Shown here: in pieces, positions 1 to 64,000 of the stretch | How positions within the stretch are numbered: position 1 is the first letter of the stretch | Layout of the letters: every line of letters starts with the position of its first letter | Source of the DNA: Octopus sinensis | Lineage: Eukaryota | Reading direction: 5' to 3' | DNA: 64,000 nt | Assembly: GCF_006345805.1 (NCBI RefSeq) | Contig: NC_043011.1 | Location: 49,798,464-49,862,463, forward strand | Notes under the pieces: generated by a model | What the model saw: only the letters and a program-made list of their open reading frames with translations | Databases searched by the model: none | Told to the model about the DNA's origin: nothing | Program-made: the position numbers and the translations under genes

Positions 1-267
1 ATAGGCCGATAGATTCATCAGTAAGAACAGCCAGATCGGAGCAGATATTTACACGAGGCACTTCTATCACTGCCTCGGCCAATATCTGACCTAAAATTTT
101 AATTTTCAAATCATCGCACTCGCGCCAAATTTATCGGCAGGCAAATATAAGCCGCCGATTCCATTACGGATAAATTTGGCGCGAGTGCGATGATTTTAAA
201 ATTTTAGGTCAGATATTGCCGAGGCAGTGATAGAGTGCCTCGTGTAAATATCTGCTCCGATCTGGCT

Positions 268-372
268 GTTCTTACTGATGAATCTATCGGCCTATGGAAG
301 ACTAGCTTGATTTAATTTAATCAGGTTAGTTTACCATTAAACAATAGAATGAAACGGTGCATCGATAAGAAC
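268..372 (+). ncRNA. Type I hammerhead ribozyme with extended stem II (copy 1)
   Basis: gttctta-CTGATGA-atctat...atagaat-GAAA-cggtgcatcg-a-taagaac; stem I gttctta/taagaac; the U of the cleavage triplet is absent in this copy. Confidence 0.75.
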
Positions 373-755
373 TACAAGGTTTATGTTAATGTTTTTTTAA
401 TTTTCTCCTGGTTTGCGGATTAATGTTTTTTTGCGGTTGAAGCTTTGGCTGTTATTTCTAGTGGGTGAATGGCCTATTATGGCCGTTCCTTGATTTTGAT
501 GTTGAATTTATAAATGGTCTATGACTATTTAATTTTTTCCCACTAGGCCGCTGGTGGCAAAAAAATTCTACGAATTTTTTTGCCACCCTATATTGATTAA
601 TTATGAATTTTCTGGTTAATTCCGTAAATGGAATCGGCGGCTTATATTTGCTGCCGATAAATTTGGCGCGAGTGCGATGATTTGAAAATCTTAGGTCAGA
701 TATTGCCGAGGCAGTGATAGAAGTGCCTCGTGTAAATATCTGCTCCGATCTGGCT

Positions 756-861
756 GTTTTCTTATGATGAAATCCATCGGCCTTTGGAAGACTAGCTTGA
801 TTTAATTAATCAGGTTAGTTTACCATAAACAATAGATGAAACGGTGCATCGTATAAGGAAC
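756..861 (+). ncRNA. Type I hammerhead ribozyme (copy 2)
   Basis: ttctta-TGATGA...atagat-GAAA-cggtgcatcg-TA-taagg; GUA triplet present, first core C absent; complements copy 1. Confidence 0.7.
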
Positions 862-1081
862 TACAAGGTAAATGTTTTTTTAATTTTCTCCTGGTTTGCG
901 GAATTAATGTTGTTTTGCGGTTGAAGCTTTGGCTGTTATTTCTAGTGGGTGAATGGCCTATTATGGCCGTTCCTTGATTTTGATGTTGAATTTATAAATG
1001 GTCTATGACTATTTAATTTTTTTCCCACTAGGCCGCTGGTGGCAAAAAAATTCTACGAAATTTTTTGCCACCCTATATTGA

Positions 1082-1140
<59 letters not shown>

Positions 1141-1311
1141 GCGCATACGTACACTTTGGTCCCACACCCTCTCTCTCTATCTCTGTCTCTCTCTCTACAT
1201 ACACATATATATATATACACATATATATAGTGTGTTTTGAATGGCACAACAATGCACTATAATAACAACAATGGACTCTAATAACTGTTATAATTTAATC
1301 ATCCATAGTCT

Positions 1312-1353
1312 GATGTAATGTTTCGGAATATAAAACTTCCTTCTTCAGATATC
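1312..1353 (-). ncRNA. Minimal hammerhead ribozyme, decayed
   Basis: gatat-CTGAAGA-a-ggaa-gttttata-ttcc-GAAA-catt-acatc. Confidence 0.6.
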
Positions 1354-1473
1354 CCTAGGAATAGATCGAGTCACTGCTATAATCGGTTTTCCAACGTTTT
1401 TTTTTTCTCTCCGAAAATGTCTCTGCAGTGGTCTCTCGAAGCTCGTTCCGGAATTCCTCGGTCAATTCCTAGG

Positions 1474-1515
1474 GATATCTGAAGAAGGAATTTTTGCATT
1501 TCAAAATATCATATC
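1474..1515 (+). ncRNA. Minimal hammerhead ribozyme, decayed
   Basis: gatat-CTGAAGA-a-ggaa...tttc-aAAA-ta-TC-atatc; stem I gatat/atatc intact. Confidence 0.55.
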
Positions 1516-1665
1516 AGACTATGGACGATTAAATTACAACAGTTATTATAGTCCATTGTTTATATTATAGGGCATTGTTGTGTCATTCAAAACATTTTAT
1601 TCTTTACAAACAATACACAATGCTTCAAGCGAACTACGATACTTTCCTATATACATATATGTATG

Positions 1666-1718
<53 letters not shown>

Positions 1719-1889
1719 TATAGGAGACTATTGTAGTTTGCTACATACATGTATATGCATGTTGTATGTATGTATGTATGTATGTATATATCTTTCTGTC
1801 TTTACTCTCATCTCTCACTCGTTCTCTCTCTCTCTCTTTCTCCCCCTCTCTCTCTGTATATATATATAATGTATATATATATATATAAT

Positions 1890-2757
1890 TATAAATTTTC
1901 TTTAGAAAAGCATAGAAAGGATGGAAGTACTCGAGTCAAATCCGACACGCTAGACAAGTACAAGAGATACAGAGAAGTTCCACTCAGGAGACTACGATTG
2001 GTGTATACATATACGGATTTAATATGATAGAATTGTCTAAAACATTCGGAATATAAAGATATAGAAATATAAGAATATATATGAAAGTTAAAATTATGCA
2101 AGGACAAATTATTAAGAGGGCTGTTGGGAGTTTTGTATTTTTAAAATTTTTTAAAAATTATAACCAAGTGGCAATTTAACTTTGTACTATAGTACAGCGA
2201 TATAGTAGAACGTTGTACAATGATATATTACCACTTGGTTATAATTTGAAAAATAAAGCACTCCCAACAGCTTTCTTAATAATTTTCATAACTTGTATGA
2301 CACTTGTATAAAACATAAATCAATACTTGCAGAACAATTCAATACATTTCTAGCGCAAACACTATTCTTTTCTTTTTCCCTGATGATGGGAACATTCCTT
2401 GAATGTACTCTAGAAACGATTTTCGGAATACTTCATTTCCTTTAAATATGGTACCAAAAACTCTTTTTAAACATCTATTATTTCTTCCATTCCATAATTT
2501 ATTTTGAAGTTTTAAAAGAAATATCTTTCTATATTTCATTATTCTTCTCTATATTTTTATTTATACCCTGTCATATTTATATATCTATATATTTATTTGT
2601 CCCTGCATATTTCTAACATTCAACTACATTTTTATATTTCTATATCTTTACATTCTGAATGTATTAATATATGTCTTAGACAATTCTATCATATTAAATT
2701 CGCATATTTATACACCAATCGTATCTGCTTGAGTGGAACTTTTCTGTATCTCTTGTA

Positions 2758-2760
<3 letters not shown>
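1890..2760 (+). mobile_element. Inverted-repeat Penelope-type element with internal palindrome and HHR
   Basis: ~1957-2110 is inverted relative to ~2595-2759; internal hairpin 2108-2284; flanked by (TA)n. Confidence 0.6.
2376..2428 (+). ncRNA. Type I hammerhead ribozyme, stem III decayed
   Basis: ttcc-CTGATGA-tgggaacattc-ctt-gaatgtactcta-GAAA-cgattt-TC-ggaa. Confidence 0.65.
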
Positions 2761-2806
<46 letters not shown>

Positions 2807-2906
2807 CAAAATTATCATTATATATATATATATAATATATGTATATATATATATATATGGCAAAATTATCATATAATATATTATATATATATATATAATA
2901 TATATA

Positions 2907-3100
2907 TGGAGATTTTACGAAAAACAAGAGACGAAGACAGGTGGTGTACAAAACAAACAGATGTATTAGTATAACGCTCAGGTCAAAAGAAACGTCTTTT
3001 ACGTTTCGAGCTACGCTCTTCTACAGAAAGATACACACAAAAAAACAAGGAGAGAAACAAGGAGAGAAACAAATGTGTGTAGTGGCTAACGATCTATCAT
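2907..3100 (-). mobile_element. Short HHR-bearing repeat (same family at 10243-10385)
   Basis: Shares gagcgttatactaatacatctgttt...tacaccac...gtcttcgtc with the + strand copy; inside (TA)n. Confidence 0.65.
2995..3031 (-). ncRNA. Minimal hammerhead-like motif with variant core CUGUAGA
   Basis: tcttt-CTGTAGA-a-gagc-gta-gctc-GAAA-cg-TA-aaaga; stems I and II perfectly paired. Confidence 0.65.
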
Positions 3101-3129
3101 GCATATATATATAATATATATATATATAT

Positions 3130-3176
<47 letters not shown>

Positions 3177-3234
3177 ATAAATAATATATAAATATATGCA
3201 TATATACATACATATATCTATATATACATGCATG

Positions 3235-3424
3235 TATGGGTACAGAACATCAAAAAACTTTGAACACACTGAGAAACGAAAACATAAAAACAAAAACATA
3301 GAAAACGAACCTTTTTTCGAATAACGTAAAAAACAAACAGCGAAACGAACGAGACATGCAACATGAAGAATATTCCCCTTCATCAGTTGTCCTTGTTTCA
3401 TCTTCTCCGCGTTTTCGAAGGCAA
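3235..3424. repeat. Interspersed repeat within TA tracts (second copy 62758-62977)
   Basis: Shared gggtacag..cat..aaaaa, catgcaacat, aatattcccc..cagttgtcc.tgtttcatct..tccgcgtt.cgaaggcaa. Confidence 0.6.
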
Positions 3425-3431
3425 TATATAT

Positions 3432-3610
3432 ATATTTCTTTACTGCCCACAAGGGGCTAAACATAGAGGGGTCAAACAAGGACAGACAAAGGGATTAAGT
3501 TGATTACATTAAACCCCAGTGCGTAACTGGTACTTAATTTATCGACCCCGAAAGGATGAAAGGCAAAGTCTACCTCGGCGGAATTTGAACTCAGAACGTA
3601 ACGACAGAAT
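3432..3610 (-). mobile_element. SINE family B body
   Basis: Reverse complement of the units at 6142-6505 and 24873-25102. Confidence 0.85.
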
Positions 3611-4439
3611 ATATAACATAGATCATCTACTGATTGACCTGGAGACATCGCATCACCTGTTGTGGTGTTTCCTCGAGTCATCAGATCCAAGGCACCACGC
3701 GATGGGACTGATCTCAAAGCCTAATGGTTACAAAGTGAGATTCTTAACCACAAAATCACGATTGTATTTGTTCTCTCCCATACTACTTAAATTGTCCACC
3801 GCAAACCACTCCATCGTTCCGAGACGGCTGGCGGTGATATGAGGTAGACACGATGTTGCTATTCCTAGCGCGTCAAGTAACCGGCTAGTGGTACTTCCAT
3901 TGTCTGGCCGTTCAAGCTAATGGTTTCGGTATCTTCGCTATCGAATATACTTTTAGCCTTTTGTTATTGACGCTATAGGAGCTGTTGTGGTTGTTGCTGT
4001 TGTTCTTGTTGTCGATGTTATTGTTGTTGTTGCTGTTGTTGCTTCTTCTCAGGCCTTTCTGTAGAATCAATCGCTATTAATATTGCGCCGTCTCCTCCGT
4101 TCTTTGATTTAAGACAAGAAATATGAGATTTAGCGACATTTATCATTGTCTCCTTCGTTCTCTTCCTCCCCTTCTTCTTCTTCTTCTTTCTGATTATTAT
4201 TAATGTTGTTGTTTTGCCTCCTGGTGCTGCTGTTGCTCCTACAGCTGCTGCTGCTACTGCTGCTACTGTTGTTGTTGTTGTTGTTGTTACGACAATGCTT
4301 TATCTCCTGCCAGAAACAATAGAGCGCTTCGCTCAAATATTAAGAAGCAAAACATTAAATCTACGCAGTCACCTAAAAGTAACAGTTAGACAACTAATAT
4401 TAGTACTGCCTCTGTCTGTGTTTCTCTCTCCCTCTCCCT

Positions 4440-4603
4440 CTTATTCTCTCTGTCTGTCTGTCTATCTATCAATCTTTATATCTACCTATCTAGCTAATTA
4501 TTTATGTATCTATCTCTGTCTAACTCTCTGTCTATTTATCTATCTGTCTATTTTTCTAATTCTCTGTGTATCATCTCTCGCTCTCTCTTTATCTACCTAT
4601 GTT

Positions 4604-4672
<69 letters not shown>

Positions 4673-5050
4673 ATCCCTATCTAACTATCTACCTACCTAT
4701 CTACCTACCTACCTACCCACCTACCTACCTACCTACCTACCTACCTACCTACCTACCTACCTACCTATCTATCTATCTCTCTATCTCTCTATCTCTCTAT
4801 CTATCTATCTATCTAACTGACTAACTAACTCTGTCTATCTATGTATTTATCTACCTGTCTATCTAACTGTCTATATTTTATCTATCTGTCTGTCTGTCTA
4901 TTTATCTATCTATCTAACTCTTTGTATATCTATCTATTTATCTATCAGTCTATCTAACTCCTTTTCTATCTATCTCTCCCTGTGTATCTATCTATCTGAC
5001 TGTCTGTCTCTCTCTGTCTATCTATGTGTCTATGTGTCTATCTGTCTGTG
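4440..5050. repeat. (TATC)n/(TACC)n/(TGTC)n compound microsatellite
   Basis: Direct reading. Confidence 0.9.
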
Positions 5051-5756
5051 ACTCGCTCGATCTATGCGTGTACTTGTGTGTGTGTGGTGTTTAAGAATAT
5101 ATTTATAATATTAGTATCATGTAAGTATGCATGCATATAAGTATGTATGTGTGTGTGATTTTCTATAGATACGCATTCAAATATTTACAAATACTTACAC
5201 ACTTGAATCACGTATACACACAAGTATGTAACTTAGGTATATGTTTGCCAGTGTGATTAAACAATCACTTGTTACAGTCATCCAGTTGCAATGAAGTACA
5301 CGGAACTGACTTATACGAGATCGTGTTAAGTCCTGTCACCAAACATATCGCAGTTTACATTAAAATATAGATCGTACATAAATTTCCATTACAATATGAA
5401 AAATTCTTAAAACAAAGGGAAAAAAATTAGGATAACTCAACAGGTGGAGCGCAACCAATAGAATCTACGTAGAAGTGTTGTGAGGATTCTAATGCTTTAT
5501 TTCTTTGCCTATATTTTTAGGTAAACTCTGCTGAGCTATCCTTGCTTTTTTCCTTCGCTGAATTTTTGAAATTGCAAATATAGTTTACGGGAAATTGTAT
5601 TTGTAAATATCTTCAATGAATTCATTTAAGCTTTTCGTAATAGTTAACAGCATCCTTTTTGTGAGTTAATCTAAGCATTCAGTGCATGAAAACAGCCTAA
5701 CACAGGATAGATACAAGCCCTACTGATAATTATTTTACTGCTCACGAAGTTATGGA

Positions 5757-6661
5757 TACGAGGTGGGTGCTGAAATGTTCGTGGCTTAGGATAAAAGTTG
5801 GCGAGCTGGCAGAAACGTTTGCACGCCGGGCGAAATGCTTAACGGTATTTCGTCTGGAGAGGAGACAAACAATGACAGTCAGACGGATTAAGTGGATTAT
5901 ATCGATCCCCAGTGCGTAACTGGTACTTATTTAATCGACCCCGAAAGGATGAAAGGCAAAGTCGACCTCGGCGGAATTCGGCGGAATTCGAACTGCCGTT
6001 CTCAGTTCGAATTCCGCCGAGGTCGATAAATTAAGTACCAGTTACGCACTGGGGTCGATGTAATCGACTTAATACCTATTTCTGTCCTTGTTTGTCCCCT
6101 CTGTGTTTAGCCCCTTGTGGGTAATAAAGAAATAGGAAATAGGTATTTCGTCTGCCGTTACGTTCTGAGTTCAAATTCCACCAAGGTCGACTTTGCCTTT
6201 CATTCTTTCGGGGTCGATTAAATAAGTACCAGTTACGCACTGGGGTCGATATAATCCACTTAATCCGTCTGTCTGTCCTTGTTTGTCTCCTCTGTGTTTA
6301 GCCCCTAGTGGGTAGTAAAGAAATAGGTATTTCGTCTGCCGTTACGTTCTGAGTTCAAATTCCGCCGAGGTCGACTTTGCCTTCCATCCTTTCGGGGTCG
6401 AGTAAATAAGTACCAGTTACGCACTGGGGTCGATGTAATCGACTTAATCTCTTTCTCTGTCCTTGTTTGCACCCTCTATGTTTAGCCCCTTGTGGGCAAT
6501 TAATAAACAAGGATAAAAGAAAATACAGGAGGATCGGTTAATTATGATTTTATTCAACATGTTGCCCTCTCAAATTCACACACTTATTGCAACGGTCGAA
6601 CAGTAACTCGAAGCCCTGTAAAAGAACTCGGTAGGTTGGGTCTCTTTAGCACCCCCTCGTA
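5757..6661. mobile_element. Mariner-type MITE interrupted by a SINE B multimer
   Basis: TA-cgagg.gggtgctgaaa ... tttagcaccccctcg-TA termini; body homologous to 34206-34426. Confidence 0.7.
5798..6509 (+). mobile_element. SINE family B complex: head, inverted body, three tandem bodies
   Basis: Head ggcgagctggcagaaacg; inverted body ~5858-5990; bodies to 6505; TSD aggataaaag at 5788-5797 and 6510-6519. Confidence 0.85.
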
Positions 6662-6944
6662 TCAAGACAAGACTTTCATATCTTTCTATTCTATGAAATG
6701 TTAGCTAAAATATATCGGAATATCCAGAGCGTTATAAATAACATAGAAATGAAAATAAAAATGCTGTCAGTAAACAAAGGCATGGTTGCGTGGTTAAGAT
6801 ACTTGATTTGCCACGAAGTGGTATCGGGTTCAATCTCACTGCGCAGCACTTAGGGCGCGACGCTGTTTTAAGAGTGAATATGATAGACAGGTGTGTGTGT
6901 ATATGTGTGTGTGTGTGCGTGTGTGTCTATAATACGTATGTACT

Positions 6945-6992
<48 letters not shown>

Positions 6993-6993
<1 letters not shown>

Positions 6994-7885
6994 TAAGCAA
7001 TAAAGGGTTTAGCAACGAATTGCCTTACCACATACCGAATTTAGAAATAGCAGTCAAAGAGTTATAGCTATTTCTTCTACTAAAAAGGGAGATCTCAGTA
7101 AAAACAGCAATTGGAATTTGACTGCTATTTCTAAATTCGGTATGTGGTAAGGCAATTCGTTGCTAAACCCTTTATTGCTTAGTATTACTTAAATTTTCCT
7201 CGAATGAGGCTTTTACATGCCGAAGACTACTTGGTGTAATTGATAATTATTCTAAATTAATTAATTTCACCCTTCATTATTACGGATAACCATATTTTAT
7301 CTCAGTAGATGACCACAGCATCTTGTTTTGGCTACACGCGGGTGGAAAGGGCTGGTGACACAATCTTTTCATTCACACTTTGAATTTAGTGATACTAGTT
7401 GCGGATTCTAGCTCGCTCTGATACTGAGTTGATTGGTGCCTTCTAGTATCTCAAAATTCAATATATAATCATTTATGATTATAGTATTCTACGCTGAAGA
7501 GAAAAGAAGTTTGGTAAGGTAGAATTATTTAATATTAATTCTTATGCTTTCCTAAAAACTTGATTTCGAAACGTGCGTCCGTAGATAACTTAAAATTGTA
7601 TGATAGATTGCCGTCAATCATTCTCTCTTACCTGTTTGTGTCTGCCTTCCAATTGCTGTTTTTACTGAGATCTCCCTCTTTAGTAGAAGAAATAGCTATA
7701 ACTCTTTGACTGCTATTTCTGAATTCGGTATGTGGTAAGGCAATTCGTTGCTAAACCCTTATTGCTTAGTATTACTTAAATTTCCTAATTTTCCGAATGA
7801 GGCTTTTACATGCCGAAGACTACTTGGTGTAATTGATAATTATTCCAAATTAATTAATTTCACCCTTCATTATTACGGATAACTA
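6993..7885 (+). mobile_element. Non-autonomous Penelope-type element: 5' inverted arm, direct pseudo-LTR-like repeats, HHR
   Basis: 6993-7116 is the reverse complement of ~7648-7772; 7117-7290 repeats at ~7705-7882; (TA)n on both sides. Confidence 0.8.
7488..7585 (+). ncRNA. Type I hammerhead ribozyme, intact core, long stem II
   Basis: tctacg-CTGAAGA-gaaa...tttc-GAAA-cgtgcg-TC-cgtaga; predicted cleavage after C7579 (GUC). Confidence 0.85.
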
Positions 7886-7952
7886 TATATATATATATAT
7901 ATATACAAATTTTTTGTATCTAGTCCTGGAAATTATATTTGTATGCGACAGA

Positions 7953-8027
7953 CTATGCTGATGAGCTTGCAGGTTTCCACGTAGCCATATGCGTGGATAT
8001 TGACAAGCGAAACTGATAGGTACACAG
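7953..8027 (+). ncRNA. Type I hammerhead ribozyme in a separate short element (~7905-8270)
   Basis: ctatg-CTGATGA-gcttg...tccacgta-gcca-tatgcgtgga...caagc-GAAA-ctgatagg-TA-cacag; one mismatch in stem I. Confidence 0.75.
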
Positions 8028-8564
8028 GTGTTCGTTATTATTTCGTATATTTTCATTTGTCTTGCTTATTTTTACGCTTTGGTTTATGCTGAGATTTTAT
8101 TTGAGAACAAATTCTTCGTGGAAAATAGCGATTTCGACGTCTATATCTAGCATGTTGACCGTCCACTGTTAGTGGTCAGTCCTTTAAAATTTGTATGTAG
8201 GATGTTTTTAATATGCTAGGACACTGGTTTTAATTGATTAATATCTATTTCTACCCTTATTCAATTTTATATATATTACATATAATATATATATATACAT
8301 ATATATTTATACATATACATATATTCATGTTTATATATATAAATATATACATATATATATATATTAACATATGTGTGTATCTTTCTACCTGTGTTTGTCA
8401 CTCAGCTTCCACTGGTTGACAGACTATTGGTTTGTTTACGTCATTCTTATTATTCAGTATATGTATATTTATATGTATATATCCTTCACTCTCTCTCCCT
8501 TCTTCTCTCTCTCCCTCTCCCCTCTCTCTCTCTCCTCTGTATATATATATATATATATATATAT

Positions 8565-8942
8565 AGGCGCAGGAGTGGTTGTGTAGCAAGTAGCTTGCTT
8601 ACCAACCACATGGCTCCGGGTTCAGTTCCACTGCGTGGCACTTTGGGCCAACAAAAGCTTTCTGAGTGGATTTGGTAAAACGGAAAATGAAAGAATCCCG
8701 TTGTATATTTGCATATATGTATATATATGTGTATATCTGTGTCTCTTCCCCCAACATCGCTTGACAACCGATGCTGGTGTGTTTACGTCCCCGTAACTTG
8801 GCGGTTCGGCAAAACCGACCGATAGAAGGAGTACTAGTCTTACAAAGAATAAGTCCTGGGGTCGATTTGCTCGACTAAAGGCGGTGCTCCAGCATGGCCG
8901 CAGTCAAATGACTGAAACAAGTAAAAGTAAAAGTAAGTAAAA
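8565..8942 (+). mobile_element. tRNA-derived SINE family A
   Basis: A/B-box-like head, internal (TA)/(TG) tract, 3' end ...gtcaaatgactgaaacaag(taaaag)n. Confidence 0.9.
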
Positions 8943-9001
8943 GCAATATATAGTTAGATAGATAGATAGATAGACACATACATACAATCATACATATATA
9001 T

Positions 9002-9400
9002 ACTCTTTTACTCTTTTACTTGTTTCAGTCATTTGACTTCGGCCATACTGGAGCACCGCCTTTAGTCGAGCAAATCGACCCCAGGACTTATTCTTTGTTA
9101 GGCCTGTACTTATTCTATCGGTCTCTTTTGCCGAACCGCAAGGTGACGGGGACGTAAACACACCAGCATCGGTTGTCAAGCAATGCTAGGGGGACAAACA
9201 TACACACACACACATATATTATATATACATACATATATACGACGGGCTTCTTTCAGTTTCCGTCTACCAAATCCACTCACAAGGCTTTGGTTGGCCCGAG
9301 GCTATAGTTGAAGACACTATCCCCAAGATGCCACGCAGTGGGACTGAACTCGGAACCATGTGGTTGGTAAGCAAGCTACTTACCACACAGCCACTCCTAT
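9002..9400 (-). mobile_element. SINE family A
   Basis: Reverse complement of the preceding copy. Confidence 0.9.
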
Positions 9401-9843
9401 GAATACATACTTACACACACACTCACGCACACACACATGCAGTTTAGATACAGTATATTGTGCGGTTTGTAAATATATATTTTCTCTTGCATTCGTTTCA
9501 GGCATTGGATCGTGGCCATGCTGGTTCGTTATCGTATTTCACAAACACTGTAAGCACACACCGTAATATATAAATTTACCTGACATGTTGGTTATAACTT
9601 TCATTCTATATAAGGAAAACTCAAAAAGAAAACGAAAAAGCCATAAAATATACTAAATTAGTATATTCTAAAACATTAATTGGAATTATAATTACTTGAT
9701 ATCTGATATGGAAATGTAAGCATGGTAATGAAACTTAAGTATAGATGATAAATATACAAAAAAAGCAGAAACGGTCTTTTAAAATTAAAATAATGGTATG
9801 ACAGTATAAGTATGTATGGTGATGTTTTATACATTACATACTT

Positions 9844-9930
<87 letters not shown>

Positions 9931-10054
9931 ATATATATGTATATATGGATGGAGGACGTGGTGGTGTGTATGAGTGTTTATATTTAATGTATGCACTTAA
10001 TGTGTTTGTTGAATTATGTGTGGAGTGTTGATGATTGTACATATTCATATGGTG

Positions 10055-10401
10055 CATGCGTGGCTGTGTGCTAAAAAGCTTGCTTCTAAACCGCATGGTT
10101 CCATGTTCAGTCCCCTAACGTGTCACCTTGGGAAAGCGTCTTCTACTATAGCTTCGGACCGTCCAGAGCCTTGTGAGTTGATTTTGGTACGCAGAAAATG
10201 AAAGACGTCCGTCGTATTATATATATATATATATATATATATCCTTATTTCTTTCTGTGTTCCTTCTGTGGGAGAGCGTAGGCTCGAAACGTTAACGAAT
10301 TTTTCACTTCTCGAGCGTTATACTAATACATCTGTTTATTGTCTACACCACGTGTCTTCGTCTTTTATTTTTTGTGAATCGTCCCTCTCTCTCTCTCTCT
10401 C

Positions 10402-10443
<42 letters not shown>

Positions 10444-10538
10444 CTGTATGTATATGTTATGTATGTATGTATGTATGTATGTATGTATGTATATGTATGT
10501 ATGAATATGTATATATATATATATAAGTATAAGTATAT

Positions 10539-10570
<32 letters not shown>

Positions 10571-10574
10571 GTAT

Positions 10575-10612
<38 letters not shown>

Positions 10613-10870
10613 ATATATATGTATATATATATATATGTGTGTGTGTGTGTATGTGTGTGTGGGTCTGTGTTTGTGTTTGTTACCCCACCACCGTTTGAAA
10701 ACCGGTGCTGGTGAGTTTACGTTTCCGTGACATAGCGGTTCCGCAAAAGTGTCTGATAGTACAAGACTTTAAAACATAATCACTGGGTTCGATACATTCG
10801 ACTAAAAATTCCCAAAGGTGTCGCTACAGCATGGCCTTAGTCTAATGACTGAAGCAAATAAAATATTTTT
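10055..10870 (+). mobile_element. Diverged SINE A with expanded internal microsatellite and nested HHR repeat (10243-10385)
   Basis: Head 10055-10215, tail 10660-10870; decayed HHR motif tcctt-ctgtggg-a-gagc-gtag-gctc-GAAA-cgtt at 10261-10298. Confidence 0.7.
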
Positions 10871-11039
10871 AAAAATATAAAAGATATACATGTATAACTG
10901 AGACATCTATACAAAAACTACATATTTATGTTTACGCATATGTATATATATATATATATATATTGGTTTCAAATTTTGGCACAAGCAAAACAATGTCGGT
11001 CATCTCTACTGGAACAGATATTGTCTCTATGCATTGTTT

Positions 11040-11370
11040 TCCCCGACTTCGACCAATTCATATATATTTTCTGCCTATCCTGAGGAAAGCGTTTTCGATG
11101 TTCACTTCTCAGAGAAGTATCAGCTTTCTTTTTTTCGTTTGCACCATATTACAAGGTCGGGTTTTGGTGTTAAAAACTGAGAGGTGATAATTACCAATAG
11201 GAACCACTGAGAGTCTCCAAAGATCCCTCCCATTTTGAATCATTCTTATTACGCAAATGGTTGACTTGCTGCATTCCCGTTCCTATGCTACACTACTTTA
11301 TCTTCCTATGCTACACTACTTGTGGTGTTCCGCCGTTGATAATTAAAGCCAGTACATCATACTGCACAGA
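11040..11370 (-). pseudogene. Decayed restriction-like endonuclease fragment of a HERO/NeSL-type non-LTR element
   Basis: Minus-strand reads KPDLVIWCKRKKE and EVNIENAFLR, resembling the RPD-IVIW...E-NIE-A motif. Confidence 0.45.
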
Positions 11371-11404
11371 TCACTCGCGTCTATTTTCCAACACCTTAAG
11401 TGAG

Positions 11405-11654
11405 TGGATCTCAACTAGGGTTCATATGGCCTCCGGGAGTCTGTATAAGAAATTTTGTTAAAATTTGTGAAAGAAATTGCTTATATTTCCACAGTACACA
11501 AAATATTTTAACAGTTTTTTTAAAAACAACTTATATTAATATTTATTCATAAAAATACATTGTTTTTTAAACATTGAATGGCTCTAAGGTCTCTCCCCTT
11601 GAGTAGAAAAGGATTTAAAAGGTTCCATAAGCAAATAATGTTAGAGAACCACTG
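11405..11654. mobile_element. hAT-like MITE, decayed (similar element at 63422-63680)
   Basis: agtggatctcaac ... gagaaccactg termini. Confidence 0.45.
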
Positions 11655-13177
11655 CCTTAAGTAATGGACTAAGAAGCATGTCATAGACGGAGCTAGTCGT
11701 AAATATTATTCAGGCTACTTTCTATGACTAAATTCTTCCATCCTACCTTTCTCCTAACCACAAAATCCTCCCGTTCTGTACACTTTCCGCACTAATTACA
11801 TTGTAGCAACTCCATATAGTGTTCTTTCGCCTCTTCTTTCTTTGCCTTGTTGGTTATAATCATAACACTTCTTGGTACTGTTCCCGTTACATAGGGATTC
11901 TTAATACATTATCAATTCTAGAAATTACACATATATTATAGAGAATGCATTCAACAATTATAACTGCTGCGCACTGCATATATACTATGTAGAGTAGGTT
12001 CCATATAATAGCACTACTGAATATTGAACATATATTTCATAAAATTCTTTGAACAAATTAACTCTGGGATGCGCTGTATGCATATTACAATAAGTTTTTT
12101 TCCCCCAGTTATTATACATTTAAGATCTGCATGCAGCTTATGTAAAGTACACTCAATATAATGGTACCACTAGGGGCTGTAAATATGTTACAAAGAATAC
12201 TTTCAACACAATAAGAAGTAAAATAAAATAGCGCCTACATCAGAGGCGGAAAGATCTGCGCCATGTTGTGTATTGAAGAGAAGCGCATTAAGAATAAGGG
12301 AACTGATATAATTATGAAAGTTATAATGTACTTCAATGCGTTCGAATTGTGAAAGATATATTTATGCAGGTATATGTGTGAGAGGTAATGTGTGTGCGTG
12401 TGTGTGCATGTGTGCATGTGTGTACAGGTGTATCTGTCTCTGTATAGGTATGACTTTGTGTGTTTATGTGTAGGTGTTTAACTCTGTGTGTGTGTGTGAA
12501 TGTGTGTAACTATAGGTGTTTAACTCTGTGTGTATGCGTGTATGTGTGTAGCAGTGAGTGACTGTCTGTGTTTCTATGTATACATGCAGGTGTATGTGTG
12601 TAACTGTATGTGTCTGTAAGCATGTGTGCAGGTCTGTGTATCTGTGTGTGTGAGCCTGTAACTATGTGTATGTATGTAGTTGTGTCACTGTATGTCTGCA
12701 TGTCTGTGCATTGGTGTATGTGTGTGTGTTACTGCAAATGTTTGTATGTATAAGCGTAAATACGTTTGTGACCACCTATGCATCAATGTGCTTAGAAATA
12801 TCGGTATTTCCTTGATCATGGAATCGGTAATTCGATATATCTGCAAGTGATATTTCTACACAAGAGCATATATTCTTAAAGTATTCCCCCCATACTTTAT
12901 ATTACCATAATTATTGTGTTTGCTTAGTCTGCGAATGTAAGACAGGGAGCATATGGAGACAGACAATAATCCAAATATTCCTCCTCCCTGATCAATTTCC
13001 CTCTCTGATTACCTTTCTCCTCTCTCTCTCTCTCTCTCTTTAACTCTCAGTCTCTCTCCTAATCTATCTCTCATTCCTTCGATACTTATCCCCATTCCGT
13101 CTCTATCTTTCTCATTCTCTTGTTCTTTTCCTCAAACCTTCCTCCTTCGATCCCGCTTTATTTTCTTTCTCCTCCCC

Positions 13178-13208
<31 letters not shown>

Positions 13209-13364
13209 GCTCTCGCTTTTACTCATTGTATGACTCTTTTTATCAGTTTCGTTCTGTATGGGTTAATTCCTTACGTACTTAGTGGGAATCCACAAGCCGT
13301 CAAAATGGTGATTGTGAAAAAACAAGAACAACAACAATAAGGGGAAAAGGGTCAACAAACAACA

Positions 13365-13425
13365 GCAATAATAATATAATAATATAATAAAATAATAATA
13401 ATAATAATAATAATATAATAATATA

Positions 13426-13460
<35 letters not shown>

Positions 13461-13579
13461 AAAATAAATATAATAATAATAATAATAAAATGATAATAAT
13501 AATAATAATAATAACGATGATGATGATGATGATATAAATAATGATGATGATGATAATAATAATAATAATATTTATAATA

Positions 13580-13626
<47 letters not shown>

Positions 13627-13795
13627 TGATGATGATATCCGATTAATAATAAAATCATAAGAATAATAAAATAATAATAATAATAATAATAATAATATTG
13701 ATAATATAATAATAATATGATGAATGATGATGATGATGATAATAATATATATAATAATATAATAATATAATATAATAATAATATAATAATAATAT
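13365..13795. repeat. (AAT)n/(GAT)n degenerate microsatellite
   Basis: Direct reading. Confidence 0.9.
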
Positions 13796-14385
13796 AAACA
13801 TGGCAGGTGGAATAAAGAAGCAAATGAAAAATTAGTGAATTTTTACATTGAAAATGTTATATTATTTGTTGTTCATTTTTTTTTTGTTTCTTTAAATTAA
13901 ATTTTTTTTTTCATCATTATAACGTGTAAAAATGAATTTAACACGCATAAATAGTTTGAATTTACAGCGACTGCTTCAAGCATAAATAAATCATGTAAAA
14001 AGAACCGTGCCTCTTTTGTCATATTCCAGGTATAAATTCTTTGTTTGAAAAAAAAAAAAAAAAAACGAAAAAAATATGGTTTGGCATTTCTAGCTCTGAT
14101 CTGTCACTACTGTACGTGTAGATTATATATTCTTGTCGAGAAAATATTTCCTGCTATTCGTCGTTCTCACACTTCAAGTTGAAACCATTTGCGCACGACA
14201 AAATATCCAGCTGTTCATGTCAGCCATTATAACCGGAAGCTCTCCATCGAAACCAGTTTTGCATTGAGCTTCTTTTTCTTTCAAATACTAAATTCGGTTT
14301 ATATTTGTTGATATTATTATCATTATTATTATCATCATCATCATCATCAACCTCATCATCATCATCATCATCATCATCATTATTA

Positions 14386-14423
<38 letters not shown>

Positions 14424-14468
14424 GTTGTTGTTGTTGTTGTTGTTGTTGCTGTTGTCATTTTTTGTTCC

Positions 14469-14508
<40 letters not shown>

Positions 14509-15062
14509 GTTGTTGTTGTTGTTGTTGTTTTGTTATTAATTTAGTAAAATCAAACGAAAGAAAATAATAAATTTCAATGAAGTACTTTCCTATTATGTTA
14601 GGATGCAAGTGATTAAATTAACAATATTTTAAAGAAATTACATTATCTTTCTTACAAACAACTTCAAATACTAGTGTGTAATTGAAAAAAAATTTTTTTC
14701 AAATTTTCCTTCTTTATTTTGACCGATGAAATCTCAGCTGAATCGATAAGGCGACAAGAGGATATTCACTTATAATGGTAGCATTTGTTTGATATTACTG
14801 GCAGTGGTGGGAGGTAGCGGTATCAATGGCAGCGACGAGGGCGACGGAGGTGAAAACGACGACGAGGATGATAAGGATGAGGATGAGGATGATAACGATA
14901 ATGATGACGATAATGAAGATGGCGATGAGGACGATGATGGTGATTACGAGGCTGGCAGTGACGAAGATGAAGTTGACGAGTATGACGATGACACGTGATC
15001 GTGATAATGATGACGTCGATGATGACGACAACGATGATGTCAAAGAAGATGATGAAGATGAG

Positions 15063-15225
15063 TGCAGGAGTGGCTGTGTGGTAAATAGCTTGCTTACCAA
15101 CCACATGGTTCCGGGTTCATTCCCAATGCGTGGCACCTTGGGCAAGTGTCTTCTACTATAGCCTCGGGCCGACCAAAGTCTTGTGAGTAGATTTAGCAGA
15201 GGGAAACTGAAAGAAGCCCGTCATA

Positions 15226-15304
<79 letters not shown>

Positions 15305-15535
15305 TGTGTGTGTGTGTGTATATTTGTGTGTCTGTGTTTGCCCCCCCCCATCATCGCTTGACAACCGATGCTGGTGTGTTCATGTCCCCGTAACTTAGCG
15401 GTTCGGCAAAAGTGAACGATAGATAAAGTACTAGGCTTACAAAGAATGAGTCCTGGCTTCGATTTGCTCGACTAAAGGCGGTGCTCCAGCATGACCGCAG
15501 TCAAATGACTGAAACAAGTAAAAGAGTAAAGAAAG
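15063..15535 (+). mobile_element. SINE family A
   Basis: Full head-to-tail match to other copies. Confidence 0.9.
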
Positions 15536-15761
15536 AGAGAGTATGATAACTGCTAATGTTTATGACAATGGCGGCTATTGTGATATGAAGAAAATGGAAA
15601 CAGCTTTTGTTGGTTTCATGTAGAATAACCGGCAAATGATAATTGTGAGTAGCATTATAAGATAACCAATATATTTATGAAGTCCGCTCTGATTTCCCTT
15701 GTACAACTGCCCTTTAGTTGACAGTCACACACAATACATGTTCCGTATATAAATCATTATA

Positions 15762-16140
15762 TCTTTATATATAAAAGTGAAGTTGTGTTAGATTCCTAAC
15801 TACTCCCACATTTTGCGGTGCAGTTTAACCAAAACCGGGTATCTTATAGTCGTGATTCATATCGAGCCCTTCTGGTTATTAGCGCGCGTCTACGATGAGT
15901 CTACGATTTTAAAAATAATTTACCATCATTTTTTCATTTTAATGCATTTTTTCGCTATTATATAAGGGAAGTAACTCTCTAAAAATGTCTACGATGAGTC
16001 AACGATTTAAAAAAAATTTACCATCATTTTTTTTTTCCATTTTTAATGCATTTTTTTGCTATTTTTTGGCTATAACTCTCTAAAAACGCTTTATAGTTAT
16101 TTCCCTTACAAACCCGAGCAACGCAGGGCGATACTGCTAG
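15762..16140 (+). mobile_element. Non-autonomous Helitron
   Basis: A|TC start, subterminal hairpin cccgagcaacgcaggg, CTAG|T end; internal ~100-bp duplication. Confidence 0.8.
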
Positions 16141-16476
16141 TACGATATAAATCATTACCTGTGGATCATCTAAACTGGATGCTACGGTTTATCGCGTCGG
16201 TCACTCGCGGCCATATTTTCTCCGAAAGAAAAATTTGATTGATTTATGCTTATGGTCATGGAAAGAAGGACATTTCAGAAGAAATTTTTGATCACATGGC
16301 TGGCATACAAAGTGTGATGTTGGCTCCTATAAAGGAGCACAACAGTAGCTGATTACGAGAGACTGGGTTTTGTGTGAAGTTAGATCTAAACGACAACACT
16401 AATATTTGCTAGAGAACGATAACGCTTTGCGCTGTGTTCGGTGTGAAGAAACGCCTCTATAATCTTGAAAGGAATT

Positions 16477-16890
16477 ACTCTTACTCTTTTACCCTTTTAC
16501 TTGTTTCGGTCATTTGACTGCGGCCATGCTGGAGCACCGCCTTTTAGTCGAGCAACTCGACCCCAGGACTTATTCTTTTGTAAGCCCAGTACTTATTCTA
16601 TCGGTCTCTTTTGCCGAACCGCTAAGTGACGGGTACGTAAACACACCAGCATCGGTTGTCAAGCAATGCTAGGGGGTGACAAACACAGACCTACAAACAT
16701 ATACACACATGCATATAAACATATATATACATATATACGACAGGCTTCTTTCAGTTTCCGTCTACCAAATCCACTCACAAGGCTTTGGTCGGCCCGAGGC
16801 TATAGTAGAAGACACTTGCCCAGTGGGACTGAACCCGGAACCATGTGGTTCGTAAGCAAGCTACTTACCACACAGCCACTCCTACGCCTA
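16477..16890 (-). mobile_element. SINE family A
   Basis: Match to other copies. Confidence 0.9.
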
Positions 16891-17611
16891 TATTTATGAA
16901 TACAACGGATCTACAAAACAAATACAATGATAATTATTAAAGAAAGACTATGTTTTTGTCTAGTGCTAGGTCTACTGTAATGCGACAATAGTTGTTAAAA
17001 ACACCAGTTGGTTTACGATAGATTAGTCAGGTAAAGTGCATCGGAAGGGTGAAACGTCTTGTCGCATACTTTGCTAGCTTGACTGAAGGTACACGACCAA
17101 AAACATTTATAGAGAACGTCATCTGGCGACACGCATTATTATTAAGAAAAAAAAAACAACGCAATTTTCACATTCTATTTTCAGGCATTCCGACCACACA
17201 CCATTTTAATGAAAATCAAAAATACAGTTATGAAAATACATTAAAAATAACAGAATGAGAAAAATGCTAAACAAAACTCGTCTCATATTAATTAAAAAGT
17301 TTTCAAGAATTCTTATTAAATCCAATTTCCTTCGACACATAATTCTCTCTGTCTCTTTTCCTTTCTCTCTCACTTTCTTTCTCTCGCTCCGTCTTTCACT
17401 CTTCCTCTCTCTACCTATCTCTCACTTCCTCTGTCTTTTTCTATCCATTTATATCTTTCGATACATTCATATATGTCTGTATGTATGTATGCATGTATAT
17501 ATATATATATATATATATATAGGTGTGTGTGTGTGTGTGTGTGTGCATGTATGTATATATATATATATGTGTGTATATATACACATATGTATGTTTTATG
17601 CATATGGATAT

Positions 17612-17667
<56 letters not shown>

Positions 17668-17826
17668 ATGTATATAATGAAGGACGTATGACTACACCTG
17701 TGAATTGATATGCGCACATGTGAGTGTCTTTGTATATGCGTCAATTTTTTATTTGCCATAATTTCACTCAGACAAATTTAATGAAAATCATTGTAGTTAG
17801 GTGACATAAAATATTGTTTATATATA

Positions 17827-17860
<34 letters not shown>

Positions 17861-18107
17861 CTAAGGATACTATCAAAATTACACATGGAAAGAGACATAT
17901 ACAACTGTGCAGACACACAACAGGATAAATACAGTTGCGTACATGGATACACGTTCATTCATACGGATTCGAAATTGAGGAAACGTAAACAAACATATTC
18001 GTCCACTCATATACATGTGTGTGTAAACATATACATGCATATGCATACATATATACTTATATATATGTGTCTGTGTATATGTGTCTGTATGATATCTCTC
18101 TCTCTCT

Positions 18108-18143
<36 letters not shown>

Positions 18144-18733
18144 CTCACGTCATAACAAGTTTACGAACTTGCACGCACATGCACGCACACACATACGCAC
18201 ACACACACACACACACGCACATGCACACATACATACAGATATGAACACCATACAGTCTCTTGACTAATTTTTCTACACGCCAGGCTAGTGGTAGTAAAAC
18301 TTTCTAAAATCTTTATCACCCTGATATTATTAATTATTGATAATTTTTTCTGGAAAATTTTTGAAATAACGCCGATATTATTTCGTTACTGCCGACAAAA
18401 AACTGCGCTTGCGCGGTAGATTTGAAAATTTATAATGTATAAGATTGAGGCACATGCTGGATTGCCTCGTGCTTATGTGTTTAATCTATGCGTACCTGTT
18501 GAAGACTTCGCCTAGCAAATTATTTTATTTGCTAAAATATGTCAGAAACCATGGACCAGAAGATAGATGGTAAATGATTTTATTTTTCATTCCCTCCAAA
18601 CTTTTTATACCTAATAGTAGTTTGGACGTTGGCTGTTCCTTCTAGCGTACCAGGATTCCTATGACGGATACCTCTTATGTGTTTAAATGTACACTGTATT
18701 TATACATATATACATACATACATACATACATAC

Positions 18734-18782
<49 letters not shown>

Positions 18783-18844
18783 TATATATATTATATATAT
18801 ATATGCTTGTATGTGTCTGTTTGTTTGGGTATGTGATTGTCCCA

Positions 18845-19390
18845 CTCCGATCGCTTGACAACTGATGTTGGTGTGTTTATGTCCCCGTCACTTAGCGGTT
18901 CGGCGAAATAAACCGATGGAATAATTACTAGGCTTGCAAAGAATTAATCCTGGTTTCAATTTGTTCGACCAAAGGCGGTCTTCCAGCTTGGTCTCAGTCA
19001 AATGACTGAAACAAGTAAAAGAATAAAGGAATATATATAAAGCGCTTCTGCCGAGTCTCGAGTTAACAAGTATTGACTGACAAGTCATCGGTCGGCTAGG
19101 GTCAACTGAAGAAGACACTTAACGAAGGTGCTGCGCAGTACGATTGCATCCGTCTGCAAGCAACTAGTTTTGAAGTGATCTTCTAAACTACACTAGCACA
19201 CGCAAACACTACACACAATAACACAAACCCTCACGCCAAGACATGTACATAATACTCTTTTACTTGTTCCAGTCATTTCAATGTGGCCATGCTGGAGCAC
19301 CGCCTTTAGTCGAGCAAATCGACCCTAGGACTTATTCTTTGTAATCCTAGTACTTATTCTATCGGCCATATTGCCGAACCGCTAAGTTAA
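18845..19390. mobile_element. Three SINE A fragments (+ tail 18845-19030, - diverged head ~19040-19190, - tail 19254-19390)
   Basis: Partial matches to family A. Confidence 0.75.
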
Positions 19391-20129
19391 TGTTGATGGT
19401 TTTGTAATCCAAATGGCTATATCAAAGTCGTCCTTCATTCAACATTCGTAAATGCTGCGGTGAAATCCATATATGAGTTTATGCTATAATCTTCGAAATT
19501 TTGAGACAATGCAGTCACTGTACTTCGGTAACGTGGATCATTTGAACTTGTAATTTATTTTCACTGAAATAAGTAATGCAGAGCCATCTATACTTCACTT
19601 ATTCTAGCACTTCCTACCAATCCGCGGCCCTGGACTGATTGTAATTTTTATGTCTTTATCAGCCCAGAGTGTATGAAGGTAAAAGTTAACTTCTGCGGGA
19701 TTTGAATTTGAACTCGGGGTGCAGAGAGTAAAAGTAAATACTCCTAGAGATGCATACGCGCACAAACCGTACCCACACAAACACACATACACACATATAG
19801 AAATAATATACAAGGAATTTTCAACAACTGACTTGATGTAATAGTTATATACTAAGAGTGCTCAGTTTGATTTACCAATATAATCTGGCTTCAACACAAC
19901 TTGAAATATATCGTGGTGAAATTGCCTACCAAAGTTGACTGCAAGTGGTTATTCCTCAAGCGGGTGGATAGGCATACACATATATAATCATATATATAAT
20001 TTTATATTTTATATATTTGATATATTTTGTATATTATATTAATTAATTTTATTTCTATGCATTGATCTATGTTTTTCACTGTTTGATTTGCCTAATAGTG
20101 GCTTTATCTCTAATTTAATATATATATAT

Positions 20130-20517
20130 ACTCTTTTACCTGTTTCAGTCATTTGACTGCGACCATGCTGGAGCACCGCCTTTTAGTCGAGCAACTCGAC
20201 CCCGGGACTTATTCTTTTTGTAAGCCTTATTCTATCGGTCTCTTTTGCCGAACCGCTAAGTAACGGGGACATAAACACACCAGCATCGGTTGTCAAGCAA
20301 TGCTAGGGGGACAAACACAGACACACAAACACACACACACATATATATACATATATACGACGGGATTCTTTCAGTTTCCGTCTACCAAATCCACTCGCAA
20401 GGCTTTGGTCGGCCCGAGGTTATAGTAGAAGACACTTGCCTAAGGTGCCACACAGTGGGACTGAACCCGGAACCATGTGGTTGGTAAACATGCTACTTAC
20501 ACACAGCCACTCCTGCG

Positions 20518-20520
<3 letters not shown>
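20130..20520 (-). mobile_element. SINE family A
   Basis: Match to other copies. Confidence 0.9.
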
Positions 20521-20564
<44 letters not shown>

Positions 20565-20604
20565 CTTTATATATTATATTATATATATATATAATTATAT
20601 ATAT

Positions 20605-20635
<31 letters not shown>

Positions 20636-20659
20636 ATGTATTATATATGTATATATTAG

Positions 20660-20704
<45 letters not shown>

Positions 20705-20727
20705 GTATAAATATATATGTCTGTATA

Positions 20728-20773
<46 letters not shown>

Positions 20774-21678
20774 AATATATGGTCATAAATAAATGCGCAT
20801 GTGTACATACACAGATGCACGCCACAGATACGCACACTGATGTATATTGAGGTTATTTGTTGCAAATTCCAAATTACGTTCTTTAGGACACATGTGCAGG
20901 AAAAAAAGAAAGGAAAAGCCAGCAAAATTAAAATTAATGGGTTAAAACTGCAATATTTCTTATACTTTGTCAAATTAATTTTCCACAAATAAATAATAAA
21001 TAAGAAAATTAAAAGAAAAATAAGCGAAACGGAACAAAATAGAAAATGCTATAAAACTCATACTTTTAAAACAATGTAATATTATTAATTGAGGACAAAA
21101 ATGAATAAAAAATTAATTGCCTCTCTCGTTACCTCTCTAATTAATATGGATTTTCTTTCGCTTTTTTTTCTTTTAACTGAAGTCACATTACTATATTTTT
21201 TATGTATTTTATTTCTAGTTGTTGAGTTAATGAACAGTTGAATGACTAAATCGGTAGGGTGTTGTAGTTATTTCTTTGCGGCGTTTAGCTGTTGCAGTAC
21301 TGCGATCTAATCTGATAGCAGGCGGTCTTTGCCATCCTGTTTTGAGGACTTGATTAAAATGTCTGTATGTGGTAGACACAAAATCTGAATGTTAGTGGAT
21401 GAAGGCTAATCGATTACATCGACGCCGTTGCTCAACTGTTACATATTTTATCGACTCCCAAAGGGATATAAGGCAAAATCGACCTCGGTGAATTTGAACT
21501 TAAAACGTAAAACGCCGAAAGAAATGCCGATAAGGATCTCTGTTCAAACTGTGGCAACTCACCGCTTTTGCACGTTTGATGAAATGAAGTGACAGTCAAA
21601 TATTGGGGTTGATACATTATTTACATTATTTACATAATTTACATTCGACGGATATTTGTCCTCATCTTGTTTGTTGTT

Positions 21679-21724
21679 AACATAACGTTTTGGCTGATAT
21701 ACCCTCCAGTCTCCATCAGGTGTC
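21679..21724 (-). ncRNA. Minimal HHR, decayed (inverted arm)
   Basis: gacac-CTGATGg-a-gactg-gagggtatat-cagcc-aAAA-cg-TT-atgtt. Confidence 0.55.
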
Positions 21725-21918
21725 TTGGGGAAATTTCGAACCTGGATTCTCATTCCTAAGGTATTTTTCGATGTTGTTGTTGTTATTATTATTGTTGTTG
21801 TTGTTGTTGTTGTTATTGTTCAGGTCACGGGCATATGGCGTAGTAGTTAAGAGTGCAGACTACTAACCTCAAGATTCCAAGCAGTGATCTGGACGACAAC
21901 AACAACAACAACATCAAC

Positions 21919-21959
<41 letters not shown>

Positions 21960-21975
21960 TAATAATAATAATAAT

Positions 21976-22530
21976 AAATGCCCTGATGCAGTACCAGGCA
22001 GTGGCTCTCATGGCTCCTGATCTTAACTGATTGGAAGTGTTATCATGTACATTGTTTTATCTTGGTATAAAAGATGGGCTACAGCAAATATTCTGCTCAA
22101 TACCACAGATTGCTTGTCAGTTGTTTGACCTTAACCAGTTGAGCATGTCCCTTAGTGGCTGACGATATGTGCATCTCTGATCACGAGCAGAAGTAGTGGG
22201 GGAGCATCATAGCCATGTGTTGAGAGGATTCTTTGGGGTTTGAATAGTTCACCTCTGGAAACATGGGTGGTTCTTTCAACATCCTTAAACAACCCTTATT
22301 CAGGGACCGTTTGAGCGGGATAGGCTACTCAACCTGAAGAAAATCTAACTGGGCCCCACCTGCAAGGTCATGTGCTGTTTATCTTGATATGAGATCACCA
22401 TGTCGCGCACATATGGTTGTGATGCATGTGCCTGGTGTACCTTTATCAGACGGGTAGTCATGATGGGTATATTGGGCTTCGTATATTTTACCCCAGTGTC
22501 AATTTGATGGCATGAACTGCTCTCTCACTC
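21976..22530. mobile_element. ~555-bp non-coding repeat inserted in (AAT)n (deleted copy at 40498-40703)
   Basis: Both copies begin aaatgccctgatgcagt and end ...ctgctctctc.ctc followed by (aat)n. Confidence 0.75.
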
Positions 22531-22617
22531 AATAATAATAATAATAATAATAATAATGATAATAATAATAATATTAATAACAACATCGAAAAATACCCAG
22601 GTTCGAAATTTCCTCAA

Positions 22618-22663
22618 GACACCTGATGAAGGCTGGAGGGCATATCAGCCGAAAAGTTGTGTT
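22618..22663 (+). ncRNA. Minimal hammerhead ribozyme
   Basis: gacac-CTGATGA-a-ggctg-gagggcatat-cagcc-GAAA-ag-TT-gtgtt; the inverted copy restores cg in stem III. Confidence 0.75.
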
Positions 22664-23714
22664 AACAAAAAACAAGATGAGGACAAATATCCGTCAAATG
22701 TAAATAATGTAAATAATATACATAATTCCTCATCTCTTAAATATATAACTGTACTGGGGTTGATATTATCGATTTCCGCTTACTTCCTAAATGTCAGTTG
22801 CTGTGCCAGAAGTTTGGAGTAAGAAAGGGTTAGTTTACTGCATCAACTCTTATATTTCATGGATGTTTTATTTTAGAAACCCCCGGAAGGAAGAAAAACA
22901 AAATTGATTGCAGTAGGATTTAATCCCAGAATGTAAAGAGCCGAAGGAAAAAAAGTAAAGGTTTTTACGAAGCTGCAACGATTACCAATATACCAGCTTT
23001 ACGCCGAAAGTAATTATTACATCTATTGTTATTGTTGTAGTTGGCGTTGTAGTTGTTGTTTTGGTGAATGGTTGAATACCAGAAACGACGGAACATCTGA
23101 CTTTACTAGTTATATCTCACGTTCTGATTCCAAATGCCATTAGTATTGCTTTGCTTTTTGCGGTTAAGATTAAATTGAAAAGTCTGAGTTCAATAATAGA
23201 GGTCGGTATCATAATAAATTTACACTTCTCATCTCGCAAAATTGACGTCTTGTGACATCACTAGAAAATATGCTAAGCTCGTAAAGATTGGATGAGGAAG
23301 AAGGCAAAATCTATCAAGGTATTTGGCTACGTTTTTAATCCGACCGTGGTTTACTTTTCTTGTATCCTGGAGAAAATAGGAATAATATATTGAAGCCTAC
23401 AAATCGATTGTTTTGCTTTTAAATCCGTGGTCCATAAAATGAAGTACCAGTCAATTACTAGGTTCGATATAATCCACAACCCACGCTGTGCAAAATTGCC
23501 GGCTATGTGCCTAAATCACAGACTATTATTATTATTATTATCATTATTTTTATTATTATTATTATTGTTGTTATTATTGTTGTTGTTATTGTTGTTGTTG
23601 TTATCAACATTACCATCATCATCAGTAGTAGTAGTAGTAGTTGTAATAGTAATACTAGTAGCAGCAGCAGTAGCAGTAGTAGTAGTAGTAGTAATGTTAT
23701 TATTAATGGCTTCA

Positions 23715-24600
23715 CAAGTATTACACCAACATGGATGCCTATACACGAACGCTTGGCCTTCTCCAAATGAAAATGAAATTTCCGGTATATCTCTTTGCTG
23801 TCTTCAAAAAAGGAAAGATAAAAAAATGAGACTATACTTGCCTAAATGCAAAATAACGGGATGATCACTGTTAGAATTGATATTATCATGTACACTTGGT
23901 TGATAAAGGATCACCTAGGGCTAAGCTCCTTGCAAAACTGGAAACAACATCTTAAATCATATCACAACCAATGCAAAACAGCTATGATATCGTTCATGTG
24001 ATTATATCATCCAATGAAAATAGGAGTGCCAGCAAGCTTTAAGATTATTTCTTTCAGAGATTCTCTGAACAGCAAAGGGCTCCATATAGATTACCTTACA
24101 ATTGAATCATAATACTAACTACTTAAACTTTCTCGGTTCTGAAAGCCAGACAAAAGCAAATTATTTAGTTTGTTGGGAAAAAGATTTTTTAAAAAAGGAA
24201 GAGTTATTTGGATACCTGCAGGTAAAGATGAATATATAGGAAAACAGATAAATTAGCGAAAATAGAGACCAGAATAAGAAATACTAGACAGAGACTACAT
24301 TGTAAATCTTTCAGAATCAAGAGATTTTAAAAAGCAAGAAATAAACAATCGAATCAACATTCAAAGTATCAAAAGATAAATAATCTTCAATTATATCGAC
24401 CAGATCTATCAAACTGTAACTCTTCATTATGTCAGTCAGATCTAACAACATATAAAATGTATCACATATTGAACAAGGTTAATAAATGAGTTGTTAATAA
24501 ATACTTTGATCTTTATTCTATCACGAACAGGTCGTATGGCATCAAATTTATGTTCTTGTAGAGACTATTCAGAAACCATATGGCATTATTTGTTCCAATG
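23715..24600 (+). pseudogene. Possible highly decayed Polinton/Maverick major capsid relic
   Basis: Ordered fragments RLYLPKCKIT, SLNSK, PYR, CWEKD, LFGYLQ recall Polinton capsid motifs; many stops and frameshifts. Confidence 0.3.
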
Positions 24601-24872
24601 TAAAAATACCCAATAAATTAGAGATGTTTACGTTGCAACAGTCATGAACAGCAATGAGTGAAATATAGGTGTATTCATGTTCATATATACTATTTTTTCA
24701 TACATATTATTTGAAAGGAGAATATTTCCTTCGAGGAAGTTTCTACAGATTATGTCGTTCCTTGTCCACGTGTACACAGACGTATTATACATATTAAAAT
24801 GCTCAGTTTTAACCGAGATGACACCTTATAAACTGATTTGTAAAAGTCAACAACAGTTGGATACGCAATTTA

Positions 24873-25102
24873 GGCGGCGAGCTGGCAGAAACGTTAGCAC
24901 GCCGGGCGAAATGCTTAGCGGTATTTCGTCTGCGTTACGTTGTGAGTTCAAATTCCGCCGAGGTCGACTTTGCCTTTCATCCTTTCGGGGTCGATAAATT
25001 AAGTACCAGTTACGCACTGGGGTCGATGTAATCGACTTAATATCTATGTCTGTCCTTGTTTGTCCGCTCTGTGTTTAGCCCCTTGTGGGTAATAAAGAAA
25101 TA
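24873..25102 (+). mobile_element. SINE family B monomer
   Basis: TSD ggatacgcaattta at 24859-24872 and 25103-25116. Confidence 0.92.
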
Positions 25103-25424
25103 GGATACGCAATTTATTTTCAAGCATCCACCAACCTTGAATAAATTCTTGCAATTTATGAAGGCAACAAAAACATTTAGCAAAGTTATTTAGTTCTTCT
25201 TTATCTTGTTTTATTTTTTGTTTTCAGTTTTATTTTCTATTTTGTCATTCTTTTTCTTATACCTGCCAGTTTTTTTATGCTTTTATGATTGAATAAATGG
25301 ATTAAAATATGCGTTTGAATGTAACCTCAGCTCCGATTCGTGATGCTATGGCAATATTTCTGAGATTATATTCACCAAACGGAAAGGAATATTTTTTGCT
25401 TCATGGCACTATAAACTTAGAGGC

Positions 25425-25816
25425 TGTGGAGGCGCAATGGCCCAGTGGTTAGGGCAGCAAACTCGCGGTCATAGGATCGCGGTTTCGATTCCCAGACCGG
25501 GCGTTGTGAGTGTTTATTGAGCGAAAACACCTAAAAAGCTCCACGAGTCTCCGGCAGGTGATGGTGGTGATCCCTGCTGTACTCTTTCACCACAACTTTC
25601 TCTCACTCTTACTTCCTGTTTCTGTTGTACCTGTATTTCAAGGGGCCGGCCTTGTCACTCACTGTGTCACGCTGAATATCCCCGAAAACTACGTTAAGGG
25701 TGCACGTGTCTGTGGAGTGATCAGCCACTTACACGTTAATTTCACGAGCAGGCTGTTCCGTTGATTCGGATCAACCGGAACCCTCATCGTCGTAACCGAC
25801 GGAGTGCTTCCATCCC
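25425..25816 (+). mobile_element. tRNA-derived SINE family C
   Basis: A box tggcccagtggtt, B box ggtttcgattccc; TSD aaacttagaggc at 25413-25424 and 25817-25828. Confidence 0.9.
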
Positions 25817-26266
25817 AAACTTAGAGGCAACCTTAAGGTGTAATATATATTAAAAAACACAACACTAACAGCTTGGGTTTTAGTTGAGATTACATTGTGA
25901 AACTTTGTGTATCTCTACCGTTCTGCTCTTTATAATATTCACCAATGTAATGTTATGTTTTATCATTGTTTCCGTGACCTTAAGAAAAAGGAAGCTTCAA
26001 ATAACGAATAATGACATTCAGTTGACTATAAGAACCATGTTCTTCTATAATGCATTGAACTATCCCATTCTTTGATGCTTACAGCAACATGTTTCTGTGT
26101 GTGCGCGTGTGTGTTTCTGTGCGCGCGCGCGGTATGATTTCGTGCTTGCGTACGTTTTGTGCGGTGTGGTCTGTGGTATCTATTACATATATGCATATCT
26201 ATCTATCTATCCTCTACTATATCTATTATCTATCTATTATCTATCTATCTATCTATTTACTATCTA

Positions 26267-26298
<32 letters not shown>

Positions 26299-26480
26299 CT
26301 ATAGTAATATATATATCCTCTCTCTCTCTCTCTCTCTCCACACACACCACACACTCACGTGTGTATATATATATATATATATTATATATATAATACATAC
26401 ATACAAAGAGCGAGAGTGGGAGATGCATAGGGGAAGAGATAGACAAATAGACAGATAGATAGATAAATAGAGAGGGCATA

Positions 26481-26519
<39 letters not shown>

Positions 26520-26524
26520 TATAG

Positions 26525-26600
<76 letters not shown>

Positions 26601-26853
26601 TAGTAGTTGCAAGTATTTACACGACCAGCAGAACACTTGTCAATATTTATAGTGGAATGCTTTTATGAAATGCTTTTATAGTATAATTCTCTCTGTTTGC
26701 TTCATACCAAGACTGAAATCTCATGTCAAGATATATTCTACACATTCATCAGACGACACAAACTTCATTATTTATAAACGCTGAACACAAACACTCGCAA
26801 CACACTCACTCACACGTGTATATATACATAAATACATACATAGGTATATACGG

Positions 26854-26893
<40 letters not shown>

Positions 26894-27099
26894 CGTATAC
26901 ATGTACATAACTATTTATACATTTATGCATGCATGTATCATTAACTGTATACAACGCTTTAAATCAGCATGTGAATCAATGAAAGGGCAATACCATTTGC
27001 ATATACAGTTACATACGTGCGTATAAGTACAAATGCGTATGTATAAAACTATATACAATTATATGTATATATACATACACACATTATATATATATATAA

Positions 27100-27378
27100 A
27101 ATATTATTAGAGACAAAACCACTATTTTGCAAAACTTCATAATTTGAAACTGACTTATTGGAAGTCCACCTGAAGATTGTCGATCAAGACAAGAAACAAT
27201 TGTAGTGGCGTTTTTTTTGACTATTTATAAAATTTTAGTATTGATTAAGTCTTTCCTTGTTTGTTTGCAAAATAGTGGTTTTGTCTCTAATATATTTTAT
27301 AATATTTTACTATAAAATTGGATTTAATCCTAAATCTGATTTTTTCCCTGTAAATTTGATTTATTCCCTAATATTTTA
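27100..27378 (+). mobile_element. Short Penelope-type element with 5' inverted arm and HHR
   Basis: attagagacaaaaccactattttgcaaa (27106-27133) inverted at 27264-27291; in (TA)n; related arm at ~36397. Confidence 0.7.
27166..27208 (+). ncRNA. Minimal type I hammerhead ribozyme, fully canonical
   Basis: ccac-CTGAAGA-ttgtc-gatcaa-gacaa-GAAA-caattg-TA-gtgg; palindromic stem III acaattgt; cleavage after A27204. Confidence 0.9.
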
Positions 27379-27531
27379 TATATATATATAATATATAATA
27401 TATATATCTATAACTATATATATATTATATTATATATATAATATATATATGTATAATATATTATTATATATTATATATACATACCTATCTCTCTAACTTT
27501 ATATCCATAAACTTCTCTTCTACACACACAT

Positions 27532-27573
<42 letters not shown>

Positions 27574-27814
27574 TACATACCTATCTCTCTAACTTTATAT
27601 CCATATACTTCTCTTTTCTACCCACACACATTAATATATATATATATATAGATAATAGAGAAAGATAGGTGAGAAGAGAGAGAGCGAATCCGTATATACA
27701 TATCCACAGACATACCCACATTTATCTTGGATATAGTACATGTGCAATATGTATGCATTTCTTCGGTTTCATATTGCAAATGCTGTTTATATATTCATAT
27801 AATAATAATATAAT

Positions 27815-28195
27815 AAATTATTGTATACAGTGCTCAGGAGCACACCACACTGCCAGAAAGTGCATATCAAGTACATGCAGTAATGTAAAATGTCTGGAAA
27901 GCGACACAATGTATGAGTCAGATACATGCTTGTTTGTGTATGGAGGGGAGAAAATCAAGTGTAGTGTTGGCGAATCTCAGAAGCATGGAAGTTTTGAAGG
28001 ATGCAGTGCTCCGACAACTAACAACTGATGCCGGCAGTTTGTTCCATGCTTCAGCAACTCTCAGCGTGAAAAAAATGTTTCCTGAAGTCATGGGAGCTGT
28101 GCTGTTTTCTTACTTTGTAAATATGTCCACGGGTGTTAGATGGGTGGAGTTTGAAAAGGTGCTCAGAGTTATTGTTTGTACGATGGTTGATAGAT
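27815..28195 (-). mobile_element. CR1-type LINE 3' end
   Basis: Translation NTRGHIYKVRKQHSSHDFRKH/FFTLRVAEAWNKLPASVV...SFK, then 3' UTR. Confidence 0.85.
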
Positions 28196-28521
28196 TCCTT
28201 TAAATTTATTTCGACCAAAAACAAAAAGAAACTCTAAATAAAATTTAACTCCCCAAACAGAATCAAATACCTTGTTTTCCTTTAAAAAAAAAAAGAAACT
28301 ATTCTATATAGTTTCATAACGAAAGCAAGGGAAATAATCATTGCAAAGTATTTTGATTTGGTTCGTTTCTTTTCTTAGTTTCCAATTACTCCGATAATAT
28401 CATGAGGAAATAGCTTATTTCATTTGATGATATTTTATACTATTTATTTATATATTTATACAGGTGTTTCGTTATTTCTTTGTTTTTTGTCTTCAACGCC
28501 ATGTCTTTTAGTAAGGTGGTT

Positions 28522-28609
<88 letters not shown>

Positions 28610-28769
28610 TGTGAGTTTCTTTGTGGCAGTCGGTTTTGATATCTTTTTTTTTTTTCCTTCCTCCAATATGCAATTAAAGATACGTTAATTAACGAAAGAA
28701 TCTCTTAGTAATGAGTCTTTATATAATAAGCTACTAAAAAAAAAACATACACACTAAAATGCAATAAAA

Positions 28770-29105
28770 TATAATAATAATATAATAATAAATAATAAGA
28801 ATGATGATAATAATAATAATGATAATAATGAAATAATGATAATAATAATAATAATAATAATAATCATAATATAATAATAATAAATAATAATAGAATAATA
28901 ATAATAATAATAATAATGAGATAATAATAATAATATAATAATAATAATAATAATTAATAATAAGAAAAAATAATAATAATATAATAATATAATAACTAAT
29001 AATAATAATAATGGTAATAATAATAATAATAATAATAATATAATGATAATAATAAATAATAATAATCAATAATAATTAATAATATAATAATAATAATAAA
29101 TAATA
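28770..29105. repeat. (AAT)n microsatellite
   Basis: Direct reading. Confidence 0.9.
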
Positions 29106-30188
29106 CATATGAATGAAGAAATGAAAATTTTATTAATAAGTCGAACAATAACTACAACCAAAAGTAAATATTCGGTGAAATTAAATTTTGAAAAAGAAGA
29201 AAATAAAATTAGAGAAAATACAATTAAACGAAAAAATTTAATATAGAGAGCAACGAAGAAGTTAAATAATTCGGAATAAAATTAGAGAATACCTGCTTTG
29301 ATAAAGTTTTTGTCTTCCTTTTTTTAATTATGTGATAGGTTTGTCTTTTGCCTTATATATTATTTCATATGCTCATATAATTTCTCTATATATATAAAAT
29401 ATATATATATGTTCGTATGGATATGTATTTTTTCATATATTTATTGATGTAATACTTAAATATTTACATACATGTGCGGATTTAATTCTGTGTGTGTGTG
29501 TGTGTGTGCGCGCGTGTATCGTAGTTTGTAGCATCTGCGTTAATTATCTTTCTCCTGCTTTAATTAACAACTGTTCAATGTAATAATATCGTCCGCATGT
29601 TCGAGCCCAGCTTAGAATTTGCTTTAATATCTACGAACTAGATTTCCTTCTTTCTACCTCTCTCTCTCTGTCTACCCCTCCCTCTATCTACCACTCTCTC
29701 TATATATATATCTTTCTCTTTCTCTGCACCTCTCTCTCTCTTTGTTCACCTTTCTTAATTATCACTTTAAAACACGGAGTACATTTCGAAATATAATTAA
29801 ATGTAAATGTTTCATGTTGTATTATTTTTGTATATTTTGCGGGGCGGTCATCTGCAAACCCCCGTTTCACTATCTTTATGCAGCACTGCTACAACTAATG
29901 AACAATTAGCAAACTGAAGACAAATTTTAGTTGTCTTGAATTATTTACAAACACAGATATTACATGAAATATGAAATGAAGATGTGATCATGACACCATC
30001 ATACACAAAATAGAGGCGTTTAATCACATTTAAATGATTTTCAACGAACGATTTCATTGAAGCCGGTGAGACTTTATTTGTTGATCATGAAAACAACGTG
30101 TTATTCTGTAGAGTTTATTGTCTACAGTTGTCAAGCCACGTCAGTCGCCAACAGCTAAACAGAACAAGAGGAGCACATAGGGTGGAGA

Positions 30189-30232
30189 GTCGCTGAAGAG
30201 GTCACAGGGTGTATGGCGAAAGATATCTAGAC
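30189..30232 (+). ncRNA. Hammerhead-like motif, one base missing in stem I
   Basis: gtcg-CTGAAGA-g-gtca...tggc-GAAA-gatatc-TA-gac; palindromic stem III agatatct. Confidence 0.5.
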
Positions 30233-30254
30233 AAATGACATAAAATTAGAACAA

Positions 30255-30665
30255 TAGGAGTGACTGTGTGGTAAGTAGCTTGCTAACAAACCACATGGTT
30301 CCGGGTTCAGTCCCACTGCGTGGCATCTTGGGCAAGTGTCTTCTGCTATAGCCCCGGGCCGACCAAAGCCTTGTGAGTGGATTTGGTAGACGGAAACTGA
30401 AAGTAGCCTGTCGTATATATGTATATATATATGTATGTGTGTGTGTGTTTGTTTGTCTGTGTTTGTCCCCCTAGCATTGCTTGACAACCGATGCTGGTGT
30501 GTTTACGTCCCCGTCACTTAGCGGTTCGGCAAAAGAGACCGATAGAATAAGTACTGGGCTTACAAAGAATAAGTCCCGGGGTCGATTTGCTCGACTAAAA
30601 GGCGGTGCTCCAGCATGGCCACAGTCAAAATGACTGAAACAAGTAAAAGAGAGAGTGAAAAGAGT
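30255..30665 (+). mobile_element. SINE family A
   Basis: Match to other copies. Confidence 0.9.
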
Positions 30666-31161
30666 GATAATGATATAAATTTGAAGGGAAGAACGAATAT
30701 ATAATAGGTGTGTTTATTTGACGAAAAATATCACCATTTCGAAATTTCAACACACGATTTCACATTATGAATCTTGTAAAAACAAAAAAAAATCAGAAAT
30801 GTAAAAAAGGATAAAATCGACTTCGTACTAAAAGGATATCAAATTTTTCTCTTATTTGGACTATATTTGAACCGTTTTTCATTTCCTTCTTTCATCCTCA
30901 TTTTCTTACAGCTTAAGAATAGATTTTCTGTTGGAGGTGTAGAAGTAATTAATTATTGCTTAAAGTAAAGCACAGTATCAAACAAATACTTATACATCCG
31001 GTTGGAGTTTGGAGTTTGGTAACGTGATTATGCAAACACAACCAACTGTTGTTTACACCAATCGATGTTAACATGTTATATGATAGGATTTATTAATGCT
31101 CACCATGAAGTTTTACTAAGTCGTTAAATTGATGTAACTATATTATCCATTATCCATTACA

Positions 31162-31578
31162 TGGCGGCGAGCTGGCATAGACGTTAGCGCCCCGGGCGAA
31201 ATGCTTAGCGGTATTTCGTCTGACGTTACGTTCTGAGTTCAAATTCCGCCGAGGTCGACTTTGCCTTTCATCCTCTCGGGGTCGATAAATTAAGTACCAG
31301 TTAAGCACTGGGGTCGATGTAATCGACTTAATACCTATGTCTGTCCTTGTTTGTCCCCTCTGTGTTTAGCCCCCTGTGGGTAATAAAGAAATAGGTATTT
31401 CGTCTGACGTTACGTTCTGAGTTCAAATTCCACCGAGGTAGACTTTGCCTTTCATCCTTTCGGGGTCGATAAATAAAGTACCAGTTTCGCACTGGGGTCG
31501 ATGTAATCGACTTAATCCCTTTGTCTGTCCTTGTTTGTCCTCTCTGTGTTTAGCCCCTTGTGGGTAGTAAAGAAATAT
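31162..31578 (+). mobile_element. SINE family B dimer
   Basis: Head plus two bodies; TSD attatccattac at 31149-31160 and 31581-31592. Confidence 0.9.
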
Positions 31579-32173
31579 ATATTATCCATTACTGCAACTA
31601 GCGCGTTGGGATATTGTATTTAAAATGGTTGTACACAGACCCAAAAGAAACCGCGAAAGGTCTGTTGTTTCTCGGGGTTTTATGAAAACCAATTTAAAGC
31701 GCATTCTGTTGCAGCAACCATTATACACCACTGGTACATGTGGTGTGTATGTATATAAGCATGAAGAATGTATATGGAGATAAACTGATAGATAAATCAT
31801 TCCAGTCCCTGTTTTGATTTGTTAATACTCTGCAAAAAGTATTTTCCCGTATTTTCAAATTTTGTGGATTGCTTACACAAATACTACATATACATACGAA
31901 GTTAGAATGCAGATGTGATTGAAGAGGAAACGGTTTCGATTTTAAAACTATATATACATGTATACATAAGTATTGACGCACATACACACACACACACACA
32001 CGCACACATACACACATGAACAGATAGGTAGATGAATAGACTGACAGGCAGATAAATAGATAGATAGATGGATAGACAAATAGATATATAGATGGACCGA
32101 TTGATAGACAGAGTGTGTGTGTGTCTGTGTGAGAGAGAGAGAGAAAGATAGATAGATAGATAGATAGAGAGAG

Positions 32174-32217
<44 letters not shown>

Positions 32218-33712
32218 GAACAGACGGGCGGAAAGACAGACAAACAGACAGATAGGTAGGGAGATAGATAGATAGAGAGAGAAGGAGAGAGAGAGAGAGA
32301 TGAACGGAGAGACTGATAAAAAGCCTGATAGATAGATATTTTCTTCTTTTTTAATTCTAGTTTTGTTCTTCTTTGTGAAGCTCTACGAAAACAGGAAGAA
32401 TATAAAATGTCGCCAATGAGTTTGTGCCAATGTTTTAATTACTTTTTCCTAGTCGTTCTGAATTCGAAGCTATATATTCCATATTTTGGATATGGAAAAA
32501 TTATTTGTCAAAATATGTCTTGAGATAAGCTTCCGATCTAACTAAATTAAAAATGTTTTCTTCCTCAAATAGCCAAAAATGTAATTTCTTCCCCCTAATG
32601 TCTCCCTTAAATATCAGCCACAAAATAAATAGAAATATTTATTAGATCGAAGCGTCATAACTAAATTAGTAGTTATATTGGAATTTTCATCCTCCCCGGT
32701 TCACTTCCAAACATTAAAATGGAGAAACTCTAATTGCTATTTCATTATCTTCCTAATATTTATAGACGAGAGAAAAATAAACCTGCTATCATCCACCACT
32801 ATTGGTTTTAATTCGCAGTTCGAAGATCTTTCATTTATTTGCATTAAAGAAAATAAAGACTTATTTGATCAGTAAAATATCGTATGAACCATTGCACTCT
32901 TTCTTACGGTTGCATACGTCTTGTGCTGCAAGGGAGCGCGCGCTCAGTGGAGCAAGATTCTTGCAGAATAAACTAAAAGTAGAACGGCGGTAGAAAACAA
33001 CGAGAAATCTCTGCTGTATTTATTCCAAGAAAAATCACAAATCTTCCGATTTTGGCATGGTGGCTCCCAATTGCCAATGGCTGCAAAACTGGAAGCGCGC
33101 TTGGCGAAAGAGAAAGAGAAAGAGAGAGAGAGAAACTAAGTCACAGAGTAAAGGAGTCATAGAGAAGAGGAGAGGAGATATGTAGAAAGTGACAGCTTTT
33201 TTCTTAGGCGTTCGTAGAACTTCTCATTTGGCCTTTCAAAATAATGGTTTTATCATCCTTTTTCCAAATTTTTTTAGCTCTAAGTCTTCTACACCTATAT
33301 TATATATATAGGAGACGTATATTCAACACATACCCGTCTACATTTTATGATTATTCCGACAATTATACTCAGTATCATATACATTTTGGCGGCATTCTGT
33401 AAGAGCTAGTCGCCAGTGTCCAAAGTAGAAGAAAATACTCCAGAAAGTTATTTTTATTGGTACAACTGTTGTGTCATACATTCATGGCTGAAATTATATT
33501 TCCAGTAATGTTTATCCTGCTACGTCTTCTGTGTAAGATTGTAGCTATGGTATTACATTTTCCTGTCTATCGCATCGTTACAAACAACATGGCGTTATCA
33601 GTTTAAGGGAATAGTATATGTTTGCAGGTGTAAAAAATCATCAACGAAGATTGCAAACGGAAGTGGTTTGCTATTGATCCTTGTGGAACTTATACATTGA
33701 TGGATTATTGAA

Positions 33713-34125
33713 CAGGCGTAGGAGTGGCTGTGTAGTTTCCTTACGAACCACATGGTTCCGGGTTCAATCCCACTACGTGGCACCTTGGGCAAGTGTCTTC
33801 TACTATAACCTCGGGCCGACCAAAGCCTTGAGTGGATTTAGTAAACAAAAATTGAAAGAATCCCGTCGTATATATGTATGTATATATAGTTGTTTCTATA
33901 TATGTTTGTGTGTCTGTGTTTATCCCCCCAACATCGCTTGACAACCGATGGTTGTGTGTTTACGTTCCCGTAACTTAGCGGTTCGGCAAAAGAGACCGAT
34001 AGAATAAGTACTAGGCTTACAAAGAATAAGTCCTGGGGTCGATTTTCTCGACTAAAGGCGGTGCTCCAGCATAGCCACAGTCAAATATCTGAAACAAGTA
34101 AAATACTAAAAGAGTAAAAGAGTAA
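33713..34125 (+). mobile_element. SINE family A
   Basis: Match to other copies. Confidence 0.9.
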
Positions 34126-34205
34126 TACTGAGTGGAAAATGCTTATGGTGGATCTCGAATTAAGGAAGTGGTGTAAGCACCTTAGCATTAATGCAAGAAT
34201 GTGTC

Positions 34206-34426
34206 TACGAGTGCCGAAAATTTCCTGGCTTTCGGAGTATCATGAAAGGCCTGCTTGGCGGTCCATCCTTTCGAGTTCTTTTACAGGGCGTAGAAAACCT
34301 GAATGACTGCTGCAATAAGTGTGTGAATCTGAGAGGACACTACGTTGCATAAATATAATAATTAACTGATCCTCATGTATTTCTTTTTACCCAAAGCCAA
34401 GAATTTTTCAGCACTCCGCCCTCGTA
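34206..34426. mobile_element. Mariner-type MITE (fragments also at ~34490-34522 and ~35160-35243)
   Basis: TA-cgag.tgc.gaaaa ... ttttcagcac..ccctcg-TA. Confidence 0.7.
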
Positions 34427-34525
34427 TATAATTGTTCATTGTCACTCATTTCTTGCACAAAGACGGACGATGATACTTTCGCATAATTTTTAAAGCCAAA
34501 AACTTTTCAACACTCCACTCGTGTA

Positions 34526-34929
34526 TACTCTTTTCTCTTTTCTCTTTTACTTGTTTCAGTCATTTGACTGCGGCCATGCTGGAGCACCGCCTTTAGTCGA
34601 GCAACTCGACCCCCGGGACTTATTCTTTTGTAAGCCCAGTACTTATTCTATCAGTCTCTTTTGCCGAACCGCTAAGTAACGGGGACGTAAACACACCAGC
34701 ATCAGTTGTCAAGCAATGCTAGGGGGGACAAACACAGACACACAAACATAGACACGCATACATATACATATATACGACGGGCTTCTTTCAGTTTCCGTCT
34801 ACCAAATCCACTCACAAGGCTTTGGTCGGCCCGAGGCTATAGTAGAAGACACTTGCCCAAGGTGCCACGCAATGGGACTGAACCCGGAACCATGTGGTTC
34901 GTAAACAAGCTACTTACCACACAGCCACG

Positions 34930-34932
<3 letters not shown>
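34526..34932 (-). mobile_element. SINE family A
   Basis: Match to other copies. Confidence 0.9.
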
Positions 34933-34965
<33 letters not shown>

Positions 34966-35717
34966 CAAAAAGTAAATAAACTTGGAAAATGCACAGAAGT
35001 ATATTGTAGGGAATGTTTAATAAAATATTACCGGTTTCGATGTATCGATCCTATGAAATACTAGAAATATTAGAAAAAATATTTTGGAGAGTGGGAGAGA
35101 AAAAACATTTTTGGTAGGGTTTTACAGTTTGTATTCAAATGTGAGTCCTTAAGAACTCAAATTCCTCTCTCAGACTCACACACTTATTGCAGCGGTCCTT
35201 CAGTTTTTCTAAGCCATGTGATCTTTTCAGCACCCCACTCGTATATATAGTTGAATGAATGAATAGATATGTATGTCTGTTTGTATACTTGATATTATAA
35301 AACCATATTCTTAGAACTGTAGCCTAACAGCTAATTTCCTTCTGTTTCATTTTCACCAGTTACGTAACTGAAATATCTAGTCGGATATGGCTGTAAATAG
35401 GTGCATCACGAATATACATACGTACATACATATATAAATACATCCATTCATCCATCCATCTCTCCTTCCAGCCATTGAGCCATCCATCCATCCATCCATC
35501 TATCCATACACAAATATAATTATATTTGCGTATATCTCTGTATGTATGAACTTCTGCGAGCGTGGTTGTGGATACGTATGTTAATATACACATGGATGCT
35601 TGTGAAGATTGTGTGTATGTATTAGTATGTGTGTGTGTATTCACATATATTTATGCATATATGCTTACACGTGTGGATATATATGTATAAATGTGTGTAT
35701 GTATATTAATACATTTT

Positions 35718-35764
<47 letters not shown>

Positions 35765-36247
35765 ACCTATATATATACCAATATATATATATATTGAGAG
35801 ATCTGTACACTATTTCCCTCTCGCTCTCACACACACACACTTGCACATATATATACACATACATTCATACACTCACAGTGAAAGACATATAGAAAAACAA
35901 ACATACTTATATAATATCTTGCTTAATCGAAAGCATACACTATACACATATACGCACACACGCACACACATAAGCACACATACACATGTACGCGGTGCAC
36001 TCGATTACTTAAAACCAAGATTAGATAAATGTAACGCCTTTCCTGCAACTTTAAACGGAAGTGCCCCCAAGCTTCATTTGTATCTATGCGCGGAAAGACA
36101 TACTGCGAGAGTGATTATCACACATAATATTTACTGTTTCAGCTTCTCCATCTTTCCGTTATCCACTGTTTATTACACGCCATCCATCCTTCATTGCGTC
36201 ATCTTGCACTCACTCACTCAGACAAACACACACGCACACACACACGA

Positions 36248-36297
<50 letters not shown>

Positions 36298-36299
36298 TA

Positions 36300-36388
<89 letters not shown>

Positions 36389-36870
36389 TATATTAAATTA
36401 GAGACAAAACCACTATTAGGCAAATCAAACAATGAAAAACTTAAGCCAATACATAAGATATATTATATATATAACCGAGCAATTGTTTAACATGTCCAGG
36501 AAAACTAATTTATATTGGTCGTTGCTACACGTATTTTGTGAAAATATTTGGTCGGTTCGTCTAGTCTGTGTGCTGAAGCATTGCCTTTCATTTCCCTTGT
36601 ATTGTTGGCGAACCCTGTGAGAAGCATATAGAGTAGAATGCTTGGATACTATAGAACAGAGAACAAACACACGTTATTTGTTAATAAGTTAATTTCATGA
36701 GATTTAATTTAGTTAAATTTTATTTAAAGACTGCAAATTCGGGCGAGGTTAATCTTTTTCTTCGTTCTTTCTGAGCTGATGAAATAAAGTACCAGTCAAG
36801 TAATGAAGTCGATGTAATTGACTAGCGCCCACCCTCAAATTTTCAGGCTTTGTACCTATAGTAGAAAGAA

Positions 36871-36944
<74 letters not shown>

Positions 36945-37207
36945 CATTTACTTTTAATTTGCATGTTTGCTATTATCACTTGCCGATCACCAGCGGCCTA
37001 GGATGTTACAGTATGACTGATATATATTTACTTAATTTTTTCAAATTCCTTAACAGATATATTTTTATCAATGGGAACACTTTATTACTATTATTATTAT
37101 TAACACCTTCTTTCAATTTTATTTCCATTTCTTGTCGTGTGTCTTCCTGATACCTAGGGCAGAGGAGCTCATTGTATATATTCGTAGGCCATTAAAATAG
37201 ACACCAG

Positions 37208-37254
<47 letters not shown>

Positions 37255-37599
37255 GGTGGAATCGTTAGCACGTCGGACCAAATGCTGCGCCGGATTTCAT
37301 CCGTCTTTATGTTCTGAGTTCAGATTCCACTGTGGCTAACTTTACCTTTCATCGTTTCGGGGCCGATGCAATCCACACGCCCACCTCCTTGGAATTGTTG
37401 ACCTTGTGCCAAAATTTGAAACCATTCTTCTTCTTTGTTTTCTTGTTGCTATTGATGTTGTTGTTGTTGTTGTTCGCTGTCGCTGCTGCTGCTGCTTTTG
37501 TTGTTGTTCTTGCTGCTTTTGCTGTTCTTGTTGCTGCTGTTGCTCGACTTGACAAAGGATTGGGTTTATTCCCTGTAGAATTTACGTGCGTAACGGATT

Positions 37600-38105
37600 A
37601 CAGCCTGTAAAATTAGATATCCCCAAGCTGTTAATAATCCAATAATCTTTCAAGTTCTCAAAACACTTCTGATAATCTTTCCTGTCCCTAAAACGCAAAA
37701 CCTTCTCTAAAGACTGTACCTGACATTCCATTACGATAGCCTTCAACCATTTGTCTATGTCATTACTCACGGTCCTTAATGCATTTATTATTACAGGCAC
37801 AGCCTTTACAGTTTTCATACTTCAAATTCTTGCAATTTTAGATTTTAAGGTGTTATATTTCTTTCTTATTTTTCATCTGCTTTATTTACAATCCTGGCAT
37901 CTAACGGACATGAGGAATCAATCAGGAAGTAAAATCGCTTTTGCTTGTCTATTATTGTTATATCCGGCTTATTATTTTCTATCTTCTTATCTATTGGAAT
38001 TGGAAAATCTCATAACATTTTGCACTCTTCGACTCAAGCTATCTTTCTACACGTAGTTATACCAAGTACTTGAAGATTCAAACTACCATTTCTGAATAAT
38101 ATGGC
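37600..38105 (-). pseudogene. Decayed R4/Dong-type LINE endonuclease region
   Basis: MKTVKAVPVIINALRTV and a KPD-like segment homologous to the 39-40 kb copies. Confidence 0.6.
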
Positions 38106-38437
38106 AGAATCCTTTGTTCGCCGGGCAAAATGCTTCGCGGCATTTCGCCCGTCGCTATGTTCTGAGCTCAAATACTGCCGAGGTCGACTTTGCTTTCATT
38201 ATTCCAGAGTCGATAAAATAAGTAGCAGTTGAGTCCTGGGGTTGATGAATTGCGACGTCACTGGCACCAAGCCTTATCAGCATTTGCCCTTCCCTTGCAT
38301 AACATCGGTGGCAAGGTGAGAGGAGACCGTTATGCGTGTGTGACTGCTGATCTTCCATAAACAGCCTTGACGGAAATGTGCCTCGGAGGGGAACTTTCTA
38401 GGTTCAATCCTATGCTCATTCATGATCGAAGGGGATA
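38100..38437 (+). mobile_element. Diverged SINE B-related element with a different tail
   Basis: gccgggcaaaatgctt..., gccgaggtcgactttgc. Confidence 0.6.
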
Positions 38438-38458
38438 CCTGTGTTTTATATATATATA

Positions 38459-38510
<52 letters not shown>

Positions 38511-39057
38511 ATATACACACATATGTATGTATACGAACTGTGAAGTATTTGCATAATTAATGATATGATGGCGGGAAAAGAGTACTTCCATATTAAAGCT
38601 ATGTTATTTTTCTACATCTATTTAAAATTTTCGACACTATTGCCATTAACTTTGATACATTTCTATTGTTCCTTATGCAGCTGCTACAAGACATTTCTAT
38701 AGAACTGTTTTGTCTTCTAAGCTGACCTCTGTTTTGCTATCGACTGAGAATTTTGACCGTAAGGGAATAGTTTCTATGCAGTAAATTATACTTCAAATTT
38801 GGAAGCATAACAGCTTAGGATGAAATTGATTAAATATTAAAAAAAAAATCTAAATATGTATCATAAAAAAGCAATCAAATAAAGCGATAATTTTAAATCA
38901 TTGGTGAATGGTTGGTAACCTGTCTCAAAGCTATACTAGAATATTTATTATATGTGTAAAAACATATAATAATAGTTTCAAATTTTGGCTCAAGGCCAGC
39001 AAGTTTTTAGGGAGGAGATAAATCGGTTACATCGACTCCAGTGTTCGACCAGTATTT

Positions 39058-39684
39058 TCATTGGACAATATGTCGGCATTATAAAATCAAAACCGCAGAC
39101 AAATGGTATAAACATCATCCTGAAGCTGTGACTGAGGGAGAAAATGTATCGATTCTATGGGACTTCCCCGTGTAGACCGACAGGACTATAAAAGCTAATA
39201 AACCGGATATTATTATAAAAGATCAGACAAAAAGGAAGTGTTTATTAATTGACATGAGTATTCCCTGTGATCACAATATAGCGGCGAAAGAATTTGACAA
39301 GATTAGTAAATATAAAGACCTGCTAATAGAAATTGAAAAAATGTGGCACCTCAAGGCGACTACAGTACCAGTTATTGTAGGATCTCTAGGAATGATAAAA
39401 AAAAGGTACTGAAACCTATTTGAAAATGATTCCCGGCCTACCATCCCTACAGGAAGTGCAAAAAATCGTATTAACTGGAACGGCTCATGTACTGAGAAGA
39501 GCACTATCGCTATGAAAATAACATCCATCCATGAATTTATTTATTTATTAATTTTTAAATACATATTTTATCTGTGAATTTGCGCGTGTAATTTGGGAAT
39601 GCATACAATGCCCTTCTCTGCCCTAGGTGTATGGAAAACACTCGGCGAGAAACGGAAGAAAATTTGAATAAAGAAGGAAAAAAC
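39058..39684 (+). mobile_element. 5'-truncated R4/Dong-clade LINE (RLE domain plus 3' UTR)
   Basis: ILWDFPV*TDRTIKANKPDIIIKD...LIDMSIP...KISKYKDL...TAHVLRRAL; followed by (AAT)n. Confidence 0.85.
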
Positions 39685-39730
<46 letters not shown>

Positions 39731-39731
<1 letters not shown>

Positions 39732-40448
39732 CACCAGAAATTACCAAAAACATGTAATGAAAAGAAATATTACAAGTAACTGCAGAATATGTGGAGATGG
39801 ACAAGAAACAATAAATCATATTATCTCTAGCTGCCCAGTCGTGGCTATGAAGGAATATATTCACAGACATGACAAAGTTGGAACCTACATACATTGGAAG
39901 CTATGCCAACATTATGGAATAACAACAGAAAAAAGATGGTATAGGCACACACCAGAAAAGGTCACAGAAAACGAGAAAGCAACCATACTCTGGGATATGC
40001 CGATACACACAGATAGAGAAATTAAGGCCAACAGACCAGATATAGTTGTCAGAGATCATGAAGAAAAACATGCTTTCTAATTGATGTATCAATACCGGCA
40101 GATGACAACGTGTCTCTAAAAGAAATGGAGAAACTCTCAAAATACAAAGACCTGGAAATAGAGGTAACTAGAATGTGGAATCTGAAGACAGAAACAATTC
40201 CTATCATAGTAGGTGCATTAGGCATGATAAAAAAATATTCAGACAAATACATAACAAAAACACCAGGACTTACAAACACATATAACATACAGAAAATTGC
40301 ACTACTAGGCACTGCACACATCCTACGCAGAACACTTTCCATACAATAACCATCAGAGCATCACAACAAATCACAGCACATACCCAAGGCACACAGAGCT
40401 GCGCTCGGTAGTGAAGTGAAAGCACGCTATAAAAATAAAACTACTGAA
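39731..40448 (+). mobile_element. Second R4/Dong-clade LINE 3' end (CCHC finger plus RLE, one frameshift)
   Basis: CRICGDGQETINHIISSC, RHDKV, ANRPDIVV, EKLSKYKDL, LLGTAHILRRTL; (AAT)n on both sides. Confidence 0.9.
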
Positions 40449-40702
40449 TAATAATAATAATAATAATAATAATGATAATAATAATAATAATAATAATAAA
40501 TGCCCTGATGCAGTGGGGCCCACCTGCAGGGTCATGTGCTGTTTATCTTGATATGAGATACATATCTTGATATGTGTCGCGCACATATGGTCGTGATGCA
40601 TGTGCCTAGTGTACCCTTATCAGACAGGTAGTCATGATGTGTATACTGGGCTTCGTATATTTTACCCCAGTGTCACTTTGATGGCATGCACTGCTCTCTC
40701 TC

Positions 40703-40777
<75 letters not shown>

Positions 40778-40778
<1 letters not shown>

Positions 40779-40934
40779 TCATTCATGAATTTATATATTT
40801 ATTAATTTTTTTAAATACTTATTTTACCTGTTAATTTGCGTGTGTAATCTGGGAATGCATACAATGAGATTGTCTGCTCTAGGTGTATGGAAAACAGTCG
40901 GCGAGAAACGGAAAAAAATTTGAAGAAAGAAGGA
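40778..40934 (+). mobile_element. 3' UTR-only copy of the 39058 LINE family
   Basis: Matches 39530-39680; (AAT)n on both sides. Confidence 0.8.
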
Positions 40935-40989
<55 letters not shown>

Positions 40990-41003
40990 TAATAATAATA
41001 ATA

Positions 41004-41038
<35 letters not shown>

Positions 41039-41129
41039 ATTCAGTTCATGTTTGGCATACGAGAGACGAAAGTATTATAGTGGAATTGATAGACAATTAT
41101 TCACGAGAATATGCTACCGTAAATCGTGA

Positions 41130-41776
41130 AAGAATCGAAATCAGTAACTATAATAGTAACAATGAAGACTAAATAATAAGAAACAGGATTTTGGATCTAC
41201 TAAATGTAGAAGAGACAGAATTTGTGTTCGACTTTATGAAGGCTAACCAATGGAGACTAAATCAAGAAACAAGTGAAGTCAATAACGTATTGAAACATTG
41301 AAACAAAGAACAGCACACTAACATAAAAAGAAAACGCATCAAGGCTACAATTAGGATTGTGGCAGAAAGGATGGGATTCAGAACTATTGAGAACGGAAGA
41401 TCAACGGATAGAAGGGGGAAATAAGCAGCCTTGGTGGAAAAGGAGAATTTCAGAAGATATAAACTCTGTGAATAGTGTAGTGTCAATACTTGTCAGGAAA
41501 AGGAAATGAAAATTGAAGAATGATCGCAAATTTGAAAAAGTGAAGAAATATGTAATTCAAAAGTCTGAATGTTGCAATTGAAGAACTGAAGTAGTGCACA
41601 ATATCTGTACTAGGTTTCAACAACGCCTTCAGTCGAGCTTATCGACCGCAGGACTTATTCTTTGTAAGCCAAGTAATTATTCTATCGGTCCTTCTTGCCG
41701 AACCGCTACGTGACGGGGACGTAAACACACCAGCATTGGTTGTCAAGCAATGCTAGCGGGGAACACAGAGACACAA

Positions 41777-41854
<78 letters not shown>

Positions 41855-42505
41855 GACGGGCTTCTTTCAGTTTCCGTTTACCAAATCCACTCACAAGGCT
41901 TTGGTCAGCCCGAGGCTATAGTAGAAAACACTTGCCCAAGGTGCCACGCAGTGGGACTGAACCCGGAACCATGTGGCTGGTAAACAAGCTACTACTTACC
42001 ACACAGCCGCTCCTGCGCCTAAGGTTGAGAATCGACCAAAAAAGATTTTATCAAGAAATGTGAAAGATTAGTTCCTGATGTTGATGGAAGTCGACAGTTT
42101 TGGGGGAAGATATGGAGTAAGCACGGACGGCTCTGCAGCCTGAAGCAAGCAGATTTTATTCTCTGCAAAAGGCTACCCACTTCACAGAAAACAGTATCAG
42201 AAACCTGAGTAAATAGAAAAGCAAGTGCAAAGCAGCGGGACCTGGTGATCTGAAGGGATATGGGATTATAAAAGGGTCTGCGGGTGCCATAAATTGTTCG
42301 CATAGCAATTTAATGCATTGAGCGATGGAGAAGAGGAAATCCCGGGTTGGGTGACAAACGGAGGAGCAGTGTTAGGTCTTAAGAATGCATCAAAAGGAAA
42401 TACTGCCGACAATTATAGGCCAACCTTTTGTCTCCCATTAAAGTGGAAGTTACTGTCAGGTGGAATTGCAGGAGGACTGTACAAATTTCTTGATTAAATT
42501 GATAT
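41130..42505 (+). pseudogene. Decayed R4/Dong RT N-terminal region interrupted by SINE A
   Basis: IDQKRFYQEM, QFWGKIWS, KGNTADNYRPTFCLPLKWKLLSG. Confidence 0.7.
41625..42020 (-). mobile_element. SINE family A, 3'-clipped
   Basis: Match to other copies. Confidence 0.85.
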
Positions 42506-43704
42506 ATTACAGAGGCTGCCGCGCGGGGCTGTGTGTTTCTGTGTATATGTATGCAATTATCGCGTGTGCATTCTAGGTAATACATATACACATATAAATA
42601 AATCATTTCGAAACTTTTGTCGAGAACCCTATAAGGGTCAAAAGTTGATTACAGCCATTCATCATTTTTTCAACCTACAAAGCAAGAGGCAAATTTTCCA
42701 TATTTATGTCTCTACCATGTAGCTTCACATACATACATACATACATACATACATACATACATACATACATACATACATACATACATACATACGTACATAC
42801 ATACATGCATACATGCATACATACATATATGCATACATACATACATGCATACATACGTGCATACATAGATACGTACATACATACATATACGCATTCACAT
42901 CTATATTCATATTTATATACACACATAAATTTGTACATATACATCTATACATATACATATGTATATACATACATATACATTCATGCGCGCAAACAGACAC
43001 GCACACACATGCGTATATATATATGTGCGTGTGTGTGTGTTTATGTGTATTTGTGTGTGAGCGTATGTGTGTATGTCTCAGTATATTTACTGGAATATAT
43101 AATTGGTACATCCATTTGTCTTCAGAGATTTGTATCCAATCTATTTTCTGTCATTTTGTTTGCTTATTCATAATTTATGAAACTAAAAGCAATGATGCGT
43201 TGTCTAATGTAAGAAATATATAGAGTATCATGGCGTCGGATTCAAAATTTAGGCCGTAAAACTGGGCCAAATGATCACGAAATCCGGGCTCCATAAAACG
43301 CGATAATGGATGAAAATTGTCATGTTAAACTGAATAAAAAGAAATCTAGTACCAAACAAAAGATATAGTTTTACATGGCACTCTGCGAGAAAAAAAAAAT
43401 TCAAAATGAAGTTCTTTCTACGTTTGTCAGACATTACTAAAGGAAAAGTGCCTCTCCCCATAAGAGGAATATACGCTTATGGTTTTCTATAGTGTACACG
43501 AACTCGGACTGCGCAAATACTGGTCTCTCTGATGAAGATTGAACGACACTAGAAGTAATCATTCTGTCCTCTTACTGTGCTTGACGTAGTTGAAACCTGT
43601 TGTATAACAAGTTTTATTTGCGTTTCATAGGGAAACAAAATGTTGAATGTTTGCTGACATTTCACATTTCAAGTTGTGGATAAAATTATAAATGAAAGCG
43701 GTGT

Positions 43705-44100
43705 GTGTCTCTCTCTCTATCCGCTCAGTCGAAGTCGACTCTCGGTCACTCGTTGGATCAGTGTCCTCCAGTCAGTTCTATCCTGGGTCGCTTCCTTCAG
43801 ACTGGCCATGTCCATTCCGGTATCACACCTGATGGTATCAAGCCAGCGGGTTCTTGATCAGCCTCTTCTTCTCTTGCCACTGACCATTCCTAGCATGATG
43901 TCCTTCTCCTGGGATTCTCTCCGCATAATATGACCGAAATATGCCAATCTACGCTTGGTGATCCGAGCTTCTAGCGACATTTTCGGCCTTATCTGCTTAA
44001 GAACCTCTCCATTGGTGAGCCTTTCTGTCCATGGAATCCGCAAGAGTCTTCTCCAACACCAAGGCTCGAATGCATTAATTCTCTTCTGGTCAGCTTTCTT
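43705..44100 (-). mobile_element. RTE-clade LINE 3' end
   Basis: RINAFEPWCWRRLLRIPWT...LAYFGHIMRR...GKRRRG*SRTRWLD...AT-DR-DWR. Confidence 0.9.
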
Positions 44101-44293
44101 TATTAATTATTAAATATACTTGTGAATGCATAATGTTATACAAATTAGCGAAAGAGCACATTAACACAAACGGAGTATACAGTCTAGGTTATGACTATAT
44201 GAATGTACGTACACATACGCACATGTGTATACAAACACAGACATATATACATACTTGCACACATGCATACACATACTATCTTATATATATTTA

Positions 44294-44642
44294 TATTGGG
44301 TTGTCCGGAAAGTTCGTGTCGATTATTAAAGGAAAAAGATAAATAAATACTTGCCATTACATTTTTAATCAACCAAATATAAACCATTTTGTTGCACAAT
44401 GCGTCTCCATCCTTCCTTTAGCTTCAAAATCCCCACCTTCTCAGAATTGATGTGGTTTCATGACAAAGAATTCATCAAGGTATCTTTTTACGTCATCCAA
44501 GGCATTGGAATTTTTACCATTAAGACTATTCTACAGAGACCTGAATAAGTGGAAATCTGAAGGAGCAATATCTGGTGTATATGGAGGTTGGGGTAACACA
44601 TCCCAGCAGAGCTGCAGCAATTTTTGCCTGGTTCCCAAAGTG
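44294..44642 (-). mobile_element. Mariner transposase 3' fragment with right TIR
   Basis: WDVLPQPPYTPDIAPSDFHLFRSL (YSPDLAP-D motif); TIR tattgggttgtccggaaagttcg. Confidence 0.9.
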
Positions 44643-45044
44643 CCAGTTATCTCCCCTTAAGAGGAATATACGGTTATGGTTTTCTATAGTGTACAGGAAC
44701 TCGGACAGCGCAAAATTGGTCTCTCTGAAGATGATTGAACGACACTAGAAGTAATCATTCTGTTCTCTTACTGAGCTTGAGTTAGTTGAAACCTGTTGTA
44801 TAACAAACAAATATCGGTTCTTCACACAACCGATATTTGTTTGTTTATGTCCCTGTAACTTTACGGTTTACCAGTATTATGAAAATGACCACTGGTGTCA
44901 ATTTCTTCGACTAAAACCTTTTAGGCGGTGCCCAATCATGGCTGTAGTCAAAAGGCTGGAACGAGTAAAAGATAAGAGGTAGAAGAAAACAGATATGCAT
45001 ATATGTATACATACATACATACACACTCACACATATACATATAC

Positions 45045-45435
45045 ATAGAGGGTGCAATGGGTAAGTTGTCGTTATTTTATATTTTTAATTTCGGATACTT
45101 ATTAATCAGCTCTCATATATATATATATCTTAAAGCCTCCAATTCTGTGCCATACGAACAGCTCATGGCCAAACTCTATGCAGTGGGTACGAAATATGAT
45201 GGGCATTCTCGGTTGCGTAGTATCGATCGCAACAGTTGACCTACTTGCGCGTACAAATGCAAGTTCCCACGGCTTTATCGATCGCATTCTCACCTGGAAT
45301 CGGATTTTGTAATTTTTAAAGACTTATACACGCCCTGTTACCGTTAGTATCTATACATCAAATTTGAGCGCAATCGGATGGAGGATGCCCGAGATCCTAG
45401 AAGGCACACACACAGACAAATGGAACGGATTTTAT
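45045..45435. mobile_element. Probable Helentron/DINE-like non-autonomous element
   Basis: aaatttgagcgcaatcggatg...cacagaca...ttttatatata end. Confidence 0.35.
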
Positions 45436-45473
45436 ATATATATACATATAATATATAATATAATATGCATATA

Positions 45474-45512
<39 letters not shown>

Positions 45513-45547
45513 ATATGCATATGTATATATAGGCATATATGTAGATG

Positions 45548-45589
<42 letters not shown>

Positions 45590-45837
45590 TGTGTATTAAT
45601 GTGTATATGAAAAACACTCACGTATTCATATGTTCAGACATTTACAAATTGTTTTCGTTTTCTTCCTTTCTCCGTCCGTCTGTGTTTAGACGCCGTGAAT
45701 ATATAACACAATGCTGCAGAGAGTGTTTATAGAACCAACAAACGGAAGTTGCTCTTTCAATCAAATGGAACAGACAATAATATGTTTTTAGAGAATAATG
45801 TTTACTACTTGTCTCTAATTGAAACTATATGAGACAT

Positions 45838-45938
<101 letters not shown>

Positions 45939-46006
45939 ACCGCGTGTGTACCGTTGGCGATTTTTTTCCCTCTGTCTTCCATTCTCTGAATATTTCCTTC
46001 TCCTAT

Positions 46007-46041
46007 GTTTCCGACGAACAGCTCCGCTGGAAACGTTAAAC
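46007..46041 (+). ncRNA. Minimal HHR with variant core CCGACGA in a short element (~45936-46139) inside (TA)n
   Basis: gttt-CCGACGA-a-cagc-tcc-gctg-GAAA-cg-TT-aaac. Confidence 0.65.
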
Positions 46042-46134
46042 CCTCCTTCTTTCCTTCTTTCCTGAGCGTCCAATAATACTATGTTTGTTCCACGTCCTCG
46101 CGTTGTTTTTTTTTTTGTGCTTTCATGTTTGGAT

Positions 46135-46214
<80 letters not shown>

Positions 46215-46225
46215 GTGTATGTATG

Positions 46226-46289
<64 letters not shown>

Positions 46290-46337
46290 GTGTGTATGTA
46301 TGTATGTGTGTATATATATATATATATAATATATATA

Positions 46338-46373
<36 letters not shown>

Positions 46374-46605
46374 TTATGTTTTTTTTTTTCAGCTCAGAGC
46401 TGCGGCCATAGATGGATACATACATATATACGTCGAAGCACACACACACACCCGGTGCATATACAAGCACCGACACATATTTACACCCACACGCTCTGAC
46501 ATGTACACAGGCTAGCGCGCGAACGCACGCGCGCATACACACATACATATACGGACACATACACACACACATACACACGCACACGAACATACACAAACAC
46601 ACATT

Positions 46606-47735
46606 CAAGGGTTGGACAAAAGAATGGAAACACCTAGCATCATTACATCATAATTTTGAAATATCTATAAAACCGTAAAAAATCTTATTTAATTTTGTTT
46701 TTTGATTCATTATTAGTGTTGCTTATTATGTTTTGCTAAAATTGCTGTTTCTTTTCAGTTGTAATCAGAAAAAGGTAATTGAAATTCATTAAAATGACAG
46801 ATCTATCGGACTTTCAAAGAGGTCAAATTGTTGGTGCTCTATGGCAGGCGCTAGCGTAACAAAAATAGCCGAAATGTTTGGTGTATCAAGAAGTTCTGTC
46901 TCGAAAGTAATGACATCCTTTGAGAAAGAGGGACCGTCGAACTCCTACGCGAATTGTTAAAAAGCATCACAAAAGTACAGCTCCCAAAATTACTGCAGAG
47001 CTTAATGACCACCTCGAGTTTCCCGTGCGCTGTACAAAGCTGGATTTCACGGGAGGGCTGCAATCAGAAAACCACTACTTTCATAAACAGGCATTGCAAA
47101 GCATTTAGAGTGGAGTAAAAACCTATACAATTGGTCCCTAGGGCAGTGGAAGAATGTTATTTTCTCAGGCGAGTCATCCTTTATCTCATTTTCGACCACC
47201 GGCTAAGTATACGTGTGGAAACTGTCTTCTTCCAACTGTTAAGCATGGAGGAGGATCTGTGATGATATGAGGGGCTATATATTGGAAATCCGCCGGCCTG
47301 ATGGTTTCCTTTCATGGCAGAACTAATAGTCAAGACTATTTAAGCATTTTATCTCATCAAATTCATTCTATGGTTGCGGAACTGTTTCCGGAGGGAAACA
47401 CAATCTTTCAGGATGATAATGCACCAATTCACTCAGCTAAAGTTGTTACTGAATGGCACGAAGAACATTCTAGTGATGTTGAACATCTTATCTGGCCACC
47501 ACAGTCCCTAGATCTGAATATTATTGAACCTTTATTGTGCATTTTAGAAAAACAATTAATGAGTCAATATCATCATCACTACAAGAAGTGGAGACTATTT
47601 TAGCTGAAGAATTGACAAATACTCCTTTAACAATTCAGATTTTGTACGAGTCCATACCTCGTAGAATTCTAGGTGTAATTACTGCCAAAGGCGTTCCTAT
47701 CCCATGTTAGAATAAATTTGCTTAAAATTTTCAGA
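46606..47735 (+). mobile_element. Tc1-family transposon, decayed transposase
   Basis: TIR-like caagggttggacaaaagaatggaaacacc; MTDLSDFQRGQIVGA from 46794; FQDDNAPIH...WPPQSLDLNIIE (DD34E). Confidence 0.92.
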
Positions 47736-47812
47736 AAGGACAATTGAGTGTTGTTAAAATCAATTTTTGTCGACTCCACTATAATAAATTATGTCAAGAT
47801 GGTATACATACC

Positions 47813-48228
47813 AGGTGTGGCTGTGTGGTAAGTAGCTTGCTAACCAACCACGTGGTTCCGGGTTCAGTCCCACTGCGTGGCATCTTGGGCAAGTGTCTTC
47901 TGCTATAGCCTCGGGCCGACCAAAACCTTGTGAGTGGATTTGGTAGACGGAAACTGAAAGAAGCCCGTCGTATATATGTATATATATATATATGCGTGTG
48001 TGTGTTTGTGTGTCTGTGTTTGTCCCCCTTGCATTGCTTGACAACCGATGCTGGTTTGTTTACGTCCCCGTTACCTAGCGGTTCGGCAAAGGAGACTGAT
48101 AGAATAAGTACTGGGCAAAGGAGACTGATAGAATAAGTCCCGGGGTCGAGTTGCTCGATTAAAGGCGGTGCTCCAGCATGGCCGCAGTCAAATGACTGAA
48201 ACAAGTAAAAGAGTAAAAGAGTAAAAAA
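47813..48228 (+). mobile_element. SINE family A with a short internal duplication
   Basis: Match to other copies; ggcaaaggagactgatagaataagt occurs twice. Confidence 0.9.
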
Positions 48229-48312
48229 GATATATATATATATATATAATATATATATATAGAGAGAGAGAGAGAGAAGAGAGAGAGAGATAGAGAGAGA
48301 GAGAGATAGATG

Positions 48313-48380
<68 letters not shown>

Positions 48381-48384
48381 TAAA

Positions 48385-48810
48385 CCAACATGGAAGATCT
48401 CGGTCTTGTGATTGAGTTTTATGATTGAGAGTTCTAAAAATTACTGGACTGGAAGTCACTGCTTTGTACCAAGGAACTCGCGTTCTACGTCCATTGCAGG
48501 AACCCAATATATAACAGTTTTGTGTTTTAAAGACCCACAGATTTTCAAAACATATTCAAAGGGCCTCGGAGATGCATGGAGATCTAGAGATGAGGATGTG
48601 TTTAAAGAACTAAATTAGACAATTTTTTTATCTGATATACCAAATGAAGCAACATCAAAATAAGAAACGTAAAAAAGGTTCTGTCCAGTTCACGATTTCA
48701 CAGGAAACGATTCTGGATACAGACCAGGGAAGTAAGGGGGCCAAAGCATTGACGCTAATAGGGTTATCCAAGAAAGGCCGCAGCCCCTGGCTAAACCGAT
48801 AACGCTAAAA
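48385..48810 (+). pseudogene. Decayed CR1/L2-group LINE 3' end
   Basis: TGSHCFVPR, CFKDPQIF, DVFK/KLDNFLSDIPNE. Confidence 0.5.
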
Positions 48811-49444
48811 TAGAAAAAAATCTACCTTTAAGGTCCGAAAATATAACGAAAAGCAGTGCAGGCGATTAAATTAACGGGTACTTATTATTTAAGTGATTCT
48901 TCAAAGATGAAAGACAGTTTTCCCTGTTCGGATTCGACACCGAAACGGTAAATGTACGAATAAATAAATTAATAATTTAATAAATAAATAGATAATAGAA
49001 TTAAATTAAATTTGAAGCAAAATTCCACGGCATGTTTGTTTCCAACACAAAAATCGATAAAACAATAGAAATGGTGCTTTTTTAGATATTTCTATTTGAT
49101 GGTCTGTATTTGTTGTTTAGTTGTATAAATAGTTTAAAATAAGTTAGACTATGGCAATGATAACTAATGCACCGCTGGCACACTTCCTCATCAAGATTCG
49201 AACACAGTAAATTTGTTGTTGTTCTGTTGTTGTTGCTCTTCTTCTTCTTCTTCTTCTAATCCTCTGCTGACCTATTTCCTCTCTTGTTGGCCTACTTCAA
49301 TATGAGACTTGGCATCTTTTTCGTTCTGTAGCATAAGAATATTTCTTTCGCCCTCTCTTTTTCTTCCATTTTTTCTACTTTATAGATTATATTAAATGGT
49401 TTGTATTTATTTTACCCTTGCGGAAAGTCAGAAGTTGTTGTTGC

Positions 49445-49449
49445 TATTA

Positions 49450-49519
<70 letters not shown>

Positions 49520-49545
49520 CATCATCATTATTATTATTATTATAC

Positions 49546-49585
<40 letters not shown>

Positions 49586-49610
49586 CATCATCATTATTAT
49601 TATTATTATT
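49445..49610. repeat. (ATT)n microsatellite
   Basis: Direct reading. Confidence 0.9.
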
Positions 49611-50279
49611 CACCAGCTGTCTTGTTCATACGCTTAAGATTTTGCTCCAGCAATTTTTGTTTTCAAATTTAAGTACAGAAATATATTTATTTTCATTTTG
49701 AATATTAATTCAAGAAAAGAGTATTAAGCATTTTGAAGTGTTTACCACTTTGTAACAGAGTCATACGCCAAGTTTGTTCCAATTTAAATCATCCTCTTTT
49801 AACGTCTTACTCAATGGCAAAAAAAAATTGCTTCTGTTTTTTGGGGATACTTCCCTATGAAAGCTTACGTTGAACAAAGCATAAAGAGCAATCGAGCAAA
49901 ATGTAAAAAATATATGAAGGAATGTATAAACACATTGCAGAGAATTATACGGATTATAACATTTCCACAAAAGAAGACACCACCTGACACACACACAGAA
50001 AAAATACATTGCAGAATAGACATGTTTTGAAACTTCTAGAGCAAAAGTTTACATGAAAAAATATACATCAAACGAAAATAAAGTTGTGAAACATTGTCTT
50101 TAGAAAATATCTTTTCCAACAAAAAATGTGCTTAAATATGGAGAATTTTGGTGAAAGAAATAAAACTTAGAACAATTTGTGCAGAAGACAATTTCCAACA
50201 TAGCCTAAGTTTTCAGAAATTTGCACGAGAACTAAAACGGGTCATGCCCATGCCTTGTTAAAGCCATGGGGTTTATTCC

Positions 50280-51200
50280 ACACAGACAATTTTACAGACA
50301 GCCGTGACATAGACATGAAGTGAAATCTCCTTCATTTGAGGAGAGTGAGCATATGGTGACATTGATATTATCTTTAAACAGGTGACGGGTCTACAACAGC
50401 ACAGGCCCTTAATTATCCGAGACAGATCGCCGAAAGTGAATCGTTCAATATTTGTCAAGAAGAAATACGGGATCCACATCAGAGATATCGGAAAAGACGT
50501 CAAACGATTGCCAGTAATCATTCTGGTGGCACAGCAATGGAAAATGGTTACTATCAATGTAACTGTGGGTGACAAACGATGATCAAGAGCACACACATCC
50601 TTGTCATCCTACAAGCCACAAAACAACACCAGAATTATGTCCTGTAGAGGCTACTGGGAAAACTTTCAAACCTAGCAGGGAGGGTGGGTAGAAAGCAAAA
50701 GGTAGAAAGCAAAACTGTTACACATGTGGCTGTAAAACTCATGTGAGGGCCTACTACCCAGAATGCTTAACGAAAAAAAAGAGGACTAACAAAAATAAAT
50801 CGCCTATGATGATGATTCTAAAGCGGCACCTGAAAAACTTCTAGAACTGCCAAAATAATGCCTCTTCCTGGCCAAAACTCCTAAGCCCTTCTCCAAGGTA
50901 CAAGTGGCGGACAAAATTTGTCATCTGCAACAAAAATAGTGAAACAACCAATTAGGCCTTCCCAGCAGCACTATCCCAACCAATTATGAAAAATGGGGGT
51001 CTAAACTGATGCCTAATGGAGTCGATCAGCCCTTTTCAAAGACAGGGAAAAAACAAAGACCAAAAATGACACAGATAAAACAACTGAAAAGGGCCGTAAA
51101 AAGCAGCGATAATCGGTACAACTTTTGTGGAGAAGAATCTGGTTCTTTCCTGAAGAAATAAAATTCACGGTTTGTCGCAAAACGAACAAGAATTTAATAA
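50280..51200 (+). pseudogene. Decayed gag-like/LINE ORF1 with zinc knuckle
   Basis: GRKQNCYTCGCKTHVRAYYP at ~50700-50760 (C-X2-C-X4-H-X4-C with the last C changed to Y). Confidence 0.5.
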
Positions 51201-51204
51201 AACA

Positions 51205-51482
51205 TTGTGGAGGCACATGGCCAAGTGGTTAGAGCAGCGGACTCGCGGTCGAAGGATCACGGGTTTGAATCTCAGACCGGGCGATGTGTGTGTTTATGAG
51301 CGAGACACCTAAGCTCCGCGCGGCTCCGGCAGAAGGTAATGGCGAATTTCTGCTGACTCTATCGCCACAACTTTCTCTCACTCTTTCCTCCTGTATCTTG
51401 CAGCTCACCTGCGACGGAGCGGAGTCCCGTCCAGGTGGGGAATCTATACGCCAAGGAAACCGGGAAACCGGCCTTATGAGCC
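51205..51482 (+). mobile_element. SINE with family C-type head
   Basis: tgtggaggcacatggccaagtggttagagcagcggactcgcggtc matches 25425. Confidence 0.85.
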
Positions 51483-52339
51483 TCCTGGTAACACTGCCAA
51501 AGGCTTCTGAAACAGGCCAGTTACTTGATTCACGCCCAGTGTTTACTGAGAGTGTAGCCGCATTCAGGGGTCGCTAACCCTCTATAGAACGCTAAACATG
51601 ACCTTCCACTAACCGTATTACGAGACTGACAGCGGATATCCTACATGTCAGGTGACACACCTGCTCGCAATAAGGAGTCGCTAGTTAAGTCGTTTGGGTC
51701 CTTTCTTACCAGTTATCCTCGAATCACAAGGAACTCACCTCTTGTGCTACCTGTTCCTGTCGATATTTAAGAGCTGCAACAGTGAAAATAGGTAGAATAT
51801 AAACAATATTAATAATAATGAAGCCAAAATGAATGCAACGTTAGAAGCCGTGTTTATGATAGTTGTGGGTTGGCATATAAGGAATGGACAGTCACTGATT
51901 ATGACACGATGTTGACGGTAATAGACGAACTGGGTAAAGAAAATGCAGACGTGCAATAAAACACACGGGTTAAGTGGAAGTGGTGAAATGAGGCATATCA
52001 CAACCATTGATGGAGACCTAAGATTCCGACATGGTAAGATAAAAGATACAGAATTTCTAAGGCTAACCGAGCTTTGAGCAAAAATATAGTAATTAACTAA
52101 ATAAATGGATGGAAATAAAGTAGGTATTTAAAACATACACTCATATTATTTAAGACATTAATGTTGAAAGAACGTAGAGTTAGGAATGATAAAGTGAAAG
52201 AAATAGAAGAAAATAGATTATAGATAAACTAGTGTAGAGCCAAATATAGAGCGATTAAAATTTAATGATGAATAATGGCATGAAGGGAATAACTGCTTAA
52301 CAGTTATCTAGGTATTTACAGAAGTAGATATTTACAATT

Positions 52340-52592
52340 TGTGAAGGTGCGTGGCTTAGTGGTTAGGGTGTCAGCATCATGATCGTAAGATTGTGATTTC
52401 GATTCCTGAACCGGGCGACGCGTTGTGTTCTTGAGCAAAACACTTTATTTAACGTTGCTCCAGTCCAGTCAGCTGGCAAAAATGAGTCACGCTACAATGG
52501 ACTGGCATCCTATCGAGCTGGGGATCTCATACTCCATAGAAACCGGGAAACTGGGCCCATGAGACTGGCTAGGCTTTAAAAGGGCGCATTTA
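52340..52592 (+). mobile_element. tRNA-derived SINE, related to family C
   Basis: tggcttagtggttaggg A box, atttcgattcc B box, gaaaccgggaaac tail shared with 51205. Confidence 0.8.
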
Positions 52593-53219
52593 ATTTTTTT
52601 TTATATTTTCTTATTATAAGTTACTGTATTGGACACACACACACACCCACACACATGTTTATATAAATCTCTCTTTCTTATAAATAAATATATTCAAATA
52701 TGAAATAGAAGCCTCTATCGTAATAAACGTTATCAACCACATACACGGAACGTATACACCACTTCTATTTGCCGGTAGGCTACGAGATAGCGCGGTGAAG
52801 AACACTCTCTCAAAGTCCCGGGTGTTAAAACACCTGTAGGATATGAACATATATATATATATATATATGCGTGCATGTATGTGTGTGTGTTTGTGTGCTT
52901 GTGTGTACATGTGTTTTTATGCGCATGCGCACACACTGAAGGACGGCAATATTTCCGTTTCCGGAGCATCAGTACAGCAACTGCGCAGCCAGGTAACTTC
53001 GTAGCTTAGATGAAATATTAGGAGTAAGATTACACAACATTCAGCTGTTAGACGTTTGAAAAATACCCCAACAAATATTTTAATAATGATAGCAACTTTT
53101 GATATGCAGCAGAAGAAATCGGAAAATTTCGTCGGTAGTTCTGTTACACGTGACTCTACGATACAGAACTGGCATTTATCCATTACGCATTTTGAAGTAT
53201 TTCGACAACAATGTCGATG

Positions 53220-53658
53220 CATGGTGACAATAACATATAAGTTCAGAACATATACTTTGGATAGATTTATTATCGATAAATACATTATTATTATTTTTTT
53301 AGTTAGAATTAGACGAATCACATACACTATTAACCAGTGTGCTATGTTTGGTGATTTTTCTCATATATTCTCAAATAATTTAATAGTTTCTGATATTGAT
53401 ATGACTTACCCCCTAGATTTACTTCGATAAACCCACAGTAAACGAGATTTCAAACCCTCCGAAAATATATTTATGCTGATTAAGTTTTAAGTTAAAAGAA
53501 TTTCCTGTTATCCCGATATAATCAATAGAAACCTAGTTATTAACTGTAAACGCTTTCACACAATAAATAATCTAAATCATCGATTTCAGAACACATAAAT
53601 TATTGAATGGGCAACATTTATTGCCAAAGAATACGAAATGTATTGTTTCTTACACACA

Positions 53659-53711
<53 letters not shown>

Positions 53712-53896
53712 ACACACAAACAGACACATACACAAATATATATATATATACATATATACATCCACACATGTATATGTGTATTTACATATGTATGCATGCA
53801 TGTAATACTTATATGTGTGTGTATACATACATATATATATATTTATGCATGGATGTATATATATATATATATCCATGCATAAATATATATATGTAT

Positions 53897-53936
<40 letters not shown>

Positions 53937-53993
53937 TATATACATATATGTATAAATACATATATATATATTTACATATGCATATATATATAT

Positions 53994-54028
<35 letters not shown>

Positions 54029-54500
54029 TGCGTATGTATGTGTACGTGATTATATATTTATTCAAATGCGTATATACATGTATTATATATGTAATGCATC
54101 ACAATACAATATATATTAGTTGACATTAAACATTATCCAATCAATGATTTCTGTCTTCCGAAATCGATATTTTATTGTTGCGAAAGTATTTCTAGTTAAT
54201 AACTAGTTACTATTGATTTCATCAAGGTAACTGAAAATCCTTTTAAGTTCAGATTTAATCATCGCAATATGCTTTCAGAAACTTTGATAGATCTTCTAAT
54301 ACAGGTTTATCGAAGTACATCTAGAGGGCAAGATATATGAATGTCAGAAAGTAATTGGAATGTATACGTACTAACCAAACGTCCTATATGGTGGTAATAG
54401 TGCTTCTGGTATGTCCAATTCTAAGAAAATGAAAATTACATATTTTCCACAGTAATCCTATCATGAACGTGCGTTCTATGTTGATATATTTCTGTCACTA
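53220..54500. repeat. Old ~380-bp inverted repeat pair around a microsatellite (foldback-like)
   Basis: e.g. ctagatttacttcgataaacc vs ggtttatcgaagtacatctag; ctagttattaact vs agttaataactag. Confidence 0.7.
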
Positions 54501-54545
54501 ATATGCATATTCATGTAATATATACACACATACTTACAAATATAC

Positions 54546-54588
<43 letters not shown>

Positions 54589-54596
54589 ATATATAT

Positions 54597-54638
<42 letters not shown>

Positions 54639-54841
54639 GTATGTTATGTATGTATGTGTATGTAGTATGTATGTATGTATGCGTGTATATATATATGGAG
54701 AGAGATTGGGTATGGGAGAGAGGGAGGGAGTTAGGGAGAAGGGAGAAAGTATTCAGAGAAATCCAACTAGAATCAATCGTATTCCATCAGATGAAGCACC
54801 CACACACACCTGTTGCTGAAACGCAAATGTGATCTACTTTA

Positions 54842-55008
54842 TAGGCGTAGGAGTGGCTGTGTGGTAAGAAACTTGCTTACGAATCACATGGTTCCGGGTT
54901 CAGTCCCACTGCGTGGCACCTTGGTGAAGTGTCTTCTACTATAGTCTCGGGCTGACCAAAGCCTTGTGAGTGGATTTGGTAGACGGAAACTGAAAGAAGC
55001 CCGTTGTA

Positions 55009-55051
<43 letters not shown>

Positions 55052-55266
55052 ATACGTTTGTGTGTCTGCGTTTGTCCCCCAACATCGCTTGACAACCGAT
55101 GCTGGTGTGTTTACATCACCGTAACTTAATGGTTCGGCAAAAGAGACCAATAGAATAAGTACTAGGCTTACAAAGAAGAAGTCCCGGGGTCGATTTGCTC
55201 GACTAAAGGCGGTGCTCCAGAATGGTCACAGTCAAATGACTGAAACAAGTCAAAGAGTAAAAGAGT
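54842..55266 (+). mobile_element. SINE family A
   Basis: Match to other copies. Confidence 0.9.
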
Positions 55267-55510
55267 ACTTAAAAATCCTTATATGCTCCATCCTCATGTT
55301 ATACACACACACACGCACACACACATATATATATGCATTTATAGATATTTGTATGTGTATGTACTGTCATTGGTTATTTAGCCTTGGACAGCCATGAATA
55401 CTTAGATAGCAGCTGTTCTTCTAATTGCTGGAGAAAATGCAGTGTAGCAGAGTAAGCTCTTACCATACAGACATTCAGTGTTAGCAACCATAATTCTTAC
55501 CGTCTTTCAA

Positions 55511-56692
55511 ATTTTGAAATAATGATATTAATGCCATTTTTGAGAGATTACTGAGAGACACTGTACATTTTCACTCGGTCCAAACCTTCCCGTTTACCCC
55601 TATATTTTCCATCATATTACAGTATCTCTATGCTATTTTAGGGGTCTTACACTCACACGGACTTCAAACGGTATCTATTTTATTGCCTTTAAATTTGACC
55701 CTTTAGACCCTTATGATTTTGCAACCCAGCTTCTCCTTCTCTCTGCTGCTATTTCATTTTGAAATAATGAAATTAATGCCATTTTTGAGAGATTACTGAG
55801 AGACACTCTACATTTTCACTCGGTCCAAAACTTCACGTTTACCCTATATTTTCCATCATATTACAGTATCTCTATGCTATTTTAGGGGTCTTACACTCAC
55901 ACGGACTTCAAACGGTATCTATTTTATTGCCTATAAAATTGACCCTTTAAACCCTTATGATTTTGCCACCCAGCTTCTCCTTCTCCCTTGAAATTAATGC
56001 CATTTTTGAGAGATTTCTGAGAGACACTGTACATTTTCACTCGGTCCAAACCTTCACATTTACCCTATATTTTCCATCATTTTACAGTATCCCTATGCTA
56101 TTTTACAGGTCTTACACTCACACGGACTTCAAACGGTATCTATTTTATTGCCTTTAAATTTGACCCTTTAGGCCCTTATGATTTTGCAACCCAGCTTCTC
56201 CTTCTCCTTCTCCTTGCCACTATTTCATTTTGAAATAATGAAATTAATGCCATTTTTGAGAGATTACTGAGAGACACTGTACATTTTCACTCGGTCCAAA
56301 CCCCCCGTTTACCCCTATATTTTCTATCATATTACAGTATCCCTATGTTATTTTAGGGGTCTTACTCTCACATGGACTTCAAACGGTATCTATTTTATTA
56401 CCTTTAAATTTGACCCTTTAGACCCTTATGATTTTGCAACCCAGCTTCTCCTTCTCCCTTGAAATTAATGCCATTTTTGAGAGATTTCTGAGAGACACTG
56501 TATATTTTCACTCGGTCCAAACCTTCACATTTACCCTATATTTTCCATCATATTACAGTATCCCTATGCTATTTTAGGGGTCCTACACTCACACGGACTT
56601 CAAACGGTATCTATTTTATTGCCTATAAATTTGACCCTTTAGACCCTTATGATTTTGCCACCCAGCTTCTCCTTCTCCCTGCCACTATTTCA
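55511..56692. repeat. Tandem array of five 221-250-bp units
   Basis: attaatgccatttttgagag at 55527, 55772, 55993, 56243, 56464. Confidence 0.95.
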
Positions 56693-57037
56693 TAAGTCCC
56701 TATTTGATATCTACGTAATATTGATTTACGCTTAATGGGACAACAATCTGAGATAACATCATGAGACATGATGAGATACCCGGTTGGACAGATTGTTTTA
56801 ATTACTGTGCAATATAAATAGAGACATTGGGAGGTAAGGGGTACGCTGTTATATAAGCAATTAATTAAAAAACTTGAAAGCAAACAAACGGCGAATGACC
56901 GATTACTTTCTATCCGTGTGTGTGTGTGGTGCACCTGAGCGTGCGTTTCTGTGTGTTTCTGTCTGTCTTCAGGAACTACGATATGTCTCCTTAGGAAGAG
57001 GCTTAAAATTAAGCAGGAATTTATATATTTTTACGCG

Positions 57038-57069
<32 letters not shown>

Positions 57070-57169
57070 TCTATATATACATACATATATATGTATGTAT
57101 ATATACATGTATTTATATACATAGACGTATAATTTCATATATGTACACACAGACACACAGACATGCATA

Positions 57170-57230
<61 letters not shown>

Positions 57231-57280
57231 TATATATGTCACGTTTTCTCTCATTTGCTTTTCTGTAGATTCTGGTGAAG

Positions 57281-57353
<73 letters not shown>

Positions 57354-57365
57354 CGGTAAAACGTA

Positions 57366-57421
<56 letters not shown>

Positions 57422-57524
57422 CGTATGCATACACAACACACACACACACATATATATATTATATTTATATATATATATCTAAACAGCAGGTCATGTATGT
57501 ATGTACATGTGTTTATGTACGTAT

Positions 57525-57750
57525 TCTTTTATTCATTTATTCTTTTGTTTCAATCATTTGACTGCGGCCATGCTGGAGCACCGCCTTTAGTCGAGCAAAT
57601 CGACCCCAGCACTTCTTCTTTTGTAAACCTAGCACTTATTCTATCGGTCTCTTTTGCCGAACCGCTAAGTTACGGGGGACATAAATACACCAGCATCGAT
57701 GAAAGATGTTGAAGGGACAAACACAGACACAAACACACACACACACACAC

Positions 57751-57795
<45 letters not shown>

Positions 57796-57958
57796 GACAA
57801 GCTTCTTTCAGTGTCCGTTTACCAAGTCCACTGACAAGGCTTTGGTCGGCCCGAGGTTATAGTAGAAGACACTCACCGAAGGTGTCACGTAGTGGCACTC
57901 AACTTGAAACCATGCTGTTGGTAAGCAAGCTGCCCACCACAGAGCCACTCCTGTGTCT
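57525..57958 (-). mobile_element. SINE family A
   Basis: Match to other copies. Confidence 0.85.
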
Positions 57959-58179
57959 ATATATACATTTTAAAAATTATCTCTAAGTGAAAACAATGCT
58001 AGCTGAAGCATTAATATACAGAGCGATCGTTTGTATCAATCTGCTATTTCAATATTACAAGGTTATTGTCCGTTGTTTGGAAAATTTACAGAGAGGATTT
58101 TTAGCTGACATATCTTCGTTGTAGTATGTGTTTGTGCGTGTGCAGGGTTATTTTATATTTTTATAGTAATCAATCAGTT

Positions 58180-58860
58180 GCATGCAGCACTTCTCTGTCT
58201 TTTATTTGCGGCCTGTACTTGTAAATTAAAATAGCTTCTTTTACTCTCAAGTTACCGATGTTTCTTTCTGTTGCTTTAATGGAAACTTCGATGTATTGTG
58301 AATGACATTTCAGTTGGAGGTTTTCGATGGAAGTAATATTAGCTTATAGCCTTTCTTTAACCAGAATATTAATTTGTGTGTTGTTACTTCTGATGTAAAA
58401 TTCATTACATTTATATACGTCATGTTATATACAACCCAGAGTCGCAGATGAGTATTTTCATTTTTGCTCGGGAACTTAGGCAATGTACATAAATGATTGT
58501 ATTATCTCGAACTGCTTTTTAGTTAGGACTCTTCTCAGGGAATATCTGTAGTCTAACAATCGTATATTTAATTCCTTATTATGGAATGCATTGCGGATTG
58601 CAGTGGCTGACTTTACGTTTAAAATGTGACAGTTGTAAAAACAAGTTGTCCTTGGATGGGCAGGTTTAGTTATGTAGTCTGTTGATGTCCTGGCATTTAG
58701 CCATTCTGTAATACATTTTCGTTTAGTAATGCAAGGTGTTGGTATTTTTGCTTCTTGCCTTGCTCCTGAATCAGATGTCAAGCGTTCCAACCATGAGAGA
58801 CCGATGCTAGATATGTCGAAAGACTTGTGGTGATTAATAATAACAATTCTCGTTTATTCC
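58180..58860 (-). pseudogene. Penelope-like element ORF C-terminus: linker plus GIY-YIG endonuclease, decayed
   Basis: AIRNAFHNKELNIRL...SLRRVL; KCNEFYIRS (YIG), INILVKERL (R-EH), NLRVKEAILIYKYRPQIKDRE (EA...P-LN). Confidence 0.75.
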
Positions 58861-58889
58861 ATCTTCCGTCATTTATTAACTGCATACAT

Positions 58890-58943
<54 letters not shown>

Positions 58944-58971
58944 TATATATATATATATATATATATATACA

Positions 58972-59374
58972 CTCTTTAACTTTTTACTCTTTTACTTGTT
59001 TCAGTCATTTGATTGCGGCCATGCTGGAGCACCGCCTTTAGTCGAGCAAATCGACCCAGGACTTATTTTTTTGTAAGTCTAGTACTTATTCTATCGGTGT
59101 CTTATGCCGAACCGCTAAGTTACGGGATCGTTAACACACCAACATCGGTTGTCAAGAAATGCTGGGGGGACAAATACAGACACAGAAACATATATATCTA
59201 TACATATATACAACGGGCTCCGTTCAGTTTCCGTCTACCAAATCCACTCACAAGACTTTGGTCGTCCAAAGGCTATAGTAGAAGACACTTGCCCGAGGTA
59301 CCACGCAGTGGGACTAAAGCCGGAACCATGTGGTTGGTAAGCAAGCTTGTCACCACACAGCCACTCCTGCGCCT
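58972..59374 (-). mobile_element. SINE family A
   Basis: Match to other copies. Confidence 0.9.
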
Positions 59375-59439
59375 ATATACACATATATATGTGGATATAC
59401 ACATATTATATATACATATATATTTACATATGTATATAT

Positions 59440-59507
<68 letters not shown>

Positions 59508-60149
59508 CATGTATGATGAATAGAGACAATTCATATATTCATGTACAGATACATACATACATACATACATATATATATGAATTATCTCTATAGTCATGAT
59601 ATTCAGAGCCTTAAGCTGGAACGCATGAAAATGTCACTTGTTGATAAATTACGCGGATACATAAATACACGGCTAAAAGCGCATACAAACACATGTGCAT
59701 ACATGTACACATACACACGCGTACACACTCATACACACACACACACATGTGCATACATGTACACATACACACGCGTACACACTCATACACACACACACAC
59801 ATATCAACGGATAAAGAGACATCAAGCAAGTTTCACTTTCAAAATGTCTTCAAGGGAATATTAAATACGTTCTATATGATGTATGATGTTCTGAAATTTT
59901 CAGAAATGCCTAGCGGGAATAGATAAAGGTATATCGCCCGGAATATGGCATAAGCGACTCCAAAGACCTAAGTGAACTTTCAGTTGGTAGTGCAGCTGGT
60001 TTCTCAGAGGGCATTCTGGGAGTTGTGTTGAACGAATCAATTTAGAGAATCATTTTCTACGACTCACCAAGATTTAGATTCATACATACCTGCCTATATA
60101 TCAATGTGTCATTGAGTGTGTGTGTGTGTGTGTGTGATGTGATTGTGTA

Positions 60150-60768
60150 ACTGCATATATATATATATATCTATGTATGAGTGTGTGTGTGTGTGTATGT
60201 ATGTGGCTGCATATATATCTATGTACAAGTGTGTGTGGCTGCATATGTATCTACGTACAAGTGTGTGTGTGTGGCTGCATATATATCTACGTACAAGTGT
60301 GTACGTGTGGCTGCATATATATCTACGTACAAGTGTGTGTGTGTGACTGCATATATATCTATGTATGAGTGTGTGCCTGTGTGTGGCTGCATATGTATCT
60401 ACGTACAAGTGTGTGTGTGTGGTTGCATATATATCTACGTACAAGTGTGTGTGTGGTGCATATATATCTACGTACAAGTGTGTGTGTGTGGCTGCATATA
60501 TATCTATGTATAAGTGCGTATATGTGGCTGCATATATATCTATGTATGAGTGTGTGCGTGTGTGTGGCTGCATATATATCTACGTACAAGTGTGTGTGTG
60601 GCTTCATATATATCTACGTACAAGTGTGTGTGCGTGTGTGTGGCTGCATATATATCTATGTACAAGTGCGTGTGCGTGGCTGCATATATATCTATGTACA
60701 AGTGCGTGTGCGTGGCTGCATATATATCTATGTACAAGTGCGTGTGCGTGGCTGCATATATATATCTA
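60150..60768. repeat. ~34-40-bp minisatellite gtggctgcatatatatcta(c/t)gtacaagtgtgt
   Basis: About 17 tandem units with variable (TG)n. Confidence 0.92.
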
Positions 60769-61099
60769 AGGGCGAGAGAGTGTGTGTGTGTGTGTGTGTG
60801 CATGAAACTGTATATATGTCTATGTTTGTGTGTGTGTGACTGCCTAAATATGTGTGTGTGCGTGTATATATCTGTCTGAGTGTAGACACAAGTGCGTACG
60901 GATGCACAAGGGCCCAATGTGCTATACAAATAAAACAGGGACACATTTTCTCTCTCTCTCTCTCTCTCTGTCCGTCTATCAAAGAGACACAGATTCATAT
61001 ACATGTATATATATATATATACACACACACGTGTGGTTGTGTCTGTGTGTTTGTGTGCGTGTGTGTGCGTGTACTTCTATATGCATGCATACATATGTT

Positions 61100-61139
<40 letters not shown>

Positions 61140-61625
61140 AACTTATATACTTGAGACGGCAATCATATATCAGTCCGTCTGTCTGTGTGGCCACATCTTT
61201 CTGTTTATCTTTTTCCTCACCTCTGTATACACACACACACACACACACGTATGTATGTATGCATGCATGCATGTATGTATGTATGTATGTATGTAGGTAT
61301 GTATGTAGGTAGGTAGGTAGGTAGGTAGGTATACACAATATACACACACGACGATAGAAACAGTGAGACATACATATATGCAGGGACACTTATACACACA
61401 CACATATATATACACACATACATACATATATATAAATTCATATACTTATATATTATTATGATATCTTCGTGTAAATATATATTTAAATATAAATATACAT
61501 ACATAAAAACTTATGTGTGTGTGTATGCATATATATTTATATATATATACATATATATATATACATATATATATATAAATATACATATATAAACACACAC
61601 ATATATGTGTATATATATATCTATA

Positions 61626-61676
<51 letters not shown>

Positions 61677-61695
61677 TATATGCAGTTAGATAGAC

Positions 61696-61766
<71 letters not shown>

Positions 61767-62372
61767 GATAATAAATAGACAGAAAGACAGATAGATTGAT
61801 TGATACAAATTCACGACTACGTATGTATGAACATATCACTGTGGACACTTATGTACGTATATGCTTGAATATATATATATGCACGTTCATGTGTGAGTAT
61901 GCGTGCATGTGTGTGTGTGTGTGTTAATGTTACCGAGTGGATTAATTATTGTTTGTCTAATGTGTGTAATTAGCATCTGTTCCATTTGTCTCTCACATCT
62001 CTCCAATTCCTGATGCGCACCCCTGCTGTCCACTCTCAACACCGAAAAACTCCATGCTATTGTGAGTAAATACAATAATTGTAGGCTTTTATCGTTATCT
62101 TTCGGCTATTCGTTCGTTTATCCATTCGTACATTCTTACACTCTCGAACACCTTTAATATCTTATTCCTCTGCCTTGTCGTTTCTTTCTTCTTTCTCTCT
62201 TTCGTGCACGCTTTCTTACAACAGCAAACACAACTACTACCACCACCACCACCACCACCACCACAGCAACAAAACAACATCACAGCTTCCAGTACTAGAT
62301 TTTTAAAAATTTATAAACGCACGGTTGTTATACATATGTGTGTGTATATGTGTGTGAGTGTGTGTGCGTATA

Positions 62373-62410
<38 letters not shown>

Positions 62411-62974
62411 AATGTATGTATATATGCAAACACCCATGCACGAGTAGATCTGTAAAGGAAGGAAAATAGTGTTCAATACATTAAGTGGTGATGTGCGTTT
62501 TTTTGCGGATGTGCCTATGACTACGAAACTTTGAGTAATGTGGTGCTAAGTCAACACGTTGTGTGCTATTGAGTGACTTTGCGAGGGTATGCGTGTGAGT
62601 GACTGTGTATGGGTTGGGTGTGTCTGTAAAATATTAAGCGAGACTTGCATTTTTTATTATATATATATATAATATAAATAATACATAGATATATGCATAT
62701 ATATATATACATACATATACGTACATACCTACATATGTATGTATATATACATGCATATATGGGTACAGGACATAAAAAAACGTTGAACCCGATGAGAAAG
62801 GAAAACATTAAAAAAAACATAGAAATGATCTTTTTTTCGAACAACGAAAAAAATAAACAGAGAAACGAAACATGCAACATAAAAAATATTCCCCCCCTTC
62901 AGTTGTCCCTGTTTCATCTATTCCGCGTTCGAAGGCAAGGACAATACGCTACTTCGTTGCAGTAGTCCTTCCCG

Positions 62975-63009
<35 letters not shown>

Positions 63010-63421
63010 CAATATTTCTTTTCGTTTGCTGCCCCGTCTTCAGGATGAAGTGATGTTGAGATATGTTACTGTCACTTTATACCACGCTAGGTCAAGTTGT
63101 TTAAGGTAGAACTGTGACGCATGATGTGGCAGCCTGGGTGAACCACTAATGTCTACGAAACTTCAAGTAATGCGGAGTTAACATGTTATGAAACATTTGT
63201 GTGCGTGCGTGTGGGTATGTGTGTGTGTATGCGTGTGCGTGGGCGCGTCTTGGAAGTTTTGTATACGTATAGTTTGTACAGGTGGATTGAGAACAGCATT
63301 GTTTTCTCATGTTAACCTCACCAAAGTTTTGTGGGCCACACCAATTGTAATTTTTAAGGAATATATAAGTTTAACAAGAAGTTTGTTTTAAGTGGCCGAA
63401 AGCGAACACTGTCTGCTTACA

Positions 63422-63680
63422 CAGCAATAGTTTTCAACCGGGGTCCACGTGGCCCTTGCAGGCCTATTTAAGATTTTGCTGTCAAAATTTATATGCAGTA
63501 AATTGGTTATATTTCCAAAATGCAGAAAATATCTTTACAATTTTTATACAATCCCTAATAATTTTTTTAAGTATAAAAGTATGTTGTTGTTTTGTGTTTT
63601 CTCAATTGCTTATGGGATCCATCTGAGTAAAATAGGAATCAAAGGCGTCAATAGGCAAAAAATGGTTGAGAACCTCTCTT
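63422..63680. mobile_element. hAT-like MITE
   Basis: tagttttcaacc ... ggttgagaacc termini. Confidence 0.45.
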
Positions 63681-63698
63681 ATACAGCATCAACAAGAG

Positions 63699-64000
63699 TA
63701 ATTCCCTCCGCCTTAGCGAAATTAGAGGTATTGTTTTCAGTCGTATTTGTTTGTTTGTCTGTCCGTGGACAAGATATCTCAAGAACCGCTGGATGGATTC
63801 GGAGGAAACTTTCAGGGATGTTTGGCCTCGTGATTGGCACAAACTGATTAGATTTTGGTACCGGACAAGGATTCTGGATTATTTTTCCTCCTGCTTTTAC
63901 TTAATTTTTGAGCGTGGTCGGGTTCATTTTTAGTATTCTCGTTTGTGAGAGCTGTTGAGTTTATTTCATATATTCGCATTTTAAAAATCATCTCTGGCTA
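63699..64000 (+). mobile_element. Helentron/DINE-1-like non-autonomous element, runs off the window
   Basis: ctccgcc..ag.ggt hairpin, (tttg)n-tctgtccgt, gatatctcaagaaccgctggatggatt. Confidence 0.5.

What the first reader, a model, noticed from the sequence alone, without database searches (positions are those of the whole stretch)
6993..7885. Near-intact retrozyme-like unit (~590-bp period) with a long-stem-II hammerhead
Seen: an inverted arm, near-identical direct repeats about 590 bp apart, no ORF, and an intact HHR whose stem II extends into a ~65-nt irregular hairpin (aagttt/aaactt, agaatta/taattct). Inference: the partial tandem is what reverse transcription of a ~590-nt circular or multimeric RNA would leave; high repeat identity suggests a recent insertion.
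Basis: partly seen in the sequence, partly recalled or inferred. Interest (0 to 1): 0.75.

Follow-up and report, generated by a model that had tools for sequence, protein, structure and literature searches.

The report
Two-armed hammerhead retrozyme in TA repeats
This is one copy of a young, protein-free repeat with a predicted self-cutting RNA motif, found at hundreds of TA microsatellites in this animal genome and often as two back-to-back arms that begin at two fixed points and frequently stop at the same point, likely because a borrowed Penelope-type enzyme copies one RNA from both cut DNA ends.

Summary
Observation confirmed. 6993-7885 is one insertion of a young, ORF-less ~593-nt repeat with a type I hammerhead (67-nt stem II, compensatory changes, self-complementary loop III). 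It is a non-LTR retrozyme (non-autonomous Penelope-like element); circles and cleavage are untested. Corrections: 3' ends are not permuted but fixed at two sites ~103 nt apart (A, B); the inverted arm is likely a second cDNA; this copy has one hammerhead and cannot itself release a circle. Two-armed copies pair one A with one B end (35 of the first 40 B ends, no B+B), and 23 of 51 junctions have both arms stopping within 10 nt of the same template position (permutation maximum 11). Best model: a Penelope RT-endonuclease primes both cut TA ends on one RNA, probably a circle. No coding driver found in 114 loci.

The parts
6948..6992 (.). (TA)n target microsatellite, left
   Evidence: same flank type at nearly all copies
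6993..7116 (-). Inverted arm (arm A): outer end at initiation site A (unit ~66-69), runs back across the unit junction to unit ~533-536
7117..7704 (+). One full unit, 588 nt (593 in most copies), no ORF, 34% GC; first part of arm B
7488..7585 (+). Type I hammerhead ribozyme motif: stem I 6 bp, CUGAAGA, 67-nt stem II, GAAA, 2-bp stem III with self-complementary loop, predicted cleavage after C7579
   Evidence: cleavage not tested
7705..7885 (+). Partial second unit (unit 1 to ~176-179), outer end at initiation site B; 7773-7885 is the ~103-nt A-to-B 'tail' present at this end only
7886..7906 (.). (TA)n target microsatellite, right

Best explanation
This is one insertion of a young, protein-free 593-nt tandem repeat with a conserved hammerhead motif (a non-LTR retrozyme), likely pasted into a TA microsatellite by a borrowed Penelope-type reverse transcriptase-endonuclease that primed both cut DNA ends on one RNA. 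Shown: family, TA target, two fixed 3' ends (A, B), one A plus one B end in two-armed copies, frequent shared stopping point, same haplotype in all units and both arms, ribozyme covariation. Inferred: multi-unit loci are transcribed on the + strand; two neighbouring units pair their self-complementary loop III and cut as a double hammerhead; monomers are ligated to circles; the enzyme cuts (TA)n on both strands; one 3' end primes at A, the other at B, 103 nt downstream; both cDNAs run along the same RNA, round the circle if they last; their 3' ends are joined head to head, often at a short palindrome. Here arm A ran 124 nt and arm B about 770 nt.
For: Ends: exact A end + TA 491 times, exact B end + TA 307 times, reversed controls 0. 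First 40 B ends in genome order: 35 A+B, 4 alone, 1 at an N gap, 0 B+B; 27 stretches picked by an A end: 14 A+B, 11 alone, 1 other, 1 apparent A+A that is an internally duplicated A+B. 50 long loci: 20 of 22 two-armed are A+B, 27 of 28 one-armed end at A. Both sites are true RNA start points: short copies exist in which each arm holds sequence absent from the other (e.g. L233, L241, L274, L291). Shared stop: 23 of 51 junctions within 10 nt, 31 within 25 nt; permutation mean 3.4, maximum 11 in 20,000; equal arm length in only 4. One template: units within a locus differ 0.42% (49 pairs) against 1.1% between loci (2,031 pairs); 8 of 31 multi-segment loci carry a locus-private substitution in every covering unit; arms agree at all 7 diagnostic sites they cover in 15 of 17 informative loci. 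140 of 144 passes over the cleavage site have no indel. Ribozyme; loop III 8-mer self-complementary in 78 of 80 parsed sequences, in four spellings; + strand circle folds at -145 kcal/mol against -115 +/- 5.5 for 30 shuffles. Known biology: a Penelope-clade protein cuts and extends both strands of AT-rich DNA, starts internally at two sites and is a predicted dimer (PMC11167929); inverted copies with a tail at one end and (TA)n bias are PLE hallmarks (PMC8557442). Young coding RT+GIY-YIG elements with TA ends and their own ~33-nt tail exist in this genome.
Against: No coding element sharing sequence with the unit was found in 114 GIY-YIG loci (79, 15 and 20), out of thousands of candidates. 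Circles, cleavage and transcription are not shown. Shared stops fall to 1 of 20 among long copies, this one included. Four loci carry a private change in only some units, which a single monomer circle does not explain. 6 of 18 loci with stops in unit 440-516 stop at 468-475, just behind the cleavage site (hand count, post hoc p 0.008), so some templates were cut and linear. A sister 558-nt family has the same end region, tandems and two-armed copies but no canonical hammerhead core.
Confidence: 0.62

Rival explanations
1. Same element and enzyme, but the template is an uncleaved linear multimer transcript (or cut monomers joined by template jumps); no circle is needed and the ribozyme only trims transcripts.
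For: In vitro a Penelope-clade protein used unprocessed RNA and ribozyme mutants inserted as well (PMC11167929); 8 of 9 Xenopus retrozyme dimers did not cleave (bioRxiv 2026.07.22.740005). Partly shared variants in 4 loci; stops behind the cleavage site; sister family without hammerhead core.
Against: Private substitutions fixed in all units of 8 loci need a monomer bottleneck; single arms of 7 to 11 units pass many intact ribozymes; no unit-specific substitution is shared in register between the arms of the 7+3-unit locus L186.
Confidence: 0.22
2. The second arm is not a second primed cDNA but a fold-back copy: one cDNA snaps back at a short palindrome and copies itself until it is joined to the other target end.
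For: Many junctions are near-perfect hairpins centred on AATT, TA, TTAA or a 2-8 nt loop; palindromic junctions were read as self-priming in rotifer Penelope (PMC3846280).
Against: In 17 of 51 junctions arm A reaches more than 25 nt beyond arm B and in several each arm has sequence the other lacks; A-only and B-only copies exist. Fold-back can explain at most the co-terminal half.
Confidence: 0.12
3. A satellite or the 3' end of a long coding Penelope element, amplified at DNA level.
For: Arrays of 11 and ~20 units exist; satellite-type expansion is proposed for vertebrate retrozymes.
Against: Dispersed on many contigs, ends fixed against TA, no upstream element DNA in any fetched copy; the 11-unit array itself has a B end, an A end and TA flanks.
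Confidence: 0.04

Closest known systems
Metazoan non-LTR retrozymes (Cervera and de la Pena 2020, PMC7229834: passages and parts 3-4 of 6 read; Li, Clavereau and Pollet, bioRxiv 10.64898/2026.07.22.740005: parts 1-3 of 5 read)
   Same: Tandem non-coding units with one type I hammerhead each, GC below 45%, weak stem III with palindromic loop that works as a dimer, self-paired predicted circle, coexistence with PLEs.
   Different: Unit 593 nt (170-400 nt in the 2020 RNAs; 51-972 in the 2026 survey); 67-nt stem II; the text read describes no TA targeting, fixed two-site ends or two-armed insertions; circles and cleavage shown there, untested here.
EN+ Penelope-like elements (Craig et al. 2021, PMC8557442: passages and supplement rows; Frangieh et al. 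2024, PMC11167929: parts 1-2 of 4; Arkhipova et al. 2013, PMC3846280: passages)
   Same: Partial tandems, 5' truncation, inverted copy at the 5' side, tail at one end only, (TA)n bias, internal initiation at two sites, palindromes at inverted junctions.
   Different: No RT or endonuclease; the tail is ~103 nt, not 30-40; no shared sequence with any coding PLE sampled.
Non-autonomous Chlamys PLEs such as MRC1 (passage in PMC8557442)
   Same: Non-coding, multicopy head-to-tail insertions mobilised in trans.
   Different: Those generally resemble their coding partner at the 3' end and lack canonical hammerheads; here a hammerhead is present and no partner was found.
LINE-1 twin priming (recalled, no call)
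   Same: Both target ends primed on one RNA, giving an inverted 5' part joined by microhomology.
   Different: Here both priming sites are fixed internal points, the arms overlap in sequence and often end at the same base; in LINE-1 they abut.

Membership tests
Non-LTR retrozyme | Type I hammerhead in each unit | tested here: met
   (74 of 88 distinct sequences with intact core)
Non-LTR retrozyme | Head-to-tail units of constant short period | tested here: met
   593 and ~600-nt units, up to ~20 per array
Non-LTR retrozyme | No coding capacity, no LTR-type structure, low GC | tested here: met
   longest ATG frame 30-36 aa, GC 34%; PBS and PPT not searched
Non-LTR retrozyme | At least two consecutive hammerhead units at the locus (Li et al. 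criterion for an active element) | tested here: not met
   one hammerhead in this copy; met by other loci of the family
Non-LTR retrozyme | Self-cleavage of the RNA | not testable with these tools
   predicted from motif and covariation only
Non-LTR retrozyme | Expressed as circular RNA | not testable with these tools
   only contigs of runs not on record as RNA were available
Penelope-like element, autonomous | RT plus GIY-YIG ORF | tested here: not met
Penelope-like element, non-autonomous | Partial tandem and inverted 5' copy, tail at one end, microsatellite target | tested here: met
Penelope-like element, non-autonomous | Terminal sequence shared with a coding PLE | tested here: inconclusive
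   none in 114 loci from about a dozen GIY-YIG groups; thousands of candidates unscored; Hydra and Naiad clades not sampled
Penelope-like element, non-autonomous | Target-site duplication | tested here: inconclusive
   cannot be read inside (TA)n

The most novel reading that the evidence does not exclude
The family records in hundreds of genomic copies that a Penelope enzyme dimer copies a single ribozyme-made RNA circle with two reverse transcriptases running one behind the other from sites 103 nt apart, the rear one catching up with the stalled front one, which would explain in one mechanism the inverted pseudo-LTR, the one-sided tail and the junction palindrome of Penelope-like elements and show how retrozyme circles return to DNA.
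Probability: 0.35. Interest if true: 0.72.

Novelty: new member of a known kind. Interest (0 to 1): 0.5.

Why it matters
Mobilisation of animal retrozymes by Penelope-like elements is a hypothesis in the papers read, and the origin of the inverted repeat and one-sided tail of Penelope insertions is open. This family gives a short, young, high-copy substrate with countable footprints (two fixed starts, A+B pairing, shared stops) that make clear predictions for an in vitro reaction. The single copy at 6993-7885 is itself an ordinary dead-end insertion.

Tried and rejected
Rfam: no hammerhead match; none for the sister family either. Expression: no RNA holder listed; contigs of three runs guessed to be RNA cover the unit but cannot show strand, ends, level or circles, and no silent-stretch control was laid; counted as no evidence. 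A loose end from one such contig was not found in the genome. Driver hunt: Pfam GIY-YIG and three own-protein searches, then BLAST and an end-region profile over 114 loci gave only separate retrozyme insertions near PLEs (L103, L122, L207, L217, L299, L300). Four short unit motifs are absent from the cephalopod Hydra and Naiad entries of the PMC8557442 supplement (one chance hit in a slime mould element), and one degenerate Hydra RT motif found nothing; Hydra-clade drivers therefore remain unsampled. A 98-nt DNA query returned nothing because common words are skipped; one pattern was mis-spaced. First pair count used a mis-registered structure (corrected in 61-62). Unit splitting failed for most loci; only L186 and C10637 were usable. 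'Rear enzyme never passes the front one' holds in the unbiased sample (A further 17, B further 3) but reverses among long copies (B further 13, A further 4), so it is not a rule. Equal arm length (two RNAs copied for equal time) rejected: 4 of 51. Insertion polymorphism and genic context were not tested. One duplicate locus (C12611 = C12618) was left out of the 50.

Full report
Observation. Between two TA tracts lie an inverted arm (6993-7116, 123 of 124 bases matching the unit end plus start), a 588-nt unit (7117-7704) and a partial repeat (7705-7885; 168 matches, 2 substitutions, 3 gap events). The circularised unit has no ATG frame above 30 aa. A type I hammerhead sits at 7488-7585 on the + strand with a 67-nt stem II and a two-pair stem III. 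Rfam does not detect it and the local fold alone is not significant (z -1.7), so the case rests on comparison.

Family. The window's genome (2.72 Gb; it looks octopus-like to me from recalled repeat types, not tested) gave 1,374 first-look candidates, 40 scored, at about 98% identity. An exact 28-nt pattern for the ribozyme's 3' half occurs 2,180 times, control 0. Copies range from 22-nt fragments to arrays of about 20 units of 593 or ~600 nt. None of 50 long loci or 67 further stretches continues into other element DNA; PLE protein hits near four loci lie outside the insertions. Two older sister families share the end region: one of ~603 nt with a homologous hammerhead, one of 558 nt without a canonical core.

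Ribozyme. Across 10 representatives 7 of 32 pairs change on both sides, in stem I, the base of stem II and its extension; 0 of 500 shuffles and no slid register reach this (related sequences can exceed such shuffles, so this is support, not a probability). The eight bases over stem III are self-complementary in 78 of 80 parsed sequences, spelled with TA, TG or CG in the middle (8 of 88 not parsed), as expected for two units pairing into a double hammerhead, the mode shown for axolotl retrozymes (PMC7229834). The + strand circle folds at -145 kcal/mol against -115 +/- 5.5 for 30 shuffles; the - strand at -125. This copy has one hammerhead, so it cannot release a monomer by itself.

Ends. In unit coordinates (cleavage after 467) 3' ends cluster at site A (59-80, mostly 69) and site B (164-179), directly against TA; 5' ends are scattered. 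Exact A+TA and B+TA joints occur 491 and 307 times. Of the first 40 B ends in genome order, 35 have an inverted A arm, 4 stand alone, 1 meets an N gap, none pairs with B. Of 27 stretches picked by an A end not already paired, 14 are A+B, 11 alone, 1 other, and 1 apparent A+A is an internally duplicated A+B. Among 50 long loci, 20 of 22 two-armed copies are A+B and 27 of 28 one-armed copies end at A. The window copy is A (6993) plus B (7885). In the older 603-nt family a few B-only copies and one B+B copy were seen. The pattern matches the Penelope 'tail at one end of an inverted copy' (PMC8557442; PMC3846280) and the two internal start sites measured in vitro (PMC11167929), with a tail of ~103 nt instead of 30-40.

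Junctions. In the unbiased sample 23 of 51 A+B junctions have both arms stopping within 10 nt of the same template position and 31 within 25 nt; shuffling arms between loci gives 3.4 on average and at most 11 in 20,000 rounds; equal arm length is seen 4 times. Many junctions are hairpins centred on short palindromes. Among long copies, this one included, shared stops are rare (1 of 20). Of the 20 unbiased junctions that differ by more than 25 nt, arm A reaches further in 17, but among long copies arm B does in 13 of 17. Short copies in which each arm holds sequence the other lacks show that both A and B are start points on RNA, which limits the fold-back rival to the co-terminal cases.

Template. 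Units differ 0.42% within a locus and 1.1% between loci. Eight of 31 multi-segment loci carry a substitution seen in no other sampled locus in every unit that covers it, one of them in 8 segments across both arms; four loci carry such a change in only some units. Arms agree in haplotype in 15 of 17 informative loci, and 140 of 144 passes over the cleavage site are free of indels. This fits one monomer read round repeatedly, but a homogeneous uncleaved multimer is not excluded. A modest pile-up of stops at 468-475, one locus with both arms ending at 468 (L252), suggests that cut linear RNA was sometimes the template (post hoc).

Driver. The genome holds young RT+GIY-YIG elements with intact 775-883-aa frames, TA ends and their own short tails, so suitable enzymes exist, but none of 114 loci shares sequence with the unit next to its ORF. 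The assignment to Penelope-type enzymes rests on the insertion footprint.

Literature and novelty. Six searches listed no paper on cephalopod retrozymes or on shared stopping points; the 2026 octopus repeat annotation has no occurrence of 'ribozyme' in its main text (PMC13282606, passages). Subscription papers, bioRxiv supplements, Repbase and Dfam were not visible and may hold this family. Earlier notes of this scan describe two-armed retrozymes with two fixed ends in this genome and others, one apparently the 11.8-kb array of this family; they were read after the A+B pattern was found here and are not counted as support. Verdict: a new member of a known kind; the copy is ordinary, the family's footprint makes an open mechanism testable. 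Interest 0.5.

Noticed in passing
window 7953-8027 (+): A second, unrelated hammerhead-like motif (CTGATGA, long stem II, GAAA, GUA triplet, one mismatch in stem I) right of the element, in a ~365-nt older repeat with 69-88% matches in L126 and L168.
   Followed up: partly
L137:1501-2058 and L131-L160: Sister 558-nt tandem family with the same end region and two-armed TA insertions but no CUGAnGA or CCGAnGA core on either strand and no Rfam match; its + strand circle folds at -143 against -107 for the other strand. It may use another ribozyme or none.
   Followed up: partly
L113, L117, L120, L127: Young coding Penelope-like family (98-99% identical copies) with a 479-aa ORF of no Pfam family upstream of a 781-aa RT+GIY-YIG ORF, TA ends and a ~33-nt tail that is the start of the next unit.
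   Followed up: partly
G000:C5:17905255-17917093 (L061-L062): 11.8-kb array of ~20 units of the 600-nt subfamily without standard ends; as similar to the 11-unit array on C27 (0.34%) as to itself.
   Followed up: partly
L186, L034, window: Stem I shows a stepwise change U-A to U-G to C-G across subfamilies.
   Followed up: yes
L116:843-937, L118:6340-6424 and 7002-7228, L115, L127, L158, L168: Several other long-stem-II hammerhead families with self-complementary loop III, some two-armed in TA, and a CCGAAGA-core variant in the 3' end of the L118 coding element.
   Followed up: no
window 5858-6503 and 31210-31577: 184-nt tandem SINE-like repeat with an inverted piece.
   Followed up: no
window 8560-9409: Two nested SINE-like copies in opposite orientation (inverted arms of 207 and 88 nt).
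   Followed up: no
window 55511-56693: Tandem array of 221-250-nt units, 92-96% alike.
   Followed up: no

What the first reader, a model, noticed from the sequence alone, without database searches (positions are those of the whole stretch)
27166..27208. Canonical 43-nt minimal hammerhead with palindromic stem III
Seen: all core nucleotides, paired stems I and II, a GUA triplet and the self-complementary acaattgt. Established: such minimal HHRs cleave as dimers. This is the best candidate for a direct activity test. A related terminal arm at ~36397 has no visible HHR.
Basis: partly seen in the sequence, partly recalled or inferred. Interest (0 to 1): 0.7.

Follow-up and report, generated by a model that had tools for sequence, protein, structure and literature searches.

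The report
Hammerhead in spliced Penelope retrotransposon scrap
The hammerhead motif is real but is one of over 2,500 copies of the end repeat of a Penelope-type jumping gene; this copy lacks the element's intron, so it was likely copied from the spliced messenger RNA, the ribozyme likely cuts only weakly and as a pair, and a small excess of copies that begin at its predicted cut site hints that it may cut in living cells.

Summary
The 43-nt type I hammerhead is present as described, with the cut predicted after 27204. It is not fully canonical: pair 10.1-11.1 is U-A here and never G-C in 213 family arms. It is not locus-specific either: its 32-nt core occurs 2,533 times in G000. It lies in a ~290-bp, promoterless, head-to-head insertion in (TA)n, derived from the terminal repeat (pLTR) of a Hydra-clade Penelope-like element (telomerase-like RT plus GIY-YIG). 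Long copies carry a ~1.8-kb GT-AG intron ending 9 nt before stem I. The window copy is exactly spliced and starts at the likely transcription start. Genome-wide, 679 spliced versus 441 unspliced junctions were counted (one variant), with an excess extra G at the start. Templates were therefore likely capped, spliced, sense RNA with an uncut ribozyme. Copy ends are 2.6-6.4 times denser at the cut site than just upstream, which fits minor in vivo cleavage or RT stalling. Stem III stays self-pairing across subfamilies (A-U, G.U, G-C). This is a known pairing in a new family. The scan found this family before on other DNA (e1-9912788, e1-10097286, e1-9957499).

The parts
27166..27208 (+). Minimal type I hammerhead: stem I 4 bp, stem II 4 invariant bp plus a U-A closing pair, palindromic stem III 27196-27203, predicted cut between 27204 and 27205
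27134..27156 (+). Exon 1 of the element's 5' leader (23 nt), starting at the likely transcription start. In long copies it is followed by a GT donor and a ~1.8-kb intron
   Evidence: L061, L063; 23 of 23 identical
27157..27301 (+). Exon 2 up to the first fixed end (+148). The splice junction is 27156/27157; the AG acceptor of long copies lies 9 nt before stem I
   Evidence: 95.6% to L063
27302..27378 (+). ~80-bp 'tail' up to the second fixed end (+229 to +235), running into (TA)n. In long copies the RT/GIY-YIG ORF starts about 50 nt further on
27090..27135 (-). Short inverted arm ending at the +148 site in (TA)n. It includes an exact 29-bp inverted copy (27105-27133) of 27264-27292 and is joined to exon 1 over a 2-nt overlap
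36379..36472 (-). Truncated short-end arm of a sister subfamily; too short to reach the hammerhead
   Evidence: 88% over 94 nt
20033..20139 (+). Older, more diverged terminal arm of the same superfamily; no hammerhead
   Evidence: 77% over 111 nt

Best explanation
The hammerhead is the standard pLTR ribozyme motif of a young Hydra-clade Penelope-like retrotransposon, here inside a ~290-bp intron-less, head-to-head fragment that was likely reverse-transcribed from the element's capped, spliced mRNA and is likely inert at this locus. SHOWN: family membership, exact intron loss, two fixed 3' ends, (TA)n targets, a 5' wall at -23, and a modest excess of ends at the cut site. INFERRED, in five steps. 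(a) The promoter in the pLTR starts an mRNA 23 nt before the donor, and splicing puts the ribozyme 9 nt into exon 2. (b) The GIY-YIG domain cuts (TA)n, and RT primes twice inside the RNA, at +148 and at +229/235. (c) The two cDNAs run towards the cap and are joined head to head. On a spliced mRNA this gives at most 170-260-nt promoterless scraps; long copies come from unspliced or read-through RNA, which is why they keep the intron. (d) Most templates are uncut, because most arms cross the cut site. (e) The ribozyme likely cuts slowly, as a dimer paired through stem III and probably with help from the element's protein, and a minority of arms (roughly 1-12%, by how wide the window is drawn) likely come from cut 3' products. 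I put step (e) at about 0.5.
For: Copy number: 2,533 exact 32-nt cores, control 0. Long copies link exon 1, a GT..AG intron, the HHR, the tail and an ORF. The ORF has the Hydra motifs RIKWK, DKT, YRDD, CxCX5C linker, GIY-YIG and CxxC..E..N..CxH, and its model (pLDDT 78) matches telomerase RTs best (E 1e-9). Spliced junction 679 vs unspliced acceptor 441, variant A only. In 134 distinct arms from 90 loci, 60 are spliced and none of these passes -23; 66 end short, 67 end long and 1 runs on; 38 of 39 pairs have one long and one short end; in 4 of 39 the arms do not overlap, so neither is a copy of the other. Of 100 listed spliced arms that reach -23 (156 in all), 82 stop there, and 37 of the 82 have an extra G, against 22 T, 15 A and 8 C (counted by eye; p 6e-5 vs 25%). 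Cut site: 12 arms end at +47..+49 against 7 at +39..+45 or 13 at +39..+46; ratio 2.6-6.4, p 0.015 to 9e-5. L258 has its arms ending at +48 and +47, and 6 of 39 pairs have both arms ending at +54..+74. Stem III self-pairs fully in 206 of 213 arms, as A-U, G.U or G-C.
Against: No cleavage and no RNA were observed. 18 of 100 spliced arms run past -23, so the wall is not absolute. Many extra-G cases could equally come from the partner arm by microhomology. The cut-site counts are small, made by eye and corrected with assumed filter pass rates. Six arms end at +46, two bases upstream of the cut, which a cut RNA cannot template unless 'TA' is filler. End density downstream of +63 was not measured, so the excess may be a step rather than a peak. 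Covariation over 7 representatives does not beat shuffles (123-129 of 500). In context the hammerhead stems are minor folds (P stem I 0.04-0.25 for the window copy). One subfamily has a central U.U in stem III (duplex -2.9). Non-overlapping arms could result from later deletion in palindromes. Pfam finds nothing on the ORF. None of the 4 copies translated has a complete ORF.
Confidence: 0.8

Rival explanations
1. Same element, but the ribozyme folds without cutting in vivo; ends near +46..+63 are RT stalls at stem I or at the dimer's stem III, or joining preferences.
For: 16 of 134 arms end at +48..+63, mostly at +53..+63, the 3' foot of stem I. Six arms end at +46. There is no G10.1-C11.1 pair; from recall, not from a call, other pairs there lower the rate. 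In Anolis, HHR mutants did not affect insertion and no RNA-seq reads ended at the cut site.
Against: To reach +48, RT must already have melted stem I. The +48/+49 ends lie in GC-rich sequence while the depleted +39..+45 is AT-rich, the reverse of what microhomology with AT-rich partners predicts. L258 has both arms at the site and L274 restarts three times at +46/+48/+49. The catalytic core is invariant across 5 subfamilies.
Confidence: 0.4
2. It is a self-contained non-autonomous element, either a retrozyme or a MITE with 29-bp terminal inverted repeats, that moves as a unit.
For: The window copy alone looks like a TIR element with a ribozyme in the middle, and many copies are short.
Against: The inverted arm varies from about 20 bp to several kb between copies. 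There are no tandem HHR units. The same sequence is the leader of the RT/GIY-YIG ORF.
Confidence: 0.04
3. This particular copy has been co-opted as a host regulatory ribozyme.
For: The core is intact, and any host read-through on the + strand would include it.
Against: It is 95-97% identical to other copies, so intactness reflects youth. It has no dimer partner in the window. No host gene was evident in 32 of 91 ORFs scanned, although short exons would be missed.
Confidence: 0.03

Closest known systems
Hydra clade of C-terminal EN+ Penelope-like elements, incl. Hydra-1_Obim (Craig et al. 2021, PMC8557442; passages, section 11 and supplement passages read)
   Same: RWK-like, DKT, CxCX5C, CxxC and CxH motifs; C-terminal GIY-YIG; (TA)n targets; HHR in the terminal repeat; inverted 5'-truncated copy with a one-sided tail. 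Listed Hydra HHRs also often lack G-C next to the core.
   Different: By eye a different family from Hydra-1_Obim (different N-terminus and HHR). It has a ~1.8-kb 5' intron, an Asn-rich linker, an ~80-bp tail (30-40 bp in the paper), an 8-nt palindromic stem III rather than 4 bp plus a loop, and many spliced copies.
Minimal type I HHRs of metazoan PLEs (Cervera and De la Pena 2014, PMC4209133; parts 1-2 of 4 read)
   Same: Short stem I, palindromic helix III, location in the pLTR, mostly single scattered copies, some pairs on opposite strands. An intron 3' end next to helix I, as in D. virilis.
   Different: No G10.1-C11.1 pair, and no unpaired base after A9 unless the variable A/U pair is read as unpaired; stem II is 4-5 bp, not the 7-8 bp reported for Schistosoma.
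Poseidon PAc of Anolis (Frangieh et al. 2024, PMC11167929; parts 1-2 of 4 read)
   Same: Two fixed internal RT start sites bounding a tail, AT-rich targets, both strands cut and extended, uncut RNA as the main template.
   Different: Different clade. Here both start sites lie upstream of the ATG. The paper found no reads at the HHR cut, whereas here genomic ends are modestly enriched there.
Penelope of D. virilis and A. vaga (PMC2377424, PMC3846280; passages read)
   Same: 5' intron in the pLTR, head-to-head palindromic junctions, Asn-rich ORF inserts (A. vaga).
   Different: These papers stress intron retention, and PMC3846280 proposes self-priming on an antisense template while not excluding an unspliced sense one. 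Here hundreds of exactly spliced copies point to sense mRNA templates.
Metazoan non-LTR retrozymes (bioRxiv 10.64898/2026.07.22.740005, part 1 of 5 and passages read; PMC7229834, search listing only)
   Same: Type I HHR, non-coding short copies, link to PLE pLTRs.
   Different: Not a tandem array of HHR units; it is the leader of a coding element.

Membership tests
Type I minimal hammerhead | Core C3-U4-G5-A6-N7-G8-A9, G12-A13-A14, A15.1-U16.1, NUH triplet | tested here: met
   invariant in 7 representatives, N7 = A/U/C
Type I minimal hammerhead | Stems I and II pair | tested here: met
   centroid of the 43-mer; 100% and 91% of cells paired; minor fold in longer context
Type I minimal hammerhead | Palindromic helix III for a dimer | tested here: met
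   perfect 8-nt palindrome, duplex -6.4 kcal/mol; 206 of 213 arms self-pair
Canonical hammerhead consensus | G10.1-C11.1 pair (highly conserved per PMC4209133) | tested here: not met
   U-A in the window; U-A, A-U, A.A, U.U or A.C in all 213 arms
Type I minimal hammerhead | Self-cleavage | not testable with these tools
   only indirect: excess of copy ends at the site
EN+ Penelope-like element | Single ORF, telomerase-like RT plus C-terminal GIY-YIG | tested here: met
   motifs in one 859-aa frame; fold search top hits telomerase RT; Pfam blank; GIY-YIG by motif only
EN+ Penelope-like element | pLTR with HHR, inverted truncated copy, one-sided tail | tested here: met
Hydra clade | RWK and DKT motifs, CxCX5C linker, CxxC/CxH around E and N, (TA)n targets | tested here: met
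   against the definition (RWK reads KWK here); CCHH absence judged by eye only
Hydra clade | Placement in the clade on an RT tree | not tested
   published Hydra proteins were compared by eye only
Non-LTR retrozyme | Tandem non-coding units each with an HHR | tested here: not met
   single HHR in an inverted insertion; the sequence is the leader of a coding element

The most novel reading that the evidence does not exclude
The thousands of scraps of this family are a genomic 5'-end map of a Penelope-like element's germ-line RNA. They show RT using sense, capped, spliced mRNA, primed twice at two fixed sites. This would explain intron retention as survivor bias, since spliced templates yield only promoterless scraps. 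They also record in vivo cleavage by a minimal hammerhead that lacks the G10.1-C11.1 pair and sits a conserved 9 nt after a splice acceptor.
Probability: 0.4. Interest if true: 0.65.

Novelty: new member of a known kind. Interest (0 to 1): 0.4.

Why it matters
The ribozyme itself is an expected part of Penelope-like elements. The family matters because two questions are stated as open in the papers read. One is which RNA is the template and why introns are retained (PMC3846280, PMC8557442). The other is what PLE hammerheads do in vivo (PMC4209133, PMC8557442, PMC11167929). Exactly spliced copies ending at a likely capped start argue for sense mRNA templates, and the step in copy ends at the cut site gives a testable prediction of low-level in vivo cleavage. 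Searches listed no paper on spliced genomic PLE copies or on PLE copies ending at the HHR cut; the library lacks most subscription papers.

Tried and rejected
Rfam: no hammerhead among the 150 of 196 matches listed for the whole window or on 27120-27270. Pfam on the ORF and on three homologues found nothing useful; the PDB sequence search gave one weak retron RT hit (E 0.005). A predicted hairpin that sequesters the ribozyme with downstream sequence is not kept across subfamilies, so it was rejected as a conserved switch. Spliced versus unspliced context made no predicted difference to stems I and II. Covariation was not significant against shuffles. MITE and retrozyme readings were rejected (see rivals). 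Sequencing runs: no RNA holder listed, and no reads or contigs were laid, so expression and RNA ends are untested. L264 first looked like a cut-site end but is a stem III mutation, and L268 and L269 are internal deletions of the ribozyme; all three were dropped from the count, and the duplicated L263 was counted once. Two papers checked for the effect of the 10.1-11.1 pair did not address it. The sequence look-up of earlier findings returned nothing.

Full report
Observation. The sequence at 27166-27208 reads as a type I hammerhead: CCAC, CUGAAGA, a 5-bp stem II with a 6-nt loop, GAAA, the palindrome ACAAUUGU, A17, then GUGG, with the cut after 27204 (coordinates checked). The centroid fold has stems I and II; the energy is unremarkable (z -0.48). 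Closing stem III in the monomer is unfavourable (-5.4 vs -6.2 kcal/mol), while two palindromes form an 8-bp duplex of -6.4. Rfam does not detect it. The pair next to the core is U-A rather than the G10.1-C11.1 that PMC4209133 calls highly conserved.

It is a repeat. A search of G000 (2.72 Gb) with the surrounding 192 bp gave 125 matches from 40 scored of 1,483 candidates, the best at 90-98%. The exact 32-nt core occurs 2,533 times, control 0. The genome is likely an octopus; this is inferred from named homologues at 56-58% identity. In the window the motif lies in an insertion at 27090-27378 between (TA)n runs: a short inverted arm, a 23-nt segment, the ribozyme region and an ~80-bp tail.

The parent element. 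Walking upstream showed long copies in which the 23-nt segment and the ribozyme region are separated by ~1.8 kb that begins GTAAG and ends TTTTAG. The acceptor is 9 nt before stem I, and the same spacing holds in the sister subfamilies seen unspliced. About 50 nt after the tail an ORF begins. It has RIKWK, DKT, YRDD, a CxCX5C linker, a GIY-YIG motif and CxxC/CxH motifs, matching the definition of the Hydra clade (PMC8557442 section 11). Pfam is blank, but a model from an 11-sequence alignment matches telomerase RTs best (E 1e-9). Of 93 matches listed, four were translated and none has a complete ORF. Hydra-1_Obim in the paper's supplement is, by eye, a different family.

Spliced copies. The window copy joins exon 1 to exon 2 exactly at GT-AG. 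For sequence variant A, the exact spliced junction occurs 679 times and the unspliced acceptor 441 times; variant B was not counted. I sampled 90 loci on contig C1: 70 from the listing (anchored 3' of the ribozyme) and 20 (which need a whole core and so under-sample ends inside it). They hold 134 distinct arms: 60 spliced, 34 unspliced, 11 ending at 0..+4, 3 at +5..+47, 16 at +48..+63 and 10 further 3' (+0 = 27157). No spliced arm in the sample passes -23. Genome-wide, 156 spliced arms reach -23; of the 100 listed, 18 continue into upstream element sequence and 82 stop. In those 82 the next base on the sense strand is G in 37, T in 22, A in 15 and C in 8 (counted by eye); the element has C there. 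This fits copying of a cap, but many of the Gs also match the partner arm, so it is suggestive only.

Two primings. 3' ends are bimodal: 66 at about +148, 67 at +229 to +241 (the upper values include overlap with the TA run) and 1 running on. 38 of 39 head-to-head pairs have one end of each kind. The short-end arm reaches further 5' in 19 pairs, the long-end arm in 11, and 8 are equal; in 4 pairs the arms do not overlap at all. This parallels the two internal RT starts and double-strand extension of Anolis PAc, and fits two cDNAs better than a snap-back, though later deletion in palindromes is not excluded. PMC3846280 favoured antisense self-priming to explain intron retention and left sense templates open; an antisense template cannot give exact GT-AG loss. 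My inference is that spliced mRNA yields only promoterless scraps, so long surviving copies keep the intron.

Does the ribozyme cut? Most arms cross the cut site, so most templates were uncut, as in PAc. A filtered search for arms ending at +47..+54 gave 135 hits, mostly small indels. Among the 100 listed, 12 distinct arms end at +47..+49 after inspection of the loci (three look-alikes dropped, one duplicate counted once). The control just upstream gave 18 hits in all, with 7 ends at +39..+45 and 6 distinct ends at +46 (by eye). Per position the ratio is 2.6-6.4, p 0.015 to 9e-5, depending on how +46 and +47 are assigned and on assumed filter pass rates. L258 has arms ending at +48 and +47; L274 restarts at +46, +48 and +49; 6 of 39 pairs have both arms ending at +54..+74. 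Against cleavage: most of the cluster sits at +53..+63, the foot of stem I; the +46 ends need a 'TA' filler; density beyond +63 was not measured. I give cleavage about 0.5 and stalling on the fold about 0.4.

Selection on the fold. Among 213 family-like arms in the fetched loci (copies of about 5 subfamilies, not independent), N7 and loop II (5-13 nt) vary while the core is fixed. The middle of stem III is AAUU in 77, GAUU in 96 and GAUC in 33, all self-pairing, AUUU in 3 (central U.U) and broken in 4. Position 10.1/11.1 is U-A, A-U, A.A, U.U or A.C, never G-C. On 7 representatives 95.6% of cells pair, far above the slid controls (20-63%), but covariation does not beat shuffles. In longer context the stems are minor folds in four of six representatives tested.

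It is worth doing on the family, but the expectation should be low. PLE min-HHR monomers did not cut and dimers cut weakly, the Anolis ribozyme needed protein, and 1 of 9 retrozyme dimers cut. This locus has no family partner for a dimer. The arm at 36379-36472 lacks a ribozyme because it is truncated before it.

Verdict. A real motif of a known kind in a PLE family not found in the papers searched. The scan has already noted the same spliced family on other DNA of this genome, and cut-site scars in other genomes; I reached my reading before seeing those notes. Interest 0.4, for the family's record of template use rather than for this copy.

Noticed in passing
window 22618-22666 (+): A second, unrelated minimal hammerhead candidate: GACAC/GUGUU stem I, CUGAUGA, unpaired A, 5-bp stem II closed by G-C, GAAA, but a UU at the cleavage position. 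Likely the end of another Penelope-like family.
   Followed up: no
window 30193-30221 (+): CUGAAGA...GAAA core match with a weak stem II; doubtful.
   Followed up: no
L063:5351-8917 and L064:69-5131: A Polinton/Maverick-like insertion interrupts a copy of this element's ORF: a 1,189-aa polymerase-like ORF, a double-jelly-roll capsid (PF21738, E 1e-29) and an A32-like ATPase.
   Followed up: partly
L268, L269: Internal deletions that remove the ribozyme between the two strands of stem I, as if RT jumped across the hairpin.
   Followed up: partly
L113, L127, L155: Arms with 4 extra bases after exon 1 (GTAA in L113 and L127), suggesting a second donor 4 nt into the intron.
   Followed up: no
L222, L219, L224 between RT and endonuclease: ~100-aa Asn-rich, low-confidence linker (residues 487-586 of the model), like the N-rich inserts of Adineta Penelope ORFs.
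   Followed up: no
L063:1966-3075: The intron holds ~400-bp internal repeats that include diverged copies of the sequence upstream of exon 1.
   Followed up: no
window 47271-47600 (+) and 39592-40077 (+): Fragments of a DDE_3 transposase (E 1e-9) and of a zf-RVT non-LTR retrotransposon (E 2e-5).
   Followed up: no
window, e.g. 8714-9219, 15053-15542, 33883-34118, 58914-59212: Many ~200-290-bp dispersed SINE-like repeats in both orientations.
   Followed up: no
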